The notes beneath the pieces were generated by a model that made no database searches, was not told the DNA's origin, and saw only the letters and a list, made by a program, of their open reading frames with translations. This document shows, in pieces, positions 1-64,000 of a stretch of 64,000 nt of DNA. Both the position numbers and the translations under genes were made by a program. Each line of letters starts with the position of its first letter. Position 1 is the stretch's first letter. Origin of the DNA: Promethearchaeia archaeon (GTDB lineage: Archaea > Asgardarchaeota > Lokiarchaeia > Sigyniarchaeales > SOKP01); NCBI GenBank assembly GCA_029856125.1, contig JAHQWJ010000107.1, positions 32,001-96,000 on the forward strand, in the 5' to 3' direction.

Positions 1-1196
1 TGATTCAATTTACTGAGATTTTAGGATTCAGTAGTGTGATGCCCATTATCCCATTTTTAGGGGTATCTTTAGGTTTGAATGAGTTTCAAGTTGGTTTAAT
101 TCTAAGCATTTTTAGCATGTGTCAACTTTTCGCTAGTCCAATCACTGGCAAACTTAGTGATAGATATGGAAGAAAACCGTTGCTTCTATTCAGTCAAACA
201 AGCACACTAATAGGATTTTTTCTCCTTGGAATAGCAAATAATGTCTGGATATTAGTTGCAGCTCGTCTTGTAGACGGTCTTCTTGGAAGCAATATGACCG
301 TTGCACAAGCGTATATTAGTGATGTGACAAATCCAAAATACCGAACTAAAACATTTGGTTATTCAAGCGCGGTTTTTGGTGCTGGTTTAATATTTGGGCC
401 TGTAATTGGTGGAATATTATCAACAATCAACTATTCGGTTCCCATGTTTTTTGCTGCTGGAGTTAGCCTTCTTTCTATAATATTAGTACTATTGTTTTTA
501 CCCGAATCATTAAATAAAGAAGAGAGAGAAAATAAATTGGATTTTAAGTTCGGTGATATAATTCCTATTAAGGAAACTAAACGATTCTTTAAATCTGCCA
601 AAATTCGGGGCACTTTAGTGGTTTTCTTCCTCTATACACTCGCATTTTTTATATTTATTACAACATTTGCTCTTTTTGCCAAAAAACAAATCAATGTTAC
701 TGTCCAAGAGCTTAGTTTTTATATGGCTTGGATTGGAATTCTTAGGGTCATTTTTCAAAGTGTGCTCATCAATCCATTATTGAAGAAGTTAAGTGAAAAT
801 ACAACTCTGAAATTAGGTGTCATTGCTATGATTTTCACAATGACATTTCTGATTTTTGCCAATAACTACTGGATCGTATATATTCCCCTTAGTTTTTTAG
901 CATTTGGATCAGGTGTAATTCGCCCCATTCTTACAAGTAAATTAACAAAAACTGTTAAACGAGAAGAAACTGGAAGTTTAATGGGTGTAAATAACGCGTT
1001 AATCAGTATTGGTCAAATAATAACTCCTATTCTTGGTGGGTTAATCTTAATATTTCTACCTTCCCAAATGCTTCCATTCTTTTCAGCTGTTGTATTCGCG
1101 CTCATATTTCTTGTGTGGCGTTGGGCATTTGTCAAACCATTTCAAAGCGAAAAACAACAATCAGTAGAGTCAAAGGAACAAATTATTAATTTATAA
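1..1196 (+). CDS. MFS transporter, TetA/DHA1-like (5' end probably before the window)
   Basis: Motif A GKLSDRYGRKP and about 12 hydrophobic segments. The frame is open from position 3 to the GTG at 36, so the true start is probably upstream. Confidence 0.85.
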   Translation, partial: IQFTEILGFSSVMPIIPFLGVSLGLNEFQVGLILSIFSMCQLFASPITGKLSDRYGRKPLLLFSQTSTLIGFFLLGIANNVWILVAARLVDGLLGSNMTVAQAYISDVTNPKYRTKTFGYSSAVFGAGLIFGPVIGGILSTINYSVPMFFAAGVSLLSIILVLLFLPESLNKEERENKLDFKFGDIIPIKETKRFFKSAKIRGTLVVFFLYTLAFFIFITTFALFAKKQINVTVQELSFYMAWIGILRVIFQSVLINPLLKKLSENTTLKLGVIAMIFTMTFLIFANNYWIVYIPLSFLAFGSGVIRPILTSKLTKTVKREETGSLMGVNNALISIGQIITPILGGLILIFLPSQMLPFFSAVVFALIFLVWRWAFVKPFQSEKQQSVESKEQIINL

Positions 1197-1271
1197 TTGA
1201 TCTAATTTTAGTTTTCAATTCTCCATAATATCACCATAATATCAAGGTAATATTGGTATATATACATTTAA

Positions 1272-1293
1272 TCGTGAAACTCAGCTTTCACGA
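1272..1293. other. 8-bp inverted repeat (TCGTGAAA-ctcagc-TTTCACGA) next to an A-run; possible terminator or operator
   Basis: Perfect inverted repeat in the intergenic region, followed by an A11 run. Confidence 0.35.
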
Positions 1294-1444
1294 AGAAAAA
1301 AAAAAACTAAGTCAAAACCTACTTTGTCTTATCATTTGAATACTTTTTATAGAACAAATGAGAGAAATTTAAGTAGTTAGAATTCTATGAAATCTTTAAT
1401 AGTATTTAACTACTAAAAAAATATTTCCAAAATGGTCGAAACCT

Positions 1445-2410
1445 ATGGCAATACAAATAACTAAAATGATTATGCACGGCATTCTAAGCGCTGTTCTCTA
1501 CATTGCCTTACCTTTGATTCTCTTTGAAGTAATCTCTATGATGGGCCTTATGACTTTTACTCAAGAGTTTAAAACGACTATCATAATAATAGGGATTATA
1601 GGTGTTGTTTTTTCAATGCTAAGCCACGCATTTCCTAAGGACACATCAGCAAATCGCCTTATAGCATTCGGATCAACTATTTATTCTGGTATATATTTGT
1701 TTTATCTTTTCGGTGGCTTTACGCCGGGAGTTCAATTAGGAAATTATTCAATAAATGTGCCTCCTATTCAAGTACTTCTAGGTTTGCAGGTAATTGCTTG
1801 GTTATTGTTAGGTTCTTCAGGATTAAGAGCGTTAAAGTATTTAATCGAAGCAATTGAGTTACGGAAGAATAAGGAATATCGCGTAAAAAAGAAATTTAAA
1901 CTTAGTAAATTTTTTAAAGTATTAGGGACGATACTCGGGCTAATTATATTTGGGTATCTTGGTAGCATCGCTTACAGCGGGATGAACCTAGGTTTTCATT
2001 TTCATCCCACTTTTGATGTAGATCACGATGCAGGCGTTCTACCTCTTGATCCGATTGATGATACCGTTAACATCACTATTACTTTTGATCTCAACAACCA
2101 AGGATTTTACGCGATTTATGATGTTTATATTGACGCAGAATTTCGTACATTGACTAGCGCGAATGAGTCAGCACTCCCTGTAGGTGTTAAAGTAGGAGGA
2201 GCATCAAATGCCTATTTTAGTACGTTTCATTCCTTCACAAATAATACCAATAATAACATAACGCTTGTAATGGACCCAACTTATATGGTAGGATTAGCTA
2301 CTACAGATGCAACTTTAGCGCTGAAAATCTCATTTGCTACACTTTATGCTGCAATACTCATTAATTTGAATATAACAATAAACGATATCCCATGGACCGC
2401 ATTAATCTAA
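1445..2410 (+). CDS. Hypothetical membrane protein (about 5 TM helices plus a C-terminal beta-rich extracellular domain)
   Basis: 321-aa ORF with a hydrophobic N-terminal half. The C-terminal half is Asn/Thr-rich with N-x-S/T sequons. Confidence 0.65.
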   Translation: MAIQITKMIMHGILSAVLYIALPLILFEVISMMGLMTFTQEFKTTIIIIGIIGVVFSMLSHAFPKDTSANRLIAFGSTIYSGIYLFYLFGGFTPGVQLGNYSINVPPIQVLLGLQVIAWLLLGSSGLRALKYLIEAIELRKNKEYRVKKKFKLSKFFKVLGTILGLIIFGYLGSIAYSGMNLGFHFHPTFDVDHDAGVLPLDPIDDTVNITITFDLNNQGFYAIYDVYIDAEFRTLTSANESALPVGVKVGGASNAYFSTFHSFTNNTNNNITLVMDPTYMVGLATTDATLALKISFATLYAAILINLNITINDIPWTALI

Positions 2411-2521
2411 TTTCTTAAATTTTCTATTTCTTTTTTTTTATTCGTATTACCTCATCAAATCGTATTCTTTCTTAGAGAATTAATATTTTTTAGCCAATCA
2501 CTTTAAATTTGAAATCATTTT

Positions 2522-3040
2522 ATGAATAATATGAACGAAGAACCGCCAAGGCCTAGTGGATTACCAGCGGGTTCTATAGCACCTATCTTTGATACTCAAG
2601 ACATCTACGGAAAAAAAATGAATTTAGAAAGCTTGCTTGAAGAATACGACGGAGTGTTGATTGATTTCTTTAGAGGAAACTGGTGAAGTCATTGCAAAAA
2701 ACATTTAACGCTACTAACCGAAAAAATATCTGAATTTGAGAAAAGGAATATTAAACTTATGTCAATAGCAAGCGATAGCGAAAGACTTTTAAAGAAATTT
2801 AAGGAAGAAAATAATTTTGCTGTTGATATGATCTCTGATCGTGGAGCTAAAATCGCAAAAGAATACGATGTTTACTGGTTTGCTCCCGGTGGAGGAGGAA
2901 CTTTAAATGTTAAACAAGCGGTGCCAAGCAAGTTTCTGATAAACAAGGACAGAAAAATCTTATGGACATACATAGGCAAAGATAAAACCGACAGGCCTTC
3001 TATAAAAATGATGACAGACATCATAGACGAAAAAATTTAG
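2522..3040 (+). CDS. Peroxiredoxin-like (AhpC/TSA, thioredoxin-fold) selenoprotein, UxxC motif
   Basis: ATG at 2522 (or 2531) reads ...GLPAGSIAPIFDTQDIYGKKMNL...LIDFFRGNW-TGA(2684-2686)-SHCKKHL... in frame into the 2759..3040 ORF. The TGA sits at the first Cys of FxRGxWCxxC. A SECIS follows. Confidence 0.9.
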
Positions 3041-3042
3041 TC

Positions 3043-3110
3043 CCCCATAAGAATGAATCGTGAGTGAAAATTTTAGACTCCCGACGACGAACCTAGCAAG
3101 GTTTCATGGG
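3043..3110 (+). promoter_or_regulatory. SECIS element (eukaryote-like, 3'UTR)
   Basis: ATGA 3053-3056, stem TCGTGAGT/ACTCCCGA, loop GAAAATTTTAG, GA 3086-3087, side hairpin AACCT-AGCA-AGGTT, closing helix CCCAT/ATGGG. Begins just after the stop codon. Confidence 0.85.
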
Positions 3111-3145
3111 TTTTTATTTTTTAGAAAAAAAAAGATAAGAAGTAA

Positions 3146-3958
3146 TTAGTAAGTATAAAATCCTTTCTTCGTTTTTTGTCCAAGAACGCCACTATCAACT
3201 AGATCTTTTAAAGCTTGAGGAGGTTTATCATCTTCTAGACCACTATTTTTATAGTAGGACATTTCAATATGATAAACCACGTCCAACCCGATTTGATCCA
3301 TAAATTCGAAGGGACTTAAACCCATATTCACGAATATTTTCCACGCTTTATCAACTTCTTCTAAATCAGCAAATCCCCCTGCCCAGATTTTCAAGCATTC
3401 TTTCTTAATAGCACGCCATACTCTATTAAACACAAACCCATAGCATTCCTTTTTAACTATTAGAGGTGTTATGTCAATATTCTCAACCCATTTTTTACCT
3501 TTTTCGAAAGTCTCATCGCTGGTTTTGGTCCCTCTCATGATGTCTGCCATTGGCATAGTAAAAAGGTCATAAAAATGGATATTTAACAATTTGTCTTTTC
3601 GAGTTACCACATCCTCTAATTTAGAGACTGGTATTGAGGAACTATTCGTCGCAATAATAGCATTAGGTTGAGCTGCTTCGTCAATTAGCTTAAAGATTTC
3701 TCTTTTTAATTCTAATAATTCTGGAACTGCTTCGATAATTAAGTCTGCGTCTTTTACAGCGTCTTCAATGGTTTCATGTGAAGTTATTTCTTCTGGTGTT
3801 TTTTTCATTTTCTTTAATTTTTTAGAGAATTTTTCTAAATCTTCTACATTTGTATCGTAAAGACGTATTGTATATTCTTTTAATGCTGTCTTCTCAGCTA
3901 TTTGTTTACCTAAATAGCCAGTGCCTATTATAGAAATAATTTTTATACCTTCGCTCAT
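3146..3958 (-). CDS. 3-hydroxyacyl-CoA dehydrogenase family protein
   Basis: GTGYLG Rossmann motif, EAVPE..K, ATNSSS, HF, GFVFNR, D.IGLD, LG.KT.KGFY. Confidence 0.9.
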   Translation of the reverse strand: MSEGIKIISIIGTGYLGKQIAEKTALKEYTIRLYDTNVEDLEKFSKKLKKMKKTPEEITSHETIEDAVKDADLIIEAVPELLELKREIFKLIDEAAQPNAIIATNSSSIPVSKLEDVVTRKDKLLNIHFYDLFTMPMADIMRGTKTSDETFEKGKKWVENIDITPLIVKKECYGFVFNRVWRAIKKECLKIWAGGFADLEEVDKAWKIFVNMGLSPFEFMDQIGLDVVYHIEMSYYKNSGLEDDKPPQALKDLVDSGVLGQKTKKGFYTY

Positions 3959-4051
3959 TGATAATCATTATTTAAATTTATTTTGATAATTTTATTTTGA
4001 ACGAGATCATATAATAATTTAATTAAACTAAAATTGAACTTGTGATTTAGA

Positions 4052-4999
4052 TTGATAGAAATACACGATTTGGAAAGTATCTTAATAATTGGAGCAGGTA
4101 CTATGGGACATTCAATAGCCCAAGTATACGCTCAAGCTGGTTTTGAAGTAGATCTCGTCGATACAGATAAAAAGAAACTTGATCACGCTCTAAAATTAAT
4201 TAAAGCAAACCTTGATGTTTTAGCAGAATTTAATAGGGTAAAAATGGAAGAGATTCCTTCAATTATCTCAAGGATTCACCCTAAAACTAACATTAAAGAG
4301 GCTGCAAGCGACAAACTTTTTGTATTGGAAGCAGTAAATGAAGTTGTAGAACTAAAAAAGAAAATTTTTGACCAATTATCCGAATTTTGTCCTGAGAATG
4401 CAATTCTCGCAAGTAATACCTCCTCTTTAGATATCTTTCAAATTACTAGAGGTGTAAAAAATAGAAGTCGAGTAATAGCTCATCATTGGTTTTCGCCACC
4501 GCATATAATCCCAGTTGTAGAAGTAGTACCAGGTAGAAAAACATCCCAAGAAGTTGTAGATTTTTCTGTTAATTTAATTCAAAAAATAGGAAAAAAACCA
4601 ATTATAATTAAGAAATTTATTCCCTCATATATAGTAAACCGTATTCAAAATGCATTATATAGCGCTATGTATGAATTATTAGCTAGGAAAATAGCAACAC
4701 CAGAACAAATTGATCTTGCGATTAAATCGACTTTAGGTATTAGATTACCAATTGTGGGTATTGCACAATCTCAAGACTTTACTGGACTTGATTTAGTATT
4801 AGATATTATAAAATCTAAAGGAGGAACCTTAGGTTTAATCCAAGATAAAGTAGATAAAAATCATCTTGGAGCTAAAACTGGGAAAGGGTTTTACGATTAT
4901 TATGGAAAAAGCGAGGAAGAGATATTGAAAAAGCGAGACAGACTTTATTTGCGCCAACTTGAATTTCTTGACAAATTAACTTCTTTTAAACGTATTTAA
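4052..4999 (+). CDS. 3-hydroxyacyl-CoA dehydrogenase family protein
   Basis: GAGTMG, EAVNE..K, ASNTSS, HWFSPP, YIVNR, LGAKTGKGFY. Confidence 0.9.
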   Translation: MIEIHDLESILIIGAGTMGHSIAQVYAQAGFEVDLVDTDKKKLDHALKLIKANLDVLAEFNRVKMEEIPSIISRIHPKTNIKEAASDKLFVLEAVNEVVELKKKIFDQLSEFCPENAILASNTSSLDIFQITRGVKNRSRVIAHHWFSPPHIIPVVEVVPGRKTSQEVVDFSVNLIQKIGKKPIIIKKFIPSYIVNRIQNALYSAMYELLARKIATPEQIDLAIKSTLGIRLPIVGIAQSQDFTGLDLVLDIIKSKGGTLGLIQDKVDKNHLGAKTGKGFYDYYGKSEEEILKKRDRLYLRQLEFLDKLTSFKRI

Positions 5000-5203
5000 T
5001 ATCTTGTTTAAGTAGCTGTTAGTTTTAATGAATCCTCGAAAAAATTTCGATAAATAACCCTCTACAAATATGTCTAATTGCTCCATAAGTATATATTCAA
5101 GTTTATATCCAATAAATTATAATCAAAAAGATACAAAAATTTATTTTGAAAATCTAATTTTGAACTAAAGAAAATATGAACTCTTCAAGGAGTTTAGATT
5201 AAA

Positions 5204-6496
5204 ATGGTGGAAAAAAAATTAGCTTGGTATGAAGCGACAATAATTAAAGATATGATGGGATTAATGGGTGGCAGAGCTTTAAGAGGAGGTATGTCAACCT
5301 ATATATCATCTAAAATCTATCAAGGAAAAGCATCATTACTTCGAGTAGCTAACTTGTTAGAGGCAACAATAGATCTAGAAGAAAGACGAGCGCTGATCAT
5401 AACGGATTCTTTTACTCAAAAATTTACCAAATATATAACAAAATACCTTGATAATATCAAAATGGAATATAAAATATGGTCTGGTGCAGAGCCAGAAGTA
5501 CCTATTTCGACTATTTACGAAGGAGCTAAGATTTGCGAGGAATTTAAACCACAAGTGTTAATTGCGATAGGAGGCGGTAGTGTAATGGATACAACAAAGA
5601 TGGTAATGGTCATATATGAAAAACCGGAAGTAAACCTTTTCATGATATTACCTTATTTTGGCTGTGTAGGATTACGAAAGAAATTCAAATATTTTATAGC
5701 GATCCCCACAACATCTGGGACTGGTTCAGAGGTAACTCAAGTTGCTGTAATTACTGACACTGATCGAGACCCTCCAAAAAAGCTTGAAGTGCTAAGCGAT
5801 GAGTTGGCTGCAGACATTACAATATTATTTACGGATTTTGTGAAGGATATGCCTCCATTTCTGACTATGGCTACAGGTTTGGATGCTTTTTCTCATGCTA
5901 TTGGAAGTTTTGTATCGAATTGGGGTAGCCCATATGTAGATGCAATGAATTCAACTGCGATAAAAGAAATACTAAAATACCTACCGCGCGCATATAAATA
6001 CGGTGCGAAAGATATCGAAGCGAGGGAACACATGCAGATGGCTTCGCTGATGGCGGGAGTAGGATTTGGCAATACCGCACCCGGAATAGACCATTCGTTA
6101 GGACATAGTTTTGGCAAAATTTTCAATGTTCATCATGGGCTTAGTGTAGGCTTATTCACGGTTTATTCCATTGCATTTCAAGCAAAAATAACTGACCGGT
6201 GGAAATTATTGTGTCCTATTTTCAATATACAAGAAGAAAACAAGAGTCGAAAAGAATTACTTACTGAATTTCTTCAAGCTGTACGAGATTTTATTGTATC
6301 TCTTGACGCACCAATACGCGTAAAAGATATGAAGGATCCTGTAATTACTCAAGAAGAATACAATGACAAACTTGATTTATTAACTAACTATGCTGCTGAC
6401 GATGCTGTGGCTCTGACCTCTTTTCGAACGATGAGTGAAAAACTATTCAAGACCATTTTTGAATATGCCTGGGATGGGCAAGATATAGATTTTTGA
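5204..6496 (+). CDS. Iron-containing alcohol dehydrogenase
   Basis: GGGSVMD, PTTSGTGSEVT, DAFSHA, HSLGH and HHG metal ligands. Confidence 0.9.
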   Translation: MVEKKLAWYEATIIKDMMGLMGGRALRGGMSTYISSKIYQGKASLLRVANLLEATIDLEERRALIITDSFTQKFTKYITKYLDNIKMEYKIWSGAEPEVPISTIYEGAKICEEFKPQVLIAIGGGSVMDTTKMVMVIYEKPEVNLFMILPYFGCVGLRKKFKYFIAIPTTSGTGSEVTQVAVITDTDRDPPKKLEVLSDELAADITILFTDFVKDMPPFLTMATGLDAFSHAIGSFVSNWGSPYVDAMNSTAIKEILKYLPRAYKYGAKDIEAREHMQMASLMAGVGFGNTAPGIDHSLGHSFGKIFNVHHGLSVGLFTVYSIAFQAKITDRWKLLCPIFNIQEENKSRKELLTEFLQAVRDFIVSLDAPIRVKDMKDPVITQEEYNDKLDLLTNYAADDAVALTSFRTMSEKLFKTIFEYAWDGQDIDF

Positions 6497-6505
6497 GGGA
6501 AAAAA

Positions 6506-8383
6506 ATGAGTGAAAATTTAATTGGATATAATGGAAAAATAGCATATGTTAACTTAACTGACGAAAAAGTTGATGTTAAAGAGTTAGATCCTCAAATTGC
6601 GAAAGATTACCTTGGAGGTACGGGTTTGAGCGCTAAAATAACATACGATCTGTTATCGGAAACCGATTACGGAACTTTAAAAAACGATCCTTATTCTGAG
6701 ATAAATCCTTTAATATTTGCTACCGGACCAGTTACAGGAACGACTCGGCCATCTTCAGGAAGATATTCAGTAACAGCAATCTCACCTCTCACAGGAATTT
6801 GGGGGGAAGGCACTTCTGGAGGTTATTTCCCAATTTCTCTACGAAATAGCGGTTTTGATGCGATAGTGATTACCGGAAAATCTAAAAAACCTACCTATCT
6901 CTACATTCACGACGAAATCATTGAATTTAAGGATGCTATTACTATTTGGGGAAAAGATACTTACGAAAGTCAATCAATTTTGAAATCAGAACTTAATAAC
7001 GATAAAGCTCGGATTGCTACGATAGGAATCGCTGGTGAAAATCTCGTGAAATACGCGGGAATCATTAACGACGAAGGACGCGCTATAGGACGATCTGGTA
7101 TGGGCGCCATTATGGGGTCAAAAAACTTGAAAGCATTAGCAATTCACGGAACTAAAAGAGTTCAAATCGCAGACAATGCTGTAGGCAAAGAATTGTTAAA
7201 GCAAGAAGAGGATGTTAAACGCAAAGACCTACTTAAAACATTGGTCCCATTTCTTTTCACGCTGTATGGGACGAATTGTTATCTAGATATGGGAATGGCT
7301 CTGGGCGATACTCCCGGTTATTATTTCACTAGAAACGAGTTCTTTGCCGATAAACTTACGGGAAAAACGTTACGAGAAGAATACCCCGTTTTAGATTATG
7401 GTTGTGCCGGATGTACTATGAGGTGTGGTAAGACAACTATTATAGAGAACAATGGTAAAGAGATTAAAGTAGATGGTCCGGAATACGAATCAGTAGCTGC
7501 TTTTGGACCATTATGCGGCGTCTTTGATTCTAAGAAAGTAATCCTTTCCAATCACATGTGCAATGTCTATGGTTTTGATACAATTTCAAGTGGAGTTTCG
7601 ATCGCTTTCTTAATTTATTTAGTAGAAAACAACCTAGGGATTGAGAACATTAAGCAACACTTAAAGGATATTAATATTGGAGACATAAAATGGGGAAACG
7701 GAGATGTAGTGTTAAAATTACTTGATAAAATTGCGATCAGAGAGGATATAGGTAAAATTCTCGCAGATGGAGTAAAAGCAATGGCAAAAGAGCTTAATGT
7801 GGATCCTGAGCTAGCAGCCCACGTAAAAGGTTTAGAGATACCAATGCACGATCCAAGAGCATTTTCCGGACAAGCATTGAGCTATATGACCTGTTATATG
7901 GGCGCTAACCACGAAAAGTGCGATTGGTTTGGTGCGGAATTATTGCTCTTTAAATATCCGAAAATCAGAGTAAAATCGGGAGATAGAGTTGCAATCAGAG
8001 GTAGAGAAAAAGGGGTTATATCCTTACAAGATTTAAGAGCAATTGATGACTCCGCCACTAATTGTAATTTCATAAACCCCCCACTCGACCACATTATCAA
8101 ATTTATCAACGCATCTACAGACTTTAACTATAGCAAAAAATCCTTAATGCTTGTTGGAGAACGAATAAATACTCTTAAAAGGCTCATAAGTTGTAAACTA
8201 GGAACAACCAGGCAAGATGACCGATTACCAAAACATGTTCTCAAGGAATTAAAATCGGGTAAAACAGGGGGCGTAAAATTAGACTTAGAAGGGAGTTTAG
8301 AAACATATTATAAAATTCGTGGATGGGCTTGGGAGACTGGTTGGCCATCAAAAGAAAAACTCGAAGAACTAAATATACAATAA
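6506..8383 (+). CDS. Aldehyde:ferredoxin oxidoreductase family (W-pterin)
   Basis: SPLTG, GR.GMGA.MGSKNLKA, CxxCxxxC, GPEYE, DTISSG, KGLE.P.HDPR, YY..RGW. Confidence 0.92.
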   Translation: MSENLIGYNGKIAYVNLTDEKVDVKELDPQIAKDYLGGTGLSAKITYDLLSETDYGTLKNDPYSEINPLIFATGPVTGTTRPSSGRYSVTAISPLTGIWGEGTSGGYFPISLRNSGFDAIVITGKSKKPTYLYIHDEIIEFKDAITIWGKDTYESQSILKSELNNDKARIATIGIAGENLVKYAGIINDEGRAIGRSGMGAIMGSKNLKALAIHGTKRVQIADNAVGKELLKQEEDVKRKDLLKTLVPFLFTLYGTNCYLDMGMALGDTPGYYFTRNEFFADKLTGKTLREEYPVLDYGCAGCTMRCGKTTIIENNGKEIKVDGPEYESVAAFGPLCGVFDSKKVILSNHMCNVYGFDTISSGVSIAFLIYLVENNLGIENIKQHLKDINIGDIKWGNGDVVLKLLDKIAIREDIGKILADGVKAMAKELNVDPELAAHVKGLEIPMHDPRAFSGQALSYMTCYMGANHEKCDWFGAELLLFKYPKIRVKSGDRVAIRGREKGVISLQDLRAIDDSATNCNFINPPLDHIIKFINASTDFNYSKKSLMLVGERINTLKRLISCKLGTTRQDDRLPKHVLKELKSGKTGGVKLDLEGSLETYYKIRGWAWETGWPSKEKLEELNIQ

Positions 8384-8452
8384 TTTATTTTTTTTTATGG
8401 TTAAATTAAAAATAACCCCTCATAGCAAATATCTAAATAAAATTATTTCTTT

Positions 8453-9436
8453 TCAATCTCTATTTTGATAAGTAATTTCTTCTAAAGCTTCTAAAAAATA
8501 ATCGTTTTCTTTTCTAGTTCCTATTGTAACCCGAAAATATTCTGAACCAAGTTGTTTTGATACGTCGAGTACCAATACTCCTTGCTCGATTAATTTTTTT
8601 GAAATGTTAGGTATTTTTGTTTTCATTAATAAAAAATTCGAATAACTTTTAAAAACTGAGATATCTAATTTTAAAGCAACACTTCTAATTCGATTTTTTT
8701 CTTTTTCGACTATTTTAATATATTCTATTGCATAGTTTTTATTTTTCAAGGCACTTATGCCAGCTACTACGCTTGGATAAGGGAGCATTGTATTAATTCC
8801 GAGAAACCTCTTTTGGATAGTCTCTCCTCCAATTATATATCCTATTCCTAGCCCAGACAATCCAAACCCCTTACTTAATGTTCTTAAAATAGCTAGATTA
8901 GGGTGATCTGCGATTAAATTAGCATATGTTACATTTGAAAATTCAAAATAAGCTTCGTCTACTAAAAAAATGTTGTTTTCATTTTCTAAAATCAACTTTA
9001 CTTCATTTTTATCTAAAATTATATTTCCAGTTGGATTGTTAGGGTTATCTAAAATAATTAATGTTGGTTTTTTTAACTCATCAATTAGCGGTACAATTGA
9101 AAATTTAAATTCAGGTTCTTTTAATCTTATCTTTAAAATTGAAGAATAGGTCTTTCGACAGGTCGCGTTAATTAAAAAAAATGACGGATCAGCGAGAATA
9201 ATTTGTCTATTTTTCGAAAAAAGATAAATAAATTCTTTAAGCAAGATATCAGATGCGGAACTAAGAATAATTGAATCTTTAGGAGAGTTCGTATAAATAT
9301 TTAATAAGGATAATAATTCGTCTGCTTTACTTTGAGGAGTATATCGATTTAAGAATCCTATGCTTTTTTTGATAGGATCGGTAATCGCTCTTGGGAGCTT
9401 TATAGACATTTCGTTTCGATCCAATCTAATTAACAT
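8453..9436 (-). CDS. PLP-dependent class I/II aminotransferase (HisC/CobD-like)
   Basis: LDRNE, NPNNPTG, DEAY, RTLSKGFGL, RVTIG. Confidence 0.8.
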   Translation of the reverse strand: MLIRLDRNEMSIKLPRAITDPIKKSIGFLNRYTPQSKADELLSLLNIYTNSPKDSIILSSASDILLKEFIYLFSKNRQIILADPSFFLINATCRKTYSSILKIRLKEPEFKFSIVPLIDELKKPTLIILDNPNNPTGNIILDKNEVKLILENENNIFLVDEAYFEFSNVTYANLIADHPNLAILRTLSKGFGLSGLGIGYIIGGETIQKRFLGINTMLPYPSVVAGISALKNKNYAIEYIKIVEKEKNRIRSVALKLDISVFKSYSNFLLMKTKIPNISKKLIEQGVLVLDVSKQLGSEYFRVTIGTRKENDYFLEALEEITYQNRD

Positions 9437-9519
9437 TTTTTAATCCCTAATATATTAAAATTGCTTTTATTATTCGTTTACCCTCTTCTAATATATGAAA
9501 TATACTAAAAATTAAATGC

Positions 9520-10626
9520 TTAACATTCAATTTCTATTATTAGCTCTTCCTTGTATCCGATTATCACTTTTGCAAGTCCTTTAAGCATTTCATCGGTTTT
9601 AATATCGCCAGTATCTACCATTAAACATCTTAAACCTTTAATTTTTTCTTCAGTTGAAACTATTTTAATATTATTTTTTCCAATTCTTTTTAGAATATTA
9701 GGAGTAATCTGCTTATTACCTCTTCCAAAAATAAATCCTTGCCCACCTATTGGCGAAACGATAATTTTTGCCTTTTTACATTTATTCAGAAGTTCTAGGA
9801 TTCCACGTTCATTTAAATCAACACCAATAATCTTATCGTTATAAAGAGCATCAACTCCAAGTAAGCTTTTTGTTAGATTTAACTGATCAGTGATTGCTTT
9901 TACAGTTGTACCAGGTCCAAGTAAATATAGTGTATCATCTTCTAAATTTTCAATAACATGTTGAGCAATTTCATTTTTATTTTCTTTAATGGATCTTCCT
10001 ATTTTAGAACTATCTTTCCCAGCCTGTAGAAGATTTATAACTTTAGGAACATTTAAGTATCCGTATAGTCTTGAATCTAAAATTCCTTCTCGAAACGATT
10101 CTTCATTAATATCTAAAACCTCATTTTCCTGAAGTTCTACTATTTCATTTATGAATTTATCAACAATTTCGGCAGCAGCTCTAGGGTTAATGGCAAAAAC
10201 AGAGCTGAACATTTTAACGCCAGAAGGTATTGCCACAACAGGTATGGATATGCCAATGGCATCGTGAATATCTCTGGCTGTCCCGTCTCCGCCACAAAAA
10301 ATCAATAATTCAATATTTTGTTGCTTCATCATTTTAGCTATTCTTTTTGTATCTTCAGCAGTAGTTTCTTGATTGATATCACCAATTATTTCGAAATTAA
10401 TGCCAGTTTCTTTCACAATATTAGCGCCCATATTTCCTGGAGCAACCAATAAATGAATTTTACCTTTGGTTTTTATCTTAGAAAGAAAAGAGCGAATTCT
10501 ATCAGGGGTTATTGGTTTAGCACCCATTTTAATAGCTTTCTTAAATGTGTCACCATCTGTTCCTTTTAGCCCTACGCTACCGCCCATCCCTGCGATTGGA
10601 TTTACTATGAGCCCAATTTTCTTCAT
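9520..10626 (-). CDS. ATP-NAD kinase family protein (archaeal type)
   Basis: VNPIAGMGG.VGLKGTDG, GGDGTARD, PSGVKMFS, GGQGFIFGRGN. Confidence 0.8.
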   Translation of the reverse strand: MKKIGLIVNPIAGMGGSVGLKGTDGDTFKKAIKMGAKPITPDRIRSFLSKIKTKGKIHLLVAPGNMGANIVKETGINFEIIGDINQETTAEDTKRIAKMMKQQNIELLIFCGGDGTARDIHDAIGISIPVVAIPSGVKMFSSVFAINPRAAAEIVDKFINEIVELQENEVLDINEESFREGILDSRLYGYLNVPKVINLLQAGKDSSKIGRSIKENKNEIAQHVIENLEDDTLYLLGPGTTVKAITDQLNLTKSLLGVDALYNDKIIGVDLNERGILELLNKCKKAKIIVSPIGGQGFIFGRGNKQITPNILKRIGKNNIKIVSTEEKIKGLRCLMVDTGDIKTDEMLKGLAKVIIGYKEELIIEIEC

Positions 10627-10827
10627 ATTGATATTTTACCCTTGTAAGAGGTCGAGATAGTTTCACTTATGATTTGAATTTAAACTTTTATTTCCTATTA
10701 CAAACAATATAATTTAGGATTCCTTACTTTTATAATTTTAAATTAAAAAATGAAAGGAGAAGAAAATACGCGCAATAATGAAATCTTCAGTAATTTGTTT
10801 TACACCTAGAAATTAACCAACTGTGAG

Positions 10828-11031
10828 TTAATTATTCAATTTATCATAGCAATTTTGGCAGAAAAAGATTTTCCGCCCTTTTGAAATGTCCTTAACCATA
10901 TAACCTTTCTTATGCGCAGTCTCACAACCCCAACACAGCTTAGTAATATGAGTTTCAACGATGTGATATTCTTTTTTATCAAATTTATCTTCTTTTATGA
11001 GTTCCTTATAACTTGACAATATTTCGCTCAA
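10828..11031 (-). CDS. Small zinc-finger protein
   Basis: 67 aa with CWGC and CQNC pairs; TTG start uncertain. Confidence 0.55.
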   Translation of the reverse strand: MSEILSSYKELIKEDKFDKKEYHIVETHITKLCWGCETAHKKGYMVKDISKGRKIFFCQNCYDKLNN

Positions 11032-11276
11032 CTTTAGGTTTTATAATTATGAATGAGTTTTCGAATAATCATTCAATATATTTTATTATTTGAATAGAAT
11101 CATATGAGATATTTAAATATTATGAGTGCGTAATATTGGTAGTTATAAGGATTCTAATAAAAGCCTTGGTTGAAATTTATCGGCGAAAGTTGAAAGAAGA
11201 GTGAACTCTACTTTTGTTAATATAATTTTCTTGTAGATCAAAAAAAGCATATTTAGTAAGGAAAATTACTCTTTTT

Positions 11277-11903
11277 ATGGAATATTGGGAAAAGCGTTTC
11301 TTAGATGGCGGTAAAATCTGGGGAGAAAAGCCTAGTAAAACCGCTATTCACGCTCTTGAGCTTTTTCAAAGGCACGATGTTAACAAAATTTTGGTTCTGG
11401 GAGCAGGTTATGGTCGAAATACGAAATTATTTACGGATGCTAATTTAGAAGTAGTAGGAATTGAAGTTTCTGAATCCGCTATAAAAATAGCGAGGAATTT
11501 GAACCCAAAAACTCAATTTTTTCACGGATCAGTATTAGACATGCCTTTTAACGACGAACAATACGATGGTATCTATAGCTGTAATGTATTGCATTTATTC
11601 CTGAAAGACGATCGAATTTCTTTCTTGAAGAAATGTTATAAACAATTGAAGACAAAAGGTTTTGTCTTTTTTGTGGTATTTTCTGACAAGGAAATAAGTT
11701 TTGGAAAGGGAAAACGAGTTGAAGAAAATACCTACGAAATTAAACCTTGGAGACCCGCTCACTATTTCACAGAAATCGATTTACGAGACCATTTTAAGGA
11801 ATATTCAGTAATTAAAACGGGATTAATCGAAGATGTAGAAAACCATGGAGATTTAGGTCCTCATTCGCATATTCTTAGATATATTTTTGCCCAAAAGGAG
11901 TAA
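11277..11903 (+). CDS. Class I SAM-dependent methyltransferase
   Basis: LVLGAGYGRN motif I, GIEVS, YDGIY. Confidence 0.85.
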   Translation: MEYWEKRFLDGGKIWGEKPSKTAIHALELFQRHDVNKILVLGAGYGRNTKLFTDANLEVVGIEVSESAIKIARNLNPKTQFFHGSVLDMPFNDEQYDGIYSCNVLHLFLKDDRISFLKKCYKQLKTKGFVFFVVFSDKEISFGKGKRVEENTYEIKPWRPAHYFTEIDLRDHFKEYSVIKTGLIEDVENHGDLGPHSHILRYIFAQKE

Positions 11904-12140
11904 ATACTTAGAGAGTAAACATTATTTCATGTATAAGTTAATAAAAATGTTAAGGAATACATAGGACACAATCCTATCGTTCATCTTCCACTATCATTTT
12001 CTGAAAGATTTCAATCTTCTTCAAGATTTATTCCTATTAGGTTTAAAATAATGAGAAAAAGTTTCATTTTCCTTTCCGTATTTTGTTAAAATTATCCTCT
12101 TAAATGTTCCTATATCCAATCGATTTTTCACTTTTTCTCA

Positions 12141-12501
12141 TCAACATCCAACATCTTGTTGTAATTCAATAATAGTATCCGGATATAAATTGAATTTGAT
12201 ATCTTCTCTTATTGGATTAAATTTTCTGTAAAGACCTTGATCATCAGGAGCATAAGGAGATAACCCGACATCGTCGTAAATTGTTTCGTCATCCAAATTT
12301 ACAAATAGTTGCAGATAGTTGTGGATATATCCTTCATGAATAGGAAAAATTTTATTCTCTAAACTTTCACTTTCCATTTTGTCAACCAACGCTAATGTTT
12401 CAATAAAATTTGCTTCATCCTTAATCTCAAGATCGTAGTCCTTTCCACTTTGCAAGCCTTTTATCGGAATTGATATTTTAAATTTTAGCTTTTTGACTCA
12501 T
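12141..12501 (-). CDS. Hypothetical protein ending in Gly-Cys, possibly beta-grasp (MoaD/SAMP-like); one-base frameshift near the 5' end
   Basis: SD-like GAGGTG precedes the ATG at 12501. Removing one base from the A5 run (12490-12494) gives MSQKLKFKISIPIKG fused to the 12141..12455 ORF. Confidence 0.5.
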
Positions 12502-12550
12502 CTCACCTCTAATTGATTATAAGTGTTATAATTCTTAAAAAAAAAAAAAA

Positions 12551-13414
12551 TTAAATCTTTTTGCCCATCTTCTTTCGAGCTTTTTTAAGATCGCTATCGG
12601 TGAATTTATGTACAAGCTTGGGAAATAATCTCATTAATCTCCAATATATTTTAGATGATCCTGCATGAATATAGAGCTTCTCTTTCAATACGCCCTTGAT
12701 AATAACTTCAGCTACTTCATCGGGTTGCATAAGTCCTCCTCTTTCAGCAATTATATTTAACTCTTCAGGTCTGCTCTTTGCTTCTTCGTGGAGTCCGAAT
12801 GTATCAGTATCAGGAGGGTATACTATAGAAACTTTGATGTTATATTGTTTGTATTCATTTCTCAGGACCTCACTTAGTCCTACAATCGCAAATTTAGTGG
12901 GGGTGTACGCAGCATAACCCATTAAACCAATGTATCCTGAAATAGAAGACATGTTAATAAAATGACCCTCTTTTCGTTCCATATAATAAGGCAATACTGT
13001 TAAAATTGGATTTAATTGACCAAAAAAATTGGTATCCATATGAAATTTATAATTCTCGATAGTCAATTTATCTGTATAATCTGGATAAGATATACCTACG
13101 ATATTAAATAAGTAATCTGGAACACCAAACTCTTTAATGTGCTTTTTAAATAACCTTTCAACTTGTTCCATATTAGACATATCGCAGGAAATCACTTCCA
13201 CTAATTGATTTTCGTTTACTTTCAAGCTATTAATCTCTTCATAGGCATCGTTTAATGTTTCTAAAGTTCTTGCTACTATACACACGTTCCCGCCTAATTG
13301 TACGAATAATTTTGCTGTGGCTTTCCCAATCCCTTTTGAACCACCACTAATTATTGCCCATTTTCCTTTAAACGGTTGTTTTTTTATTAGTTTTTCTTTT
13401 ACCATTTGATTCAC
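12551..13414 (-). CDS. SDR oxidoreductase, 3-ketodihydrosphingosine reductase (KDSR)-like subgroup
   Basis: SGGSKGIG, GY.AY.PTKFA (YxxxK), VYPPDTDT.G..EE. Confidence 0.8.
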   Translation of the reverse strand: MNQMVKEKLIKKQPFKGKWAIISGGSKGIGKATAKLFVQLGGNVCIVARTLETLNDAYEEINSLKVNENQLVEVISCDMSNMEQVERLFKKHIKEFGVPDYLFNIVGISYPDYTDKLTIENYKFHMDTNFFGQLNPILTVLPYYMERKEGHFINMSSISGYIGLMGYAAYTPTKFAIVGLSEVLRNEYKQYNIKVSIVYPPDTDTFGLHEEAKSRPEELNIIAERGGLMQPDEVAEVIIKGVLKEKLYIHAGSSKIYWRLMRLFPKLVHKFTDSDLKKARKKMGKKI

Positions 13415-13458
13415 TATTTCTGTTTATATTTTACTAATCTTACTTATTTTTAGTTTTA

Positions 13459-13854
13459 TTAAAAATTTATAAAACCATATACCATGTATAGTATCCCAAA
13501 AATGACGCAATATAAGTTAATAACTAAGCTCATTATTGTATCAGACGTACTCTTCTTATATCCACCATTTTGAGCATTAAAAGATATGTCTAATAGCCCT
13601 AAAAATAAAATAGCACTTCCTGCAGCTATGGAAAAAAACACACCATATCTTTCACCAGTCAATAGACCTATTGCTGCAAGTAATAGAGCAGGTGTCGCCC
13701 AAAATACATCTGGAATTGGAAATGACCTTTCAAAAGCAAGAAAAACTTCAGTATTTTCAGGATTTTTATTCTCTACTAAGAAAAAATATATCCAGAATCC
13801 CCCAATGCCGATAGCTCCAATTATTTGAAATATTGCAATTATCACATTTATCAT
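13459..13854 (-). CDS. Small 4-TM membrane protein
   Basis: 131 aa, hydrophobic, FERSFP.PD motif; co-oriented with the SDRs. Confidence 0.65.
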   Translation of the reverse strand: MINVIIAIFQIIGAIGIGGFWIYFFLVENKNPENTEVFLAFERSFPIPDVFWATPALLLAAIGLLTGERYGVFFSIAAGSAILFLGLLDISFNAQNGGYKKSTSDTIMSLVINLYCVIFGILYMVYGFINF

Positions 13855-13877
13855 TTTTTTTCACCTCTTATTATATA

Positions 13878-14690
13878 TTAGATATCCGATTTAAAATAAT
13901 ATGCTGGAACTCCAACTTCAGTTATTCCTCCATCAATAGGGAAATTATGTCCTGTTATAAAATCCGATAAATGAGATGCTAAAAATAGGAGTACATTCAC
14001 GACATCCTCAACTGTTCCTAATCTGTTTAAAGGAGTTTTGACGTGTCCATCATCCATTATCATTTTAATAGCATCTTCCCTATTATCATAAATACCAGTT
14101 ATATGATATCCTGGAGATATTGAATTAACTGTAACTTTTGGAGCAAGACTTTGAGCCAACATCTGAACCATAGCAATAATTCCAACCTTACTAATAGTAT
14201 AAACTGGAGTTTTATTATCAACTTTCATTCCCGCTATTGATGCTGTATGAATGATTTTTCCTGCTATAGGTTCAAACGTTTGTTTTTTCATTTTTTTTGA
14301 CACTGATTTAGACACTAGCCATTCCCCCTTAAGATTTACATCTAAAATTCTATCCCAATCTTTTTCTTTTGTTCTTAACAAGTCAGCTCCATATGGATAT
14401 CCGACACCTGCATTATTAAATAATACAAAAACATTATCTAATTCTTGAAAGGCTTGTTTTGCCATTGCTTCTACTTGGTCTGACTTTGAAACATCACATA
14501 TTATTGGGATTACCTTTTGGCTAGTTTCTTTTTCAATATCTTTAGATGTCTCTTCTAGAAGCTCTTTATTTATATCTACTAAAACTAAATTTGCTCCTCG
14601 TTCAGCAAAGGCATACGCTACACCCTTTCCAAATCCAGAAGCACCACCTGTAATTATAGCTCCTTTTCCTTCTAAAAATTTACCTTCCAT
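13878..14690 (-). CDS. Classical SDR (FabG-like) oxidoreductase
   Basis: TGGASGFG, NNAG, YTISK, VNSISPG, ITG..FPIDGG. Confidence 0.9.
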   Translation of the reverse strand: MEGKFLEGKGAIITGGASGFGKGVAYAFAERGANLVLVDINKELLEETSKDIEKETSQKVIPIICDVSKSDQVEAMAKQAFQELDNVFVLFNNAGVGYPYGADLLRTKEKDWDRILDVNLKGEWLVSKSVSKKMKKQTFEPIAGKIIHTASIAGMKVDNKTPVYTISKVGIIAMVQMLAQSLAPKVTVNSISPGYHITGIYDNREDAIKMIMDDGHVKTPLNRLGTVEDVVNVLLFLASHLSDFITGHNFPIDGGITEVGVPAYYFKSDI

Positions 14691-14823
14691 ATCTTTTCAT
14701 CTTTTATATCAAATATCTTATATGATTTATTTGTTGTTAAATCATTTAAATATTTAATTCAAGTAGTGAATATCAAAAAAAGAGGAAAATAATAATCAGT
14801 TTTCCTAATATAATATAGTAATA

Positions 14824-14886
14824 TTTGATAACCCGTGCAAGGTAGTCCTCAAGCGTCTAGAATTTATACACTTGAATCATTCAATT
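14824..14886 (-). promoter_or_regulatory. SECIS element (eukaryote-like, 3'UTR)
   Basis: Minus strand: ATGA (14880-14877)-T-TCAAGTGT-ATAAATTCTAG-ACGCTTGA-G-GA-C-T-ACCT-TGCAC-GGGT. Same architecture as 3043-3110 with compensatory stem changes. Confidence 0.85.
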
Positions 14887-14899
14887 TTTATTTTTGGAA

Positions 14900-15406
14900 T
14901 TAATTTTGTAAATAAGTATCAATCGCGTTTAGAATATCTTGAATTTTAGGTCTATCTGTTTTAGTACCGATATAACGCCACACGATTTTACCATTTCGAT
15001 CTATTAGGTAAGTTGAAGGAATTGCGAGCTCACTTTTGATCGTATCATAATCTATTGGTATTCCAAAGACATTATAATCTTTTGAAATCTTTGCTTGTTC
15101 GTCCGCAATTATCGAAAATTTATAGTTTTCCTTGTCGGCAAGCCGTTTTAAAAGTCTTGCTCTATCCGTTGCGATTGACACAAATTTTACATTTCTCATT
15201 TCAATTTCAGATATATCGTTGTTAAGTTTTAATAATTGTTCCTTTCAATAGTGTCACCAAGCACCTCTGAAAAAATCGATTAATAATCCGCGGTATTCTT
15301 GAAGAACATCTGTTGAATTGATTTTAGCTCCATGGATATCAACAGTATCAATCACTGGTGCCATGCTCCCTGTCTTTAAACCTTTTTCAGAATTTGAGAC
15401 AGTCAT
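14900..15406 (-). CDS. Peroxiredoxin-like (AhpC/TSA) selenoprotein with UxxU motif
   Basis: ATG at 15406 reads MTVSNSEKGLKTGSMAPVIDTVDIHG...LIDFFRGAW-TGA(15256-15254)-HY-TGA(15247-15245)-KEQLLKL... in frame into the 14900..15199 ORF. 168 aa, paralog of 2522..3040, followed by a SECIS. Confidence 0.88.
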
Positions 15407-15539
15407 TATACCGTTGAAAAAAATGCATTGAATTTAAAAAAAATTCTGATGAATTATAAAACTTGCCCAGTAAGAAGAAAAACTAGAGGCAAATATTTAT
15501 TTACATAGCTCATTTTAAGATTTAATATAGATAACCCAA

Positions 15540-17132
15540 GTGATTAAAAAAATGGTAGACAAAGTTATTCCATTTCTTATAAATGTGGGGGAGGTTATTC
15601 CTACTCGCTCTAAAGCTACATTGTTAGACGAGATGGCGATGGCATTAAATGAATGCATAAACATTTATGGAAAAACTATTAAGAAGTTAGGAAAAATTAA
15701 TAGAATCTCATTATGTTTTTGGCCCGTTCGTTTAATTCCTTTAAGCGATACTCGTGCCTGTGTTTGTAGTTACTTACTCAATAAACAAGAAAAATTAAGT
15801 GTTGGTAAATTCTCCCAAACACCTCCCAATCCCAATAATATTATTCAAGGGGCAGATCCCGCTTCCTTTTTGAATTCGCTAACCTCATATAATGCTACTT
15901 ATTTAAAAAAACCAAAAAATTATAAGAGAGGTACGGCTATTCAAGAAGCTCTATTTAGTTCTAGTGAAGTTGATTATTTTAAGAACTTTTTCTTGAATCA
16001 ATACAATGTTAGTTCATTTAACGAGCCATATTTTCTTTTAGAAGGAGGGCCAATACCAAAAAGCATTAATCAAGCAAAAATTATTCCAGAGGTATTTGAG
16101 TTCATCTCGCAAACGGATGTTAAAATGTTAGCTAATTATGGTCAAAATATTATAAAATTATGCGATAGGTGGATTCAGAGAGGTTCTCAAGAAACAGACA
16201 AATTAAAAACAAAAAAAATTGACACCAGTGAAGAAGAAAAGCAGCTAACTCAAATTACCAGAGAACTCGAGGCTGAAAAAAATCGGAAAATCGAAGCTAC
16301 TCCAGAGGAATTAGTTAAAAGTGGAAAATATAAGATCAGCGATAAGACTGGCGATCTTTATAATAATCTTAGTGCTTCTAAAAATTCCGTTGATCGTCTT
16401 AAGAATGCTATCAATAAAAACGATTTATTTGAAGTGGAAGAAGCATTGAAAGATTTAAACATAAAATACAAGGATTTAGGAAACACGATTGGTAGATATC
16501 AAACTGAAATTACTCAAGTAAAGAAGAACATACAAAAAGAATTAAATGATTTAGAAAGATCAAAGCAACAAAGAATAAGAGAGCTTGAAAGAAAAAAATC
16601 TGAGATAGAAAGTACAATTCAAACAAAACACAGCGAGCTTAGTGGTGATCTAAGTTCTGCCGAAGATACTGTAGCAAGGATCAAACAGGAAAAGCAATCT
16701 TGCTTGGATAATATCGATAGAATCAGGGACATTGAGATGACTAGCGTACAAAACTTCTTCAATACTTATTCTATCGAGATAAGAACTAAAGATGTTGTGG
16801 TAGGTGTGCCTATGTTCGTTTTCTATTTTATCGATCCGAATACACGTCGAACTACTGAAAGAGCTCCCGTATTACCTATACTAATCGAAAATGGAAAGAT
16901 CCACCGAACAAAAGTGACCGATTCATTTAGAAGTAAGCTACGGAATCTAATGAACAAGGACAATGCGATGATAAATTTAGTTGAAAACGGAGGAGAAACG
17001 GGAAATTTAATGGAGATCAAAAATGTAGATTCTAAACTCGAGGATGCAATTAATGATTTACGAGTAAGGAAAGTTTTAGGTAAGAAGGAAGCTGAAAGAG
17101 ATAAAGATATTATTTATAATCTAGTTTGGTAA
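15540..17132 (+). CDS. Hypothetical protein with long central coiled coil
   Basis: 530 aa. Residues about 215-400 are E/K/Q-rich with heptad character, flanked by globular regions. Confidence 0.75.
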   Translation: MIKKMVDKVIPFLINVGEVIPTRSKATLLDEMAMALNECINIYGKTIKKLGKINRISLCFWPVRLIPLSDTRACVCSYLLNKQEKLSVGKFSQTPPNPNNIIQGADPASFLNSLTSYNATYLKKPKNYKRGTAIQEALFSSSEVDYFKNFFLNQYNVSSFNEPYFLLEGGPIPKSINQAKIIPEVFEFISQTDVKMLANYGQNIIKLCDRWIQRGSQETDKLKTKKIDTSEEEKQLTQITRELEAEKNRKIEATPEELVKSGKYKISDKTGDLYNNLSASKNSVDRLKNAINKNDLFEVEEALKDLNIKYKDLGNTIGRYQTEITQVKKNIQKELNDLERSKQQRIRELERKKSEIESTIQTKHSELSGDLSSAEDTVARIKQEKQSCLDNIDRIRDIEMTSVQNFFNTYSIEIRTKDVVVGVPMFVFYFIDPNTRRTTERAPVLPILIENGKIHRTKVTDSFRSKLRNLMNKDNAMINLVENGGETGNLMEIKNVDSKLEDAINDLRVRKVLGKKEAERDKDIIYNLVW

Positions 17133-17183
17133 TTGGATCTACTCTACTTTTTTTTATTCTATTTACATCAATTTACACATCAA

Positions 17184-17366
17184 TTAAACTTCCATAAAGT
17201 TCATCTTTTGACCGCAGCATTCTGGAATTGGTTGATAACCACACTCTTCCGATTGGCAACAACATAACAAATAATTGTCTTTGACCATCATAGATTGTTC
17301 ACAACATACTGGCACATCAGTTTCATTTCCACAAATGTCACATTTTAATTTTGGCATTACTATCAA
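17184..17366 (-). CDS. Small Cys-rich metal-binding protein (tandem desulforedoxin-like motifs)
   Basis: CDIC...PVCCEQSM and CCCQSEEC...PECCGQKM; start may be the ATG at 17357. Confidence 0.7.
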   Translation of the reverse strand: MIVMPKLKCDICGNETDVPVCCEQSMMVKDNYLLCCCQSEECGYQPIPECCGQKMNFMEV

Positions 17367-17661
17367 CTCCTACTCATAAATTTCCTATCTTTCAGATAAT
17401 ATTATGAGCAGAAAAAAGCTTGTTTTATATAATATAAATTTATTTTATATCTCCTTTTTAAATAAAAAGCAAATTAATTAGTTGTACTAGATAATAAAAT
17501 AAAATTCTTATTTGTCTGTCAAATCAATTTTCCATTAAAACAACAAATTTTTAAAGATTATTGTAACACTGAAAATAAAAGAAATCTTTAATTTCATAAG
17601 ATAATATTGAAATTAGATTATAATTTTGTCTTAAGAAAAAAAATAAAAGGAATGATTCGGT

Positions 17662-18045
17662 ATGAAATCATTAATTAGAGTAAGGATGAGTTTAAATGAT
17701 GCTCATTATGGAGGAAATTTAGTTGATGGAGCTAAAATATTAGAATTATTTGGGGATGTTGCTACTGAGTTATTAATTAAAAATGATGGCGATGAGGGTT
17801 TATTTCGGGCTTATGACAGCATTGAATTTTTAGCTCCCGTTTATGCTGGTGATTATATTGAGGCAGAAGGAAAAATTATTGAAATAGGTAACACTTCAAG
17901 AAAGATGATTTTTGAGGCTAGAAAGGTTATCATATTAAAACCAGAGATAAATGATTCTGCGGCCGATTTCTTAAATGAACCTATTGTAGTATGCAAAGCA
18001 AGTGGAACTTGTGTTGTTCCAATAGAGAAACAAAGAAAAAAGTAA
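17662..18045 (+). CDS. kal: 3-aminobutyryl-CoA ammonia-lyase
   Basis: [36 protein letters not shown]; hotdog fold; adjacent to kce. Confidence 0.92.
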
Positions 18046-18046
18046 T

Positions 18047-18880
18047 ATGATGTGTATGGAAAAATTAATTATAACAGCTGCTATATGTGGTGCTGAAGTA
18101 ACAAAAGAATATAATCCTAACGTACCTTATACTGTTAGGGAAATCGGTATCGAAGCAGAAAAATCGTTCTTAGCTGGTGCCAGTATTATTCATCTACATG
18201 TAAGAGAAGACGATGGTATGCCTACTCAGAATCTAAAACGATTCCAAGAGTGTGTCAACGAAATCAAAAACAAATGTCCTGATGTCATCGTTCAGCCATC
18301 AACTGGAGGTGCTATTGGTATGAGCAATGAAGAGAGACTTCAACCTATTTTTATGAATCCACACCCAGAAATGGCTACACTCGATTGCGGAACAATGAAT
18401 TTTGGTGGAGATGAAATTTTCGTTAACACAGAAAATACAATTATCCACTTTGCTAATGAAATGAATTCGCGCGGAATTAAACCCGAGTTAGAGTGCTTTG
18501 ATAAGGGAATGATCGATATGGCATTGAGACTTAATAAGAAAGGATATATTAAAGAACCAATGCATTTCAACTTTGTATTGGGAGTTAACGGTGGGATTGC
18601 CGCAACACCACGGGATTTAATTTATATGGTAAATAGCATACCAAAAAGTTCTACATTTACCGTTTGCGCTATCGGAAGACATGAGTTTCCTATGGTTACG
18701 ATATCAATAGTTCTAGGGGGGCATGCGCGAGTAGGGTTTGAAGATAACATCTATCTTTCAAAGGGAGTCTTAGCTCAGTCCAACAAGGAACTAGTAGAAA
18801 AAGTAGTAAGGATTTCAAAAGAGTTAGATCGGGATATCGCATCCCCTTACGAAGCAAGAAAAATTTTAAGTTTGGATTAA
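18047..18880 (+). CDS. kce: 3-keto-5-aminohexanoate cleavage enzyme
   Basis: KLIITAAICGAE, IIHLHVR, QPSTGGA, HARVGFEDN. Confidence 0.92.
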   Translation: MMCMEKLIITAAICGAEVTKEYNPNVPYTVREIGIEAEKSFLAGASIIHLHVREDDGMPTQNLKRFQECVNEIKNKCPDVIVQPSTGGAIGMSNEERLQPIFMNPHPEMATLDCGTMNFGGDEIFVNTENTIIHFANEMNSRGIKPELECFDKGMIDMALRLNKKGYIKEPMHFNFVLGVNGGIAATPRDLIYMVNSIPKSSTFTVCAIGRHEFPMVTISIVLGGHARVGFEDNIYLSKGVLAQSNKELVEKVVRISKELDRDIASPYEARKILSLD

Positions 18881-18904
18881 AGAAAAAAAGAGGGTTAATA
18901 AATT

Positions 18905-19612
18905 ATGTATAAAAAATTAGCCAAATACTACGATTTGATTTATCATTGGAAAGATTACGAGAAAGAAGCCTATTCCATTAAAAATTTAATAAAAAAATAT
19001 AAAAAATCAGACGGCAACCAGTTGCTTGATGTTGGATGTGGGACGGGAAAGCATTTAGAATGTTTTTTAGACGAGTTTTCCTGTACAGGTATCGATATTA
19101 ACAACGAAATGGTGGAGGTTGCTAAAGCTAAATTTAAAGACGCGATTTTTGAACAAGGGGATATGATAGATTTTAATCTTAAAACTGAATTTGATGTAAT
19201 TCTAAGTTTATTTAGCTCAATCGGTTATGTAAAAACATATTCTAATCTAGAAAAAACGATGTTGAATTTTAAAAACCACTTAAAGAAAGGTGGCGTTCTA
19301 ATAATCGAGCCTTGGTTTACTAAATCTGCGTACTGGGTTGGAACGCCCGGCATGACTACTTACGATGGAAAGGATGTTAAAATCGCAAGACTTAATACAA
19401 CAAAAATAGAAGGAGACTTATCAATAATGGAGATGCATTATTTAATTGCTGAAAAAGATAAAGATATTATACATTTTGCCGATACTCATGAATTAGGTTT
19501 ATTTGAGACTGATAAAACTCTTGATTTTATGGAAAAAGCCGGTCTTAAAGCAGAATTTCTGAAAGATGGCTTAATGGAGGATAGAGGGTTGTTTATCGGA
19601 GTAAAATTGTAG
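18905..19612 (+). CDS. Class I SAM-dependent methyltransferase (TylM1/DesVI-like)
   Basis: YYDLIY..KDY, LLDVGCGTG.H, LFSSIGY, IEPWF, RGLFIG. Confidence 0.8.
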   Translation: MYKKLAKYYDLIYHWKDYEKEAYSIKNLIKKYKKSDGNQLLDVGCGTGKHLECFLDEFSCTGIDINNEMVEVAKAKFKDAIFEQGDMIDFNLKTEFDVILSLFSSIGYVKTYSNLEKTMLNFKNHLKKGGVLIIEPWFTKSAYWVGTPGMTTYDGKDVKIARLNTTKIEGDLSIMEMHYLIAEKDKDIIHFADTHELGLFETDKTLDFMEKAGLKAEFLKDGLMEDRGLFIGVKL

Positions 19613-19694
19613 TTGAAATAGCTCTGATAAATATTTTAATTATTTTTAAAAGTATAATAAAAAACTTAAATAAATAAGGGGATTTATCTAATTC

Positions 19695-20243
19695 ATGAAA
19701 ATTCTAATCACCTATTTTAGCCAGACGGGTAATACTGAAAAGATAGCTCAAGCAATTCACGAAGTTTCGTCGAAAAATCATGAATCTACCTTGAAAAGGT
19801 TAAAAAAAGTTAAAATTGAAGAATTGGAGGATTACGATTTGGTCTTTATAGGTTCTCCTTGTCATGATTCTGATTTAGCTAAACCTGCTTTACGATTTCT
19901 TAAAAAAGTCCCAAATTCTCCTAAATTCGCAATTGCCGGTTTTTATACTCACTCCACTTTTTTACCAGAAGGAGATGAAAGGATTAAAAAGTTATCTGAG
20001 CAATGGTCAGGTAAATGTATTGCGACATTTGAAGATGTAAAAAAAGAAAAGAATGCCAACTTTAAGGGTTATTTCAGATGCCAAGGAATCCCATCACCTC
20101 CTATCGAACAATTTATCCATAAAACAATTATAAAAGATGATGAAGAATGGGCAGATTTCATCGAAGAAGTGAAAAAACATCCAAATGAGAAGGATATAGA
20201 AGATGCAAAAAAATTTGCCCAAGATATTTTAAATGAATTCTAA
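19695..20243 (+). CDS. Flavodoxin family protein
   Basis: YFSQTGNTEKIA FMN-binding loop; HP...D near the C-terminus. Confidence 0.85.
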   Translation: MKILITYFSQTGNTEKIAQAIHEVSSKNHESTLKRLKKVKIEELEDYDLVFIGSPCHDSDLAKPALRFLKKVPNSPKFAIAGFYTHSTFLPEGDERIKKLSEQWSGKCIATFEDVKKEKNANFKGYFRCQGIPSPPIEQFIHKTIIKDDEEWADFIEEVKKHPNEKDIEDAKKFAQDILNEF

Positions 20244-20276
20244 TTACTTTTATAACATAAGAAATGTGAAACCTGC

Positions 20277-21107
20277 TTAGTCTATAATAACGTAAGCATT
20301 ACTTAAAACAACGGCTCTCTCGGTTTTAACTTGAATTAAATAACGTCCATTATCTTTCCACCCTTCTGTTGTTAACGATTCCCCAGGATACACCACATTA
20401 GTAAATCGTACTTTAAATTCTTTAAAGCGTGAGATATCTCCATCACATAGACTGTGTAGGATCGCTCTTGTTGTAAAACCATAAGTGCATAACCCGTGTA
20501 AAATTGGTTTTTCTTGACCTCCAAGGCGAGCAAGGTCCGGATCAATGTGAAGAGGATTTAAATCTCCGCTAAGACGATATAAAGCCGCTTGGTTTTCAGT
20601 AGTTTTATATGTAACGCTAAAATCTGGCTGAATTCCTTCTGGAGGTGTAATTTTCTCTATTTTCGGACCCCTGTCTCCACCAAATCCCCCCGCACCTAAA
20701 TAGAAAAACGAGGATTCGACTTCGAATAGAGGACTCCTATCTTTAGTAAGACTTGTAAATGTTATATTTATAACAGCTGCTTTACCTTTATCGTAAATAC
20801 TGGTTACCTCACTAAAGCAGATTATTTCTCCTTGTGACGGAATAGGCTTATGTAATCTTATTAGTTCTTCACCGTGGATAAATTTAGGATAAAAAATTTT
20901 CCCTAAATTAGGGAAAGCTACACGTCTTGGGATTGTTGCAAAACTAGGGAATACTTTTAATCCTCTTGAAACTCCCTCGTAGATAAATTGAAGTTCAGAA
21001 ATTTGAGCTCCAATCCCTAAAGCATATAGAATTACATCTTTATTGGTATATTTATAAATTTTTTCCGGATTTTTTTTTCCAACTACACTAAAATCTAATC
21101 CCGACAT
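20277..21107 (-). CDS. MaoC-like double-hotdog enoyl-CoA hydratase 2
   Basis: ILYALGIG, HGEE, YRLSGDLNPLHIDP, PILHGLCTYG. Confidence 0.9.
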   Translation of the reverse strand: MSGLDFSVVGKKNPEKIYKYTNKDVILYALGIGAQISELQFIYEGVSRGLKVFPSFATIPRRVAFPNLGKIFYPKFIHGEELIRLHKPIPSQGEIICFSEVTSIYDKGKAAVINITFTSLTKDRSPLFEVESSFFYLGAGGFGGDRGPKIEKITPPEGIQPDFSVTYKTTENQAALYRLSGDLNPLHIDPDLARLGGQEKPILHGLCTYGFTTRAILHSLCDGDISRFKEFKVRFTNVVYPGESLTTEGWKDNGRYLIQVKTERAVVLSNAYVIID

Positions 21108-21172
21108 GTTATATCATTTGTATTATTTATTTAAAAACTTTAAAGTTTTACTTGATCTTATAATTTTTATAA

Positions 21173-22675
21173 TTATATTCTTACTAAAATATCATAATTG
21201 TTCATAAACTCTTTCAAATCCTGGATTCTTAGAAGGTTAAAATGAAATAGGGAAGCAGCCAATACAGCTTCAGCTCCGTTATTGATTGCTTCTACAAAAT
21301 GCATTTTATTTCCTGCTCCTCCTGACGCTATCACAGGTACAGGCACAATATGCGTGATAGCTTGGATTAAATCAAGATCATATCCCGATTTAGTACCATC
21401 TTTATCCATACTTGTAACTAATAGTTCTCCTGCTCCCTTATCTACAACTGTTTTTACCCATTCTAACACATCGAGTCCAGTAGGTTCTGTGCCACTATGT
21501 GAATATACTTCCCAAGATTCACCTTTTCTTTTTGCGTCGATAGCGACAACAATACATTGAGATCCAAATTTTATTGCACCTTTAGTAATTAAGGATGGAT
21601 CAGTTATGGCTGCTGAATTTATACTAACTTTTTCTGCTCCTGCCTTAATAATTACAGTCATATCTTCAATTGTTTTAATTCCACCACCTACAGTTAATGG
21701 AATGAAGATTTCTTCAGCTACAGATCGAATTGTATTAAGCATGCTCTTTCGTCCTTCTAGAGTTGCCGAAATATCTAAGAAAACTAATTCGTCAGCACCA
21801 TTTTCGTTATAATATCGTGCTAAATCAACTGGATCTCCACTATCTCTTAGATTTTTGAATTTGACCCCCTTTACTACTCTTCCATTTTTTACATCCAGAC
21901 AAGGGATAATCCGTTTTACTAATCGAGATTTATGAAGATCGTCAAGGAAGGAGCTTAAAAGTTTGAGAGGAATATTTCGATTATATAACGCTTTTCCTAC
22001 AATAACTCCATCAGCATACTCTAGTGCTTTAGTTACATCATTTATGCTTGAGATTCCGCCTGAGGCAATTATTCTAGTATTAGGTTTTTTCTCCTTTCTT
22101 AATTCTAAATAAAGATTTGTATTTAAACCAGTCGAAGTCCCATCCTTCATTATATCTGTGACAATAAAATCTTGAATTCCCAAATTCTCCAATTTAGAAA
22201 AAACTTTAAATATATCTAAGTTCGTATCAAATTGCCATCCCTTCGTACGGATCGTTTTATTGGAAGAATCTAATGCGATTGCAATCTTGCTTCTATACTG
22301 TTTAGATAAAACCTTTAAAAGGATGTTATCATCAAAAGCTATGGTACCTAGGATTATACGGTCAGTTCCCAGATCTATTAATTCCTCAATTGTTTCAATA
22401 CTCCGTATTCCCCCTCCAATCTGAATTTTGATCCCAGCTTGTTTAGAAAGTTTTATCAGATTCAAAATAACGGGATAACTAAGATTTTTTCTAAAATCTC
22501 CTGTTAATGCACCATCTAAATTAACAACATGAATCCACCAAGCACCAGCTTTGATAAATTGTCTTAGAATGGTTATAGGGTCATTAGAATATGTGATTTG
22601 TTTAGAAAAGTCACCCTGAGTAAGTCTGACTACTTTTCCTTCTCTTATATCCATTGCAGGAATTACAGTTTTCAT
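21173..22675 (-). CDS. hisAF: Fused HisA-HisF (ProFAR isomerase + IGP synthase cyclase subunit)
   Basis: N-half: [28 protein letters not shown]-half: [39 protein letters not shown]. Confidence 0.9.
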
Positions 22676-22677
22676 GT

Positions 22678-23280
22678 TTATATCACCCGTTTTTCTAAAG
22701 AATTAACCCAATATTTCAGTATGCTTTCTCCAGTTGTTTTACTTTTTTCTGGATGAAATTGTATTGCTAAAATTGTCCCATACTTAAAAATAACTCCAAA
22801 TTTTACTCCGTGTAAAGTAAATGCAATAATCATATTCTCATCTACTGCATCACAATAATATGTGTGGTTAAAATATGCAAAACCAGAGAAATACGGCTCT
22901 TTCAATGCAATTACTCGGTTCCACCCCGTATGTGGGACACGAATAGAATTAGTGGGTGTTAACTTCTTCACTTTTCCAGAAAAAATGCCTAATCCCTCAA
23001 CACCTGGACTTTCTTCAGAATTATTGAATAATAACTGTAATCCTAAACATATTCCTAATGTTGGTTTTGTTGGTATAATTTGTTTTAATAGGTTAAAGAG
23101 CCCTTTTCGCTTTAATTCTTCTACAGCATCTCCAAAAGCTCCCACACCTGGTAGAACAATACCATTTGCTTTTTCAATCTCTTCTCTTTCATTAGTTATT
23201 ATTACATCTGAATAATATCGTTGTAATGATCGCTGGACAGATCGTAAATTTCCAATCCCATAATCAATTATTGTAATCAT
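22678..23280 (-). CDS. hisH: IGP synthase glutaminase subunit
   Basis: [28 protein letters not shown]. Confidence 0.95.
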
Positions 23281-23320
23281 GAATAACTCCTCGAATATTT
23301 AAAAAGTGCACCTTATTGTT

Positions 23321-23926
23321 TCATAAAATTCCCTTCGTAGATGGGATACTGCCTCTTCGTTTAAGATCTAACCGAGAAGCTTTATCCAGTGAAGATCCGA
23401 GAGCTTTAAAAACCGACTCTGCCATGTGGTGATCATCTTTCCCATAAAGCACTTTCACATGTAGCGTTATACTAGCATGGATCGCAAATGTCTGTAAAAA
23501 ATGTTCTATCAATGTGAGAGGTATCAATTCGTCTTGATTCTTTCCAAAATATTTACCCGTCCAAGGGATATTAATAATTGAATAGGGACGATTGGAAAAA
23601 TCAACAACAACTAATGCTAGAGCTTCATCCATAGGAACGTAAGAGTGTCCAATGCGGCTAATTCCTGATTTATCTCCGATTGCATGCTTAAAAGCTTTTC
23701 CTAACACTATCCCTACATCCTCTATGGTATGATGAGTATCGACATGCAGATCTCCAGTAGCTTTCACCTCAATGTCAAAAATTCCATGAATAGCGATGTG
23801 ATTTAACATATGATCGAAAAATCCTATACCTGTATTTATGTTTGCATTTCCAGAGCCATCTAAGTTAAGCGAAACATTAATAGTAGATTCTTTCGTTTTT
23901 CTTTCTTGTTCTGATTGACGATTCAT
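23321..23926 (-). CDS. hisB: Imidazoleglycerol-phosphate dehydratase
   Basis: TGIGFFDHML, DTHHTIED, DDHH.AE, PSTKG. Confidence 0.95.
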   Translation of the reverse strand: MNRQSEQERKTKESTINVSLNLDGSGNANINTGIGFFDHMLNHIAIHGIFDIEVKATGDLHVDTHHTIEDVGIVLGKAFKHAIGDKSGISRIGHSYVPMDEALALVVVDFSNRPYSIINIPWTGKYFGKNQDELIPLTLIEHFLQTFAIHASITLHVKVLYGKDDHHMAESVFKALGSSLDKASRLDLKRRGSIPSTKGIL

Positions 23927-23927
23927 T

Positions 23928-25058
23928 TTAATTTCCTCCTTTTAAAAATAATTTGAGTTCATCAATAACTTTAACCATATTTTCTTGGAGTCCGATACTG
24001 ATTCTTAGGTTGTTAATCATGTCTGATGACGAATAATACCTTACAAGAATGCCTTTTGAATAGAGATATTCGTAAAGGGTTTTTGGAATCTCTGGAGATT
24101 CGAAAGTGAGTAAGACATAACAAGCTTCGCTAGGATGGATCCAAAAATTTTTAAATTGATTTTGAAGCAAACTTAGTTGATTGATGAACCATTCTCTTAT
24201 TTTTTTCATTTCTGTAATTCTCGTATCAACTAGTGGGCTAGATAATGCCGCAAGAGCAGCTTTTTGACCAGCAATGTTTACATTATAAGGTTGTTTAATT
24301 GATACTATAACTTTTCGAATCTCGTCTGGCATAATTCCATATCCCACTCGGAGCCCTCCTAAACCATAAGCCTTACTAAAAGTTCGAAGAACAACGAGAT
24401 TCTCGTAATTAGGAACCCATTTAGCAAGAGATTGGGAATCTGAGAACTCTATGTAAGCTTCGTCAATGACCACTAAGACTGGTAGAGAGACTAAATGTTC
24501 AATGAAACTTTCTGATACAACGCTTCCGTCTGGATTATTTGGTCGGGCTATAAAAATGATTTTAGACTTTAGCGCTTCTTCTAAAAATTGGTCTTCGTTA
24601 AGTACATAATGAGCAAACGACTCTTTTTTGACTAATTTTTGAGAGACAGCTAAATTTTTAATTCCATTTACTTGAGCTAAGAACGAAATCATCCCAAATG
24701 TAGGGGATACAGAGAGAATTTTGTCAGAAGGGTTAGCGTATGCTTTCATTATAAGTTCTATGAGCTCATCCGAACCTGAACTAATTATAAAATTTTTGGT
24801 GTCTATTTTTTCTTTTTTCCCTAAGGCTTGTATTAGATTTGAACACAGCATGTCTGGATAATTACCAATATTTGTGAGGGACCTTAATGCTCCCAGAACT
24901 TCTGGAAGTGGATCGAAAGGATTTTCGTTACCATCAAGTTTTATTATTTGTTCAAGTGGGATATTAAGTTCTTTTGCAATGGCCTCTAAAGGTTTAACTC
25001 CACTATAAGTCTTTATTGAAGCGAGGTGATCTGCAGTTTTGATTTTAGGTATTAGCAT
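23928..25058 (-). CDS. hisC: Histidinol-phosphate aminotransferase
   Basis: KLDGNENP, GSDELI, PNNPDG, DEAY, RTFSKAYGL.GLRVG; inside the his operon. Confidence 0.92.
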   Translation of the reverse strand: MLIPKIKTADHLASIKTYSGVKPLEAIAKELNIPLEQIIKLDGNENPFDPLPEVLGALRSLTNIGNYPDMLCSNLIQALGKKEKIDTKNFIISSGSDELIELIMKAYANPSDKILSVSPTFGMISFLAQVNGIKNLAVSQKLVKKESFAHYVLNEDQFLEEALKSKIIFIARPNNPDGSVVSESFIEHLVSLPVLVVIDEAYIEFSDSQSLAKWVPNYENLVVLRTFSKAYGLGGLRVGYGIMPDEIRKVIVSIKQPYNVNIAGQKAALAALSSPLVDTRITEMKKIREWFINQLSLLQNQFKNFWIHPSEACYVLLTFESPEIPKTLYEYLYSKGILVRYYSSSDMINNLRISIGLQENMVKVIDELKLFLKGGN

Positions 25059-26374
25059 CTCCTCCTAGCCGCTTCTGAGTGAGCAGTAAGCTCTTCGCTA
25101 ATAGCTAATTTCTCAGCTAAAGGAGCTATAGACTTAACTGTTTTAGTATCTAAAGCTATAAGACTGGTAATTTTGAGAAAATCTATTACTGATAATGGAG
25201 ACGAAAATTTAGCTGCACCACCCGTTGGCATTACATGACTGGGACCGGCAACATAATCACCCATCACTTCACAAGATGATTCTCCCAAGAAAATTCCTCC
25301 CGCATTTTTAATTCGGGGTAAGATTTTTTCTTGATCCTTCGTAATGATAGATAAGTGCTCTGGGGCAAAATCGTTAATTGCTAATATAGCATCTTTAGTG
25401 TTAGTTACTAAAATTATTCCGCCATTATTTTCGATTGCGTATCGAGCTTTATCAGCGCGAGACAGTTTTGGTATTTGCTCTTCAACTGAATCTCTGACTT
25501 TATTTGCGATATCTTGACTTGTTGTAAGTAAAATTGGAATTGATAAAAAATCGTGTTCAGCTTGTGCGAGTAAATCTGAGGCAATTAAATGAGGATCCGC
25601 AGATTCATCGGCTAATATAACTGCCTCTGTTGGACCAGTGATACCATCAATTCCTACAATCCCATATACTTCTCGCTTAGCTAAGGTAACGAAGATGTTA
25701 CCGGGTCCAACAATTTTATTAACTTTTGGAACTGATTCAGTACCAAAAGCTAATGCCGCAATTGCTTGAGCTCCTCCTATCTGGAAAACCCTAAGGTTAA
25801 CTTTATAATCACGCATTAAATTACAAGTAGCTAAAATTATAGGAGAAATTGGAGACGGACTTACAATTATTACTTCTTCAACTCCCGCTACAATTGCAGG
25901 GCAAACGCTATGAATAACCGTAGATGGAAGCGGAGCAGATCCTCCAGGTACGTAAAATCCGACTCTTTGGATTGGAGTTATTATCTGCCCTAAAGTTCCT
26001 CCTAAATCACTTGTAGTCCAAGAAGATATAGGTTGTTTTTTGTGAAACGCTAATATTCTATGTATCGTTTTATCTAAAACCTCTTTAATTTTAGTGTCGA
26101 TAGAATTTAACGCCGCTTCCATTTGCTCTACTTCGATTTCAATTGAATTAGTAATATCATTTTTTTCTAATTTTTTAGTCCATTCAATTAGAGCTAGATC
26201 GCCATTTTTTATTACATCGTCAATTATACTTTTAACAACTTCTTGTGGTGTTAAGGGTTTACCGAAAATCTTAATAATCTGCTCGTTAGTTTGGGGTGAT
26301 ACTTGAGTATTAATAATTGATTTGCGTATTAATATAGATTTTTGTGCTTCCTCTAAGGAATATAGTGGAATCAT
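25052..26374 (-). CDS. hisD: Histidinol dehydrogenase
   Basis: [41 protein letters not shown]. Confidence 0.95.
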
Positions 26375-27384
26375 TAATTATCCTCCAGATTCTTGACCAA
26401 ATCTTTATAGCGCTTTGGTTCTTCTTCAAAAATGAATAATGTCGGACTGACAACAACTCCGCTTCCACCAATATCTCTCAATGCTCTTATAGTTTCCGTT
26501 AACTTCTTCTTTTCAACAATTATATGAATAGCAAACCAAGATCCTCCCTTAGAAGATATAACAGGTGAAATCGTTGGACCTTGAAGGCCTTTTAGACTTT
26601 CGTTAGTAAACATTTTTTGAGCTACATCTTCAGGATCATTCCCCCGCATATTTATGAAAACTGAAACATAGTCTTTTGCTCTTATAGTCGCTTCAAAGTA
26701 TTCAAGAAATGTCCGAGAAATATCCAAAACAATTTGATTTTCTTTTAAGTTTTTACGGTTTGCGATAAAACAAGCTTGGGATTGAAGAATACAACCATCT
26801 TGTAACCGCTTCAACCTATTATCTTTGAGTGTTTGTCCAGAGGAGACTAACTCGACAATTATATCCGAATATCCTAATGTAGGAGCAACCTCAATAGTGC
26901 CTTCAGCCTTAAATAATTTAAAATCAAGTTCGTGCTTATTAAAAAAGTCTTCTGTCAATAGAGGAAACTTAGAAGCAACCCGTAAAATTTCATTTCGATG
27001 TTTCAAATCTTTCATCGAGTTTTCTTTCCAGTTTTCAGGTATCGATACTTCTAGGGTACATGCCCCAAATTCTAAATTATCGTGAATAATTACAATTTTA
27101 TCTGGATCTTTAAGTGTTAACTCGGTTAGTATATCCAAACCAACAATACCAAAAGCTAAATTCCCATTAAATACGCCATTTATAATATCTTTTTGCCGCT
27201 GAAATACTACTTGTATATTTGGGAATCCTTCTAACCATCCAATGTATTGTTGCCTATTTCTTTTTAGTTTGAAACCACACGAATTAAGAAATTCTTGTGT
27301 TTCAGACGCCATACGGCCTTTTGATGGTATTCCGATTCTTACCAATTGTGAATCTGATTTTTCTTTCTCATTTTTAGCTTCCAT
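26374..27384 (-). CDS. hisG: ATP phosphoribosyltransferase (long form)
   Basis: IGIPSKGR, G..E.AP..G, VSSG.TL..N.L, C-terminal regulatory domain GLQGPTISPV. Confidence 0.93.
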   Translation of the reverse strand: MEAKNEKEKSDSQLVRIGIPSKGRMASETQEFLNSCGFKLKRNRQQYIGWLEGFPNIQVVFQRQKDIINGVFNGNLAFGIVGLDILTELTLKDPDKIVIIHDNLEFGACTLEVSIPENWKENSMKDLKHRNEILRVASKFPLLTEDFFNKHELDFKLFKAEGTIEVAPTLGYSDIIVELVSSGQTLKDNRLKRLQDGCILQSQACFIANRKNLKENQIVLDISRTFLEYFEATIRAKDYVSVFINMRGNDPEDVAQKMFTNESLKGLQGPTISPVISSKGGSWFAIHIIVEKKKLTETIRALRDIGGSGVVVSPTLFIFEEEPKRYKDLVKNLEDN

Positions 27385-28567
27385 AATTTCTTCTACTCCA
27401 TAGTTCGTTTAATATATCTTGAAGGTTAATTTCTTTTTTAGCCATTAAAACCATAATAAAATACAATAAATCTGCAATTTCCCAAACTAAATTTTCATCA
27501 TTAGTGTAATTAATGACTTCATTGCTTTCTTCTCGAATTTTTTCCATAATTGATTGATCGTCTTTTGAGATTTTGCTCGTATATGAATTAGCGGTTGGAT
27601 TTAAAATTCTATCTTGAATAATTTCATATAAATCTGATAATTCGAATTCTTTATTGCCAAAACAGGAATATCTCTGCAAATGACACGCAACTCCCTCTTG
27701 ACGAACATTAAATAACAAGGTATCTTGATCGCAGTCATATCTTGCCGTATTTAGCGTCTGGCGATTTCCCGACGTTTCTCCTTTAACCCAAATTGATTTT
27801 CGAGAACGACTATAATAAACGCCTTTCTTTTGAATTAAGGCTTGAGTTAAAGACTCCTGAGAGGAAAAGGCAAGCATTAAAACTTGACCGTGTTCGTCTT
27901 GAACAATAGTAGGAATTAAACCCTCGAGTTTCTGAAAATCTAAGGTAGATTTAAAGATTCGAAGCATTTCCTTATTTTTAAATACACCAGATGAACAAAT
28001 CAATGGATTTACTCCTTTTTTCTCTAGTAGTTCAGTAAATGTATTATTAGCATCAAGAAAAGTTAGTGGATAATTATTAAAATCCGAGATGTAGTTTAAC
28101 ACTTCAGCAACGATACTTTCATCAATAGTAAAATCTGGGTCATAATCAATCAGAAGTTCTGAACAATAAGGAACTACTTTTGTAACTATTTTTTTTAACT
28201 CTGTTTTTAGACCAGTTAAATTGTTATTAAGGAGTGAGGTTTTTCGAAGCGTAATTCTTGCTATTATAATCTTTTTTGATATGCTTTTGCTTATTTCTTC
28301 GACCTTATTCTCAGGAATTATAATTTTTTTCACGCCCTTCTGCAACACTAATCTTACTGTTTCTACAGTAGGCGAGTTTATCATTAAATTGCATTCGGCA
28401 ACCTTACAAATCCCCTTCAAAAGGTTATAAGAGTCAATATCATTTGCTACTACACTACCAAAATAATTAATACTTTTTGCATAGTTAATTATAAAATTCT
28501 CATCGACTTTTGACTGATTTTCAAATGATGATTTAATTTTGCTGATATTCAACTCAAATTTTAACAT
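27374..28567 (-). CDS. hisIE: Bifunctional HisIE with about 200-aa N-terminal extension
   Basis: GLIPTIVQD, YSRSR..W.KGETSG, DCDQD, ACH...SCF (HisI); SYT, KI.EE..E, WE.ADL.Y (HisE). Confidence 0.88.
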   Translation of the reverse strand: MLKFELNISKIKSSFENQSKVDENFIINYAKSINYFGSVVANDIDSYNLLKGICKVAECNLMINSPTVETVRLVLQKGVKKIIIPENKVEEISKSISKKIIIARITLRKTSLLNNNLTGLKTELKKIVTKVVPYCSELLIDYDPDFTIDESIVAEVLNYISDFNNYPLTFLDANNTFTELLEKKGVNPLICSSGVFKNKEMLRIFKSTLDFQKLEGLIPTIVQDEHGQVLMLAFSSQESLTQALIQKKGVYYSRSRKSIWVKGETSGNRQTLNTARYDCDQDTLLFNVRQEGVACHLQRYSCFGNKEFELSDLYEIIQDRILNPTANSYTSKISKDDQSIMEKIREESNEVINYTNDENLVWEIADLLYFIMVLMAKKEINLQDILNELWSRRNYGS

Positions 28568-28724
28568 AAAAACAGTTGCTATAAGTTAATTCTATTGCTG
28601 TATAGTTACTTATCATTCTCGTGGAGTTATAAATCTTATTTCTAATTTTCTATTCAGATTAACAAAATTTATAATTCAAACGAATCTTAAGTAAGATCAG
28701 ATATTGTAAGGTGGAGTAAGTTAT

Positions 28725-29765
28725 ATGGTAAAAGGGAATAAATATGGAACGCATAGAGTTATTGAGCCTAAAGGTACGCTTCCTCAACCGGCGTTAAAAA
28801 TTTCGAATGATATGTCTATATTCGACAATGAAATATTAATAAATGTTGAATATTTGAACATCGATTCCGCAAGCTTTACTCAATTAAAGGAAGAAGCGGG
28901 AGGAGATGTTGAAAAAATAAAATCTAAAATCTTGGAAATTGTTCAAGAGCGGGGAAAAATGCAAAACCCAGTTACTGGTTCAGGTGGAATGCTAATAGGA
29001 AAAGTAGAAAAGATAGGTACTGACTTACAAGATAAAATCGATTTACACATAGGAGATAGGATTGCATCACTTGTCTCTCTCTCGTTAACTCCCCTCAAAA
29101 TTGAAAAAATCTTAGATATTAATCCAGATATAGATCGAGTCGAGATTGAGGGAAAAGCTATCCTTTTTGAAAGCGGAATTTACGCAAAATTGCCTGGAGA
29201 TGTGGAAGCCACACTCGCGTTAGCCGCCCTTGATGTTGCCGGTGCTCCAGCACAAGTAAAGAATCTGGTGAAGGAAGGCAATAATGTTCTCATTCTTGGT
29301 GCTACGGGAAAATCTGGACTTATGTGTTCGTACATGGCTAAAAAAATGGTTGGGAATGGAGGAAAAGTTATAGGACAGGCTAGAAACGAGGCTCGAGCCG
29401 AATTTCTTAGAGAAACCGAGTTTTGCCACGAAGTTATTGTTGCTGATGTATTAAATCCAATAAATATCCTAGAAGAAACTCTAAAAGCTAATGGGGGGCG
29501 TGAAGTAGATATAACCATTAATTGCTTGAGTATCCCAAACTCAGAATTATCTTCTATCCTTCCCGTAAGAGATAATGGTATTGTATATTTCTTTTCAATG
29601 GCCACCAGCTTTACTAAAGCAGCTTTGGGAGCTGAAGGAATAGGTAAAGATGTAATGATGATAATTGGCAATGGGTATACTAAAAATCACGCACAAATTA
29701 CCTTAGATTTATTACGAGAATCTGGTACTCTTAGAAGAATTTTTAAGGAAAAATATACAAAATAA
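28725..29765 (+). CDS. kdd: L-erythro-3,5-diaminohexanoate dehydrogenase
   Basis: YGTHRVIEP.G.LPQPA, NIDSASF.Q, GKMQNPVTGSGGML, SLVSLSLTPL, LDVAGAP, FFSMAT.F. Confidence 0.93.
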   Translation: MVKGNKYGTHRVIEPKGTLPQPALKISNDMSIFDNEILINVEYLNIDSASFTQLKEEAGGDVEKIKSKILEIVQERGKMQNPVTGSGGMLIGKVEKIGTDLQDKIDLHIGDRIASLVSLSLTPLKIEKILDINPDIDRVEIEGKAILFESGIYAKLPGDVEATLALAALDVAGAPAQVKNLVKEGNNVLILGATGKSGLMCSYMAKKMVGNGGKVIGQARNEARAEFLRETEFCHEVIVADVLNPINILEETLKANGGREVDITINCLSIPNSELSSILPVRDNGIVYFFSMATSFTKAALGAEGIGKDVMMIIGNGYTKNHAQITLDLLRESGTLRRIFKEKYTK

Positions 29766-29811
29766 AAGTTTAATCTAAATCTAAAAAAAAAGAAATTTTA
29801 ATATTAGTTTA

Positions 29812-30135
29812 TTATCCGGGTGGAGTTTGTCCAATTGATGAATAGGCTTCTTCTATAGTGGCCCACGTCTCTATTGAATATTTAAATCCAGGGACTGTTA
29901 AATACATGTTTACCATAGCCATAGCACGTCTTCTAATTGCTTCTAATTTCCCTTCCTTTACCAGTATTACACTAAGTGATTTTATACCGTCCATATCGGC
30001 ATTTATAGCATTAGGCACAAGATCATCCCCAAGACTATCATCTGGTGGAAATTTTTTATTAACTTCAATAGCTTTTTTTACCATCTCTGCTGTCGACTCA
30101 CCAGGCCAACGAACAAAGGTAACTAAATAGGGCAT
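29812..30135 (-). CDS. Hypothetical protein
   Basis: 107-aa ORF with SD-like GAGG upstream. Confidence 0.6.
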   Translation of the reverse strand: MPYLVTFVRWPGESTAEMVKKAIEVNKKFPPDDSLGDDLVPNAINADMDGIKSLSVILVKEGKLEAIRRRAMAMVNMYLTVPGFKYSIETWATIEEAYSSIGQTPPG

Positions 30136-30381
30136 TTTTAATTCCTCTTTAGATTATTACATTTTTGTATGGATTTTAAATAACTTGCAATTAAAATTAA
30201 TTCAGATCTCTTATTTAAATATTTACATTCTTGTCAATATTAAATTAAATTTTATTTTAAATTAAATTTTGTGAGATGTGAGACGAACATGAACCTTAGA
30301 ATATTTCTCCCTCAAACTCCTAAACTTTAACAAATAAAAAAAATTAGTTACGATAATAAATTAAGATTTCTGGAAACTATC

Positions 30382-31620
30382 ATGAAAGTAAATAGGCGAA
30401 TGGAGCTATTTGGGAAAGTAAGCGACGAAGATTGGAACAACTGGAGATGGCAATTTAGAAATAGGATTACTACTCTCGAGGATCTCAAAGAATTCATTCC
30501 ATTAACCAAGGAGGAAGATGATCCTAGTATTTTGGAAAAGATGAGAATGGCTATCACCCCTTATTATTTATCATTAATCGATCCTCACGATCCATACGAT
30601 CCAATTCGCAAACAAGCAATCCCTACAATCCATGAACTCCATAAATCTTCTGCTGATTTGATAGATCCGCTTCACGAAGATGTTGACAGCCCTACTCCCG
30701 GGCTAACTCATAGATATCCTGATCGTGTATTATTTTTAATTACGGAAAATTGTAGTATGTATTGTAGACACTGTACTCGAAGGAGGTTTGCAGGTCATCA
30801 CGATAAAGCACCTCCAAAAGATCAGATAGATAAATGTATAGATTATATCCAGGAAACACCCTCAATTAGGGACGTCTTATTATCAGGAGGAGATGCGATG
30901 CTTATCTCAGATAAATTATTAGAGGATATCCTGATAAGATTAAAGGAGATCTCGCATGTGGAAATCGTTCGGTTAGGTTCTAGAAGTCCGGTTGTTATGC
31001 CACAGAGAATTACTCCTGATTTATGCGAGATGCTTAAACAATATCACCCCGTATGGTTTAACACTCACTTTAATCATCCGAACGAAATCACTGAAGACTC
31101 TAAGAGAGCATGTGAAATGCTAGCAAATGCAGGTATCCCCCTCGGAAATCAATCAGTATTATTAAGGGGCGTAAACGACTGTATTCATGTTATGAAAAAG
31201 CTGGTCCATGAACTAGTAAAAATTAGAGTTCGTCCATATTATATTTACCAATGCGATTTATCCGTAGGGCTTGGGCATTTCAGGACAAGTGTTGCTCAAG
31301 GAATTGAAATTATCGAGGGTTTAAGAGGTCACACGTCTGGTTTGTGCGTTCCCACATTTGTTGTTGATGCTCCGGGTGGGGGAGGAAAAATCCCTGTAAT
31401 GCCTGATTATACCATTTCTCAAGGAAACAGTAGAGTTGTTTTAAGGAATTTCGAAGGAGTTATAACGACCTACGAAGAACCTACGAATTACATACCAGAA
31501 TGTCATTGCGAAGATTGCGAACAACAAATAGGGGTTTCAGCATTATTAAGCGGTCAAAAGACGACTATTGAACCCGATGATTTAGAACGAAATATAAGAA
31601 AAAAAAGACTAAGTAAATAA
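30382..31620 (+). CDS. kamA: Lysine 2,3-aminomutase (radical SAM, PLP)
   Basis: THRYPDR, CSMYCRHC, SGGD, PGGGGK (PLP Lys), C-terminal CHCEDC. Confidence 0.95.
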   Translation: MKVNRRMELFGKVSDEDWNNWRWQFRNRITTLEDLKEFIPLTKEEDDPSILEKMRMAITPYYLSLIDPHDPYDPIRKQAIPTIHELHKSSADLIDPLHEDVDSPTPGLTHRYPDRVLFLITENCSMYCRHCTRRRFAGHHDKAPPKDQIDKCIDYIQETPSIRDVLLSGGDAMLISDKLLEDILIRLKEISHVEIVRLGSRSPVVMPQRITPDLCEMLKQYHPVWFNTHFNHPNEITEDSKRACEMLANAGIPLGNQSVLLRGVNDCIHVMKKLVHELVKIRVRPYYIYQCDLSVGLGHFRTSVAQGIEIIEGLRGHTSGLCVPTFVVDAPGGGGKIPVMPDYTISQGNSRVVLRNFEGVITTYEEPTNYIPECHCEDCEQQIGVSALLSGQKTTIEPDDLERNIRKKRLSK

Positions 31621-31761
31621 AAATTCTTTTTAAATTTTAGTAGAAAAACTTCTAAAGGGGAGAGTATTTAAATTATTTAATTTTAATAATTCCTATTTAA
31701 TGAAAAAAGACTACAATTAACAACTCTCGTGGGATATATTTTTAATTAAATAAATTAGAAT

Positions 31762-33057
31762 GTGTTTATAATGACAGAAAACTTAGCAAATCAACAAACA
31801 TTCAAAAATTATCTCTTTTTTTGGGCAGGGCAACTATTTTCAATATTAGGGTCATCAATCACTCAGTTTGTAATAATTTGGTGGATCACAATTACTACGG
31901 GAAGTATCTTAATTCTTTCTATAGCGAGTTTTATATATATTTTACCGATGACAATTGTAATTCCGATTGCGGGTGTATTAACGGATAAATGGAATCGTAA
32001 AAAAATAATAATGGCAGTAGATTCTTTTCAGGCTTTGGTTACGTTTATAGTAATATTATTATTTAATTTTGAAATGGCAAATCCCGTTTTGATAATTGCT
32101 ATTAACGGGTTATTGGGCCTTTTTCAAGGGTTTCATATTCCAACCGTAAATGCTATAATTCCAACGATGGTGCCGAAAGATAGGTTAAGTAGAATGAATG
32201 GTGTTAGTTTTCTGTTTTCAAGTTTTCTTCAAACCATAGGTCCTATAATTGCTGCTATGTTATTAACATTTATTCCAATTAAAATAATACTTTGGGTAGA
32301 CCCAATCACTTTTCTAATTGCGGTTATTCCATTGCTGTTCATTAGTATACCCTCAATTAAGACAGAAATTAAACCAGATAAAAAAAATTCATTTATAGAA
32401 GATTTTAAAGTCGGTTTTCGTACATTAAAATTGATTCCAGTTGTTTTAATGATGCTACTAGTGTCAATGTTTGTTAACTTTCTCTGGAGACCGTTTGGTA
32501 TTTTAATGCCCTATTTTGTTAGATTTGATCATTCTGGAACCGCCTCAGAATTAGCTTTTGTTTTAACCTTTATGAACGGTGGTATGCTTATAGGCGCATT
32601 AATTGCCTCGTTTAAAAAACAATGGAAACACGGTATTTCTATTTATTTTGGTGGAGAATTTATCTTGATGGTGGCCTATGCGATTGTCGCCATTTCTCCT
32701 CATGGGTTCTTTTTACAAATGGGAATCGGTGCTGCGATTTTTGGTATAATGGTACCTATTCTTAATACAATATATTTAACTATTATGCAAATTAAAGTAC
32801 CAGCCGATAAAATGGGACGAATTTCATCTATTGATTTTGCTGTCTCGATGGCAATTTCACCAATTGGAGCGATTATATCTGGACCATTAGCGGAATTATT
32901 CGGCATAGCCAACTTATTCCTTTATTGCGCTATATTGGGAATGGTAATTACAATTATATTTTGGTGGATTGCTCACAGACGATTACTTAATAACGATAAA
33001 AAGGAAGAACTTGAAAAAGTTGACATGAGTATTGATAAATCATCAATTGATTTATAA
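31762..33057 (+). CDS. MFS transporter (MefA/DHA3-like)
   Basis: GQ.FS.LGS, GVLTDKWNRKK, about 12 TM segments. Confidence 0.85.
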   Translation: MFIMTENLANQQTFKNYLFFWAGQLFSILGSSITQFVIIWWITITTGSILILSIASFIYILPMTIVIPIAGVLTDKWNRKKIIMAVDSFQALVTFIVILLFNFEMANPVLIIAINGLLGLFQGFHIPTVNAIIPTMVPKDRLSRMNGVSFLFSSFLQTIGPIIAAMLLTFIPIKIILWVDPITFLIAVIPLLFISIPSIKTEIKPDKKNSFIEDFKVGFRTLKLIPVVLMMLLVSMFVNFLWRPFGILMPYFVRFDHSGTASELAFVLTFMNGGMLIGALIASFKKQWKHGISIYFGGEFILMVAYAIVAISPHGFFLQMGIGAAIFGIMVPILNTIYLTIMQIKVPADKMGRISSIDFAVSMAISPIGAIISGPLAELFGIANLFLYCAILGMVITIIFWWIAHRRLLNNDKKEELEKVDMSIDKSSIDL

Positions 33058-33109
33058 CAAGAAGCTCTTTTTGAACTCCGGTGAATTGTGTTATACCTAA
33101 CTAACAGGG

Positions 33110-34063
33110 TTATTCTTGCACAGATATCCCTATTTTTCCTTTTTTCTTGCCTGATTCATAATATCTATGAGCCTCGGCAACCTGACTTAACGGATAAACT
33201 TTATCAACAAACGTTTTAACCTTTCCAGCTTCGATAAGCTCTCTGAGATAATCAAGTTTTTCACTATTAATACCACCCATGTACCCTCTCACTTTTTTGT
33301 TCATCATATATCTAAACATCGTTGATTGTGGATCAACTGTAACAAAAATCCCATTCTCAGTTAACGAGTTCTTACATTTTTCGTAAGATGTTACTTTTCG
33401 ACCCACAGCGTCAAAGATAACATCGTAAGTTTGTCCATTTTTCGTAAAATCCTCTTTCTTGTAATCAATCACAGCATTTGCTCCAAGAGATTTTACCATA
33501 TCTACAGCGTTTGTACCACATACACCTGTTACTTCATTAGTAAATATCTTCGCAATTTGTACAGCAAAAGAACCTACTCCTCCAGAAGCACCAAAGATAA
33601 GCACCCTTTGCCCCTCAGTTATAGTAACTACATCTCTAAGTCCAGTCAAAGCTGTTCCACCTGTATCAGCTGTCGTTGCAGCTTCTAAATGGCTCATATT
33701 AGCAGGTTTTATTGCAGCAAGCTTTTCAGGAACGCATACATATTCGGCATTTGCACCAGGACTTCTAAGACACGCATAAATAAGATCGCCTTTTTTAAAT
33801 TTTGTAATCTTTTGTCCTACTGCTTCAACTTCACCTGAAACATCAAACCCTAATATATTATGTTTTGGTTTATTAAAACCTGCCATTAATTTTGTCATTC
33901 CAAATAACAGCGACGCACCGCTCCGAAAAATCATATCTAAGGCGTTTACTGAAGTTGCATGCACCTTAACAAGTACTTCATCATCCTTCGGTATAGGTTT
34001 CTCTACTTCTTTTAATTCAAGAACATCCGGTGAACCAAATTCTTCATATACGATAGCTTTCAT
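33110..34063 (-). CDS. Zn-independent MDR / NAD(P)-dependent oxidoreductase
   Basis: SVN..D, LG.D.SG, GASGGVGSFAVQIAK, IDY, YDVIFDAVG. Confidence 0.88.
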   Translation of the reverse strand: MKAIVYEEFGSPDVLELKEVEKPIPKDDEVLVKVHATSVNALDMIFRSGASLLFGMTKLMAGFNKPKHNILGFDVSGEVEAVGQKITKFKKGDLIYACLRSPGANAEYVCVPEKLAAIKPANMSHLEAATTADTGGTALTGLRDVVTITEGQRVLIFGASGGVGSFAVQIAKIFTNEVTGVCGTNAVDMVKSLGANAVIDYKKEDFTKNGQTYDVIFDAVGRKVTSYEKCKNSLTENGIFVTVDPQSTMFRYMMNKKVRGYMGGINSEKLDYLRELIEAGKVKTFVDKVYPLSQVAEAHRYYESGKKKGKIGISVQE

Positions 34064-34225
34064 AATGTTTTGTTTATAATTTTTTATAGGATTGAATTGA
34101 GTTTATTATCAATTTAAATACCTTTAAAATTTTGTATTGATTCACTAGTAAGGAGCTTTTTTGAATTATAATTCGTTTTCTTTAAAAATTAAAATAACAT
34201 ACCCTCTTTTAATAATTGAACGCAG

Positions 34226-35278
34226 ATGTTGTCTGGCAACGAGGACTTTCCTACTCTTCTAATCAACACCATAAAGAAGAATAAAGTCATATCAATAATT
34301 GGTTTATCTAAAAATGTGAGTAAAACTACCACATTAAATCACATAATTAATTTACTAAGGGATAAGCAAATAATTGGAGTCACATCCATAGGTCGAGATG
34401 GAGAACCTTACGATTCGATTACAGAGCTCCCAAAACCTAAGATTATAGTTGAGGAGGGAACAATCTTTGCTACAGCAGAAGATTCTTTAAAGAATAGCGA
34501 TATAGAGGCTGAACTTATTAAAAGCACTGATTTCACTACGCCACTTGGTATCATCAATGTTTACAAAGCAAAAAATACAGGATATGTTGAATTAGCTGGC
34601 CCTTCAATGAATAAGCAATTAAAAGACCTATGTAATGACATGCTAAAGATAGGGTGCGATGTGATTTTTATTGATGGTGCATTTAATAGGAGATCGTTTG
34701 CTACACCTCTTATCTCTGATGCAACAATATTATCCACAGGAGCCTCTGTGTCCCGAAACATGGAGAAGGTTGTTGATCAAACATCCCATATTTACGATTT
34801 ATTTAGCTTAGATACCATTAAAGACGATAAAATCAGGAAAATCAGCAAAGAGATATTACTTACTGCTCAAGTAGGAATTATAAATGATGATTATTCAACT
34901 AATAAATTAGGAGAATCTACGGCTTTAGGATCGTCTAAAATAATTTTTGACCAATTGACAGAAGATGCTAAATATCTGGTAATAAAGGGAGCGATAACCG
35001 ATAGCATTTTAGATGAATATGTAACTTATAAAAAAGTAAAAGACTTTACCGTAATTGCCACAGATCCTACTAAATTATTTATTAGTAAGCAAGTTTTCTA
35101 TAAATTTATAAAAAAGGGAGGTTGCTTAAAGGTGCTAGATCGAATTAATTTAATTGCAATTACAGTTAACCATACTTCACCACTAGGGTATGAATTTGAA
35201 AATAATCAGTTCTTGAGGTTATTACAAGAGAGGATTAATGTTCCTATATTTAATCTTGGTCCTTGTGACAACTTATAA
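34226..35278 (+). CDS. kamB: Lysine 5,6-aminomutase reactivase-like protein (KamB-like)
   Basis: IIGLSKNVSKTT, TSIGRDGE, TPLG, ELAGP, IDGA..R, ILSTGA; directly upstream of kamDE. Confidence 0.75.
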   Translation: MLSGNEDFPTLLINTIKKNKVISIIGLSKNVSKTTTLNHIINLLRDKQIIGVTSIGRDGEPYDSITELPKPKIIVEEGTIFATAEDSLKNSDIEAELIKSTDFTTPLGIINVYKAKNTGYVELAGPSMNKQLKDLCNDMLKIGCDVIFIDGAFNRRSFATPLISDATILSTGASVSRNMEKVVDQTSHIYDLFSLDTIKDDKIRKISKEILLTAQVGIINDDYSTNKLGESTALGSSKIIFDQLTEDAKYLVIKGAITDSILDEYVTYKKVKDFTVIATDPTKLFISKQVFYKFIKKGGCLKVLDRINLIAITVNHTSPLGYEFENNQFLRLLQERINVPIFNLGPCDNL

Positions 35279-35323
35279 TTTAAACTTTAAATTATTAAAA
35301 TTATCTTTAGAGATGAAACTCAC

Positions 35324-36892
35324 ATGAATAAATTAAATTTGGATTTTTCATTCGTTGAAACTGCGAGGAAATTAGCTCGGAATATTGCTAATGATACTCA
35401 AAAGTTCATTGATAAACACACTACTACTTCAATTGAAAGAACTATTTGTAGATTATTAGGGATAGATGGGGTTGATGAATTTGGAGTTCCATTACCTAAC
35501 TTAGTAGTAGATCACATTCAACAAAAAACACAAATCAATAATGGCATTGCATTGTACCTTGGGAATACCATTTTACATACTAATTTATCTCCTCAAAATA
35601 TTGCAGAAAAAATATCTAAGGAACAATTAAACATGACAGAATTTCCCCTGAATGACATAACTGAGATAAGAAAAGTATTATCATCTATAGTCCAGAAAAA
35701 ATTGGATATAATTAAGCGAAACAAGCAAGATAGAGAAGAATTAATAAATAGATATGGTGAAAAAATAGAACCACTAATCTATTTAATTGTTGCTACTGGA
35801 AATATTTTTGAGGACATGGTTCAAGCTCAAGCAGCAGCGAGGCAAGGTGCCGATGTTATCGCGGTAATACGCTCTACGGGGCAGAGTCTATTAGATTATG
35901 TTCCTTATGGTGCTACAACGGAAGGTTTTGGAGGCACTTATGCAACGCAAGAAAATTTCCGTCTTATGAGGTCAGCCTTAGATAAGGTTAGCGAAGAAGA
36001 AGGTAGATATATCCGACTCACTAACTACTGTTCGGGACTTTGTATGCCAGAAATTGCTGCCATGGGAGCTTTTGAAAGATTAGATATGATGTTAAATGAT
36101 GCGTTGTATGGAATTTTATTTAGGGATATAAACATGCAAAGAACGATAATCGATCAATATTTTTCAAGGATGATAAATGCATATGCTGGAGTAATCATCA
36201 ATACGGGGGAGGACAATTATCTTACTACTGATGACGCTTTTGATGCAGCTCATACGGTGTTAGCATCGCAATTTATTAACGAACAATTTGCAAAATTAGC
36301 CGGTTTAAGCGAAGAGCAAATGGGTTTAGGACATGCGTTTGAAATGACCCCTGAGATGGAAAATGGATTCGTTTATGAACTTGCTCAAGCGCAAATGGCG
36401 CGAGAAATTTTTCCAAATGCTCCTTTGAAATACATGCCTCCAACAAAATATATGACTGGAAACATTTTTAAGGGTCACGTTCAAGATGCGCTATTTAATA
36501 TCATTACAATTCTTACAAATCAGAGAATTCATTTACTCGGAATGTTAACCGAAGCAATTCACACGCCATTCATGTCAGATCGGGCTTTATCCATTGAAAA
36601 TGCGAAATATATTTTTAAAAATATGAAAGATTTAGGAGAAGAAATTACGTTTAAAGAAGGTGGGATAATGCAACAACGCGCAAACGAAGTATTGAAGAAA
36701 GCTCTTGTACTTCTAGTAAAAATAGAAAGGGAGGGTTTATTCAAGACAATTGAAAAAGGGATATTTGCGCAAATAAAAAGACCGATTGATGGTGGGAAAG
36801 GATTAGATGGCGTAATCTCAAAAAGTAAAAATTATTTTAATCCTTTCTTGGAAATCATGTCAAAAGAACTACACTTAAGAGGCGAAATATAA
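35324..36892 (+). CDS. kamD: Lysine 5,6-aminomutase alpha subunit
   Basis: IVATGNI, VIRSTGQSLLDYVPYGATTEGFGGT, NYCSGLCMPEIA, KYMPPTK. Confidence 0.95.
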   Translation: MNKLNLDFSFVETARKLARNIANDTQKFIDKHTTTSIERTICRLLGIDGVDEFGVPLPNLVVDHIQQKTQINNGIALYLGNTILHTNLSPQNIAEKISKEQLNMTEFPLNDITEIRKVLSSIVQKKLDIIKRNKQDREELINRYGEKIEPLIYLIVATGNIFEDMVQAQAAARQGADVIAVIRSTGQSLLDYVPYGATTEGFGGTYATQENFRLMRSALDKVSEEEGRYIRLTNYCSGLCMPEIAAMGAFERLDMMLNDALYGILFRDINMQRTIIDQYFSRMINAYAGVIINTGEDNYLTTDDAFDAAHTVLASQFINEQFAKLAGLSEEQMGLGHAFEMTPEMENGFVYELAQAQMAREIFPNAPLKYMPPTKYMTGNIFKGHVQDALFNIITILTNQRIHLLGMLTEAIHTPFMSDRALSIENAKYIFKNMKDLGEEITFKEGGIMQQRANEVLKKALVLLVKIEREGLFKTIEKGIFAQIKRPIDGGKGLDGVISKSKNYFNPFLEIMSKELHLRGEI

Positions 36893-37680
36893 TGGGTGGT
36901 GGACTCTATTCTACAGAAAAGAAAGATTATGACAAGAATTTAGATCTAACTAAAATCAAACCTTATGGAGACACAATGAATGATGGAAAAGTACAAGTTA
37001 GTTTTACTCTTCCTGTAGATGATGGAGAAAAAGCTATATTTGCAGCTTTAGAACTTGCTAAAAAGATGGGGATAGAAGAACCTTCAGTAGCATATCATGT
37101 GTCTTTAGATAAGGGATACACTTATTTCGTGTTATATGGAATTTTTAAACATTCGATTGATTATACTAAGATAAAAGTGGAATCTATAGAAGTTGAAGTG
37201 ATGACGATTAAAGAAATAAATGATTTCATTAAAACCGAACTAAAACGAAAATTGGTTGTTATTGGCGCTACAACTGGGACTGATGCACATACGGTAGGAA
37301 TCGATGCGATTATGAACATGAAAGGATTTGCTGGGCATTATGGTCTCGAGCGATATGATATGATTGAAGCTTATAATCTAGGTAGTCAAGTATCGAACGA
37401 AACATTCGTAAAAAAAGCAATAGAATTAAAAGCTGACGTACTTCTTGTTTCTCAAACTGTAACGCAGAAAGATATCCATGTGAGAAATTTAACCAACCTT
37501 GTCGATCTACTGGAAGCTGAAGAGATAAGAGATAAAATCGTTTTAGTGTGTGGTGGTCCAAGAATCTCGAATGAACTTGCTAAAGAATTAGGATTTGACG
37601 CTGGCTTTGGCCCTAACACTTTTTCTGAGAATGTAGCAAGTTATTTTGTGAAAGAAATTTATAATCGAAAATCTAAATGA
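36892..37680 (+). CDS. kamE: Lysine 5,6-aminomutase beta subunit (B12-binding)
   Basis: KPYGDT.NDG.VQ.SFTLP, DAHTVG (DxHxxG), MNMKG (PLP Lys), SQTVTQ. Confidence 0.95.
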   Translation: MGGGLYSTEKKDYDKNLDLTKIKPYGDTMNDGKVQVSFTLPVDDGEKAIFAALELAKKMGIEEPSVAYHVSLDKGYTYFVLYGIFKHSIDYTKIKVESIEVEVMTIKEINDFIKTELKRKLVVIGATTGTDAHTVGIDAIMNMKGFAGHYGLERYDMIEAYNLGSQVSNETFVKKAIELKADVLLVSQTVTQKDIHVRNLTNLVDLLEAEEIRDKIVLVCGGPRISNELAKELGFDAGFGPNTFSENVASYFVKEIYNRKSK

Positions 37681-37695
37681 AAGACAAACGCGATT

Positions 37696-38469
37696 ATGCC
37701 TCGATCAAGCGCTTATTCAGATGATGATTGGAAAAACATTACACCTCATGTACCGCCGGGATATGATAAAAAGGCTTATAATTTGATTTACGATCATCAT
37801 TCTCACACATACTTCAGTGATGGAGTACTTACAATTAAGCAAAATGTTGAATGGCATATTGCTATGGGGTTCAACGCATTAACGATAACTGATCATAACA
37901 ATATGCGGCATTTAGAAAAAATTAATAATGTTAAGGAAGAATATCTTGAAAAGGATATTCTTATAACAAGTGGAATCGAATGGACAACTACGAGGATTCA
38001 TTTAAATTTTTTAGGTGTCTCAAAGTGGGATACTAGAATTCCTTATAAACCCAAAGATGAAAAGATTATTGATGCAATTAACAAGGTTCACGATCAAGGT
38101 GGTATAGTTGTCTGTAATCATATTCCATGGAGTGTAAAAGAAGCTAAATATAAAAATCATCCAACCCGAGAAACCCTATTGGAATGGGGAATTGATTATA
38201 TTGAGATTGTAAATGACGATTCTCAACCGGAAAATGTTTTCGATCAAGAATCCTATGATTTTTGTATGGAACATAAGGGAGAAATTGGAATGCTTACTGG
38301 TACAGATATGCATAAACCAGATGGATTATTAAGTGGGGGCATTCATGGCTGGACGTTATTAGACCTTAAAGAATTTACCGAAGAAGCGTTATTAAAAGAA
38401 TTAAGAAAGAAAAAAACTAAAATTTTCTATTCTAAAAAGCCTTATTTAGATCCAGGTATTCATAAATAG
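37696..38469 (+). CDS. PHP-domain metal-dependent phosphoesterase
   Basis: DHHSHT..SDG, TDHN, G.E, H, NH, GTDMH. Confidence 0.85.
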   Translation: MPRSSAYSDDDWKNITPHVPPGYDKKAYNLIYDHHSHTYFSDGVLTIKQNVEWHIAMGFNALTITDHNNMRHLEKINNVKEEYLEKDILITSGIEWTTTRIHLNFLGVSKWDTRIPYKPKDEKIIDAINKVHDQGGIVVCNHIPWSVKEAKYKNHPTRETLLEWGIDYIEIVNDDSQPENVFDQESYDFCMEHKGEIGMLTGTDMHKPDGLLSGGIHGWTLLDLKEFTEEALLKELRKKKTKIFYSKKPYLDPGIHK

Positions 38470-38490
38470 CGATTTTTAATCCTCTAAAAA

Positions 38491-38796
38491 CTAGTAAATA
38501 AGGAAATATAACCAAAGGAGCGTAGAAACTAAAGCAGATGTTCCCCAGAATAGAATTTTATAAACCTCTAAGATATCTTGAGTTAATCTCTCGTCTTGAA
38601 GATCATAGTTTGGAAAAACATCGTATATATTTTCGCGTTCTATAATTTCATATACCTTTTCCATCTCGATTTCTTTGTAATTTTCTTCAGGTTCTTCAAA
38701 ATAGAAATCTTCTTCATAAATTTTAAATTTTTTTTCTGAGATCACTTTCTTTTCACTCCTTTTTCTTTTTTTTTCTTTTTTTTCTTCAATTCTCAT
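38491..38796 (-). CDS. Hypothetical protein with C-terminal membrane anchor
   Basis: Charged N-terminus and hydrophobic last about 22 aa; low complexity. Confidence 0.5.
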   Translation of the reverse strand: MRIEEKKEKKRKRSEKKVISEKKFKIYEEDFYFEEPEENYKEIEMEKVYEIIERENIYDVFPNYDLQDERLTQDILEVYKILFWGTSALVSTLLWLYFLIY

Positions 38797-38889
38797 GAAC
38801 TTTCATGAGTTTTGAAGTATCTATATTATATTTAGTAAACTAACTATTTAAAGGTTCTTCATATTTTATGAAACTTCACTTAATATGAA
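38785..38889. promoter_or_regulatory. Four TTCA-N7-TGAA palindromes (putative operators)
   Basis: Sites at 38785-38799, 38802-38816, 38858-38872 and 38875-38889; two tandem pairs, each with a 17-bp period. Confidence 0.75.
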
Positions 38890-38922
38890 AAGTTTAAAAA
38901 TCTTAAAAACTATCTAGAACTA

Positions 38923-39438
38923 ATGAATTCAAACCAAGCGCAAGATCACGATTTTAGATTTAAAGGAAAAATCAAAGACTACGAAAAAACTCTTATCAGA
39001 TTCTTTGTAGATATAGGTAAAAACAAGGATACGCCTTCGAAGGTTCAAGAAATTCTTGGATATTTAATTATTCATAATAAACTTACTCAATCTAATTTGA
39101 AAGAGTTAACTGGCTATTCTACGGGCACAATTTCTTTAACACTAGGTAATTTAATTAAACTTGGCGTTGTTCAAAAGGAAAGAATAGTATTGAGCAATAA
39201 GTATCAATATTCATTAACCGGTGACCTCCCTCAATTAATTGAAAGAACTAGTGAGGTTTCTTCTGAGCACTTTACTATCATTTCAAAATTTTTAGGCGAT
39301 AAATTAAACGAATTGGATGAATTTAGGGATAAAGAAGGATACACTAATCTTCACACTCAAATAAATGTGTTATTAGGTGGGTTTAACAAGGTTTTAAAAA
39401 TTGCTTCGTCCATGACTGAAGCGTTTAGCGAAGATTGA
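38923..39438 (+). CDS. GbsR/MarR-like winged-HTH regulator
   Basis: ILGYL....LTQSNLKELTGYSTGTISLTL..L...G. Confidence 0.8.
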   Translation: MNSNQAQDHDFRFKGKIKDYEKTLIRFFVDIGKNKDTPSKVQEILGYLIIHNKLTQSNLKELTGYSTGTISLTLGNLIKLGVVQKERIVLSNKYQYSLTGDLPQLIERTSEVSSEHFTIISKFLGDKLNELDEFRDKEGYTNLHTQINVLLGGFNKVLKIASSMTEAFSED

Positions 39439-39465
39439 TAATTGAAAAAATGGAGGTAAAACGAA

Positions 39466-39960
39466 TTGGATGATAAAGAGCCTTATGACCGAAATGTTAG
39501 AAAAATTGAGAAAGAAATCGTTGATTATTTAATTCAATCTCCATTGTATTCTACTCGAAATGAAATTACTTCAAGAATATTGCTTTACATAATATTTCGA
39601 AAAGAAATTTCCCAAAATATTCTCAAAAATCTCACTGGTTATTCCTCTGGGAAAATCTCGGAAGAATTAAATAACCTTGTAGACTCTGGAATGATTATTA
39701 GAAAAAAAATCCCTGGTATTCGTAAAAAAGTTTATACATTTGAATCGGTTGATCAAATTTCTACCACTAGAGTTAAGAATATTATTACAGCTCTGCTAAA
39801 ATGGGAAGGCGAACTCGACAAAATGAAAAATGAAATGGAAACAAATCGTAGTAAACTAGAAAAAATGAATGGATACAGTAATATTTTGAAGGTCATAGAT
39901 TTCTATCTACCAGCGATTAAACTATATGAAAAATTTGCTGATAGTTTGAAAATTAAATAA
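39466..39960 (+). CDS. GbsR/MarR-like winged-HTH regulator
   Basis: ISQNILKNLTGYSSGKISEELNNLVDSG, PGIRKKVY. Confidence 0.8.
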   Translation: MDDKEPYDRNVRKIEKEIVDYLIQSPLYSTRNEITSRILLYIIFRKEISQNILKNLTGYSSGKISEELNNLVDSGMIIRKKIPGIRKKVYTFESVDQISTTRVKNIITALLKWEGELDKMKNEMETNRSKLEKMNGYSNILKVIDFYLPAIKLYEKFADSLKIK

Positions 39961-39967
39961 AAAAAAA

Positions 39968-40783
39968 TTAAACGGGAATGTCTCGCTTATTAAAAATAAG
40001 CACTGATAAACCTACCATACAAGCTGAATATCCCGTTAGAATTAAAATGTTTAGGAATACATTATCCCACACATGGTTTACGAGTAGATTTGAAGTTTCG
40101 AAATAGTAAAAGATACTCGCAAATCTCATGCCATGTATTGCTTCGGGAAATGCATCCCAAAATATTCCTACAATGTAAAAAAATATTGTAACCGCAAAGC
40201 TTAAGGTAAGTGCTCGCCTGGGGCGGAGAAATGTTGAAAAGAGTAGCGATGTGCTAATCAAAGCAACTAAAAATACAAAAAGCCAAAGGAAAACAGCAAA
40301 TATCTCGTTAAAGTATACTTCGCTAGGAGCGATAGTTGGAAAGGCAAAGACACCAATAAGAACTCCAAGACTTGAAATGGCAACAATGATAAAAGCGGTT
40401 ATGACATGGCGTATATATTTACCTACTACAAATTTCCAGCGCTTAATAGGTTTTGATAAAATAATGTCAATCGTTTTATCTTCGATTTCTTTTGGAATAT
40501 CTTGCGCTGCTTTTATTATAAAGTAAAAACCAAAATAAAACCAAGACATTGAGAACAGATATACGTTTATAAATCCTCCAAATGTTGTTAAAGCAATGTA
40601 CTCACCTACCATTTGTACGATAGCTTCAGGATAGCTTGCAAGTAAGGCTTCCATATCTTCAAAGAGCGTAGGATCGTAGATAGCCATGAATGCTAGAAAA
40701 AATAATCCAAAACATAATGCCAGAATTAAAATTCCCTTAATGTTATATCTTATCTCCTTTAAAAAAGTGTGCATTAGCTTCAA
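39968..40783 (-). CDS. ABC-2 type exporter permease
   Basis: 6 TM segments; EIEDKTIDIILSKPIKR...GKY; C-terminal F.KRD. Confidence 0.88.
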   Translation of the reverse strand: MKLMHTFLKEIRYNIKGILILALCFGLFFLAFMAIYDPTLFEDMEALLASYPEAIVQMVGEYIALTTFGGFINVYLFSMSWFYFGFYFIIKAAQDIPKEIEDKTIDIILSKPIKRWKFVVGKYIRHVITAFIIVAISSLGVLIGVFAFPTIAPSEVYFNEIFAVFLWLFVFLVALISTSLLFSTFLRPRRALTLSFAVTIFFYIVGIFWDAFPEAIHGMRFASIFYYFETSNLLVNHVWDNVFLNILILTGYSACMVGLSVLIFNKRDIPV

Positions 40784-41736
40784 ACGATTTCGCCTCCTTT
40801 TGAATTAGAATCCTTATAATATTCCAGAAATATATTATCTAATGTTGAGTGTGTAATGTTAAAGTCTGTAATAGGCATTCCGGCCCATTTATTTTTACTT
40901 AAATATGGTAATATGTCGCGAGATTGGGTATAAGAGAGTAGAAATTCAATCCTCTTTTGGTATTTTTGTTTTACAATAGCGTCAGGAAAATCTGATGATA
41001 AAAATGAATTAAATTCCAGCAAGCTTTTATTATTTTCAAAATCTAATTCAATTCGTTTCAAACTTTTTTTCTTAAGCTCCTGAACATTGGAAACATCTAC
41101 AATTTTGCCATTTTTAATAATAGCAACTCGATCGCAAAATTTTTCTATTTCTGGAAGCACGTGGCTAGATACAAACACAGTGCAATTAGATTCTTCTTGG
41201 CGCTCAGCAATTATCCTATAAAATTCTGATTGCATTAAAGGATCAAGACCAGAAGTAGGTTCATCCATAATTAATATATCAAATTTACCCATTAAGGCGG
41301 TCAAAACGCCTACTTTCTGTTTGTTTCCTTTACTGAGCACGCCCATTTTCCTATCCATTTCAATTTCAAGTCTTTCCGTGACATCTTTGATGAATTTCCA
41401 GTCGATTTCTATGTCAAATAGTTTAGCAAAATATGTAATCAATTGTTCTGCTGTCATATATTTATAAAGACCTAATTCTCCTGGCAGGTATCCAATTTGG
41501 TTCCTAATTTTAACATCTTTTTTCGGGTTAATTTCTTCGCCATTGATCGTAGTTATTCCGCTGTCGGGATTAAGAAAACCCAAAATGCATCTAATAGTCG
41601 TCGTCTTTCCTGCTCCGTTCGGTCCCAAAAACCCAAATCTTGCTCCTTTTGGAACTTTAAGCGAAATGCCGTCAACGGCTTTGATTTTTCCTTTGTTATA
41701 ATATTTTTTTAAATCTTTTATTTCGATCGCGTTCAT
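40780..41736 (-). CDS. ABC transporter ATP-binding protein
   Basis: GPNGAGKTT, LSKG, MDEPTSGLDP, SSH. Confidence 0.93.
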   Translation of the reverse strand: MNAIEIKDLKKYYNKGKIKAVDGISLKVPKGARFGFLGPNGAGKTTTIRCILGFLNPDSGITTINGEEINPKKDVKIRNQIGYLPGELGLYKYMTAEQLITYFAKLFDIEIDWKFIKDVTERLEIEMDRKMGVLSKGNKQKVGVLTALMGKFDILIMDEPTSGLDPLMQSEFYRIIAERQEESNCTVFVSSHVLPEIEKFCDRVAIIKNGKIVDVSNVQELKKKSLKRIELDFENNKSLLEFNSFLSSDFPDAIVKQKYQKRIEFLLSYTQSRDILPYLSKNKWAGMPITDFNITHSTLDNIFLEYYKDSNSKGGEIV

Positions 41737-41742
41737 TTTTTT

Positions 41743-41852
41743 TTCACATTTTTTGAAAAATGTATTCTTACCATAATACTAAATATTTTTTAGATATATA
41801 AATGTTTTCATTTATAGTGAAAATGAAACAGCCAAAATTCATGTAATTTGAA
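41743..41852. promoter_or_regulatory. Three TTCA-N7-TGAA palindromes (putative operators)
   Basis: Sites at 41743-41757, 41807-41821 and 41838-41852 in the divergent ABC/regulator intergenic region; two extend to TTTTCA-N7-TGAAAA. Confidence 0.75.
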
Positions 41853-41875
41853 AACACTTAAAAACAAGTAATCCC

Positions 41876-42700
41876 ATGTTATATGTAAGGATTATAAATT
41901 TACGTGGCAAGATTTCATACCCACTATCAATGAAAACCAATTCAGAAAAATTTAAACATATTTTAGAATTAACGGAAGCCTTAACTCAAGAATTTTTGAG
42001 CCAAAATAAAAGCAGAAATATTAATTACCTAAAAGAAAAAATTAAAGATTTCCTCACTAATCCTTTATGGAACAATGATACTTTACATCAATTAAAAAGA
42101 AATATTAAAGAACTCGATGTTAGCGATGACGAAGCTAACACTTTATGGAAAGCAATGGAAGAAACATTTGATCTCTGTTATGCTCATCATTTGAAAAGTA
42201 AATCACATATATATGAAGGGAAAGTTAGAGTTTATGAAAAGAGATTAATAGAAATTCTGGTAGATGCTGGGAAAGTTAAGGGTCAAAGTGCTGTTTTTGG
42301 TTCAATTATAGGCTATTTACTACTTCATGAAAGCCTAACTCAGGCACAACTTAAAGAATTAACAGGATTTTCAAAGGGGGCTATCTCTCAGAGTTTAAAA
42401 TTGTTATCGAGTTCTCCTGCAATAAAAAAAGAACCAATAGAAGGAGAACGTGAATATGTCTACGCTTTAGGGGTTAGTATGGCAGATATTGCTAATAATA
42501 TTGGATCTTATAAATCTGAATCTAATGAGCTCGCAATTAAATTCTTCCAAGGTAAGATTCAAGAATTAAACAAAAATAAATATAAAAATGGTTATGCTAT
42601 TCTCTCAAAAAGAGTAACTGAAATGATAAACTTTTTTGAATACAATGTGGAAGTGTTAGAAAAAATTAAAGAATCAAGTTTTATAAAAGAGCTGAAGTAA
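41876..42700 (+). CDS. GbsR/MarR-like regulator with N-terminal helical extension
   Basis: IIGYLLLHESLTQAQLKELTGFSKGAISQSL; start uncertain (ATG at 41930 possible). Confidence 0.78.
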   Translation: MLYVRIINLRGKISYPLSMKTNSEKFKHILELTEALTQEFLSQNKSRNINYLKEKIKDFLTNPLWNNDTLHQLKRNIKELDVSDDEANTLWKAMEETFDLCYAHHLKSKSHIYEGKVRVYEKRLIEILVDAGKVKGQSAVFGSIIGYLLLHESLTQAQLKELTGFSKGAISQSLKLLSSSPAIKKEPIEGEREYVYALGVSMADIANNIGSYKSESNELAIKFFQGKIQELNKNKYKNGYAILSKRVTEMINFFEYNVEVLEKIKESSFIKELK

Positions 42701-43216
42701 TTGACTACAATCGAAGAATTTGACGATGATATAATAGCGATTGAAAAGGATATCTTTAAATTCCTAATGTCCTACTCTCTTTTTATAGGGCAAAAAAATA
42801 CTTTCACGACAATTAAGATTTATTTTATTACTAGAAAATCCTTAACTCAAGAAAAATTACAAGAATTAACAGGATTCTCGCGAGGAACGATATCGCAAGA
42901 ATTAAAAAAATTAATTTCTATGGCTCTTATCGAAAAGACTAATGTTTCTAACACTGGCGAAATTACTTATTTAATGAAAAATCCCATTATAGCTTTTGTT
43001 CATTCATTTAGTAACCTTATGAATGATATCTCAAAATTTGCTTATAAAATTGATGCTCTCAAAGATGATATTGAAAAAGAGAAGGATTTGATAGAAGATT
43101 TGCATGGTTTTGACAAAATTTATCAGCTAGTCAATGTTCTGGCGAATTCCATCCCCTTTTCTCTCGAATTGGTAAAAACGATCCAAAAAGAATTAGCACT
43201 TTATCAAGACGAATGA
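42701..43216 (+). CDS. GbsR/MarR-like winged-HTH regulator
   Basis: LTQEKLQELTGFSRGTISQELKKL. Confidence 0.8.
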   Translation: MTTIEEFDDDIIAIEKDIFKFLMSYSLFIGQKNTFTTIKIYFITRKSLTQEKLQELTGFSRGTISQELKKLISMALIEKTNVSNTGEITYLMKNPIIAFVHSFSNLMNDISKFAYKIDALKDDIEKEKDLIEDLHGFDKIYQLVNVLANSIPFSLELVKTIQKELALYQDE

Positions 43217-43284
43217 TAAAGTTATAAATAAGTTTCGAAATTTAATCAATAAAAATATTCAAAATTAAAAGTGTAATTTAAATT

Positions 43285-44877
43285 TTGGAAAAAAATCTTC
43301 GATGGGATTTCCCATATCCTTCTAGAAGGATGCCCGTGTTAGCAGAAAATATTGTCTCTACATCTCAACCTCTTGCCTGCCAAGCGGGACTAAGCATGCT
43401 AAAAAAGGGAGGAAATGCCATAGATGCTGCCATAGCAACTGCGATAACTCTTACTGTAGTCGAACCAGTTAACAATGGTATTGGAAGCGACGCATTTGCA
43501 ATCGTGTTTAACGGAAAAGAATTAAAAGGGTTAAACGCTTCTGGTAAATCTCCTACTACTTGGACAGTAGATCATTTTTCTAAATATAAAACCATGCCCC
43601 TTTTGGGATGGGATTCAGTGACAATTCCTGGGGCGGTTTCAGCTTGGGTTGCCCTCTCAAAAAAATATGGACAATTAAACTTTAAAGATTTATTTGAGCC
43701 CGCAATTCAATATGCCGAGAAAGGATATATAGTTTCTCCTATTACCGCAAAAGTGTGGAAACAACTAGCTGTAATGTATAAGAAGAATAAGTTTCCAGAG
43801 TTTCACGAGACTTTTCTTCCTACTGGGAGAGCTCCTAAACCTGGTGAAATTTTTAAAAATCCAGATCAAGCAGTTACTTTAAGAAAAATCGCAGAAACAG
43901 AAGGAGAATCTTTTTATAGCGGAGAATTGGCAAAAAAAATCGTAGATCACGCTACTAACACTGGTGGAATGATAACACTTGAGGATTTAGAAAACCACGA
44001 AGCAACTTGGGAAAAGACAATAACTATGGAATATAAGGGTTTAACTTTGCATGAATTACCTCCTAACGGTCAAGGCCTAGCTGCGCTCATAATGCTAGGG
44101 ATATTAAAAAACTTTGATTTAAGTCAATTTGAGCCTGACTCTCCGCAATCGATACACTTACAAATAGAAGCGATGAAGTTAGCTTTTTCCGATGCATATC
44201 GCTATATTTCTGATAAAGATTATTTAGAATTTAACTCCTCTCTTATTCTTAATTCAAATTATTTAAAAAAAAGAGCAGAATTAATCGATCCAAGTAAAGC
44301 ACGAAATTATCGTTATGGTAATCCTCAATCAGGAGATACGGTCTATTTAACAACTGCAGATGCGAATGGTATGATGGTTTCATATATTCAATCAAACTAT
44401 CTAGGATTTGGGTCTGGAATAGTAATACCTAATACTGGGATCAGTCTTCAAAATAGAGGTAACGGATTCAATTTAAATGTAGGGCATCCAAATCAAGTTG
44501 GTCCGAGTAAACGTCCATATCACACAATAATCCCTGCATTCGTAACTCAAAAGGAAGTTCCAGTAATGAGTTTTGGTGTCATGGGGGGTTCAATGCAACC
44601 CCAGGGTCATGCTCAAATGATGATTAGAATTTTTGAATATCAACAAAACCCTCAAGCAGCAATCGATGCACCAAGGTGGCGAATAATGCAGGGACAGCAA
44701 GTAAACCTTGAACCGAGTTTTAACAGAGAATCAAAAATGCAATTGGAAAATTTGGGGCACCATGTTTATAATGGGCATTATTTTGAATTTGGGGGCGCTC
44801 AAATTATATATAAACTTGATGATGGGTACTTAGCTGCCTCGGATCCTAGAAAAGATGGACAAGCAGTGGGATTTTAG
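43285..44877 (+). CDS. ggt: Gamma-glutamyltransferase family protein
   Basis: GGNAIDAA, GIGSDAF, PPNGQG, GDTVYL (nucleophile Thr), KRPYHTIIP, DPRKDG. Confidence 0.9.
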   Translation: MEKNLRWDFPYPSRRMPVLAENIVSTSQPLACQAGLSMLKKGGNAIDAAIATAITLTVVEPVNNGIGSDAFAIVFNGKELKGLNASGKSPTTWTVDHFSKYKTMPLLGWDSVTIPGAVSAWVALSKKYGQLNFKDLFEPAIQYAEKGYIVSPITAKVWKQLAVMYKKNKFPEFHETFLPTGRAPKPGEIFKNPDQAVTLRKIAETEGESFYSGELAKKIVDHATNTGGMITLEDLENHEATWEKTITMEYKGLTLHELPPNGQGLAALIMLGILKNFDLSQFEPDSPQSIHLQIEAMKLAFSDAYRYISDKDYLEFNSSLILNSNYLKKRAELIDPSKARNYRYGNPQSGDTVYLTTADANGMMVSYIQSNYLGFGSGIVIPNTGISLQNRGNGFNLNVGHPNQVGPSKRPYHTIIPAFVTQKEVPVMSFGVMGGSMQPQGHAQMMIRIFEYQQNPQAAIDAPRWRIMQGQQVNLEPSFNRESKMQLENLGHHVYNGHYFEFGGAQIIYKLDDGYLAASDPRKDGQAVGF

Positions 44878-44878
44878 G

Positions 44879-45787
44879 TTATATATCTCGAAATTCAAAA
44901 GCAGAAAAAATTTGTTTTATAATTTCTTTTTCGTGGACATCAAGCCATTTAGAATAAGTATATTGTAAGGTTTTTCCTATGGAATAAACTTTTGGATGCC
45001 ATAATGGATTATAAGGCAACAATTCAATCTTTTTAATTCCTAAATTCTCTAAATAATTCGCCCATTGATTAAGATTTTTGTCATTGAGGGTAATTTTAGG
45101 AATTAATGGAATACGGGGCAATATCTCAACTGATTTTGATTCTAATAAAGCAGTAAAATTTTCGAAAATCTTTTTGTTTGAGACTCCGCAGTATTTCATG
45201 TGAAGCTTTTCATCAAAGATTTTCAAATCAAAATAAATTAGATCGATAAAGGGAAGGATACGCTCGAAAAAAGTCTCTTTATTAAACAAACCACATGTTT
45301 CTAAACATACGTGTATGTTATTAGATTTAGCTTGTTTAAGGAATGAATGGAGAAATGGCATCTGATAGGTTGCCTCTCCACCTGAAAGAGTTATTCCTCC
45401 ATTTGAATTTTCAAAAAATGGCTTGTCGATTAAAATTGTATCAAGTAGTTCCTTAACTGTAAAAAAAGTCCCCACAAACTTCAGAGCTTTAGTCTTACAT
45501 TGCGAGATACATTCTCCGCAGTAAGTGCATTTTTCGATTACTAAAGGATAATTTAACGAAAAATTAATAGCATCTTCAGGACAAGTCTCAACACAATCGT
45601 AGCAGGCTAGGCAATCCTCAGGACTATAAGATATCTCTTGTTTTAATTGTATACATTCAGGATTTTGGCACCAAATGCAAGATAAAGGGCATCCTTTAAA
45701 GAATATAACTGTTCGAATACCGGGACCATCATCTAATGAATTTCTTTTAAGATTAGTTATAAATCCTTTCATTCCTAAATCAAGCAT
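44879..45787 (-). CDS. Glycyl-radical enzyme activating enzyme (radical SAM with 2x[4Fe-4S] insert)
   Basis: DGPGIRTVIFFKGCPLSCIWCQNPE, CLACYDCVETCP, CTYCGECISQC, GGITLSGGE. Confidence 0.93.
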   Translation of the reverse strand: MLDLGMKGFITNLKRNSLDDGPGIRTVIFFKGCPLSCIWCQNPECIQLKQEISYSPEDCLACYDCVETCPEDAINFSLNYPLVIEKCTYCGECISQCKTKALKFVGTFFTVKELLDTILIDKPFFENSNGGITLSGGEATYQMPFLHSFLKQAKSNNIHVCLETCGLFNKETFFERILPFIDLIYFDLKIFDEKLHMKYCGVSNKKIFENFTALLESKSVEILPRIPLIPKITLNDKNLNQWANYLENLGIKKIELLPYNPLWHPKVYSIGKTLQYTYSKWLDVHEKEIIKQIFSAFEFRDI

Positions 45788-45810
45788 GTTATAAAGAGAT
45801 TAGATATTAA

Positions 45811-48789
45811 TTAATGAGTGTGAAATTCCGTTCTACTAATTAGTTCAAGTTGGAGTTCTTTATTTAAATCGACAAAATAGGCGTTATATCCCGAAATTCT
45901 GACCATTAACCATTGATAATTTTCAGGTTGAACCATTGCATCCTTTAAAGTATCGGATGATACGACATTGAATTGCATCTGCATACCACCTAAATCAAAG
46001 TAGCTCTGAGTATATCCTCGAAAGTAGTTGATTGTTTCTTCATGAGTATCTTTAGGATCGGGTACTAATTTAACGTTAAAAGCAAGATTATTGGGCATTT
46101 TTTCGCTGTCCAATGCAGCCACCGCTCTTATATTCTCAATTAAAACATCTCTATCACTTGGAACAGGGGTCAACCCTGGCGTGAACGGTTTATAGGCTTT
46201 TCTCCCATTCGGTAAAGCTCCAGAAACATTGCCGAAAGCAACGTGATTGCTCATACTCCAAAATCCTACTAGATATTTACCCCCACGATAATTATCAAAC
46301 GAATAAAAATCGTCATACACGTAATCTATAATCTCTTGGCCTAATTGAATCGTTTGTGAGTCATCAGTTCCAAACTTTGGTATTGATTTTATTCTTTTTA
46401 ACAATAATTCCCCTTCTGGAGATGAAAAATTATTTTTTACATGATCATTAAAAACACTAAAATCAATTTCTTTTTTATCGTATACCAATGTTTTAACAAC
46501 ATTCAATGTATCAATAATATCAGCAAGTCCAATCATTGCTACACCTGAAGTGTTGTAAATTGCACCTCCATCCACTAAATCAATCCCTTTATCCATTGGT
46601 CCATCAAATAACGAACTTAATAAAGGTGATGGATGTAAAGTTTGATGTGCTCTTCCTAAAAGATTATTATATTCTACGCTTTTTTCAATCATAAAGTGAA
46701 GTTGTTGTTTGAAAGCGTTCAGAAAATCATTATTGTTTTTAAAATCACCAACTTCACCAGTATTTGGGCCAAATCTCTTATGATTACTAACAACAGGATG
46801 AAACCCATTATTGAGTGTCATTTCCATAGCAGCAATTGTATTAAACATCATGCAATTGGTATGACCAAAATGTTTTCCACAAATAGTTGGCTCAACACAG
46901 CCAGTTGCTGCCCATGTCCTTGCATCTTCCAGTTTTATTCCAACTTTTGTCAGAGCATTAATCATTTGGATATCGTTATGAATTGAAGGCGTGGCATATG
47001 TATTTATATTAACCTCAAGGATTCGATCCAAATATTCTTTTGAATTCACTCCCGGATAGTAACGAGCATTTAAATTTGGATCTCTCAAGGTTAGCATTTC
47101 TGTTACTTTTAAAATTATAAATGTCATATCACAAACTGCAGATTTACCATCTTTATCAACACCGCCAACTGTCAGAGCAAAATCTTGGCTACTCCCCCCG
47201 AATAGATAATTTCCAACATCTGGAACTAAAGGAGCTTGATCTGAAACACGGAGAAAGAAACATCCCATTAATTCTATTGCTTTCTTAATATACTCTTCTT
47301 TCTGCTTATCTGATGTGATTTTTTCCATATCACTTTCAAAATATGGTTGTAACCAATGATCTAAACGACCAAGTGACAATCCCATATGAGCATTCTCTTG
47401 AGTTAGTGCAATCCACATTATCCAAATTGAGATGATTGCTTCTTCAAGGGTTTTAGGGGCTTCAGCAGGTACTTTCAACAATAGTTGTCCTAAGTGAAGT
47501 AATTCCTGTTTTCTCATCTTCAGCATTTCTGAAGCATTTTGTTCATCGATTGTATCTGCTTTATGTGCTGCTTCATTTGCTAAATTTGCTGTATAATTTA
47601 AAACACCAGTTAACGCTAATTGGATTCCTTTATAGAAATCTTCTTTTTTTGAATCAGTTGTTTCTTTTTCTTTAGAGGCAGCTTCATTCAATAACTTATT
47701 TATACCAGTTTTTAAAAAATCGGGAAATCCAGGGATGGTGTGGGAAATAGCTTGAGTTTTCCACATGAAATAAAATACAAAATGTTCATCCATTTGTTGA
47801 GATAAGGGATTACCATTTTTTGTTCTAACATATTCTCTAATATTTCTATCCATCCAAAAAGGAAAAACCTCATCATCTAAAATATCAATAGCTTCTTGAT
47901 CTATTAGATGGGGATTTAATTCGCGATTATCAATCGAATAAAGTTCCGGCCAGAAAATCATTGCCCCAAATTCTGGATATATCATTGTACCTAATCTTTT
48001 TGTGGTTGAAGTACCTGGTAAATAATCCCACTCTTGAATTATAGGCATCTTATGAGAAAGAAGATAGTTGACTATTTTCCCCATTTTTAAGCCAGGATGA
48101 TCATTATTCCCATCTTCTGGCGTATAGCCTTCTCTTTTACAAATTTCGGTAATTAATTTAGATCTTTCTGGGCAAACTTCAAGATTAGAAACTGAACGTA
48201 TATATTTCAAATAGTTTAATCTTTTAAAATCCTTTAACTGATATTTTCCCAAGTAAAGATCTTCTAAGTATTTCACATTATCAGTTTTATAATTAAGTAT
48301 AGTATTCTTCATATGTTCTGTTCCGGACGAGAAATCTTCAAATTGTACAAATGGAATAGTCTCTTCTTTTTGGATATTCTGAATTCGTTGATCGTAAGCG
48401 TCTTTATGTTTTAACAAAACATATGTCATTAAAAAGAAGAATTTAGTCATTTGACTCATGTTTCCAATCGTATGTAGTTTATTTTTCAAAAGCATATTAA
48501 CAATTTCTTCAGGTTTACTTCGAGGGAGTTTCCCCAAATCTTTTACTTTTTTATATTTTAAGGTGAGGGTTGGGTTTTCGATAGTATCTTTAATAACTTC
48601 GATATTTCCATTATTAAAAATTATTGAGACGCTTTGATTCTCATCTTCTTCAGCTGTAAAAAGTAATCTTGCGTTAAAAACAAAATTAGTTGCTTGGTTA
48701 TAAATTTCTTTTTTATATTCTGGATTATCATCAATCATCTGTTTAAGTAAACTAAAAACATTTGCAATTTTGCTTCTTACTTTCGCCAT
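45811..48789 (-). CDS. Glycyl-radical enzyme (PFL family) with N-terminal SCP2-like domain
   Basis: Cys loop TGCVEP, Gly loop VRISGY, SLGRLD. About 130-aa N-terminal extra domain with an SCP2-like pattern. Confidence 0.85.
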   Translation of the reverse strand: MAKVRSKIANVFSLLKQMIDDNPEYKKEIYNQATNFVFNARLLFTAEEDENQSVSIIFNNGNIEVIKDTIENPTLTLKYKKVKDLGKLPRSKPEEIVNMLLKNKLHTIGNMSQMTKFFFLMTYVLLKHKDAYDQRIQNIQKEETIPFVQFEDFSSGTEHMKNTILNYKTDNVKYLEDLYLGKYQLKDFKRLNYLKYIRSVSNLEVCPERSKLITEICKREGYTPEDGNNDHPGLKMGKIVNYLLSHKMPIIQEWDYLPGTSTTKRLGTMIYPEFGAMIFWPELYSIDNRELNPHLIDQEAIDILDDEVFPFWMDRNIREYVRTKNGNPLSQQMDEHFVFYFMWKTQAISHTIPGFPDFLKTGINKLLNEAASKEKETTDSKKEDFYKGIQLALTGVLNYTANLANEAAHKADTIDEQNASEMLKMRKQELLHLGQLLLKVPAEAPKTLEEAIISIWIMWIALTQENAHMGLSLGRLDHWLQPYFESDMEKITSDKQKEEYIKKAIELMGCFFLRVSDQAPLVPDVGNYLFGGSSQDFALTVGGVDKDGKSAVCDMTFIILKVTEMLTLRDPNLNARYYPGVNSKEYLDRILEVNINTYATPSIHNDIQMINALTKVGIKLEDARTWAATGCVEPTICGKHFGHTNCMMFNTIAAMEMTLNNGFHPVVSNHKRFGPNTGEVGDFKNNNDFLNAFKQQLHFMIEKSVEYNNLLGRAHQTLHPSPLLSSLFDGPMDKGIDLVDGGAIYNTSGVAMIGLADIIDTLNVVKTLVYDKKEIDFSVFNDHVKNNFSSPEGELLLKRIKSIPKFGTDDSQTIQLGQEIIDYVYDDFYSFDNYRGGKYLVGFWSMSNHVAFGNVSGALPNGRKAYKPFTPGLTPVPSDRDVLIENIRAVAALDSEKMPNNLAFNVKLVPDPKDTHEETINYFRGYTQSYFDLGGMQMQFNVVSSDTLKDAMVQPENYQWLMVRISGYNAYFVDLNKELQLELISRTEFHTH

Positions 48790-49039
48790 GTAATTTTACA
48801 CTTAATTTTTTTATATTTATTTTTATATAAATTTTTTAATCTAATAAAATTGATCAAGAAATTAAAGTTTCGCTCTCTCTTAATTCTATGTAAGATATGT
48901 TAATCTTTCTTCTAATTTATTGCATTAGTTATACCCACACATTTCCCAATATTATCTAACAGTAACATAAAAACTCTTTATTCAAAAAATAATATATATT
49001 TACTTTCATACTAATAAATAAAACCAATAGTGAAATTTT

Positions 49040-50299
49040 ATGCCAAATTCAAAAGATTATATGGAAATGGATGACAAATACTGCGCTCATAACTATCATC
49101 CTATTCCCGTTGTTATTTCAAAGGCAGAAGGAGTATGGGTTTACGATCCGGAAGGAAAAAAATATTTAGATTGTTTATCTGCCTATTCCTCTCAAAACGC
49201 GGGCCATTGCCATCCCGAAATTGTAAAAGCTTTAAAAGAGCAAGCCGATAAAGTCACTTTAACATCTCGTGCTTTTTATAACGATGTGATGGGCCCTTTT
49301 TTAAAAAAGCTATGCGAAGTTGTAGGACCGCATATCAACGATCCAAAAAATTCCGGAATCATGGCACTACCTATGAACACTGGAACTGAAGCAGTGTCTA
49401 CTGGTCTGAAAGTTGCTAGAGCTTGGGGTTATATTAAAAAGAAAATTCCTAAAAACGAAGCCAAAATTATAATCTGCAGAGACAACTTTCATGGGAGATC
49501 AATCACTATTGCGGGTTTTAGTACAGATATTGAGGCTGTAAGATACTACGGTAACTTTGGTCCTTACACTCCCGGTTTTGTTACGATCCCTTATGGGGAT
49601 GCTGATGAATTAGAAAATAGCATTTTAGAAATCGGTGCTGAAACCGTAGCTGCGTTTCTATTCGAACCTATTCAAGGAGAAGCTGGAGTTAAAGTACCTC
49701 CAGAAGGTTTCATTAGAAAAGTTAGAGAAATATGCACAAAATACAATGTTCTAATGATCGCTGATGAGATTCAAACAGGTTTCGGAAGAACAGGAGAATT
49801 ATTTGCTTGTGATCACGAAAATGTGAAACCTGACGCTATTTTACTTGGAAAAGCGTTAGGTGGAGGCGTTTATCCCGTTTCTGCCGTAGTTACTACACGA
49901 GATATTATTGGTCCGGATGTAATAAAACCTGGAACTCACGGAAGCACATTTGGTGGAAACCCTTTAGCATCAGCTGTCGCTTTAAAATCTTTAGAAGTTC
50001 ATATTGACGATCATTTAGCACAACGGTCCAAAGAATTTGGAACCTATTTCTTAAACGGTCTTAGTAATATAGCAGAAAAGAAGACTATAGTGCCGATAAA
50101 AGAAGTTAGAGGTAAAGGATTGTTGATGGCGATCGAGTTTGAATCAGATGCTAGACACATAGTAGAATTATTTAAAGATAACGGTGTGTTAGCTAAACAT
50201 ACTCATTCTACTACGATTCGTTTTGCCCCACCGTTAATTATAACTAAGGATCAAATCGATTGGGCTCTTAAAATTATCGAAGACGTTTTAGTTATTTAA
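49040..50299 (+). CDS. rocD: Ornithine--oxo-acid aminotransferase
   Basis: AHNYHP, LSAYS, LTSRAF, EPIQGEAGV, DEIQTG, GKALGGG, HGSTFGGNPL. Confidence 0.9.
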   Translation: MPNSKDYMEMDDKYCAHNYHPIPVVISKAEGVWVYDPEGKKYLDCLSAYSSQNAGHCHPEIVKALKEQADKVTLTSRAFYNDVMGPFLKKLCEVVGPHINDPKNSGIMALPMNTGTEAVSTGLKVARAWGYIKKKIPKNEAKIIICRDNFHGRSITIAGFSTDIEAVRYYGNFGPYTPGFVTIPYGDADELENSILEIGAETVAAFLFEPIQGEAGVKVPPEGFIRKVREICTKYNVLMIADEIQTGFGRTGELFACDHENVKPDAILLGKALGGGVYPVSAVVTTRDIIGPDVIKPGTHGSTFGGNPLASAVALKSLEVHIDDHLAQRSKEFGTYFLNGLSNIAEKKTIVPIKEVRGKGLLMAIEFESDARHIVELFKDNGVLAKHTHSTTIRFAPPLIITKDQIDWALKIIEDVLVI

Positions 50300-50338
50300 T
50301 GAATTCGGCTTTCTCATATCTCTTTTTTCCAGTTAGCA

Positions 50339-51526
50339 TTAAATAATTAAAAACACACCGTATAAACCAAGCAATAGTATAAAAGATATGAAAATCGGTT
50401 TGCCTAAGACTTTTGCAACTTTTATAAAATCTGTTTTAAAATATTCTGTACTATAGGCAACGCAAGGATGAAGCGGAGTAATTAGATATCCTAAAAAAAT
50501 TGAAGTGTAAATAAAGATGAAATCAAGCAATGGCATGATTGGAACTGTAAATTGTGCTAAATAAATGGGGAGTAAAATTGAAATGGGTAATTGGATACGT
50601 CCCGTTCCGAACCCAAGAAGAAAGCCGATTAATATAAGAAGAAAAACTGATAAATCTACGCTAGCAATTTCCTCAGGAGCACCAGAAAGAACAAACACCT
50701 CTAAAAATATAAACATCGAAAAAATAATTAATGGAAAACGCCAAATTTTCATCTTTTTTGAAATGGGTTTTACACTTGAAACTTTCATTTTCCCAAATTT
50801 TAGCGCCAGCCAAATACTAATAATGAGACCAAGAAGAAGGAATAATTCTGGAACAAAGAAATTAAAAAATGTCCTTCCAACAAAATCGAAAACTGGGGCA
50901 ATAAGAATTGGTAATAAATTGAGAAACGCTCGTTTAAGATCCCTTTCTCCTTGTTCTGTATAAGGAGACACATTCCTAACCAGCATAATGTATCCTATTA
51001 CCCACATTACAATTAAACCAGGTAATAGCCCAAGAACAAGTATATAGAGGTTTATGTTAGTGATTTTACTGGCTATGATCAAAGCAGAAGATATTGGATA
51101 AATCATAATCAACATATGTCTATACCATACATTGATTGAGACCTTGATATTCGCATCCTCTTCAGAATCTATCTGCTGTACAATAGGAGCGGACATTAAT
51201 GCACCCCCGGGCACCGGTAATAATCCAAATAACGCCGGTATCATCATAAGAGAAGATTTCCTTGAAATTCGCATTTTTTGAATCATCTCCATCATTAACC
51301 CAGACTCTTCCATTATTCCTCCTAAGATAGGAATAAGTATCATAATAATGATTAAGGCTATTATCGATAGATCTGTTAACACATTGATTAAAGATTGCAA
51401 AAAATCAACTCCCGCCAAAATTGCAAAACCTAACGCTCCCAAAGTTAGTACAATCCCTAATTCATACTTAGAAAGTGCCATAACTATACCAATTATTATG
51501 ATAAAACTTAACCAGGCGGGTAACAT
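50339..51526 (-). CDS. DUF401-like membrane protein (putative transporter)
   Basis: GLLPVPGGALMSAP, NVWYRH, GY..TPLHPC. Confidence 0.78.
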   Translation of the reverse strand: MLPAWLSFIIIIGIVMALSKYELGIVLTLGALGFAILAGVDFLQSLINVLTDLSIIALIIIMILIPILGGIMEESGLMMEMIQKMRISRKSSLMMIPALFGLLPVPGGALMSAPIVQQIDSEEDANIKVSINVWYRHMLIMIYPISSALIIASKITNINLYILVLGLLPGLIVMWVIGYIMLVRNVSPYTEQGERDLKRAFLNLLPILIAPVFDFVGRTFFNFFVPELFLLLGLIISIWLALKFGKMKVSSVKPISKKMKIWRFPLIIFSMFIFLEVFVLSGAPEEIASVDLSVFLLILIGFLLGFGTGRIQLPISILLPIYLAQFTVPIMPLLDFIFIYTSIFLGYLITPLHPCVAYSTEYFKTDFIKVAKVLGKPIFISFILLLGLYGVFLII

Positions 51527-51621
51527 ATCTTTGAACGTGAGTGATTTTGATAATTCTACAATTCTATTCTTAGAAAAATAAAGGAATCAATATTTATTTT
51601 CTTATAATAAAACGTAAGAAT

Positions 51622-52536
51622 TTAACTAGTTTCAATATAAAAATGCGTTCCTGCTTTACCCTCTAATGCATCTTTTATTTTTTCAATTGATGTAATAATC
51701 GCTCGCTCGCCACCAGATTCCAAGAAGTTAATAACTGCTTGAATTTTAGGACCCATACTTCCGGGAGGAAAATGACCTTGCTTTAAATAATTTTTAGCAT
51801 CCAAGGTTGATACCTTATCCAGATATTTATAATCAACTCTTCCAAAGTTTAAAGCGACTCTTTCTACATCTGTAGCAATTATTAGGATATCTGCACTTAT
51901 CTGTTCTCCTAATTTTGCACTGGCTAAATCTTTGTCTATTACAGCTTCAACCCCTTGAAAACGAGTCCCTTCTTTAATTACGGGAACTCCACCACCACCA
52001 CATGATATAACGATAAAATTCTCCTGCATTAACTTCTTAATTTCTCGAGATTGTACTATCCTTATTGGTTTTGGTGATGGGACCACGCGTCTCCATCCTT
52101 TTGAAGTTTTCACATATCCTGGACGCTTTCTTTTGTATGCCGGCCCAATTGGTTTTGTAGGGTGAGTAAACGCTTTATCGTTAGGGTCAACTTCAACATA
52201 AGTTAAAACTGTTAAGAAAAATTTTTCCAGATCAGTACCAAGTCGCATTAATTCTTCATCGAGGGTAGATTCAATTAAAAAACCTATTTGTCCTTGAGTT
52301 TCAGCAACTAATATCTGCAAAGGCATTCTTGTAATCTCATCCGACGCTTCTTGTTGTAGAAGTAGTGCGCCTACTTGAGGGCCATTACCATGAGTAATAA
52401 TAATGTTGTATTTTTCTGACAATTTAGCAATCTGCTTTATAGGTGCTTGTAAGTTATTAATCATCTGTTCGGGCGTTCCTCTTTCTCCCGGTTTTATGAG
52501 AGCATTTCCTCCAAGTGCAACAATTAGCGTTTTCAT
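51622..52536 (-). CDS. arcC: Carbamate kinase
   Basis: VALGGNAL, THGNGPQVG, PTKPIG, RRVVPSP, EAVIDKD, GSMGPK. Confidence 0.93.
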   Translation of the reverse strand: MKTLIVALGGNALIKPGERGTPEQMINNLQAPIKQIAKLSEKYNIIITHGNGPQVGALLLQQEASDEITRMPLQILVAETQGQIGFLIESTLDEELMRLGTDLEKFFLTVLTYVEVDPNDKAFTHPTKPIGPAYKRKRPGYVKTSKGWRRVVPSPKPIRIVQSREIKKLMQENFIVISCGGGGVPVIKEGTRFQGVEAVIDKDLASAKLGEQISADILIIATDVERVALNFGRVDYKYLDKVSTLDAKNYLKQGHFPPGSMGPKIQAVINFLESGGERAIITSIEKIKDALEGKAGTHFYIETS

Positions 52537-52659
52537 TAAAGAGAACCTTTACAACAAACGATATAAAAGCAAATGAAAAATAATAATATTTTACTTCTTA
52601 TTTAAAGCTTTTCTCTTCAATGTGGTACAATATCAATCATCAAATGAAAAGGAAAAATT

Positions 52660-53592
52660 TTAAAATTTATCTCGTAAAAAGAGCATAATCCCTTTTTGGC
52701 CATGCAATCTGTTTTCTGCCTGATCGAATACAATCGATTGAGGTCCATCTATAACTTCAGCAGTTTGTTCATAACCTCGTTTGGCTGGCAAGCAGTTCAT
52801 AAAAATTGCGTCTGGTTTCGCAGTTTCCATTATCTGTGAGTTGACTTGGAATGGTATGAAAATTTTCCGTCGTTCTTCTTCCTTTTCAACAGGAATACCA
52901 TAAGACATCCACGAGTCTGTGTATAGTACATCTGAGTCTTTCGCAGCTTTAAAGGCATCATGAATTACATTTATATGTGCACCCGTTTCTTTTGATATTT
53001 GAGAGACTTCATCAAGTACTTCTTGTTCAGGTGTATATTCAGATCCAACAGGGCAAGCAACATCTAAGGTCAAACCAAAAATGGCAGCAATCCGCATTAA
53101 ATCGTAAGTTACATTATTATACGCGTCTCCGAAATAACTAATTTTAAGATTATCCAATCGTCCTTTTTTCTCTTTTATAGTTAAGAAATCTCCCATCATT
53201 TGGCATGGATGCGCAAAATCGTCAAGCATGTTGATTACCGGTACTTCCGCGTGTTGAGCTAAATCCCTAACATCTTGTCGCTTAAACACTCTTGCGGCTA
53301 TCAAGTTAACGAATCTTGAGGCGGTCTTTGCAGTATCGTGAATATTTTCTTTCTTGCCAAGAGGAGAATCCTTTATTGAATAAAAAATAGCGTGACCTCC
53401 TAATTGTTGCATCCCTACTTCAAAGGAGATTCTTGTTCTTAAGGAAGGCTTTGCAAATATCATTAAAAGCGTTTCTCCTTTAAGCGTGGAATCAAAAATG
53501 TGGGGATTTTGTTTAATCTCTAAAGCTTTATTGATTATTTTCTTGATTTCCGCCTTCGAAAGGTCAGAAATTTTTAATAAATGTCGAACCAT
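52660..53592 (-). CDS. arcB: Ornithine carbamoyltransferase (probably catabolic)
   Basis: PSLRT, HPCQ, TDSWMSY, MNCLP, AENR; next to carbamate kinase. Confidence 0.88.
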   Translation of the reverse strand: MVRHLLKISDLSKAEIKKIINKALEIKQNPHIFDSTLKGETLLMIFAKPSLRTRISFEVGMQQLGGHAIFYSIKDSPLGKKENIHDTAKTASRFVNLIAARVFKRQDVRDLAQHAEVPVINMLDDFAHPCQMMGDFLTIKEKKGRLDNLKISYFGDAYNNVTYDLMRIAAIFGLTLDVACPVGSEYTPEQEVLDEVSQISKETGAHINVIHDAFKAAKDSDVLYTDSWMSYGIPVEKEEERRKIFIPFQVNSQIMETAKPDAIFMNCLPAKRGYEQTAEVIDGPQSIVFDQAENRLHGQKGIMLFLRDKF

Positions 53593-53632
53593 TTTAACAT
53601 CAATGAATTTATTAGATAATACTTTATATTTT

Positions 53633-54799
53633 TTACTTTAAATCTTCTATTTTATGGTTATCGCGACTGTAAGCAAGTTCTCTTAACATTTCTTCATCTT
53701 TTGAATTTAGTTTTTCTGTAATTTCACGACTTAGGAGTTCCCCGAGTCCAGGACCAAGCATGAAACCCTGACCACACATACCAACTGCGTTAATGTAACC
53801 TTCAATATCGTCGATTCTACCAATTATGGGGTTTCCGTCTGGAGTCATAGGATATAATCCTCTCCAGGTCCTTCTAATTTTGATGTTTTTTAAACGCGGC
53901 AGTAAATTAACCATTCTTTTTGAGATTTGTGGTAAGAACGAGCTAGTTTCGCGACGATCAATACCGGGAATGTTAGGTTCTGGCGTAAGACAAAATATAA
54001 TCTTACCCTCTTTATTTTGATAGAAATAATAATTTTTTGAGTTTCCAAACTTCTCATCTGTAGCAGGTTTAATATCAATAACCATTGTAGAAAAGAATTT
54101 TTTAACGGGTTCGGTAATCCCTGCCTCATGGCTTTCTGGAACAACAGGTAAATCAATATTTAGCATGTTACCAATATCTTTAGCGTGAGCTCCTGCTGCA
54201 TTAATTATTGTTTGAGTTTTATATTCTGCTTTATTGGTTTTTACGCCTGTGATTTTTTTATTTTTTGTAGCGATATCAATTACTTCTTCGCTAAAGTTAT
54301 ATTCTGCTCCAAATTCCTTTGATTTACGATAAAACGCATGAAGGGCTAATAAAGGAGATGAATTTCCATCTTCAGGGCTATATGTGCCACCTAATAAATT
54401 ATCACTATTTATTCCAGGAACCAAGTCTTTAATTTTATCTGCATTTACATAATCAATATTTAATCCAAATTCCTTTTGTTGTCGAACCGTATTTTTTAAC
54501 ATTTGTTCGTGTTCGTTAGTAAACGCTAGAAAACAATAACCACCTTGTTCCCACCAAATATCGTTTCCATACAATTCTTTCCAAGAAGCAAAAATTTCTA
54601 TTGATCTTTGGCATAGCCAAATCTTGCTTTTAAGTGAATGAGTTGCTCTAATACCCCCTATTGCGTGTTTATTATCGCCCTGAGCAACTGAAGGTAAACT
54701 ATCAAGAACAAGCGTTTTAAGTCCAACTTTTGCCGTAGCTAAAGCAGTTGGGACGCCGATACTTCCAGCTCCTATAATGATAACGTCGTACTCCACCAA
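53633..54799 (-). CDS. FAD-dependent oxidoreductase, proline dehydrogenase / sarcosine oxidase beta-like
   Basis: IIGAGSIG, NAAG, R.W.G.Y.MTPDG.PIIG, G..GQGFM. Confidence 0.85.
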   Translation of the reverse strand: MVEYDVIIIGAGSIGVPTALATAKVGLKTLVLDSLPSVAQGDNKHAIGGIRATHSLKSKIWLCQRSIEIFASWKELYGNDIWWEQGGYCFLAFTNEHEQMLKNTVRQQKEFGLNIDYVNADKIKDLVPGINSDNLLGGTYSPEDGNSSPLLALHAFYRKSKEFGAEYNFSEEVIDIATKNKKITGVKTNKAEYKTQTIINAAGAHAKDIGNMLNIDLPVVPESHEAGITEPVKKFFSTMVIDIKPATDEKFGNSKNYYFYQNKEGKIIFCLTPEPNIPGIDRRETSSFLPQISKRMVNLLPRLKNIKIRRTWRGLYPMTPDGNPIIGRIDDIEGYINAVGMCGQGFMLGPGLGELLSREITEKLNSKDEEMLRELAYSRDNHKIEDLK

Positions 54800-54801
54800 A
54801 A

Positions 54802-56886
54802 CTATTTACCTCCTTTCTTTGTTTTTATTCCGGCGAAAGCACCCATAGGAACTTCTACAAACAACGGTCTTTTTGTGCCGGGGGTAATTTCTTCTTGTTT
54901 TATCCCTTCTTCTCGGAAAATTCTATTAATTAGCGAAGTACAAGTTTTTCCTCCACAAGCTCCCATCCCAGCCTTAGTTAATGCTTTCAATTCGTTAAAA
55001 TCATGTACTCCATAACGAATCCATTTTCGTATCTCCCCTACCGAAACTCTTTCGCATCTACACACGATAATATCGTCATCGGTGTAAGGTTGCTGATAGA
55101 GGTCCATTGCCTCGGTATAACCTGATTTTATTAGTTTAATGCCAATTGCAGTCTTAGCAATTTCTGAAGGCAACTTAACTGAAACTAATTGAGTTTTAGG
55201 AAATTCTTTAAGAAATCTTGCTCGAGTCACTTCAAACTCTCCTAAATCTCCCTCGTTACTAGCCACCATGACTGTTCGACCAACTTCCATCTTTTCAGAA
55301 GTTAATTCTAAAGGAAAAGTAACTACTGGAGATTCTTTATCTTTTCTATAGTCAATTAAGGTGATAGCTAATCCCGGACAAACCGCTACGCATTTTCCAC
55401 AGCCTATACAATCTTCGTCGTCGACAAAATATGGTAATTGAGTAATCAAGTCGTCAACTGTCTTGATTTGCTCCTGAGGACACACACTCGTACAAGGATT
55501 GCACGGTATTTCTTGATTACAATGAAATAGTGGAAAGATACCTTCTTCCCTTCCTATCACTTCCGTATGAACAGGATCTGGAGGTTTTGCTTTCATTATA
55601 TTAGCAAAATCTTCTAACTCTTCAAGATTCTCCGTAATTGGAACTCCAATTTCTTTTAAGATTTTTAGCGCTTCAATTTTGCCGGTAAAAATTGCTGCAG
55701 AAGCTTCAGCTATTTCTTGGGCGTCACCCGCAATCCATACTTTCATATGATATTGTTGCGCTTTATGGTAAAACTCATCTACAGGATCTAATCCAACTGC
55801 GATTAATAGAGTATCACAAGCAAATGTTCTTTCGGAGCCGGGTTCAATATCCCAGCTATCTGTAAGCTTCCCAATAGTAATGGATTCAAGTTTATCTTGC
55901 CCGTTTGCGGATATCACCGTATGGTTCGTATAAATAGGAACACCTAACCACTTTAATTTGTCTTCGTGAACTTTATATCCCCCACATTGGGATAAAGCTT
56001 CAACTAAACCTACAACATTTATCCCAGCTTGTATCGCGTGATATCCTGCTATTAACCCGACATTACCTCCTCCAACAATGAATACATTTTCCGCTGCTTT
56101 TATCACATCTCGATTTACTAAAGTTTGAAAAGCACCAGCGCCATACACTCCAGGAAGCGTGTTACCGGGAAAGACGAGCATCTTTTCTCTCGCGCCAGTT
56201 GCAATTAATAAGTACTTAGGTTTAATTAAAATATATTCGTCCGCGTCTTTTATAATACCAACTAATCCATCACTAAAAATTGCTAAAACTATGCTATTAA
56301 CCCAAATCTTTACAGATTTAAGGTTGGATACTATATCACCAAGTATGTTTCCTATCTCTATACCGCGTGTGCCCGCATATACATCTTCTTGAGAACCAAA
56401 AAATTTATGAGTCTGAAGGACTAATTTTCCACCTAATCTTAATTTATCGTCCACTAAAATAACATCAATATTATTTTCTCCTAAAACTTTTGTAGCAGAT
56501 AGTCCTGCAGGTCCACCACCTATTACGAGAACATCAGTATTTGTTATATTTATATCTTTAATTTCAACATGGTCATCTTCCATGGGTAATTCTGGTAGAC
56601 CATTACAACTCTCGATTGTCATACCTTCAGTTAAAAGCGTCATACAAGCTTTAACTGACACTCCATCGACTATTACATTACATTGAGAGCATTGACCATT
56701 TGCGCAAAAAATTCCTTGAGGACTTCGATCTTTGACATGATGGCCGAAAACTTTGATATTGTTTAGAAATAGAGCAGAAGATATAACCATTCCCGTAAAT
56801 CCAATTAATGATTTTCCATCAAATGTAAATTCAATTTCTTTCTTTTTATCTATGTCTATAATCGGGTGGTTATTTATAAACTCCAT
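54802..56886 (-). CDS. Fused alpha-type subunit ([2Fe-2S], FAD/NAD, 2x[4Fe-4S], BFD-like) of an amino-acid dehydrogenase
   Basis: FCANGQCSQC, GGGPAG, ATGARE, CNPCTSVCP, CIGCGKCVAVCP, CRCE...GACGGKTC. Confidence 0.85.
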   Translation of the reverse strand: MEFINNHPIIDIDKKKEIEFTFDGKSLIGFTGMVISSALFLNNIKVFGHHVKDRSPQGIFCANGQCSQCNVIVDGVSVKACMTLLTEGMTIESCNGLPELPMEDDHVEIKDINITNTDVLVIGGGPAGLSATKVLGENNIDVILVDDKLRLGGKLVLQTHKFFGSQEDVYAGTRGIEIGNILGDIVSNLKSVKIWVNSIVLAIFSDGLVGIIKDADEYILIKPKYLLIATGAREKMLVFPGNTLPGVYGAGAFQTLVNRDVIKAAENVFIVGGGNVGLIAGYHAIQAGINVVGLVEALSQCGGYKVHEDKLKWLGVPIYTNHTVISANGQDKLESITIGKLTDSWDIEPGSERTFACDTLLIAVGLDPVDEFYHKAQQYHMKVWIAGDAQEIAEASAAIFTGKIEALKILKEIGVPITENLEELEDFANIMKAKPPDPVHTEVIGREEGIFPLFHCNQEIPCNPCTSVCPQEQIKTVDDLITQLPYFVDDEDCIGCGKCVAVCPGLAITLIDYRKDKESPVVTFPLELTSEKMEVGRTVMVASNEGDLGEFEVTRARFLKEFPKTQLVSVKLPSEIAKTAIGIKLIKSGYTEAMDLYQQPYTDDDIIVCRCERVSVGEIRKWIRYGVHDFNELKALTKAGMGACGGKTCTSLINRIFREEGIKQEEITPGTKRPLFVEVPMGAFAGIKTKKGGK

Positions 56887-57002
56887 CTGGAATTTATTAT
56901 AAGGATTAATAATTTATATTGATTTTTATCAAAATAAAAAATAGAATTAAAAAGCATTCCGTCCATGATGTGCCCAGAAAATAGTTATAAAATCTCTTCC
57001 GT

Positions 57003-58814
57003 TCAAGGAGATTTGACATCTTCAATGAATTGATATGATTGATGCCTGAAATAAGTGTTATATAACCTTGCATAATAACCATTTCTTCGCATTAAACTTT
57101 CATGATTACCTTCTTCAACGATTTTTCCATGGTCTAATACAATTATGCGATCAACATTTCTTACAGTTGTCAGCCTATGAGCAATAACGATTGTAGATCT
57201 TCCTTGCATTACTTTTTCCATTGCTTCTTGAATTTGAAGCTCCGTAAAAGGATCTACAGATGCTGTTGCCTCATCTAGTATTAATATCGATGGATTTTGT
57301 AACAATACCCTTGCAAATACGATTAATTGCCGTTGACCCATTGAAAGAACTTTTCCTCTTTCTAGAATAAATGTTTTCAATCCATTATCAAGATTTTTTA
57401 TCCATTCCATACCACCTGACCGTTCTAAAGCCCTTATTACATCTTCATGAGAAGCCTCTGGTGAACCGTATTTAACGTTGTTTTCAATCGTATCCGCCCA
57501 GAGGAATGGAACTTGTGGTATAAAACCAACAGATCTCCTAAATTCCGAAAGTGAAATATCACGTATACTATGTCCATCTATTCGCACATCTCCTGATTGA
57601 AACTCATATAAGCGGAGCAAAATTTTAGTCAGACTTGATTTTCCAGCTCCAGTGTGACCTACAATCGCAACGGTTTCTCCTGGTTGGATTACTAAATTGA
57701 AATCCTTGAAAATAGGTTTATCAGGCACATATTCGAATCCTAAATTATCAAATTCTATTCTGCCTTTTATTGAATCCAAAACATAACCTCCTTGTTTAAT
57801 ATAGGATTGAGAATCTTGAAGAGCAAAGATTCTTTCTGCAGCTGATAAACCATCTTGAAATTGAGCCCAAAAACCTGCAATTTGAAGTATAGGCGAGAAC
57901 ATAAGGAGCGAACTCTGAAGAAATAAATAAATATCCGAACCACTTAACTCTCCTTGGAGAATTAAATTACCTCCAAAAAATATTAATAAAGCATAGAGAA
58001 CTGCTACGAGAATATCTAAGCTCGGAAAAAGAATTGATAAGTATAAAGCTCTACTCATATTTACTTTGTAAGATTGCTTATTTATTGCTTGAAAATTATC
58101 GTATTGACTTTTTTCTTGACGAAAACTTTTGATGATTTGAATTCCTGCCATTGATTCCTGTACGAAGGCATTTACTTGTGCTAAGGAACGTTGGCCATAT
58201 ACTGATTTTCTTCTTGTTATTTTTCTAAAAGATAAAGTAAATGCAAAAACAAAAGGTACGATTATCATAAATACTCCAGTTAACAAGGGGCTTACAATAA
58301 TCATCGGAATGAATACAATCATAAATATTAGGAAAGAAGAAATTAATTCTGTAAACATAGTAACTGATCCACCAAACTTTGCTCCGTCTGAGTTTATTCT
58401 ACTCACAATTCTGCCCGTTGGATATTTATCGAAGAACGATAAATCTTGCTCAAGAACTCTTAGATTAGTTTGTCTACGTAAATTATAACAAACTCCATAT
58501 ACCATTCGGTTTCCTGTGCGTCTGTTCACATAATTAAAAAGGTATCCTAATGAATTTAATATTAAAGTGTTAATTATAAAAAAGATTAAAATAAGGGGAT
58601 CTGATTGCGTCTCTAATTGCTTAATAATTAAACTCATAAGATACGGAGTTAATCCATAAGTTATTGAAGAAAGGCAAATAAAAGTAATTATAATTGTCAT
58701 AGAACGCCTATATGGTTTAAACAGTTTCAAAATTCTTGAAAATAATTCTCTATCAGAGTAGATTCTGTCGTAACCTTCTTCACCTAGTCCAAAATAACCA
58801 ATTTTTGGAGACAT
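57003..58814 (-). CDS. ABC exporter, TMD-NBD half transporter
   Basis: GHTGAGKS, LSMGQRQ, LDEAT, IAHRL. Confidence 0.92.
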   Translation of the reverse strand: MSPKIGYFGLGEEGYDRIYSDRELFSRILKLFKPYRRSMTIIITFICLSSITYGLTPYLMSLIIKQLETQSDPLILIFFIINTLILNSLGYLFNYVNRRTGNRMVYGVCYNLRRQTNLRVLEQDLSFFDKYPTGRIVSRINSDGAKFGGSVTMFTELISSFLIFMIVFIPMIIVSPLLTGVFMIIVPFVFAFTLSFRKITRRKSVYGQRSLAQVNAFVQESMAGIQIIKSFRQEKSQYDNFQAINKQSYKVNMSRALYLSILFPSLDILVAVLYALLIFFGGNLILQGELSGSDIYLFLQSSLLMFSPILQIAGFWAQFQDGLSAAERIFALQDSQSYIKQGGYVLDSIKGRIEFDNLGFEYVPDKPIFKDFNLVIQPGETVAIVGHTGAGKSSLTKILLRLYEFQSGDVRIDGHSIRDISLSEFRRSVGFIPQVPFLWADTIENNVKYGSPEASHEDVIRALERSGGMEWIKNLDNGLKTFILERGKVLSMGQRQLIVFARVLLQNPSILILDEATASVDPFTELQIQEAMEKVMQGRSTIVIAHRLTTVRNVDRIIVLDHGKIVEEGNHESLMRRNGYYARLYNTYFRHQSYQFIEDVKSP

Positions 58815-58819
58815 TCTAA

Positions 58820-60658
58820 TTAGGCACCTCCCAAAAGCTCATCTAAGGTTTTGTCAAATCGTTTAATGAAGATTTTTTGATACTCTTTTGAATTTTTAAG
58901 TAAATATTCGTGCGATCCTTGATTGACAATCTCACCTTGACTTAACACTATTATTAAGTCTGCCCATCTAATCTGGGAAAGCCTATGTGTTATGATAAAG
59001 GTAGTTCTTCCGTGTAGAACCCTGAAAATAGCCTTTTGAATCCTTTCCTCAGTCTCTGAGTCTATTGAGGAGCTAGAATCATCCAAAACTAATATTTTTG
59101 GGTCTGTGAGGAAAGCTCGGGCAATTGCAATTCGTTGGCGTTCTCCGCCACTTAATTGTACTCCTCTTTCACCAACCTCTGTATTGTACTGATTAGGTAA
59201 ATCTTCTATAAATTCATGAGCCTGCGCCTCTCTTGCGACGTTTATTACTTGTTCCTTTGTGGAATCTCGCCCAAAGGTAATGTTATCTAAAATTGAATCT
59301 GAAAAGATAAAAATATCCTGTTCAATATAAGCTATTTGGTCGCGAAGAGACTGAAGAGAATACTTTCTAATATCTATCCCGTCAATTAAAATTCGACCCT
59401 TATCGACATCATATAACCTTGAAATCATTTTCGTAAGCGTAGTCTTTCCAGAACCTGTTGTACCTACGATTGCTATAGTCTGTCCTTCCGATACTTCAAA
59501 ATTTATATTTTTGAGAACTTTGTTTTGAGTACCTGGATAAGAAAATGATACATTCTCAAACTTTAGAGCACCTTCAATATTTTTAGTTATAGCATCATCA
59601 GCATCGTAAATTTCTGAACTTTGATTCATAATTTCTAAAAGCCTATTTCCTCCCACAATTGCTTCTTTTGCCATAAAGAATGACTTTATTGAAGCGTTGA
59701 CAGGAAACCGCAATCGCAATAGTAAACCTATTACCCCTAATATATCACCAACGGTCAGAATACCGGCTCTATTATAAAGCACGCCAATAGTTAGACCTAT
59801 AGTAATTGTAACTGAGAGGAGCAATATAGGTAAATACTTTGCTTGTATATCGCCTTGTTCAATACCTATATCTCGATAACTCAAAGCACTATCTTTATAT
59901 TTCTCAATGCTATTTTCTTCCTGAGACATTGATTTCACTATTTCAATCCCGCTCAAGGATTCATTTAGAATAGTGTTCATAGAACCAAAAGCAATGCGCC
60001 TAAGTACCGTTGAAGGAGTTAAACGTCCAAGAAATCTGCGAAGATATAATATAAAGATAACACTAAATATCAATGGAATTAATACTAATTCTAGGCGATA
60101 GGTAGAACCAATAAAATATATAGGAACGATTAGGTTGATTCCTGCATTTATAATCATACCTATCGCAGGAGAAATTAAAAAATTCAAATATCTTACGTCA
60201 TTAGTAGCCCGAGCCATTATGTCTCCTATTCTTTGTTTATCATGAAATGATTGACTTTTGCCTAGCAAACTTAAATAGAATTCTCTGCGTACGTCTCTCT
60301 CAATTCTCTGAGCAACAATTTCCCGAAATGTTCTTGCTAACACTCCCGAAATAGGACTTCCCAATCCGATAAACAATACCAAAAAAGTATAGCTAACAAC
60401 TTGAGATGATTGGGCCGTAGGGAAAACATCAATAGCTTTTCCGATTATGACATAAATGAACGAAGCTAAATAAGACGAAATTATCATCAGAACGAAGAAT
60501 AATATCATAAAATACTTGTTAGATTTATAAAAAATGTGTTTAACCAACCAAGATTTTATTCCTTTTTGTCTGGTTTTTAAAAAGTCATCATTCTCAAATA
60601 TAAATTCTGATTTTGCACTACTGGGTTGTGGTTTCTGAGATTTTAAGGCTAGATTCAC
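58820..60658 (-). CDS. ABC exporter, TMD-NBD half transporter (heterodimer partner)
   Basis: GTTGSGKT, LSGGERQ, degenerate Walker B LDDSS. Confidence 0.92.
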   Translation of the reverse strand: MNLALKSQKPQPSSAKSEFIFENDDFLKTRQKGIKSWLVKHIFYKSNKYFMILFFVLMIISSYLASFIYVIIGKAIDVFPTAQSSQVVSYTFLVLFIGLGSPISGVLARTFREIVAQRIERDVRREFYLSLLGKSQSFHDKQRIGDIMARATNDVRYLNFLISPAIGMIINAGINLIVPIYFIGSTYRLELVLIPLIFSVIFILYLRRFLGRLTPSTVLRRIAFGSMNTILNESLSGIEIVKSMSQEENSIEKYKDSALSYRDIGIEQGDIQAKYLPILLLSVTITIGLTIGVLYNRAGILTVGDILGVIGLLLRLRFPVNASIKSFFMAKEAIVGGNRLLEIMNQSSEIYDADDAITKNIEGALKFENVSFSYPGTQNKVLKNINFEVSEGQTIAIVGTTGSGKTTLTKMISRLYDVDKGRILIDGIDIRKYSLQSLRDQIAYIEQDIFIFSDSILDNITFGRDSTKEQVINVAREAQAHEFIEDLPNQYNTEVGERGVQLSGGERQRIAIARAFLTDPKILVLDDSSSSIDSETEERIQKAIFRVLHGRTTFIITHRLSQIRWADLIIVLSQGEIVNQGSHEYLLKNSKEYQKIFIKRFDKTLDELLGGA

Positions 60659-60783
60659 TTCATTAGGTAGTAGTTTTATTTTAAAAAACGGTGATAAAAT
60701 ATAATTATAAAAATAGTTGGTAATTTTTTATTTTTTCTAAAAAAATTAAGTAAAGTATGAGGAAAATAAATTTTAATATTAGT

Positions 60784-62964
60784 TTATTGATAAGGAGTTA
60801 TAATATCAATTATTTTATGAAAATCTATTCCTAACTTTTTTGCAGTCTCTATAGTAGGGCAACCGTTTTTACTCCAACCTCGTTCAATGTAAACCGCATC
60901 CTGGAGTTTTTTATACTGTTCTTCTCGATGCTCACGGAGTATTTTGATTTTTTCTCCAGTAGATTTACCCATAATATCGATCTTCATCTCTTTTAACTGA
61001 TTATCATATCTCTCTGCTCGACTTTCGTATTCAAGCGGAGTGACAGGTCCAACAGCCCTATATGGTAAATTAGAATCGTGTTCTCGAAGACCTTTACCCT
61101 GTCTGATGTTAAATATTCTTTGAAAGGTATACACTCGTTCAGACATCAAGAGGAGATCGTCTATTGTAGATTCGCGACCAGTCACCGCTGAAAAATATTG
61201 TGTATACCATTTTACGTGATCAGGAATTTTAGCGCGGACTAGTTCTCCCGTTTTAGGATCTTTGATAGGGTAATCTGCCTGACTCGTTGGTTGGATGTCG
61301 TTCCAGGGCAGCTTGCATAAACCGCATAAACTAAACCAAGTTCTCCATATTGGGAAATACTGTAGAGCTTTAGCTTTATCCTTAAATGTTGGAATCGAAT
61401 TTCGAATAACATCGTCAAAAATAAGCCAAGCTTCGTCGTGTTGTGGACCTTTGTTTGCTAATCCATACCCACATTGTTGTGCTAACGATTCTTTGGTTAC
61501 ATATTCAGAAAATTCTAAACCCTTGTGTTCCATGCCGATATCCTGCACAAATTGTGGATCTGCCCCATAGTTTTCGACAAAATATTTTTTCATATATTTT
61601 ATACCTTTTCCAACGATAATTCCAAAGCCTTCACCCTTAGCCATTTGATGAATTAATTCAACCGCAGCCTCAACACTTCCGAAATTTAAATCCAAACCTC
61701 CAGTTCTTTCTTTATTTAAAATACCCGCTTCATAACACTCCATAACGAAGGCTATCCCTGTACCTACTGAAATAGTATCTAATCCGTAAGTATCGCAATA
61801 GAAATTTACTTCTAAAACCCATTTTGGGTCCCATACGCCCCAGTTTGAGCCACAACCAGCTATAGTCTCGTATTCTGGACCGTCAACAATTAATTTTTGT
61901 CCTTTAAAAGGACCCGTTCGAACTTCATATCCATCTGAATAGTGAGAACAGCTCACAGTGCATCCAATCCAACAACCGTCTCCTCCCTCTTTTCCAGAGT
62001 ATATCTCCCTCATTATTTCTCTACTATACGGGATATCTTTTCCACTAATTTCTTTATGTCTTCCGAATCGAAAATTTTCTGTTGGTAAAAGGTCAGTAAC
62101 ATTCATAATATCGGGAAGATGCCCCGTTCCAACTCTGCGCATTTCATTCTGGACAGGATCAAGTTTAATTATTTCTTGAGTATGTGCTATCCCTATTTTT
62201 CTAGCTTCTTCTAAATTAGCGGGATTATTCGATCCAACGGAAACTTTTGGAGAACGACACACCAAAGCTTTAATGTTTTTATCAGCAAAAACGGTCCCAA
62301 TTCCCCCTCGTCCAGCCTGTTTGCTTGATGCCCATTTACGACCCGGAACGTACCACGAGAAGTTTAATAACCCCCAATTCGTATGATTAGCCGCAGGGCC
62401 AGTACTTACGATGGAAACTCGTTGTTTTTCACGATCATCTTGTGCGTATACTTCAGTAAGTTGCTGGGTCAATTCGTGAGAATACTTTGATAATTCTTCA
62501 GATGCTTCAATGGTTTTGATTTGGATAACGCCTTCAACGCCATCAATGTACACAATAACTTCTTGTTGAGACTTCCCTTGAATTTCAAGCGCATCGAACC
62601 CTGAGAATTTTAAATACGGCCCGAAATATCCCCCCACATTTGAATCTACGATAATATCTGTTAAGGGTGATATTGTTGTAACTATAGATTTTCCCGATCC
62701 TGGGTAAAAGATATTTCCTCCTAATGGTCCTGAAGAGATGCATATTTCGTTTTCAGGATCGTTCCACTTTACTATTTTATCTTGCGGGAGTCCATTCCAC
62801 ATAAGCCAAAGATCGAAACCTTTCCCTCCAATAAAATTCTCTTTCATTCCATCGGTAACTGGCTTTATCTGAATCTCGCTATTGGTAAGATTAATGTAGA
62901 GTGTTCTGTTAGTATACCCTTTTTGGACTTCGTGGAGTTCATAGTTCTTTTCTGCCAAAATCAT
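60784..62964 (-). CDS. Aldehyde:ferredoxin oxidoreductase family protein
   Basis: SPLT, GRGGIG, CWIGCTVSC, GPEYET, DTISVG, KGLE, RGW. Confidence 0.9.
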   Translation of the reverse strand: MILAEKNYELHEVQKGYTNRTLYINLTNSEIQIKPVTDGMKENFIGGKGFDLWLMWNGLPQDKIVKWNDPENEICISSGPLGGNIFYPGSGKSIVTTISPLTDIIVDSNVGGYFGPYLKFSGFDALEIQGKSQQEVIVYIDGVEGVIQIKTIEASEELSKYSHELTQQLTEVYAQDDREKQRVSIVSTGPAANHTNWGLLNFSWYVPGRKWASSKQAGRGGIGTVFADKNIKALVCRSPKVSVGSNNPANLEEARKIGIAHTQEIIKLDPVQNEMRRVGTGHLPDIMNVTDLLPTENFRFGRHKEISGKDIPYSREIMREIYSGKEGGDGCWIGCTVSCSHYSDGYEVRTGPFKGQKLIVDGPEYETIAGCGSNWGVWDPKWVLEVNFYCDTYGLDTISVGTGIAFVMECYEAGILNKERTGGLDLNFGSVEAAVELIHQMAKGEGFGIIVGKGIKYMKKYFVENYGADPQFVQDIGMEHKGLEFSEYVTKESLAQQCGYGLANKGPQHDEAWLIFDDVIRNSIPTFKDKAKALQYFPIWRTWFSLCGLCKLPWNDIQPTSQADYPIKDPKTGELVRAKIPDHVKWYTQYFSAVTGRESTIDDLLLMSERVYTFQRIFNIRQGKGLREHDSNLPYRAVGPVTPLEYESRAERYDNQLKEMKIDIMGKSTGEKIKILREHREEQYKKLQDAVYIERGWSKNGCPTIETAKKLGIDFHKIIDIITPYQ

Positions 62965-63129
62965 AGAATTTCACTCAATTAAATTTTAATTATTATATTA
63001 AAAACATGACTTTAAATTATGGATGATTTAATGAGACTTTAGAATTAAATATTATTTAAATGGATTTAAAATTGTAATTTAAAAAAAATTAATAGGTTCT
63101 TAAGTTGCTTTGATATGTTTAGTGTTGTT

Positions 63130-63711
63130 TTAAATCTGACTAGCTAACTCTTTAGTCCATTTACGAATCTCATCCCAATTTCTTGAATCGTAAACTCCTG
63201 GCTCTGTTTCTTTAATTCCTGCCGGGATGAAATTTTCTCTTTCTGCGTCTAAGAATTTTCTATAAATTTTACCCATCTGATTATAATCCCAGATACCTCC
63301 AAACATAGTCATTGAGATTGGATTCAAATCATACTTAGAAGCTTTATCTTCAAGATATTTTTTAGTAATTCTAATAATTTCATCATGTTCTCCTTTATAT
63401 TCCATGAGTGCTCGCGCTCCTGAAGACACGAAGAGTGCCACTTTCTTTTTCTTGAGCTCAATGCTAAACTTGTTTAAAAATGCTTTAGCTTTACTCGTCC
63501 ACATTTCCATTTTCATTCCACTTCCAATTATAACAAGTTCAAATTTTGAGATATCTTTGACCTTCTCTTCTTTGAGATTTACAACTTTTACCTCAAATCC
63601 TTCGCCTTGAAGAACTTTGGATATTTCTTCTGCGGTACTAGTTGTCGCTCCATAACGAGTACCATATGCAATCAATATTTTGGTTTTTTCCATTTTTTTA
63701 TCTTCCTTCAA
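63130..63711 (-). CDS. Flavodoxin-domain (HemG-like) protein
   Basis: YGTRYGAT, IIGSG, FGG, D.RNWDEI..W. Confidence 0.82.
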   Translation of the reverse strand: MKEDKKMEKTKILIAYGTRYGATTSTAEEISKVLQGEGFEVKVVNLKEEKVKDISKFELVIIGSGMKMEMWTSKAKAFLNKFSIELKKKKVALFVSSGARALMEYKGEHDEIIRITKKYLEDKASKYDLNPISMTMFGGIWDYNQMGKIYRKFLDAERENFIPAGIKETEPGVYDSRNWDEIRKWTKELASQI

Positions 63712-64000
63712 TTAATTTTTTCTAGCTAATCCTTGTAATAACACGTCAATTGAGTGTTGAAGATATCCCTCAGCAGTGATGCCATATGTTTCTAAGAGTA
63801 ATTGATTTACGGGAGATAGATGAACTATATCCTCAATGGTAGAACCCAAGAACATTACTGTCTGTATTGGATCCAAGTCCTTTCTTATTGTACCATCGTT
63901 AATTCCCAAACTGACAGCATTCGTTAACATATCAAGTAATTCTTTTTTTAATACAATATATTCCTCTGCGTTTTCAATTTCTGTATCGTCATTCTCGTCG
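63712..64000 (-). CDS. TetR-family regulator, C-terminal part (runs off the window)
   Basis: G..DGTIRKDLDP motif; the frame stays open to the window edge. Confidence 0.6.
   Translation of the reverse strand, partial: DENDDTEIENAEEYIVLKKELLDMLTNAVSLGINDGTIRKDLDPIQTVMFLGSTIEDIVHLSPVNQLLLETYGITAEGYLQHSIDVLLQGLARKN

Follow-up and report, generated by a model that had tools for sequence, protein, structure and literature searches.

PrxL genes and their SECIS elements in the window

We analysed a 64,000-nt stretch of DNA, called the window throughout and lying at 32001–96000 of contig C112, from a 3.69-Mb draft genome (33% GC, 153 contigs) whose nearest relatives are labelled Promethearchaeota and which belongs to the same order as P. 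syntrophicum. The window carries two PrxL selenoprotein genes. The first (2522–3040, plus strand) encodes a 172-aa protein with a W-U-x-x-C motif (UGA at 2684–2686; AhpC-TSA, E = 7e-22), and the second (14900–15406, minus strand) a 168-aa protein with W-U-x-x-U (UGA at 15256–15254 and 15247–15245; AhpC-TSA, E = 2e-22), a type described earlier as PrxL.1 in the text of Mariotti 2016 (PMC4989117), where PrxL carrying either a single Sec or two are reported. Within the PrxL family, the in-frame TGA is kept in 60 of the 102 family genomes with a match. Each gene, with UGA at a Cys position and in a genome that has Sec machinery, is closely followed by a SECIS-like element, the distance from the end of the gene to AUGA being 15 nt for copy 1 and 22 nt for copy 2. 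The initial annotation had read these two stretches as eukaryote-like SECIS with an AUGA/GA core, an 8-bp stem with compensatory changes, an 11-nt loop and an extra hairpin in a three-way junction. Re-reading the coordinates confirmed both stretches and their AUGA/GA core.

Copy 1 as a whole (3044–3110, plus strand) folds into a closing helix P1, a kink-turn (k-turn), a stem P2 and a side hairpin P3. Its core spans 3051–3088, with AUGA at 3053–3056, GA at 3086–3087, tandem G.A pairs, a G3051–C3088 pair and a 3-nt A-A-U bulge. P2 (3058–3065/3077–3084) carries an apical loop of 11 nt (3066–3076) with a run of A at its 5′ side and AG at its end. It is followed by P3 (3089–3104), with the loop AGCA (3095–3098), and P1 (3044–3048/3106–3110) closes the junction in the minimum-energy fold. 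The core of copy 2 spans 14845–14882 on the minus strand (AUGA 14880–14877, GA 14847–14846), again with a loop of 11 nt, and its P3 folds at 14831–14843 with the loop UGCAC. An 8-bp stem is present in copy 2, where 8/8 pairs form; in copy 1 it is 7/8, with one U-C mismatch. Folding z-scores of single elements are weak (−0.5 to −1.6), so the case for the structure rests on comparative evidence. Contigs from RNA runs touch the PrxL coding region and leave the SECIS element uncovered.

The core itself is known. The lokiSECIS of Mariotti 2016 is defined in the text (PMC4989117) by AUGA, a 9-bp stem, an 11-nt loop that opens with adenines and closes with G, and GA/AA after the stem. Both copies agree with this definition, having AUGA directly 5′ of the stem, GA right 3′ of it and 29 nt from AUGA to GA (9-bp stem region plus 11-nt loop), which supports the eukaryote-like reading of the initial annotation. 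lokiSECIS is the same structure as the Asgard type I eSECIS-like structure of Huang 2024 (PMC11227280), where the text models only the core, upper stem and apical loop and describes the 3′ side as an ‘internal loop and lower stem’ without highly conserved nucleotides; the text of a 2026 review (PMC13188914) repeats the same models. At gathering score, Rfam matched nothing in the window; for copy 1, none of its SECIS families came up at E ≤ 10. Judged by their sequence, the two elements are almost certainly functional SECIS that recode UGA to Sec in the upstream PrxL genes.

By sequence, the core contains a standard k-turn. The R-A-U bulge is found in 156/163 elements, and the −1 pair is G-C in 158/163, A-U in 4 and C-G in 1; a tree-aware test on 103 elements gave no significant covariation for this pair. 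The helix below the k-turn is just 1–3 bp long and frequently has a mismatch at −2. In the apical loop, three A columns and the last G are invariant in 103 sequences, an invariance partly imposed by the filter.

Sec machinery of the source genome

The genome encodes SecS, a PSTK-like protein and two Sec-type SelD, the latter in tandem (contig C24:349–2903, L115), each followed by a type II SECIS with P3. No EFSec and no tRNA-Sec were found in the 153-contig draft. EFSec was found in five relatives, and efSec adjoins secS in Freyarchaeum and in a complete 2.8-Mb genome (L210, L211); as secS lies at a contig end here, efSec may sit in an assembly gap. A selB match on contig C138 was ruled out as EFSec, being EF-1alpha. 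The Rfam tRNA-Sec model gave only weak 84-nt matches (about 30 bits, against a cut-off of 47), three of which cluster on contig C84:111342–116233 (L001, L002). The L7Ae family is represented by only two ORFs, of 134 aa each.

Conservation of the side hairpin

P3 is a stem of 3–6 bp that starts about 1–4 nt 3′ of the k-turn GA, with a loop in which an invariant G is followed by a pyrimidine (G-Y). Using a filter for the core only, we found 12 matches over the 3.7-Mb genome; 12/12 have P3 with the G-Y loop, and 12/12 sit behind an in-frame-UGA ORF. For PrxL, a protein search found 53 genes, of which 47 pass the core filter. P3 stands behind 46/47 of these protein-selected cores, while shuffles gave a mean of 12 and a maximum of 20, and the genome background is 8.8%. 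These counts, like those for selD and vhuD below, come from sets chosen without regard to the hairpin. They use an anchored test; a laxer hairpin score gave a genome background of 53% and was abandoned. Four distant PrxL-like loci (L041–L044) fail the fixed-length core filter and were left out of the counts; P3-like hairpins were seen by eye in three of these four.

The hairpin is not restricted to PrxL or to one SECIS type. Among type I cores, 164/169 have it. Behind selD (type II), P3 is present in 16/16 UTRs, 13 called by script (one in a shifted register) and three read from folds; the UTRs come from the window's genome, Thorarchaeia, Jordarchaeales, Freyarchaeum, Borrarchaeum, P. syntrophicum and complete genomes of 2.8 Mb, probably of Atabeyarchaeia. 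In four other families, 17/17 UTRs of TGA-containing vhuD have it (16 by script), and in vhuU it is kept where the element overlaps the coding end. The central P3 pair has a median predicted probability of 0.84 in the fold. In the cultured P. syntrophicum MK-D1 (L262, L263), P3-bearing SECIS lie behind vhuU and behind an ORF of about 100 aa with R-G-U-C-G.

Covariation and loop sequence

Covariation was assessed on two alignments. In a plain MAFFT alignment of 46 elements, not fitted to the model, two-sided changes number 6 and 10 at the outer P3 pairs, a signal that collapses in slid controls. The second alignment, of 103 elements partly chosen by the model and aligned to it, was examined by a tree-aware G-test with simulated nulls, our own approximation of R-scape. 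Out of 3570 column pairs, the ten that rank highest are the eight of P2 and the outer two of P3. All eight pairs of the core stem covary, and so do the outer P3 pairs, at E = 0.012 and 0.037 (6 and 3 same-branch changes). The central P3 pairs, CC/GG, hardly vary in the main set, where they yield no covariation signal; they are flipped to GG/CC in 30 elements, and other pairs occur in Thorarchaeia.

The P3 loop is mostly a pentaloop, Y-G-Y-R-A, with an invariant G followed by C in 79% and U in 21%. G-Y holds whatever the stem sequence or gene family, and Jord-, Freyr- and Borrarchaeal loops have 1–4 extra nt on the 5′ side with G-C-R kept. Just 54% of P3 loops fit GNRA, so that the loop as a class is not a GNRA tetraloop. 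In the tree-aware test, the P3 loop covaries with no position outside P3 and hence gives no pointer to a partner. Pseudoknot pairing of the P3 loop with the apical UAG was considered and rejected, being without covariation support.

On this comparative evidence, P3 is very probably real and under selection. The extra hairpin proposed by the initial annotation is therefore conserved and covaries; it is not a local variant, being the normal state of the sampled Asgard SECIS.

An optional closing helix

The closing helix P1 is real as a class by sequence comparison and present in most elements, but optional. Matched flanks have a median of −7.4 kcal/mol against −3.4 kcal/mol for mismatched flanks, and 62% of matched versus 22% of mismatched flanks reach −6 kcal/mol or lower (p about 5e-20, with kin not independent). 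The three-way junction assigned to both copies stands for copy 1, where the P1 duplex is predicted at −8.0 kcal/mol; in copy 2 no P1 was detected (flank duplex about 0 kcal/mol). In the UxxU PrxL clade, 7/8 elements, copy 2 among them, are without P1 yet with P3.

The arrangement recalls the k-junction of Wang 2014 (PMC4005666), in which a third helix likewise lies in the non-bulged strand beside a k-turn. In the k-junction, however, the third helix begins opposite the loop, at the point where the strands exchange, whereas here a G-C pair and 1–3 nt precede it and the closing helix can be missing. Since P3 starts 1–4 nt beyond the −1 pair, the structure is better described as a k-turn beside a junction, not clearly as a k-junction.

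A third element of the window

A third SECIS, which the initial annotation had not listed, lies at 11954–12034 on the minus strand. It was found by a relaxed pattern, the first covariance model having missed it, and has a variant core of UUGA (12014–12011) and AA (11981–11980), a P3 (11977–11961) with its stem inverted to GG/CC, and a P1 (12034–12029/11959–11954). Its homologs have AUGA in place of UUGA, and core and P3 are found behind 15/16 full-length homologs of its gene. The gene, an unannotated candidate selenoprotein gene on the minus strand (12021–12497, with an inferred start codon), encodes about 158 aa with G-C-U-U (UGA UGA at 12143–12138). Full-length homologs have two in-frame TGAs in 31/34 family genomes. 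Fold matches are weak (E at least 0.02) and mostly beta-grasp.

A paralog family with H-A-D-U-U (L061:607–1050, minus strand, on contig C122; L116–L118) has database homologs that adjoin ArsR and an SBF/Acr3-type transporter, and its vicinal Sec residues might bind arsenite. The protein P0112 was considered as a Cys homolog of this family and dropped: it ends in G-C like the C-U-U subfamily of the window and is probably cut at a UGA too, so that it gives no Sec/Cys evidence.

Covariance search and candidate selenoprotein families

A covariance model gave 12 matches at E < 1e-7 in the window's genome, followed by a gap, and had matches in 41/41 family genomes. As a negative control we reused loci from a Pfam FlpD search over the phylum, which gave Cys-type vhuD only; the model had no match in 30 such loci. 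When about 90 matches were traced upstream, they led to vhuD, PrxL, other known genes or new UGA families, with a few lacking a clear UGA ORF in the stretch examined. The expectation that model matches would sit behind UGA-containing genes and might reveal new selenoproteins is borne out, with 0/30 among the Cys-type loci and new candidates found.

Five candidate selenoprotein families are absent from the Asgard families named in the text of the 2026 review (PMC13188914). One is the beta-grasp-like family with tandem U-U, whose genes frequently neighbour ArsR and an SBF/Acr3-type transporter and to which the gene at 12497–12021 (minus strand) in the window belongs; about 100 database homologs end exactly at the first UGA. 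Another is a small single-TM protein with a Gly-rich G-G-U-x-C motif, found at about 20 loci among L144–L202 and, in the window's genome, at about 18900–19090 (plus strand) of contig C50 (L062). Its layout recalls eukaryotic SELENOK/SELENOS. A zinc-ribbon mini-protein of about 37 aa ends in K-UGA-stop in 12/12 cases, where TGA makes up 13% of stops; a SECIS with P3 lies behind each of its loci (L112 on contig C148, L028, L035, L046, L141, L143, L153, L157, L160, L179, L191, L196 and L208), and its C-terminal selenocysteine is a candidate. A 309-aa protein without a Pfam match has U near residue 15 in 6/6 genomes (L114:3533–4459, minus strand, on contig C32; L265–L269; start probably ATA), with a selD-like type II SECIS carrying P3 and P1. 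Two genes from it, on the other strand, is encoded a 366-aa SelB-like protein without the GTPase motif. The last is a small 2-TM protein with L-A-U-G-N-R (L063:653–826, minus strand, on contig C8, and L270), found in two genomes in all and in 1/16 relatives; the −1 pair of its SECIS is A-U, not G-C.

Comparison with known SECIS elements

Compared with lokiSECIS and Asgard type I elements, the position just behind PrxL, vhuD and vhuU is the same, whereas the side hairpin, its G-Y loop and the three-way junction are found here and the models in the published texts end at the core. Literature searches for a junction or side hairpin in Asgard SECIS, covering texts and some supplements, figures apart, returned nothing relevant. 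What is new is therefore P3, apparently a phylum-wide extra domain of a known element that is absent from the published model texts.

The AUGA/GA k-turn core, the apical adenines and the 3′-UTR position are shared with eukaryotic SECIS of types I and II. Unlike those, the stem is shorter here, Rfam SECIS families give no match, Asgard archaea have no SBP2, and the hairpin replaces the internal loop and helix 1 on the 3′ strand (compare PMC4989117). With the methanococcal SECIS the element shares its archaeal 3′-UTR position, and the methanococcal vhuD subtype also has AUGA and GAC/AAC according to the text of PMC4989117; unlike in the methanococcal SECIS, a GAA/A bulge is not needed here.

The hairpin also bears on a published experiment. 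A Loki SECIS element was inactive in M. maripaludis, the predicted energy of the construct being −6.9 kcal/mol in the text of PMC11881835. Core-only elements average −6.6 kcal/mol, while full elements average −16.4 and are never above −10.5 kcal/mol. The energy of the failed construct is thus typical of a core-only element, and from this energy it was probably without P3, in which case the M. maripaludis result is probably no test of P3.

A possible role for the side hairpin

The full Asgard SECIS consists of three modules: the k-turn, P2 with its A-rich apical loop, and P3. The k-turn module comprises the R-A-U bulge, the tandem G.A pairs and the G-C pair at −1, with an optional P1 closing the three-way junction. 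Comparison of sequences establishes this anatomy, how it is conserved and its association with UGA genes; its functional reading, given next, is a proposal. By analogy with eukaryotes, EFSec would read the apical A-run and the k-turn would be folded by an L7Ae-family protein or by Mg2+. P3 may serve as a T-loop/GNR-like module for docking or recognition, with a single specific contact; candidate partners are P2's own loop, the ribosome, EFSec domain 4 and an Asgard-specific protein. It would supply the positioning that SBP2 gives in eukaryotes. According to the text of PMC11881835, eEFSec and SBP2 each bind one of the two conserved features of eukaryotic SECIS, and archaea are without SBP2; its absence from Asgard is also stated in the text of PMC11227280.

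While stem sequence, P1 and SECIS type vary, the loop bases of P3 and its spacing from the k-turn stay constant, as expected of a loop that docks or is recognised and unlike a generic 3′-end hairpin. Going by this pattern in the sequences, P3 is probably needed for efficient recoding, through a specific contact. The account as a whole, a UGA-recoding SECIS of three modules in which P3 is the docking or recognition module of an SBP2-less system, seems to us on balance likely. The suggestion of the initial annotation that the hairpin binds a factor substituting for SBP2 is one candidate; the data agree equally well with a tertiary contact or with docking on the ribosome. A more specific form, in which P3 would be an ancestral RNA stand-in for SBP2, retained by the sampled Asgard lineages that use Sec, that itself anchors the SECIS on the ribosome or EFSec or binds an Asgard-specific factor, and that disappeared once eukaryotes acquired SBP2, is tentative, with a real but lesser chance of being right.

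The main rival is a brace within the RNA, in which P3 stacks on the short canonical helix or docks its G-Y on the last loop G of P2 and holds the k-turn in its folded state, with no dedicated protein partner. The shortness and frequent mismatching of the helix below the k-turn speak for such a brace, as does the loop pyrimidine, always C or U as expected when pairing with an invariant G; moreover, k-turns often mediate tertiary contacts (PMC4005666) and T-loop-like motifs work in long-range contacts (PMC2615604). However, the P3 and P2 loops do not covary, the GNRA fit is confined to about half of the P3 loops, and the P3 loop motif persists in type II and non-Loki elements, in which P2 has a very different length and loop. 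We consider this reading unlikely.

It is also conceivable that P3 and P1 form a transcription-end or mRNA-stability structure that travels with the copied SECIS and has no role in recoding, which would agree with the U-rich tracts behind many elements and with the 161 small hairpins similar to P3 in the window's genome. Such a structure would not account for the fixed spacing to the k-turn and the invariant G-Y across lineages and SECIS types, nor for the persistence of P3 where P1 and the U-tract are lost and its retention in vhuU, and we regard it as very unlikely. Finally, the idea that P3 is a bacterial-type SECIS hairpin read by SelB winged-helix domains, whose SelB-binding loop the short G+C-rich stem with its G-Y loop resembles, is rejected as extremely improbable, three Asgard EFSec (461–494 aa) having archaeal SelB domains and no winged-helix family.

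Returning to the docking or recognition module, the texts of PMC4989117, PMC11227280 and PMC11881835 leave open how archaea link a distant 3′-UTR SECIS to the ribosome without SBP2. P3 redraws the boundaries of the element, and in gene finding the longer model is sharply discriminating. Standing beside the k-turn with an invariant loop base, P3 is a precise mutable target and a pull-down bait, and it occurs in an organism in culture, P. syntrophicum MK-D1. If P3 is indeed a stand-in for SBP2, the published failure of the Loki SECIS in vivo may stem from its missing P3.

Follow-up and report, generated by a model that had tools for sequence, protein, structure and literature searches.

Selenocysteine (Sec, written U) at both positions of a redox box has been described in Lokiarchaeia for the protein PrxL.1 (Mariotti et al. 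2016, PMC4989117). [quoted passage not shown] SelL itself (Shchedrina et al. 2007, as summarised in PMC4989117 and PMC3316567) carries a UxxU motif in a Prx-like fold and is the known diselenide case. The main text of Huang et al. 2024 (PMC11227280) gives 43.2% as the share of Sec-using Asgard genomes with Prx-like selenoproteins, and the main text of a 2026 catalogue (PMC13188914) has an entry for a Prx-like thiol:disulfide oxidoreductase with domain PF00578 and a UxxC or UxxU motif. Main-text passages of the two papers give no account of the split between UxxC and UxxU, of repeated switching between the two, or of a 3' hairpin. The initial annotation of the locus studied here regarded UxxU as the hallmark of SelL, a view that is too narrow, as the main text of the catalogue has the motif in the Prx-like family and in two other bacterial families.

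Here we examine a PrxL gene in a window of 64,000 nucleotides from a Promethearchaeia archaeon. It has in common with PrxL.1 (PMC4989117) the Prx-like character, the two Sec residues in the box, the absence of Cys outside the box and a lokiSECIS soon after the stop codon, and its genome has in common with that of PrxL.1 a one-Sec paralogue, there PrxL.2; a diselenide is predicted for both proteins. The two genes come from different genomes and are likened here by published description, two-Sec forms being present in several PrxL clades. Family, domain, motif class and a type I eSECIS-like element are likewise common to the Asgard Prx-like selenoproteins as they appear in the main texts of PMC11227280 and PMC13188914. 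By its domain, box, UGA pattern, Cys-free remainder, lokiSECIS and host machinery, the gene is a Lokiarchaeia two-Sec PrxL. The novelty of an archaeal two-Sec protein, which the initial annotation had implied, does not hold, since PrxL.1 had already been reported; this type of protein, along with its element and the idea of a diselenide, has been known since 2016. For biochemistry, the earlier statement that no archaeal example is characterised agrees with the literature, in which we found none. Natural diselenide enzymes are rare and archaeal ones have apparently never been assayed, which makes the gene a usable test object. The additions made here are at least ten Cys/Sec switches at codon 54 and a UxxC paralogue at a distance of 12 kb.

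A PrxL gene with two in-frame TGA codons

When TGA is read as U, the minus strand contains a single open frame of 168 codons running from the ATG at 15406 to the TAA at 14900 (14900-15406), with an AhpC-TSA/Redoxin fold that is supported by PF00578 (79.7 bits), PF08534 (67.8 bits) and the predicted structure. The redox box reads FFRGAW-U-H-Y-U-KEQL. Its first position is the TGA of codon 51 (15254-15256, minus strand) and its second the TGA of codon 54 (15245-15247, minus strand), at which most homologues have Cys. There are zero Cys codons in the gene, and no hydrophobic leader was found in the protein sequence. Under translation table 11 the frame is broken, leaving a fragment of 50 aa (15254-15406) and, from codon 70 on, an ORF of 99 aa (14900-15199). 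The initial annotation had stated that the ORF track misses the first 69 codons, that UGA stands at codons 51 and 54 of this box and that the frame is otherwise intact, and the reading of the 168-codon frame bears this out. Both box TGAs are under selection, and on the flanks both 5' and 3' of them synonymous changes equal or exceed replacements.

The genes next to it encode short-chain dehydrogenases and a coiled-coil protein that lacks annotation, none of which links a substrate or reductant gene to it. The gene order is conserved within the genus only, and we propose no functional link of PrxL with these neighbours or with the TGA-TGA gene at 12021-12497. Promoter and terminator scans at the locus performed no better than chance. 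Divergent from the PrxL gene, 15540-17132 on the plus strand encodes a protein of 530 aa, of which a long region resembles a coiled coil; the protein has no convincing match in Pfam and is 92-95% identical across genomes of the same genus. We also observe a 60-aa Cys-rich ORF (17184-17366, minus strand) with several CC and CxxC motifs, possibly a metal-binding protein.

The lokiSECIS element

A single lokiSECIS begins 19 nt past the TAA, in line with the approximately 20 nt given by the initial annotation. Its type I core (14846-14880, minus strand) consists of AUGA, a 9-bp stem paired at 9/9 positions, an 11-nt A-rich loop ending in G, and GA, and it matches the published definition (PMC4989117). 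In the 3.7-Mb genome the strict motif was found 6 times, compared with 1, 1 and 0 times in three local shuffles, so the PrxL element exceeds chance expectation. The folding energy of the hairpin is ordinary (z −1.05 to −1.55), as is expected because the pairs of the SECIS core are non-canonical, and Rfam returned no meaningful match for it. Among 100 PrxL homologues, 71 are followed by a lokiSECIS with at least 7/9 pairs, and stem positions exchange pair types among these 71 elements, which were chosen for pairing, so that their paired percentages are inflated. Together with its UxxC paralogue, the gene also lends itself to the study of two UGAs, three codons apart, that a eukaryote-like SECIS would recode in an organism from which no SBP2 is known.

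A short second hairpin, with a 4-bp stem and a 5-nt loop, lies 2 nt past the SECIS core (14831-14843, minus strand). It is present in 54 of the 71 PrxL elements, compared with a mean of 20.7 and a maximum of 29 after shuffling, and is possibly part of the lokiSECIS element. Across the PrxL elements it is placed 1-3 nt past the core, including just after 3087 on the plus strand, often with a CCC/GGG lower helix. Fixed-register consensus folding of the extended SECIS gave the main stem only and did not recover a three-way junction. The SECIS-structure account in the main text of PMC11227280 does not contain this hairpin.

In a looser SECIS scan of the genome, several of the best matches follow TGA-containing frames, for example VhuD-like genes. 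Two further lokiSECIS-like motifs with 9/9 pairs, at about 48132 of contig C8 and about 2466 of contig C124 (both minus strand), had no TGA-containing frame beside them in the SECIS scan; they may serve genes that lie farther upstream or have overlapping stops.

Codon switching among homologues and the UxxC paralogue

PrxL matches at E ≤ 1e-15 were found in 91 of 400 Asgard genomes, all of the same order as this genome, and close orthologues (85-92% identity) belong to genomes labelled Promethearchaeota, which agrees with the Asgard origin proposed initially. The initial annotation had also suggested a tabulation of TGA against TGY across Asgard homologues. We compiled it from 100 distinct Asgard PrxL sequences, this gene and its UxxC paralogue included, which are mostly one family and hence not independent. 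Position 51 is TGA in 100/100, and position 54 is TGA in 38 and TGT or TGC in 62, with nothing else observed. In orthologues from separate assemblies (82-92% identity) both TGAs are retained and the SECIS lies 15-19 nt past the stop; across independent assemblies the two codons stay fixed even at about 58% identity, and the frames on either side are open. As judged from the sequences, a pseudogene or sequencing error cannot explain such a codon pattern, and both TGAs are very probably recoded as Sec.

In a tree for which U was treated as C, this gene falls into a well-supported clade of 10 sequences, 10/10 of which are two-Sec. Sequences with UxxC and those with UxxU are interspersed in it, with at least ten Cys/Sec changes at position 54; the tree is unrooted, and gains and losses are indistinguishable on it. 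We lean slightly towards the two-Sec state of Asgard PrxL being independent of SelL and a labile, selected trait.

The window also contains a UxxC paralogue (2522-3040, plus strand), 47% identical to the two-Sec protein, with one TGA at 2684-2686 and its own lokiSECIS with a 7/9 stem (3053-3087, plus strand). UxxU and UxxC paralogues occur together in several genomes, this one included. With both paralogues at hand, Se-Se and Se-S chemistry can be compared directly, and if the two-Sec state is indeed labile and selected, such a pair would be a natural test of diselenide versus selenenyl-sulfide. The value for annotation is real as well: PrxL entries in databases are mostly truncated fragments of 92-115 aa or have Trp at the Sec sites, the Trp being best explained by table-4 gene calls on short contigs.

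Fold, active site and proposed mechanism

The predicted structure, folded with Cys in place of Sec, has a pLDDT of 94.8. Its overall fold is common to BCP/PrxQ and ResA/TlpA proteins (PDB 3hjp, 2cx3, 4nmu; TM 0.73-0.84), with 14-22% identity in the structural alignments. The closest matches are BCP/PrxQ peroxidases (TM 0.84 for Bcp4), ahead of ResA (0.73), so the fold alone does not favour disulfide exchange.

The active site differs from that of the peroxiredoxins. Within the PF00578 domain, a CxxC-type redox box takes the place of T/SxxC, and the PxxxT/SxxC motif is absent, its columns being occupied by R47 ... U51 .. U54; in the alignment with A. pernix PrxQ these three residues stand opposite Pro, Ser and the peroxidatic Cys. 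The catalytic Arg that precedes a late beta strand in peroxiredoxins is also missing. In its position PrxL has Pro130 (15017-15019, minus strand, counted from the ATG at 15406), a thioredoxin-type Pro that is invariant in 100/100 homologues; the aligned residue is the catalytic Arg in A. pernix PrxQ and Pro in ResA. This replacement of Arg by Pro points to thioredoxin-type chemistry. With ResA, PrxL has in common a WCxxC-type box and the Pro preceding the next strand; unlike ResA, it has no membrane anchor, and it differs from both ResA and BCP/PrxQ in its use of Sec. Outside Asgard, the relatives closest to PrxL are widespread FYRGxW-CxxC proteins in which this Pro is also present, and 133 of the nearest library representatives have CxxC at the box columns. 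Additionally, the invariant Sec is the first box position, as in UxxC boxes of the thioredoxin type.

We consider it likely that the product is a cytoplasmic Prx-like thiol/selenol oxidoreductase of the Lokiarchaeia PrxL family, two-Sec type, and, with a little less assurance, we favour thioredoxin-type exchange through a Sec51-Sec54 diselenide. By established Sec biology, the lokiSECIS would direct EFsec and Sec-tRNA to both UGAs, with the UAA terminating translation. The chemistry and the substrate we infer as follows. Sec51, placed by the fold at the start of helix 52-63, would be the exposed nucleophile and would attack a substrate disulfide or a similar oxidised centre. Sec54 would then resolve the mixed intermediate to give the intramolecular Sec51-Sec54 diselenide, a role assigned to it because the protein has no other Cys, and a low-potential cellular reductant would regenerate the enzyme.

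A different reading accepts the recoding of both UGAs and takes the protein for a peroxidase like BCP/PrxQ, in which peroxide oxidises Sec54 and Sec51 resolves. Selenolates react readily with peroxide, the top Foldseek matches of the model are Bcp/PrxQ/AhpE, and U54 occupies the alignment column of the peroxidatic Cys in A. pernix PrxQ; furthermore, the conserved R47 (99/100) and R152 (97/100) could replace the missing Arg. However, the canonical Arg is Pro throughout the homologues and the Pro and Thr of the Prx motif are gone, and it is position 51 that is always Sec, position 54 being Cys in 62%, which marks 51 as the reactive site. We regard the peroxidase as unlikely, though as the strongest competitor to exchange through the diselenide.

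Relation to selenoprotein L and other readings

The initial annotation had left two possibilities, a relative of SelL or an independent origin of UxxU, and the evidence favours the second. If PrxL were the archaeal orthologue of SelL, with UxxU inherited from a common ancestor, the common motif, the common broad Prx-like superfamily and the single SECIS for two UGAs two residues apart (for SelL, as summarised in PMC4989117 and PMC3316567) would be accounted for, and the SelL-related model NF040769 does match at E 2.7e-11. The score, however, is 43.4 bits against a cut-off of 120, and the ResA (60) and BCP (54.6) models score higher; PF13911 reaches 18.6 against a cut-off of 27. PrxL lies in the FxRGxW branch, with the FYRGxW-CxxC proteins as its nearest relatives outside Asgard. 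A RYFG-CxxC family of Lokiarchaeia reaches 60-73 bits with the SelL model, more than PrxL does, and is set apart by a long branch in a proxy tree, which is one without SelL sequences. The repeated toggling of codon 54 inside PrxL implies in addition that UxxU is easily gained or lost. Orthology with SelL is therefore improbable. The resemblance, as far as profiles and codons tell, is probably convergent; PrxL may work like SelL and is probably not a SelL.

No match to NF040769 above its cut-off was found in 101 Asgard genomes. The RYFG-CxxC Prx-like family (loci L116-L122) has no Sec and is itself still under the cut-off of the SelL profile, and a search for SelL by way of this family yielded no other family among the matches listed.

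Diselenides are hard to reduce, a point in favour of yet another reading, in which the two selenols would serve as ligands for a soft metal or metalloid (Hg, As, Cu) or as a selenium store, with no catalytic exchange. The main text of the 2026 catalogue (PMC13188914) also has UxxU in a putative metal-binding family. Against this, catalytic oxidoreductases typically have such a Pro close to the box and an intact Trx/Prx fold, the interleaving of UxxC and UxxU on the tree suggests one common function, and the ORF lists of the window contain no metal-resistance neighbours. We give binding or storage very little weight compared with an oxidoreductase.

Sec machinery of the host genome

The initial annotation had named tRNA-Sec, SelD, PSTK, SepSecS and EFsec as the machinery to be expected, and all except EFsec were found in the assembly, PSTK in the form of a PSTK-like gene. 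SepSecS has a profile score above its curated cut-off, and the PSTK-like gene is a full-length match (E 2e-49) under the curated cut-off. Two tandem SelD genes are located on contig C24 (553-2855, minus strand). Both have an in-frame TGA close to the N-terminus, and the stop of each is followed by a similar AUGA element. A tRNA-Sec with a UCA anticodon lies directly upstream of SepSecS on contig C101 (about 1256-1407, minus strand). Its anticodon loop is enlarged by an insertion of 27 nt and its T loop by one of 31 nt, without which the cloverleaf folds; a 31-nt T-loop intron has been published for the Loki tRNA-Sec. Because of these insertions, Rfam RF01852 and ARAGORN did not detect it, and BLAST with the tRNA of a relative found the copy. 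Several genomes of the same genus are likewise without an Rfam tRNA-Sec match, perhaps from the same cause.

Profile search returned no EFsec in this assembly, the best TIGR00475 match in the genome being EF-1alpha and rejected as such. EFsec is present in 5/5 genomes of the same genus, and its flanks there match contig C101 at its end and contig C42 at its start, so that, by the gene order in relatives, the gene most likely falls into the assembly gap between the two contigs. In this genome TGA terminates 320 of 2362 long open frames and is thus a normal stop elsewhere.

That the PrxL TGAs are true stops, errors (a pseudogene or an artefact) or Trp codons genome-wide, as the missing EFsec and the Trp at box sites of some database proteins could suggest, is largely refuted and extremely unlikely on the codon evidence, given their fixation within open frames across independent assemblies, the alternation of the box codons with Cys only, and the use of TGA as an ordinary stop.

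A putative ubiquitin-fold family with adjacent TGA codons

Through the SECIS scan we also reached a family that is separate from PrxL and more novel than the PrxL finding. Its frames seemingly end, but past the TGA-TGA they go on in an extension that is conserved and about 35 residues long, and a lokiSECIS follows. The copy in the window (12021-12497, minus strand) has its TGA-TGA at 12138-12143, reads G-C-U-U, and is followed by a degenerate SECIS-like element (UUGA...AA; 11980-12014). Of 80 copies examined, 72 contain TGA-TGA, and in 7 a Gly codon separates the two (TGA-Gly-TGA). With a relaxed pattern, a SECIS-like element is recognised in 61 of the 72 TGA-TGA copies, and in most copies of the family the lokiSECIS lies about 110-145 nt past the first TGA. 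Within the extension, third codon positions account for most of the variation, and neither of the other two frames is open. Of 400 Asgard genomes, 129 contain homologues.

The family has no match in Pfam or NCBIfam and was not found in the main text of the 119-family 2026 catalogue (PMC13188914). The best matches of its predicted structure are SAMP1 and Urm1, both weak. The gene at 12021-12497 encodes a candidate selenoprotein, with putative adjacent Sec-Sec at the end of a predicted ubiquitin/SAMP-like fold.

A second copy in the genome, of the H-A-D-U-U type and with a perfect lokiSECIS, is found on contig C122 (12214-12549, minus strand, and downstream), where a ferredoxin and a Cys-rich thioredoxin-like ORF precede it. 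Genes of this family often have no in-frame ATG, the frame opening instead at ATT, GTC or GTT (about 12490-12510, minus strand, in the window, and at homologous loci). These openings lie a few bases past a GGTGA motif resembling a ribosome-binding site, and their sequences suggest non-AUG starts in the family.
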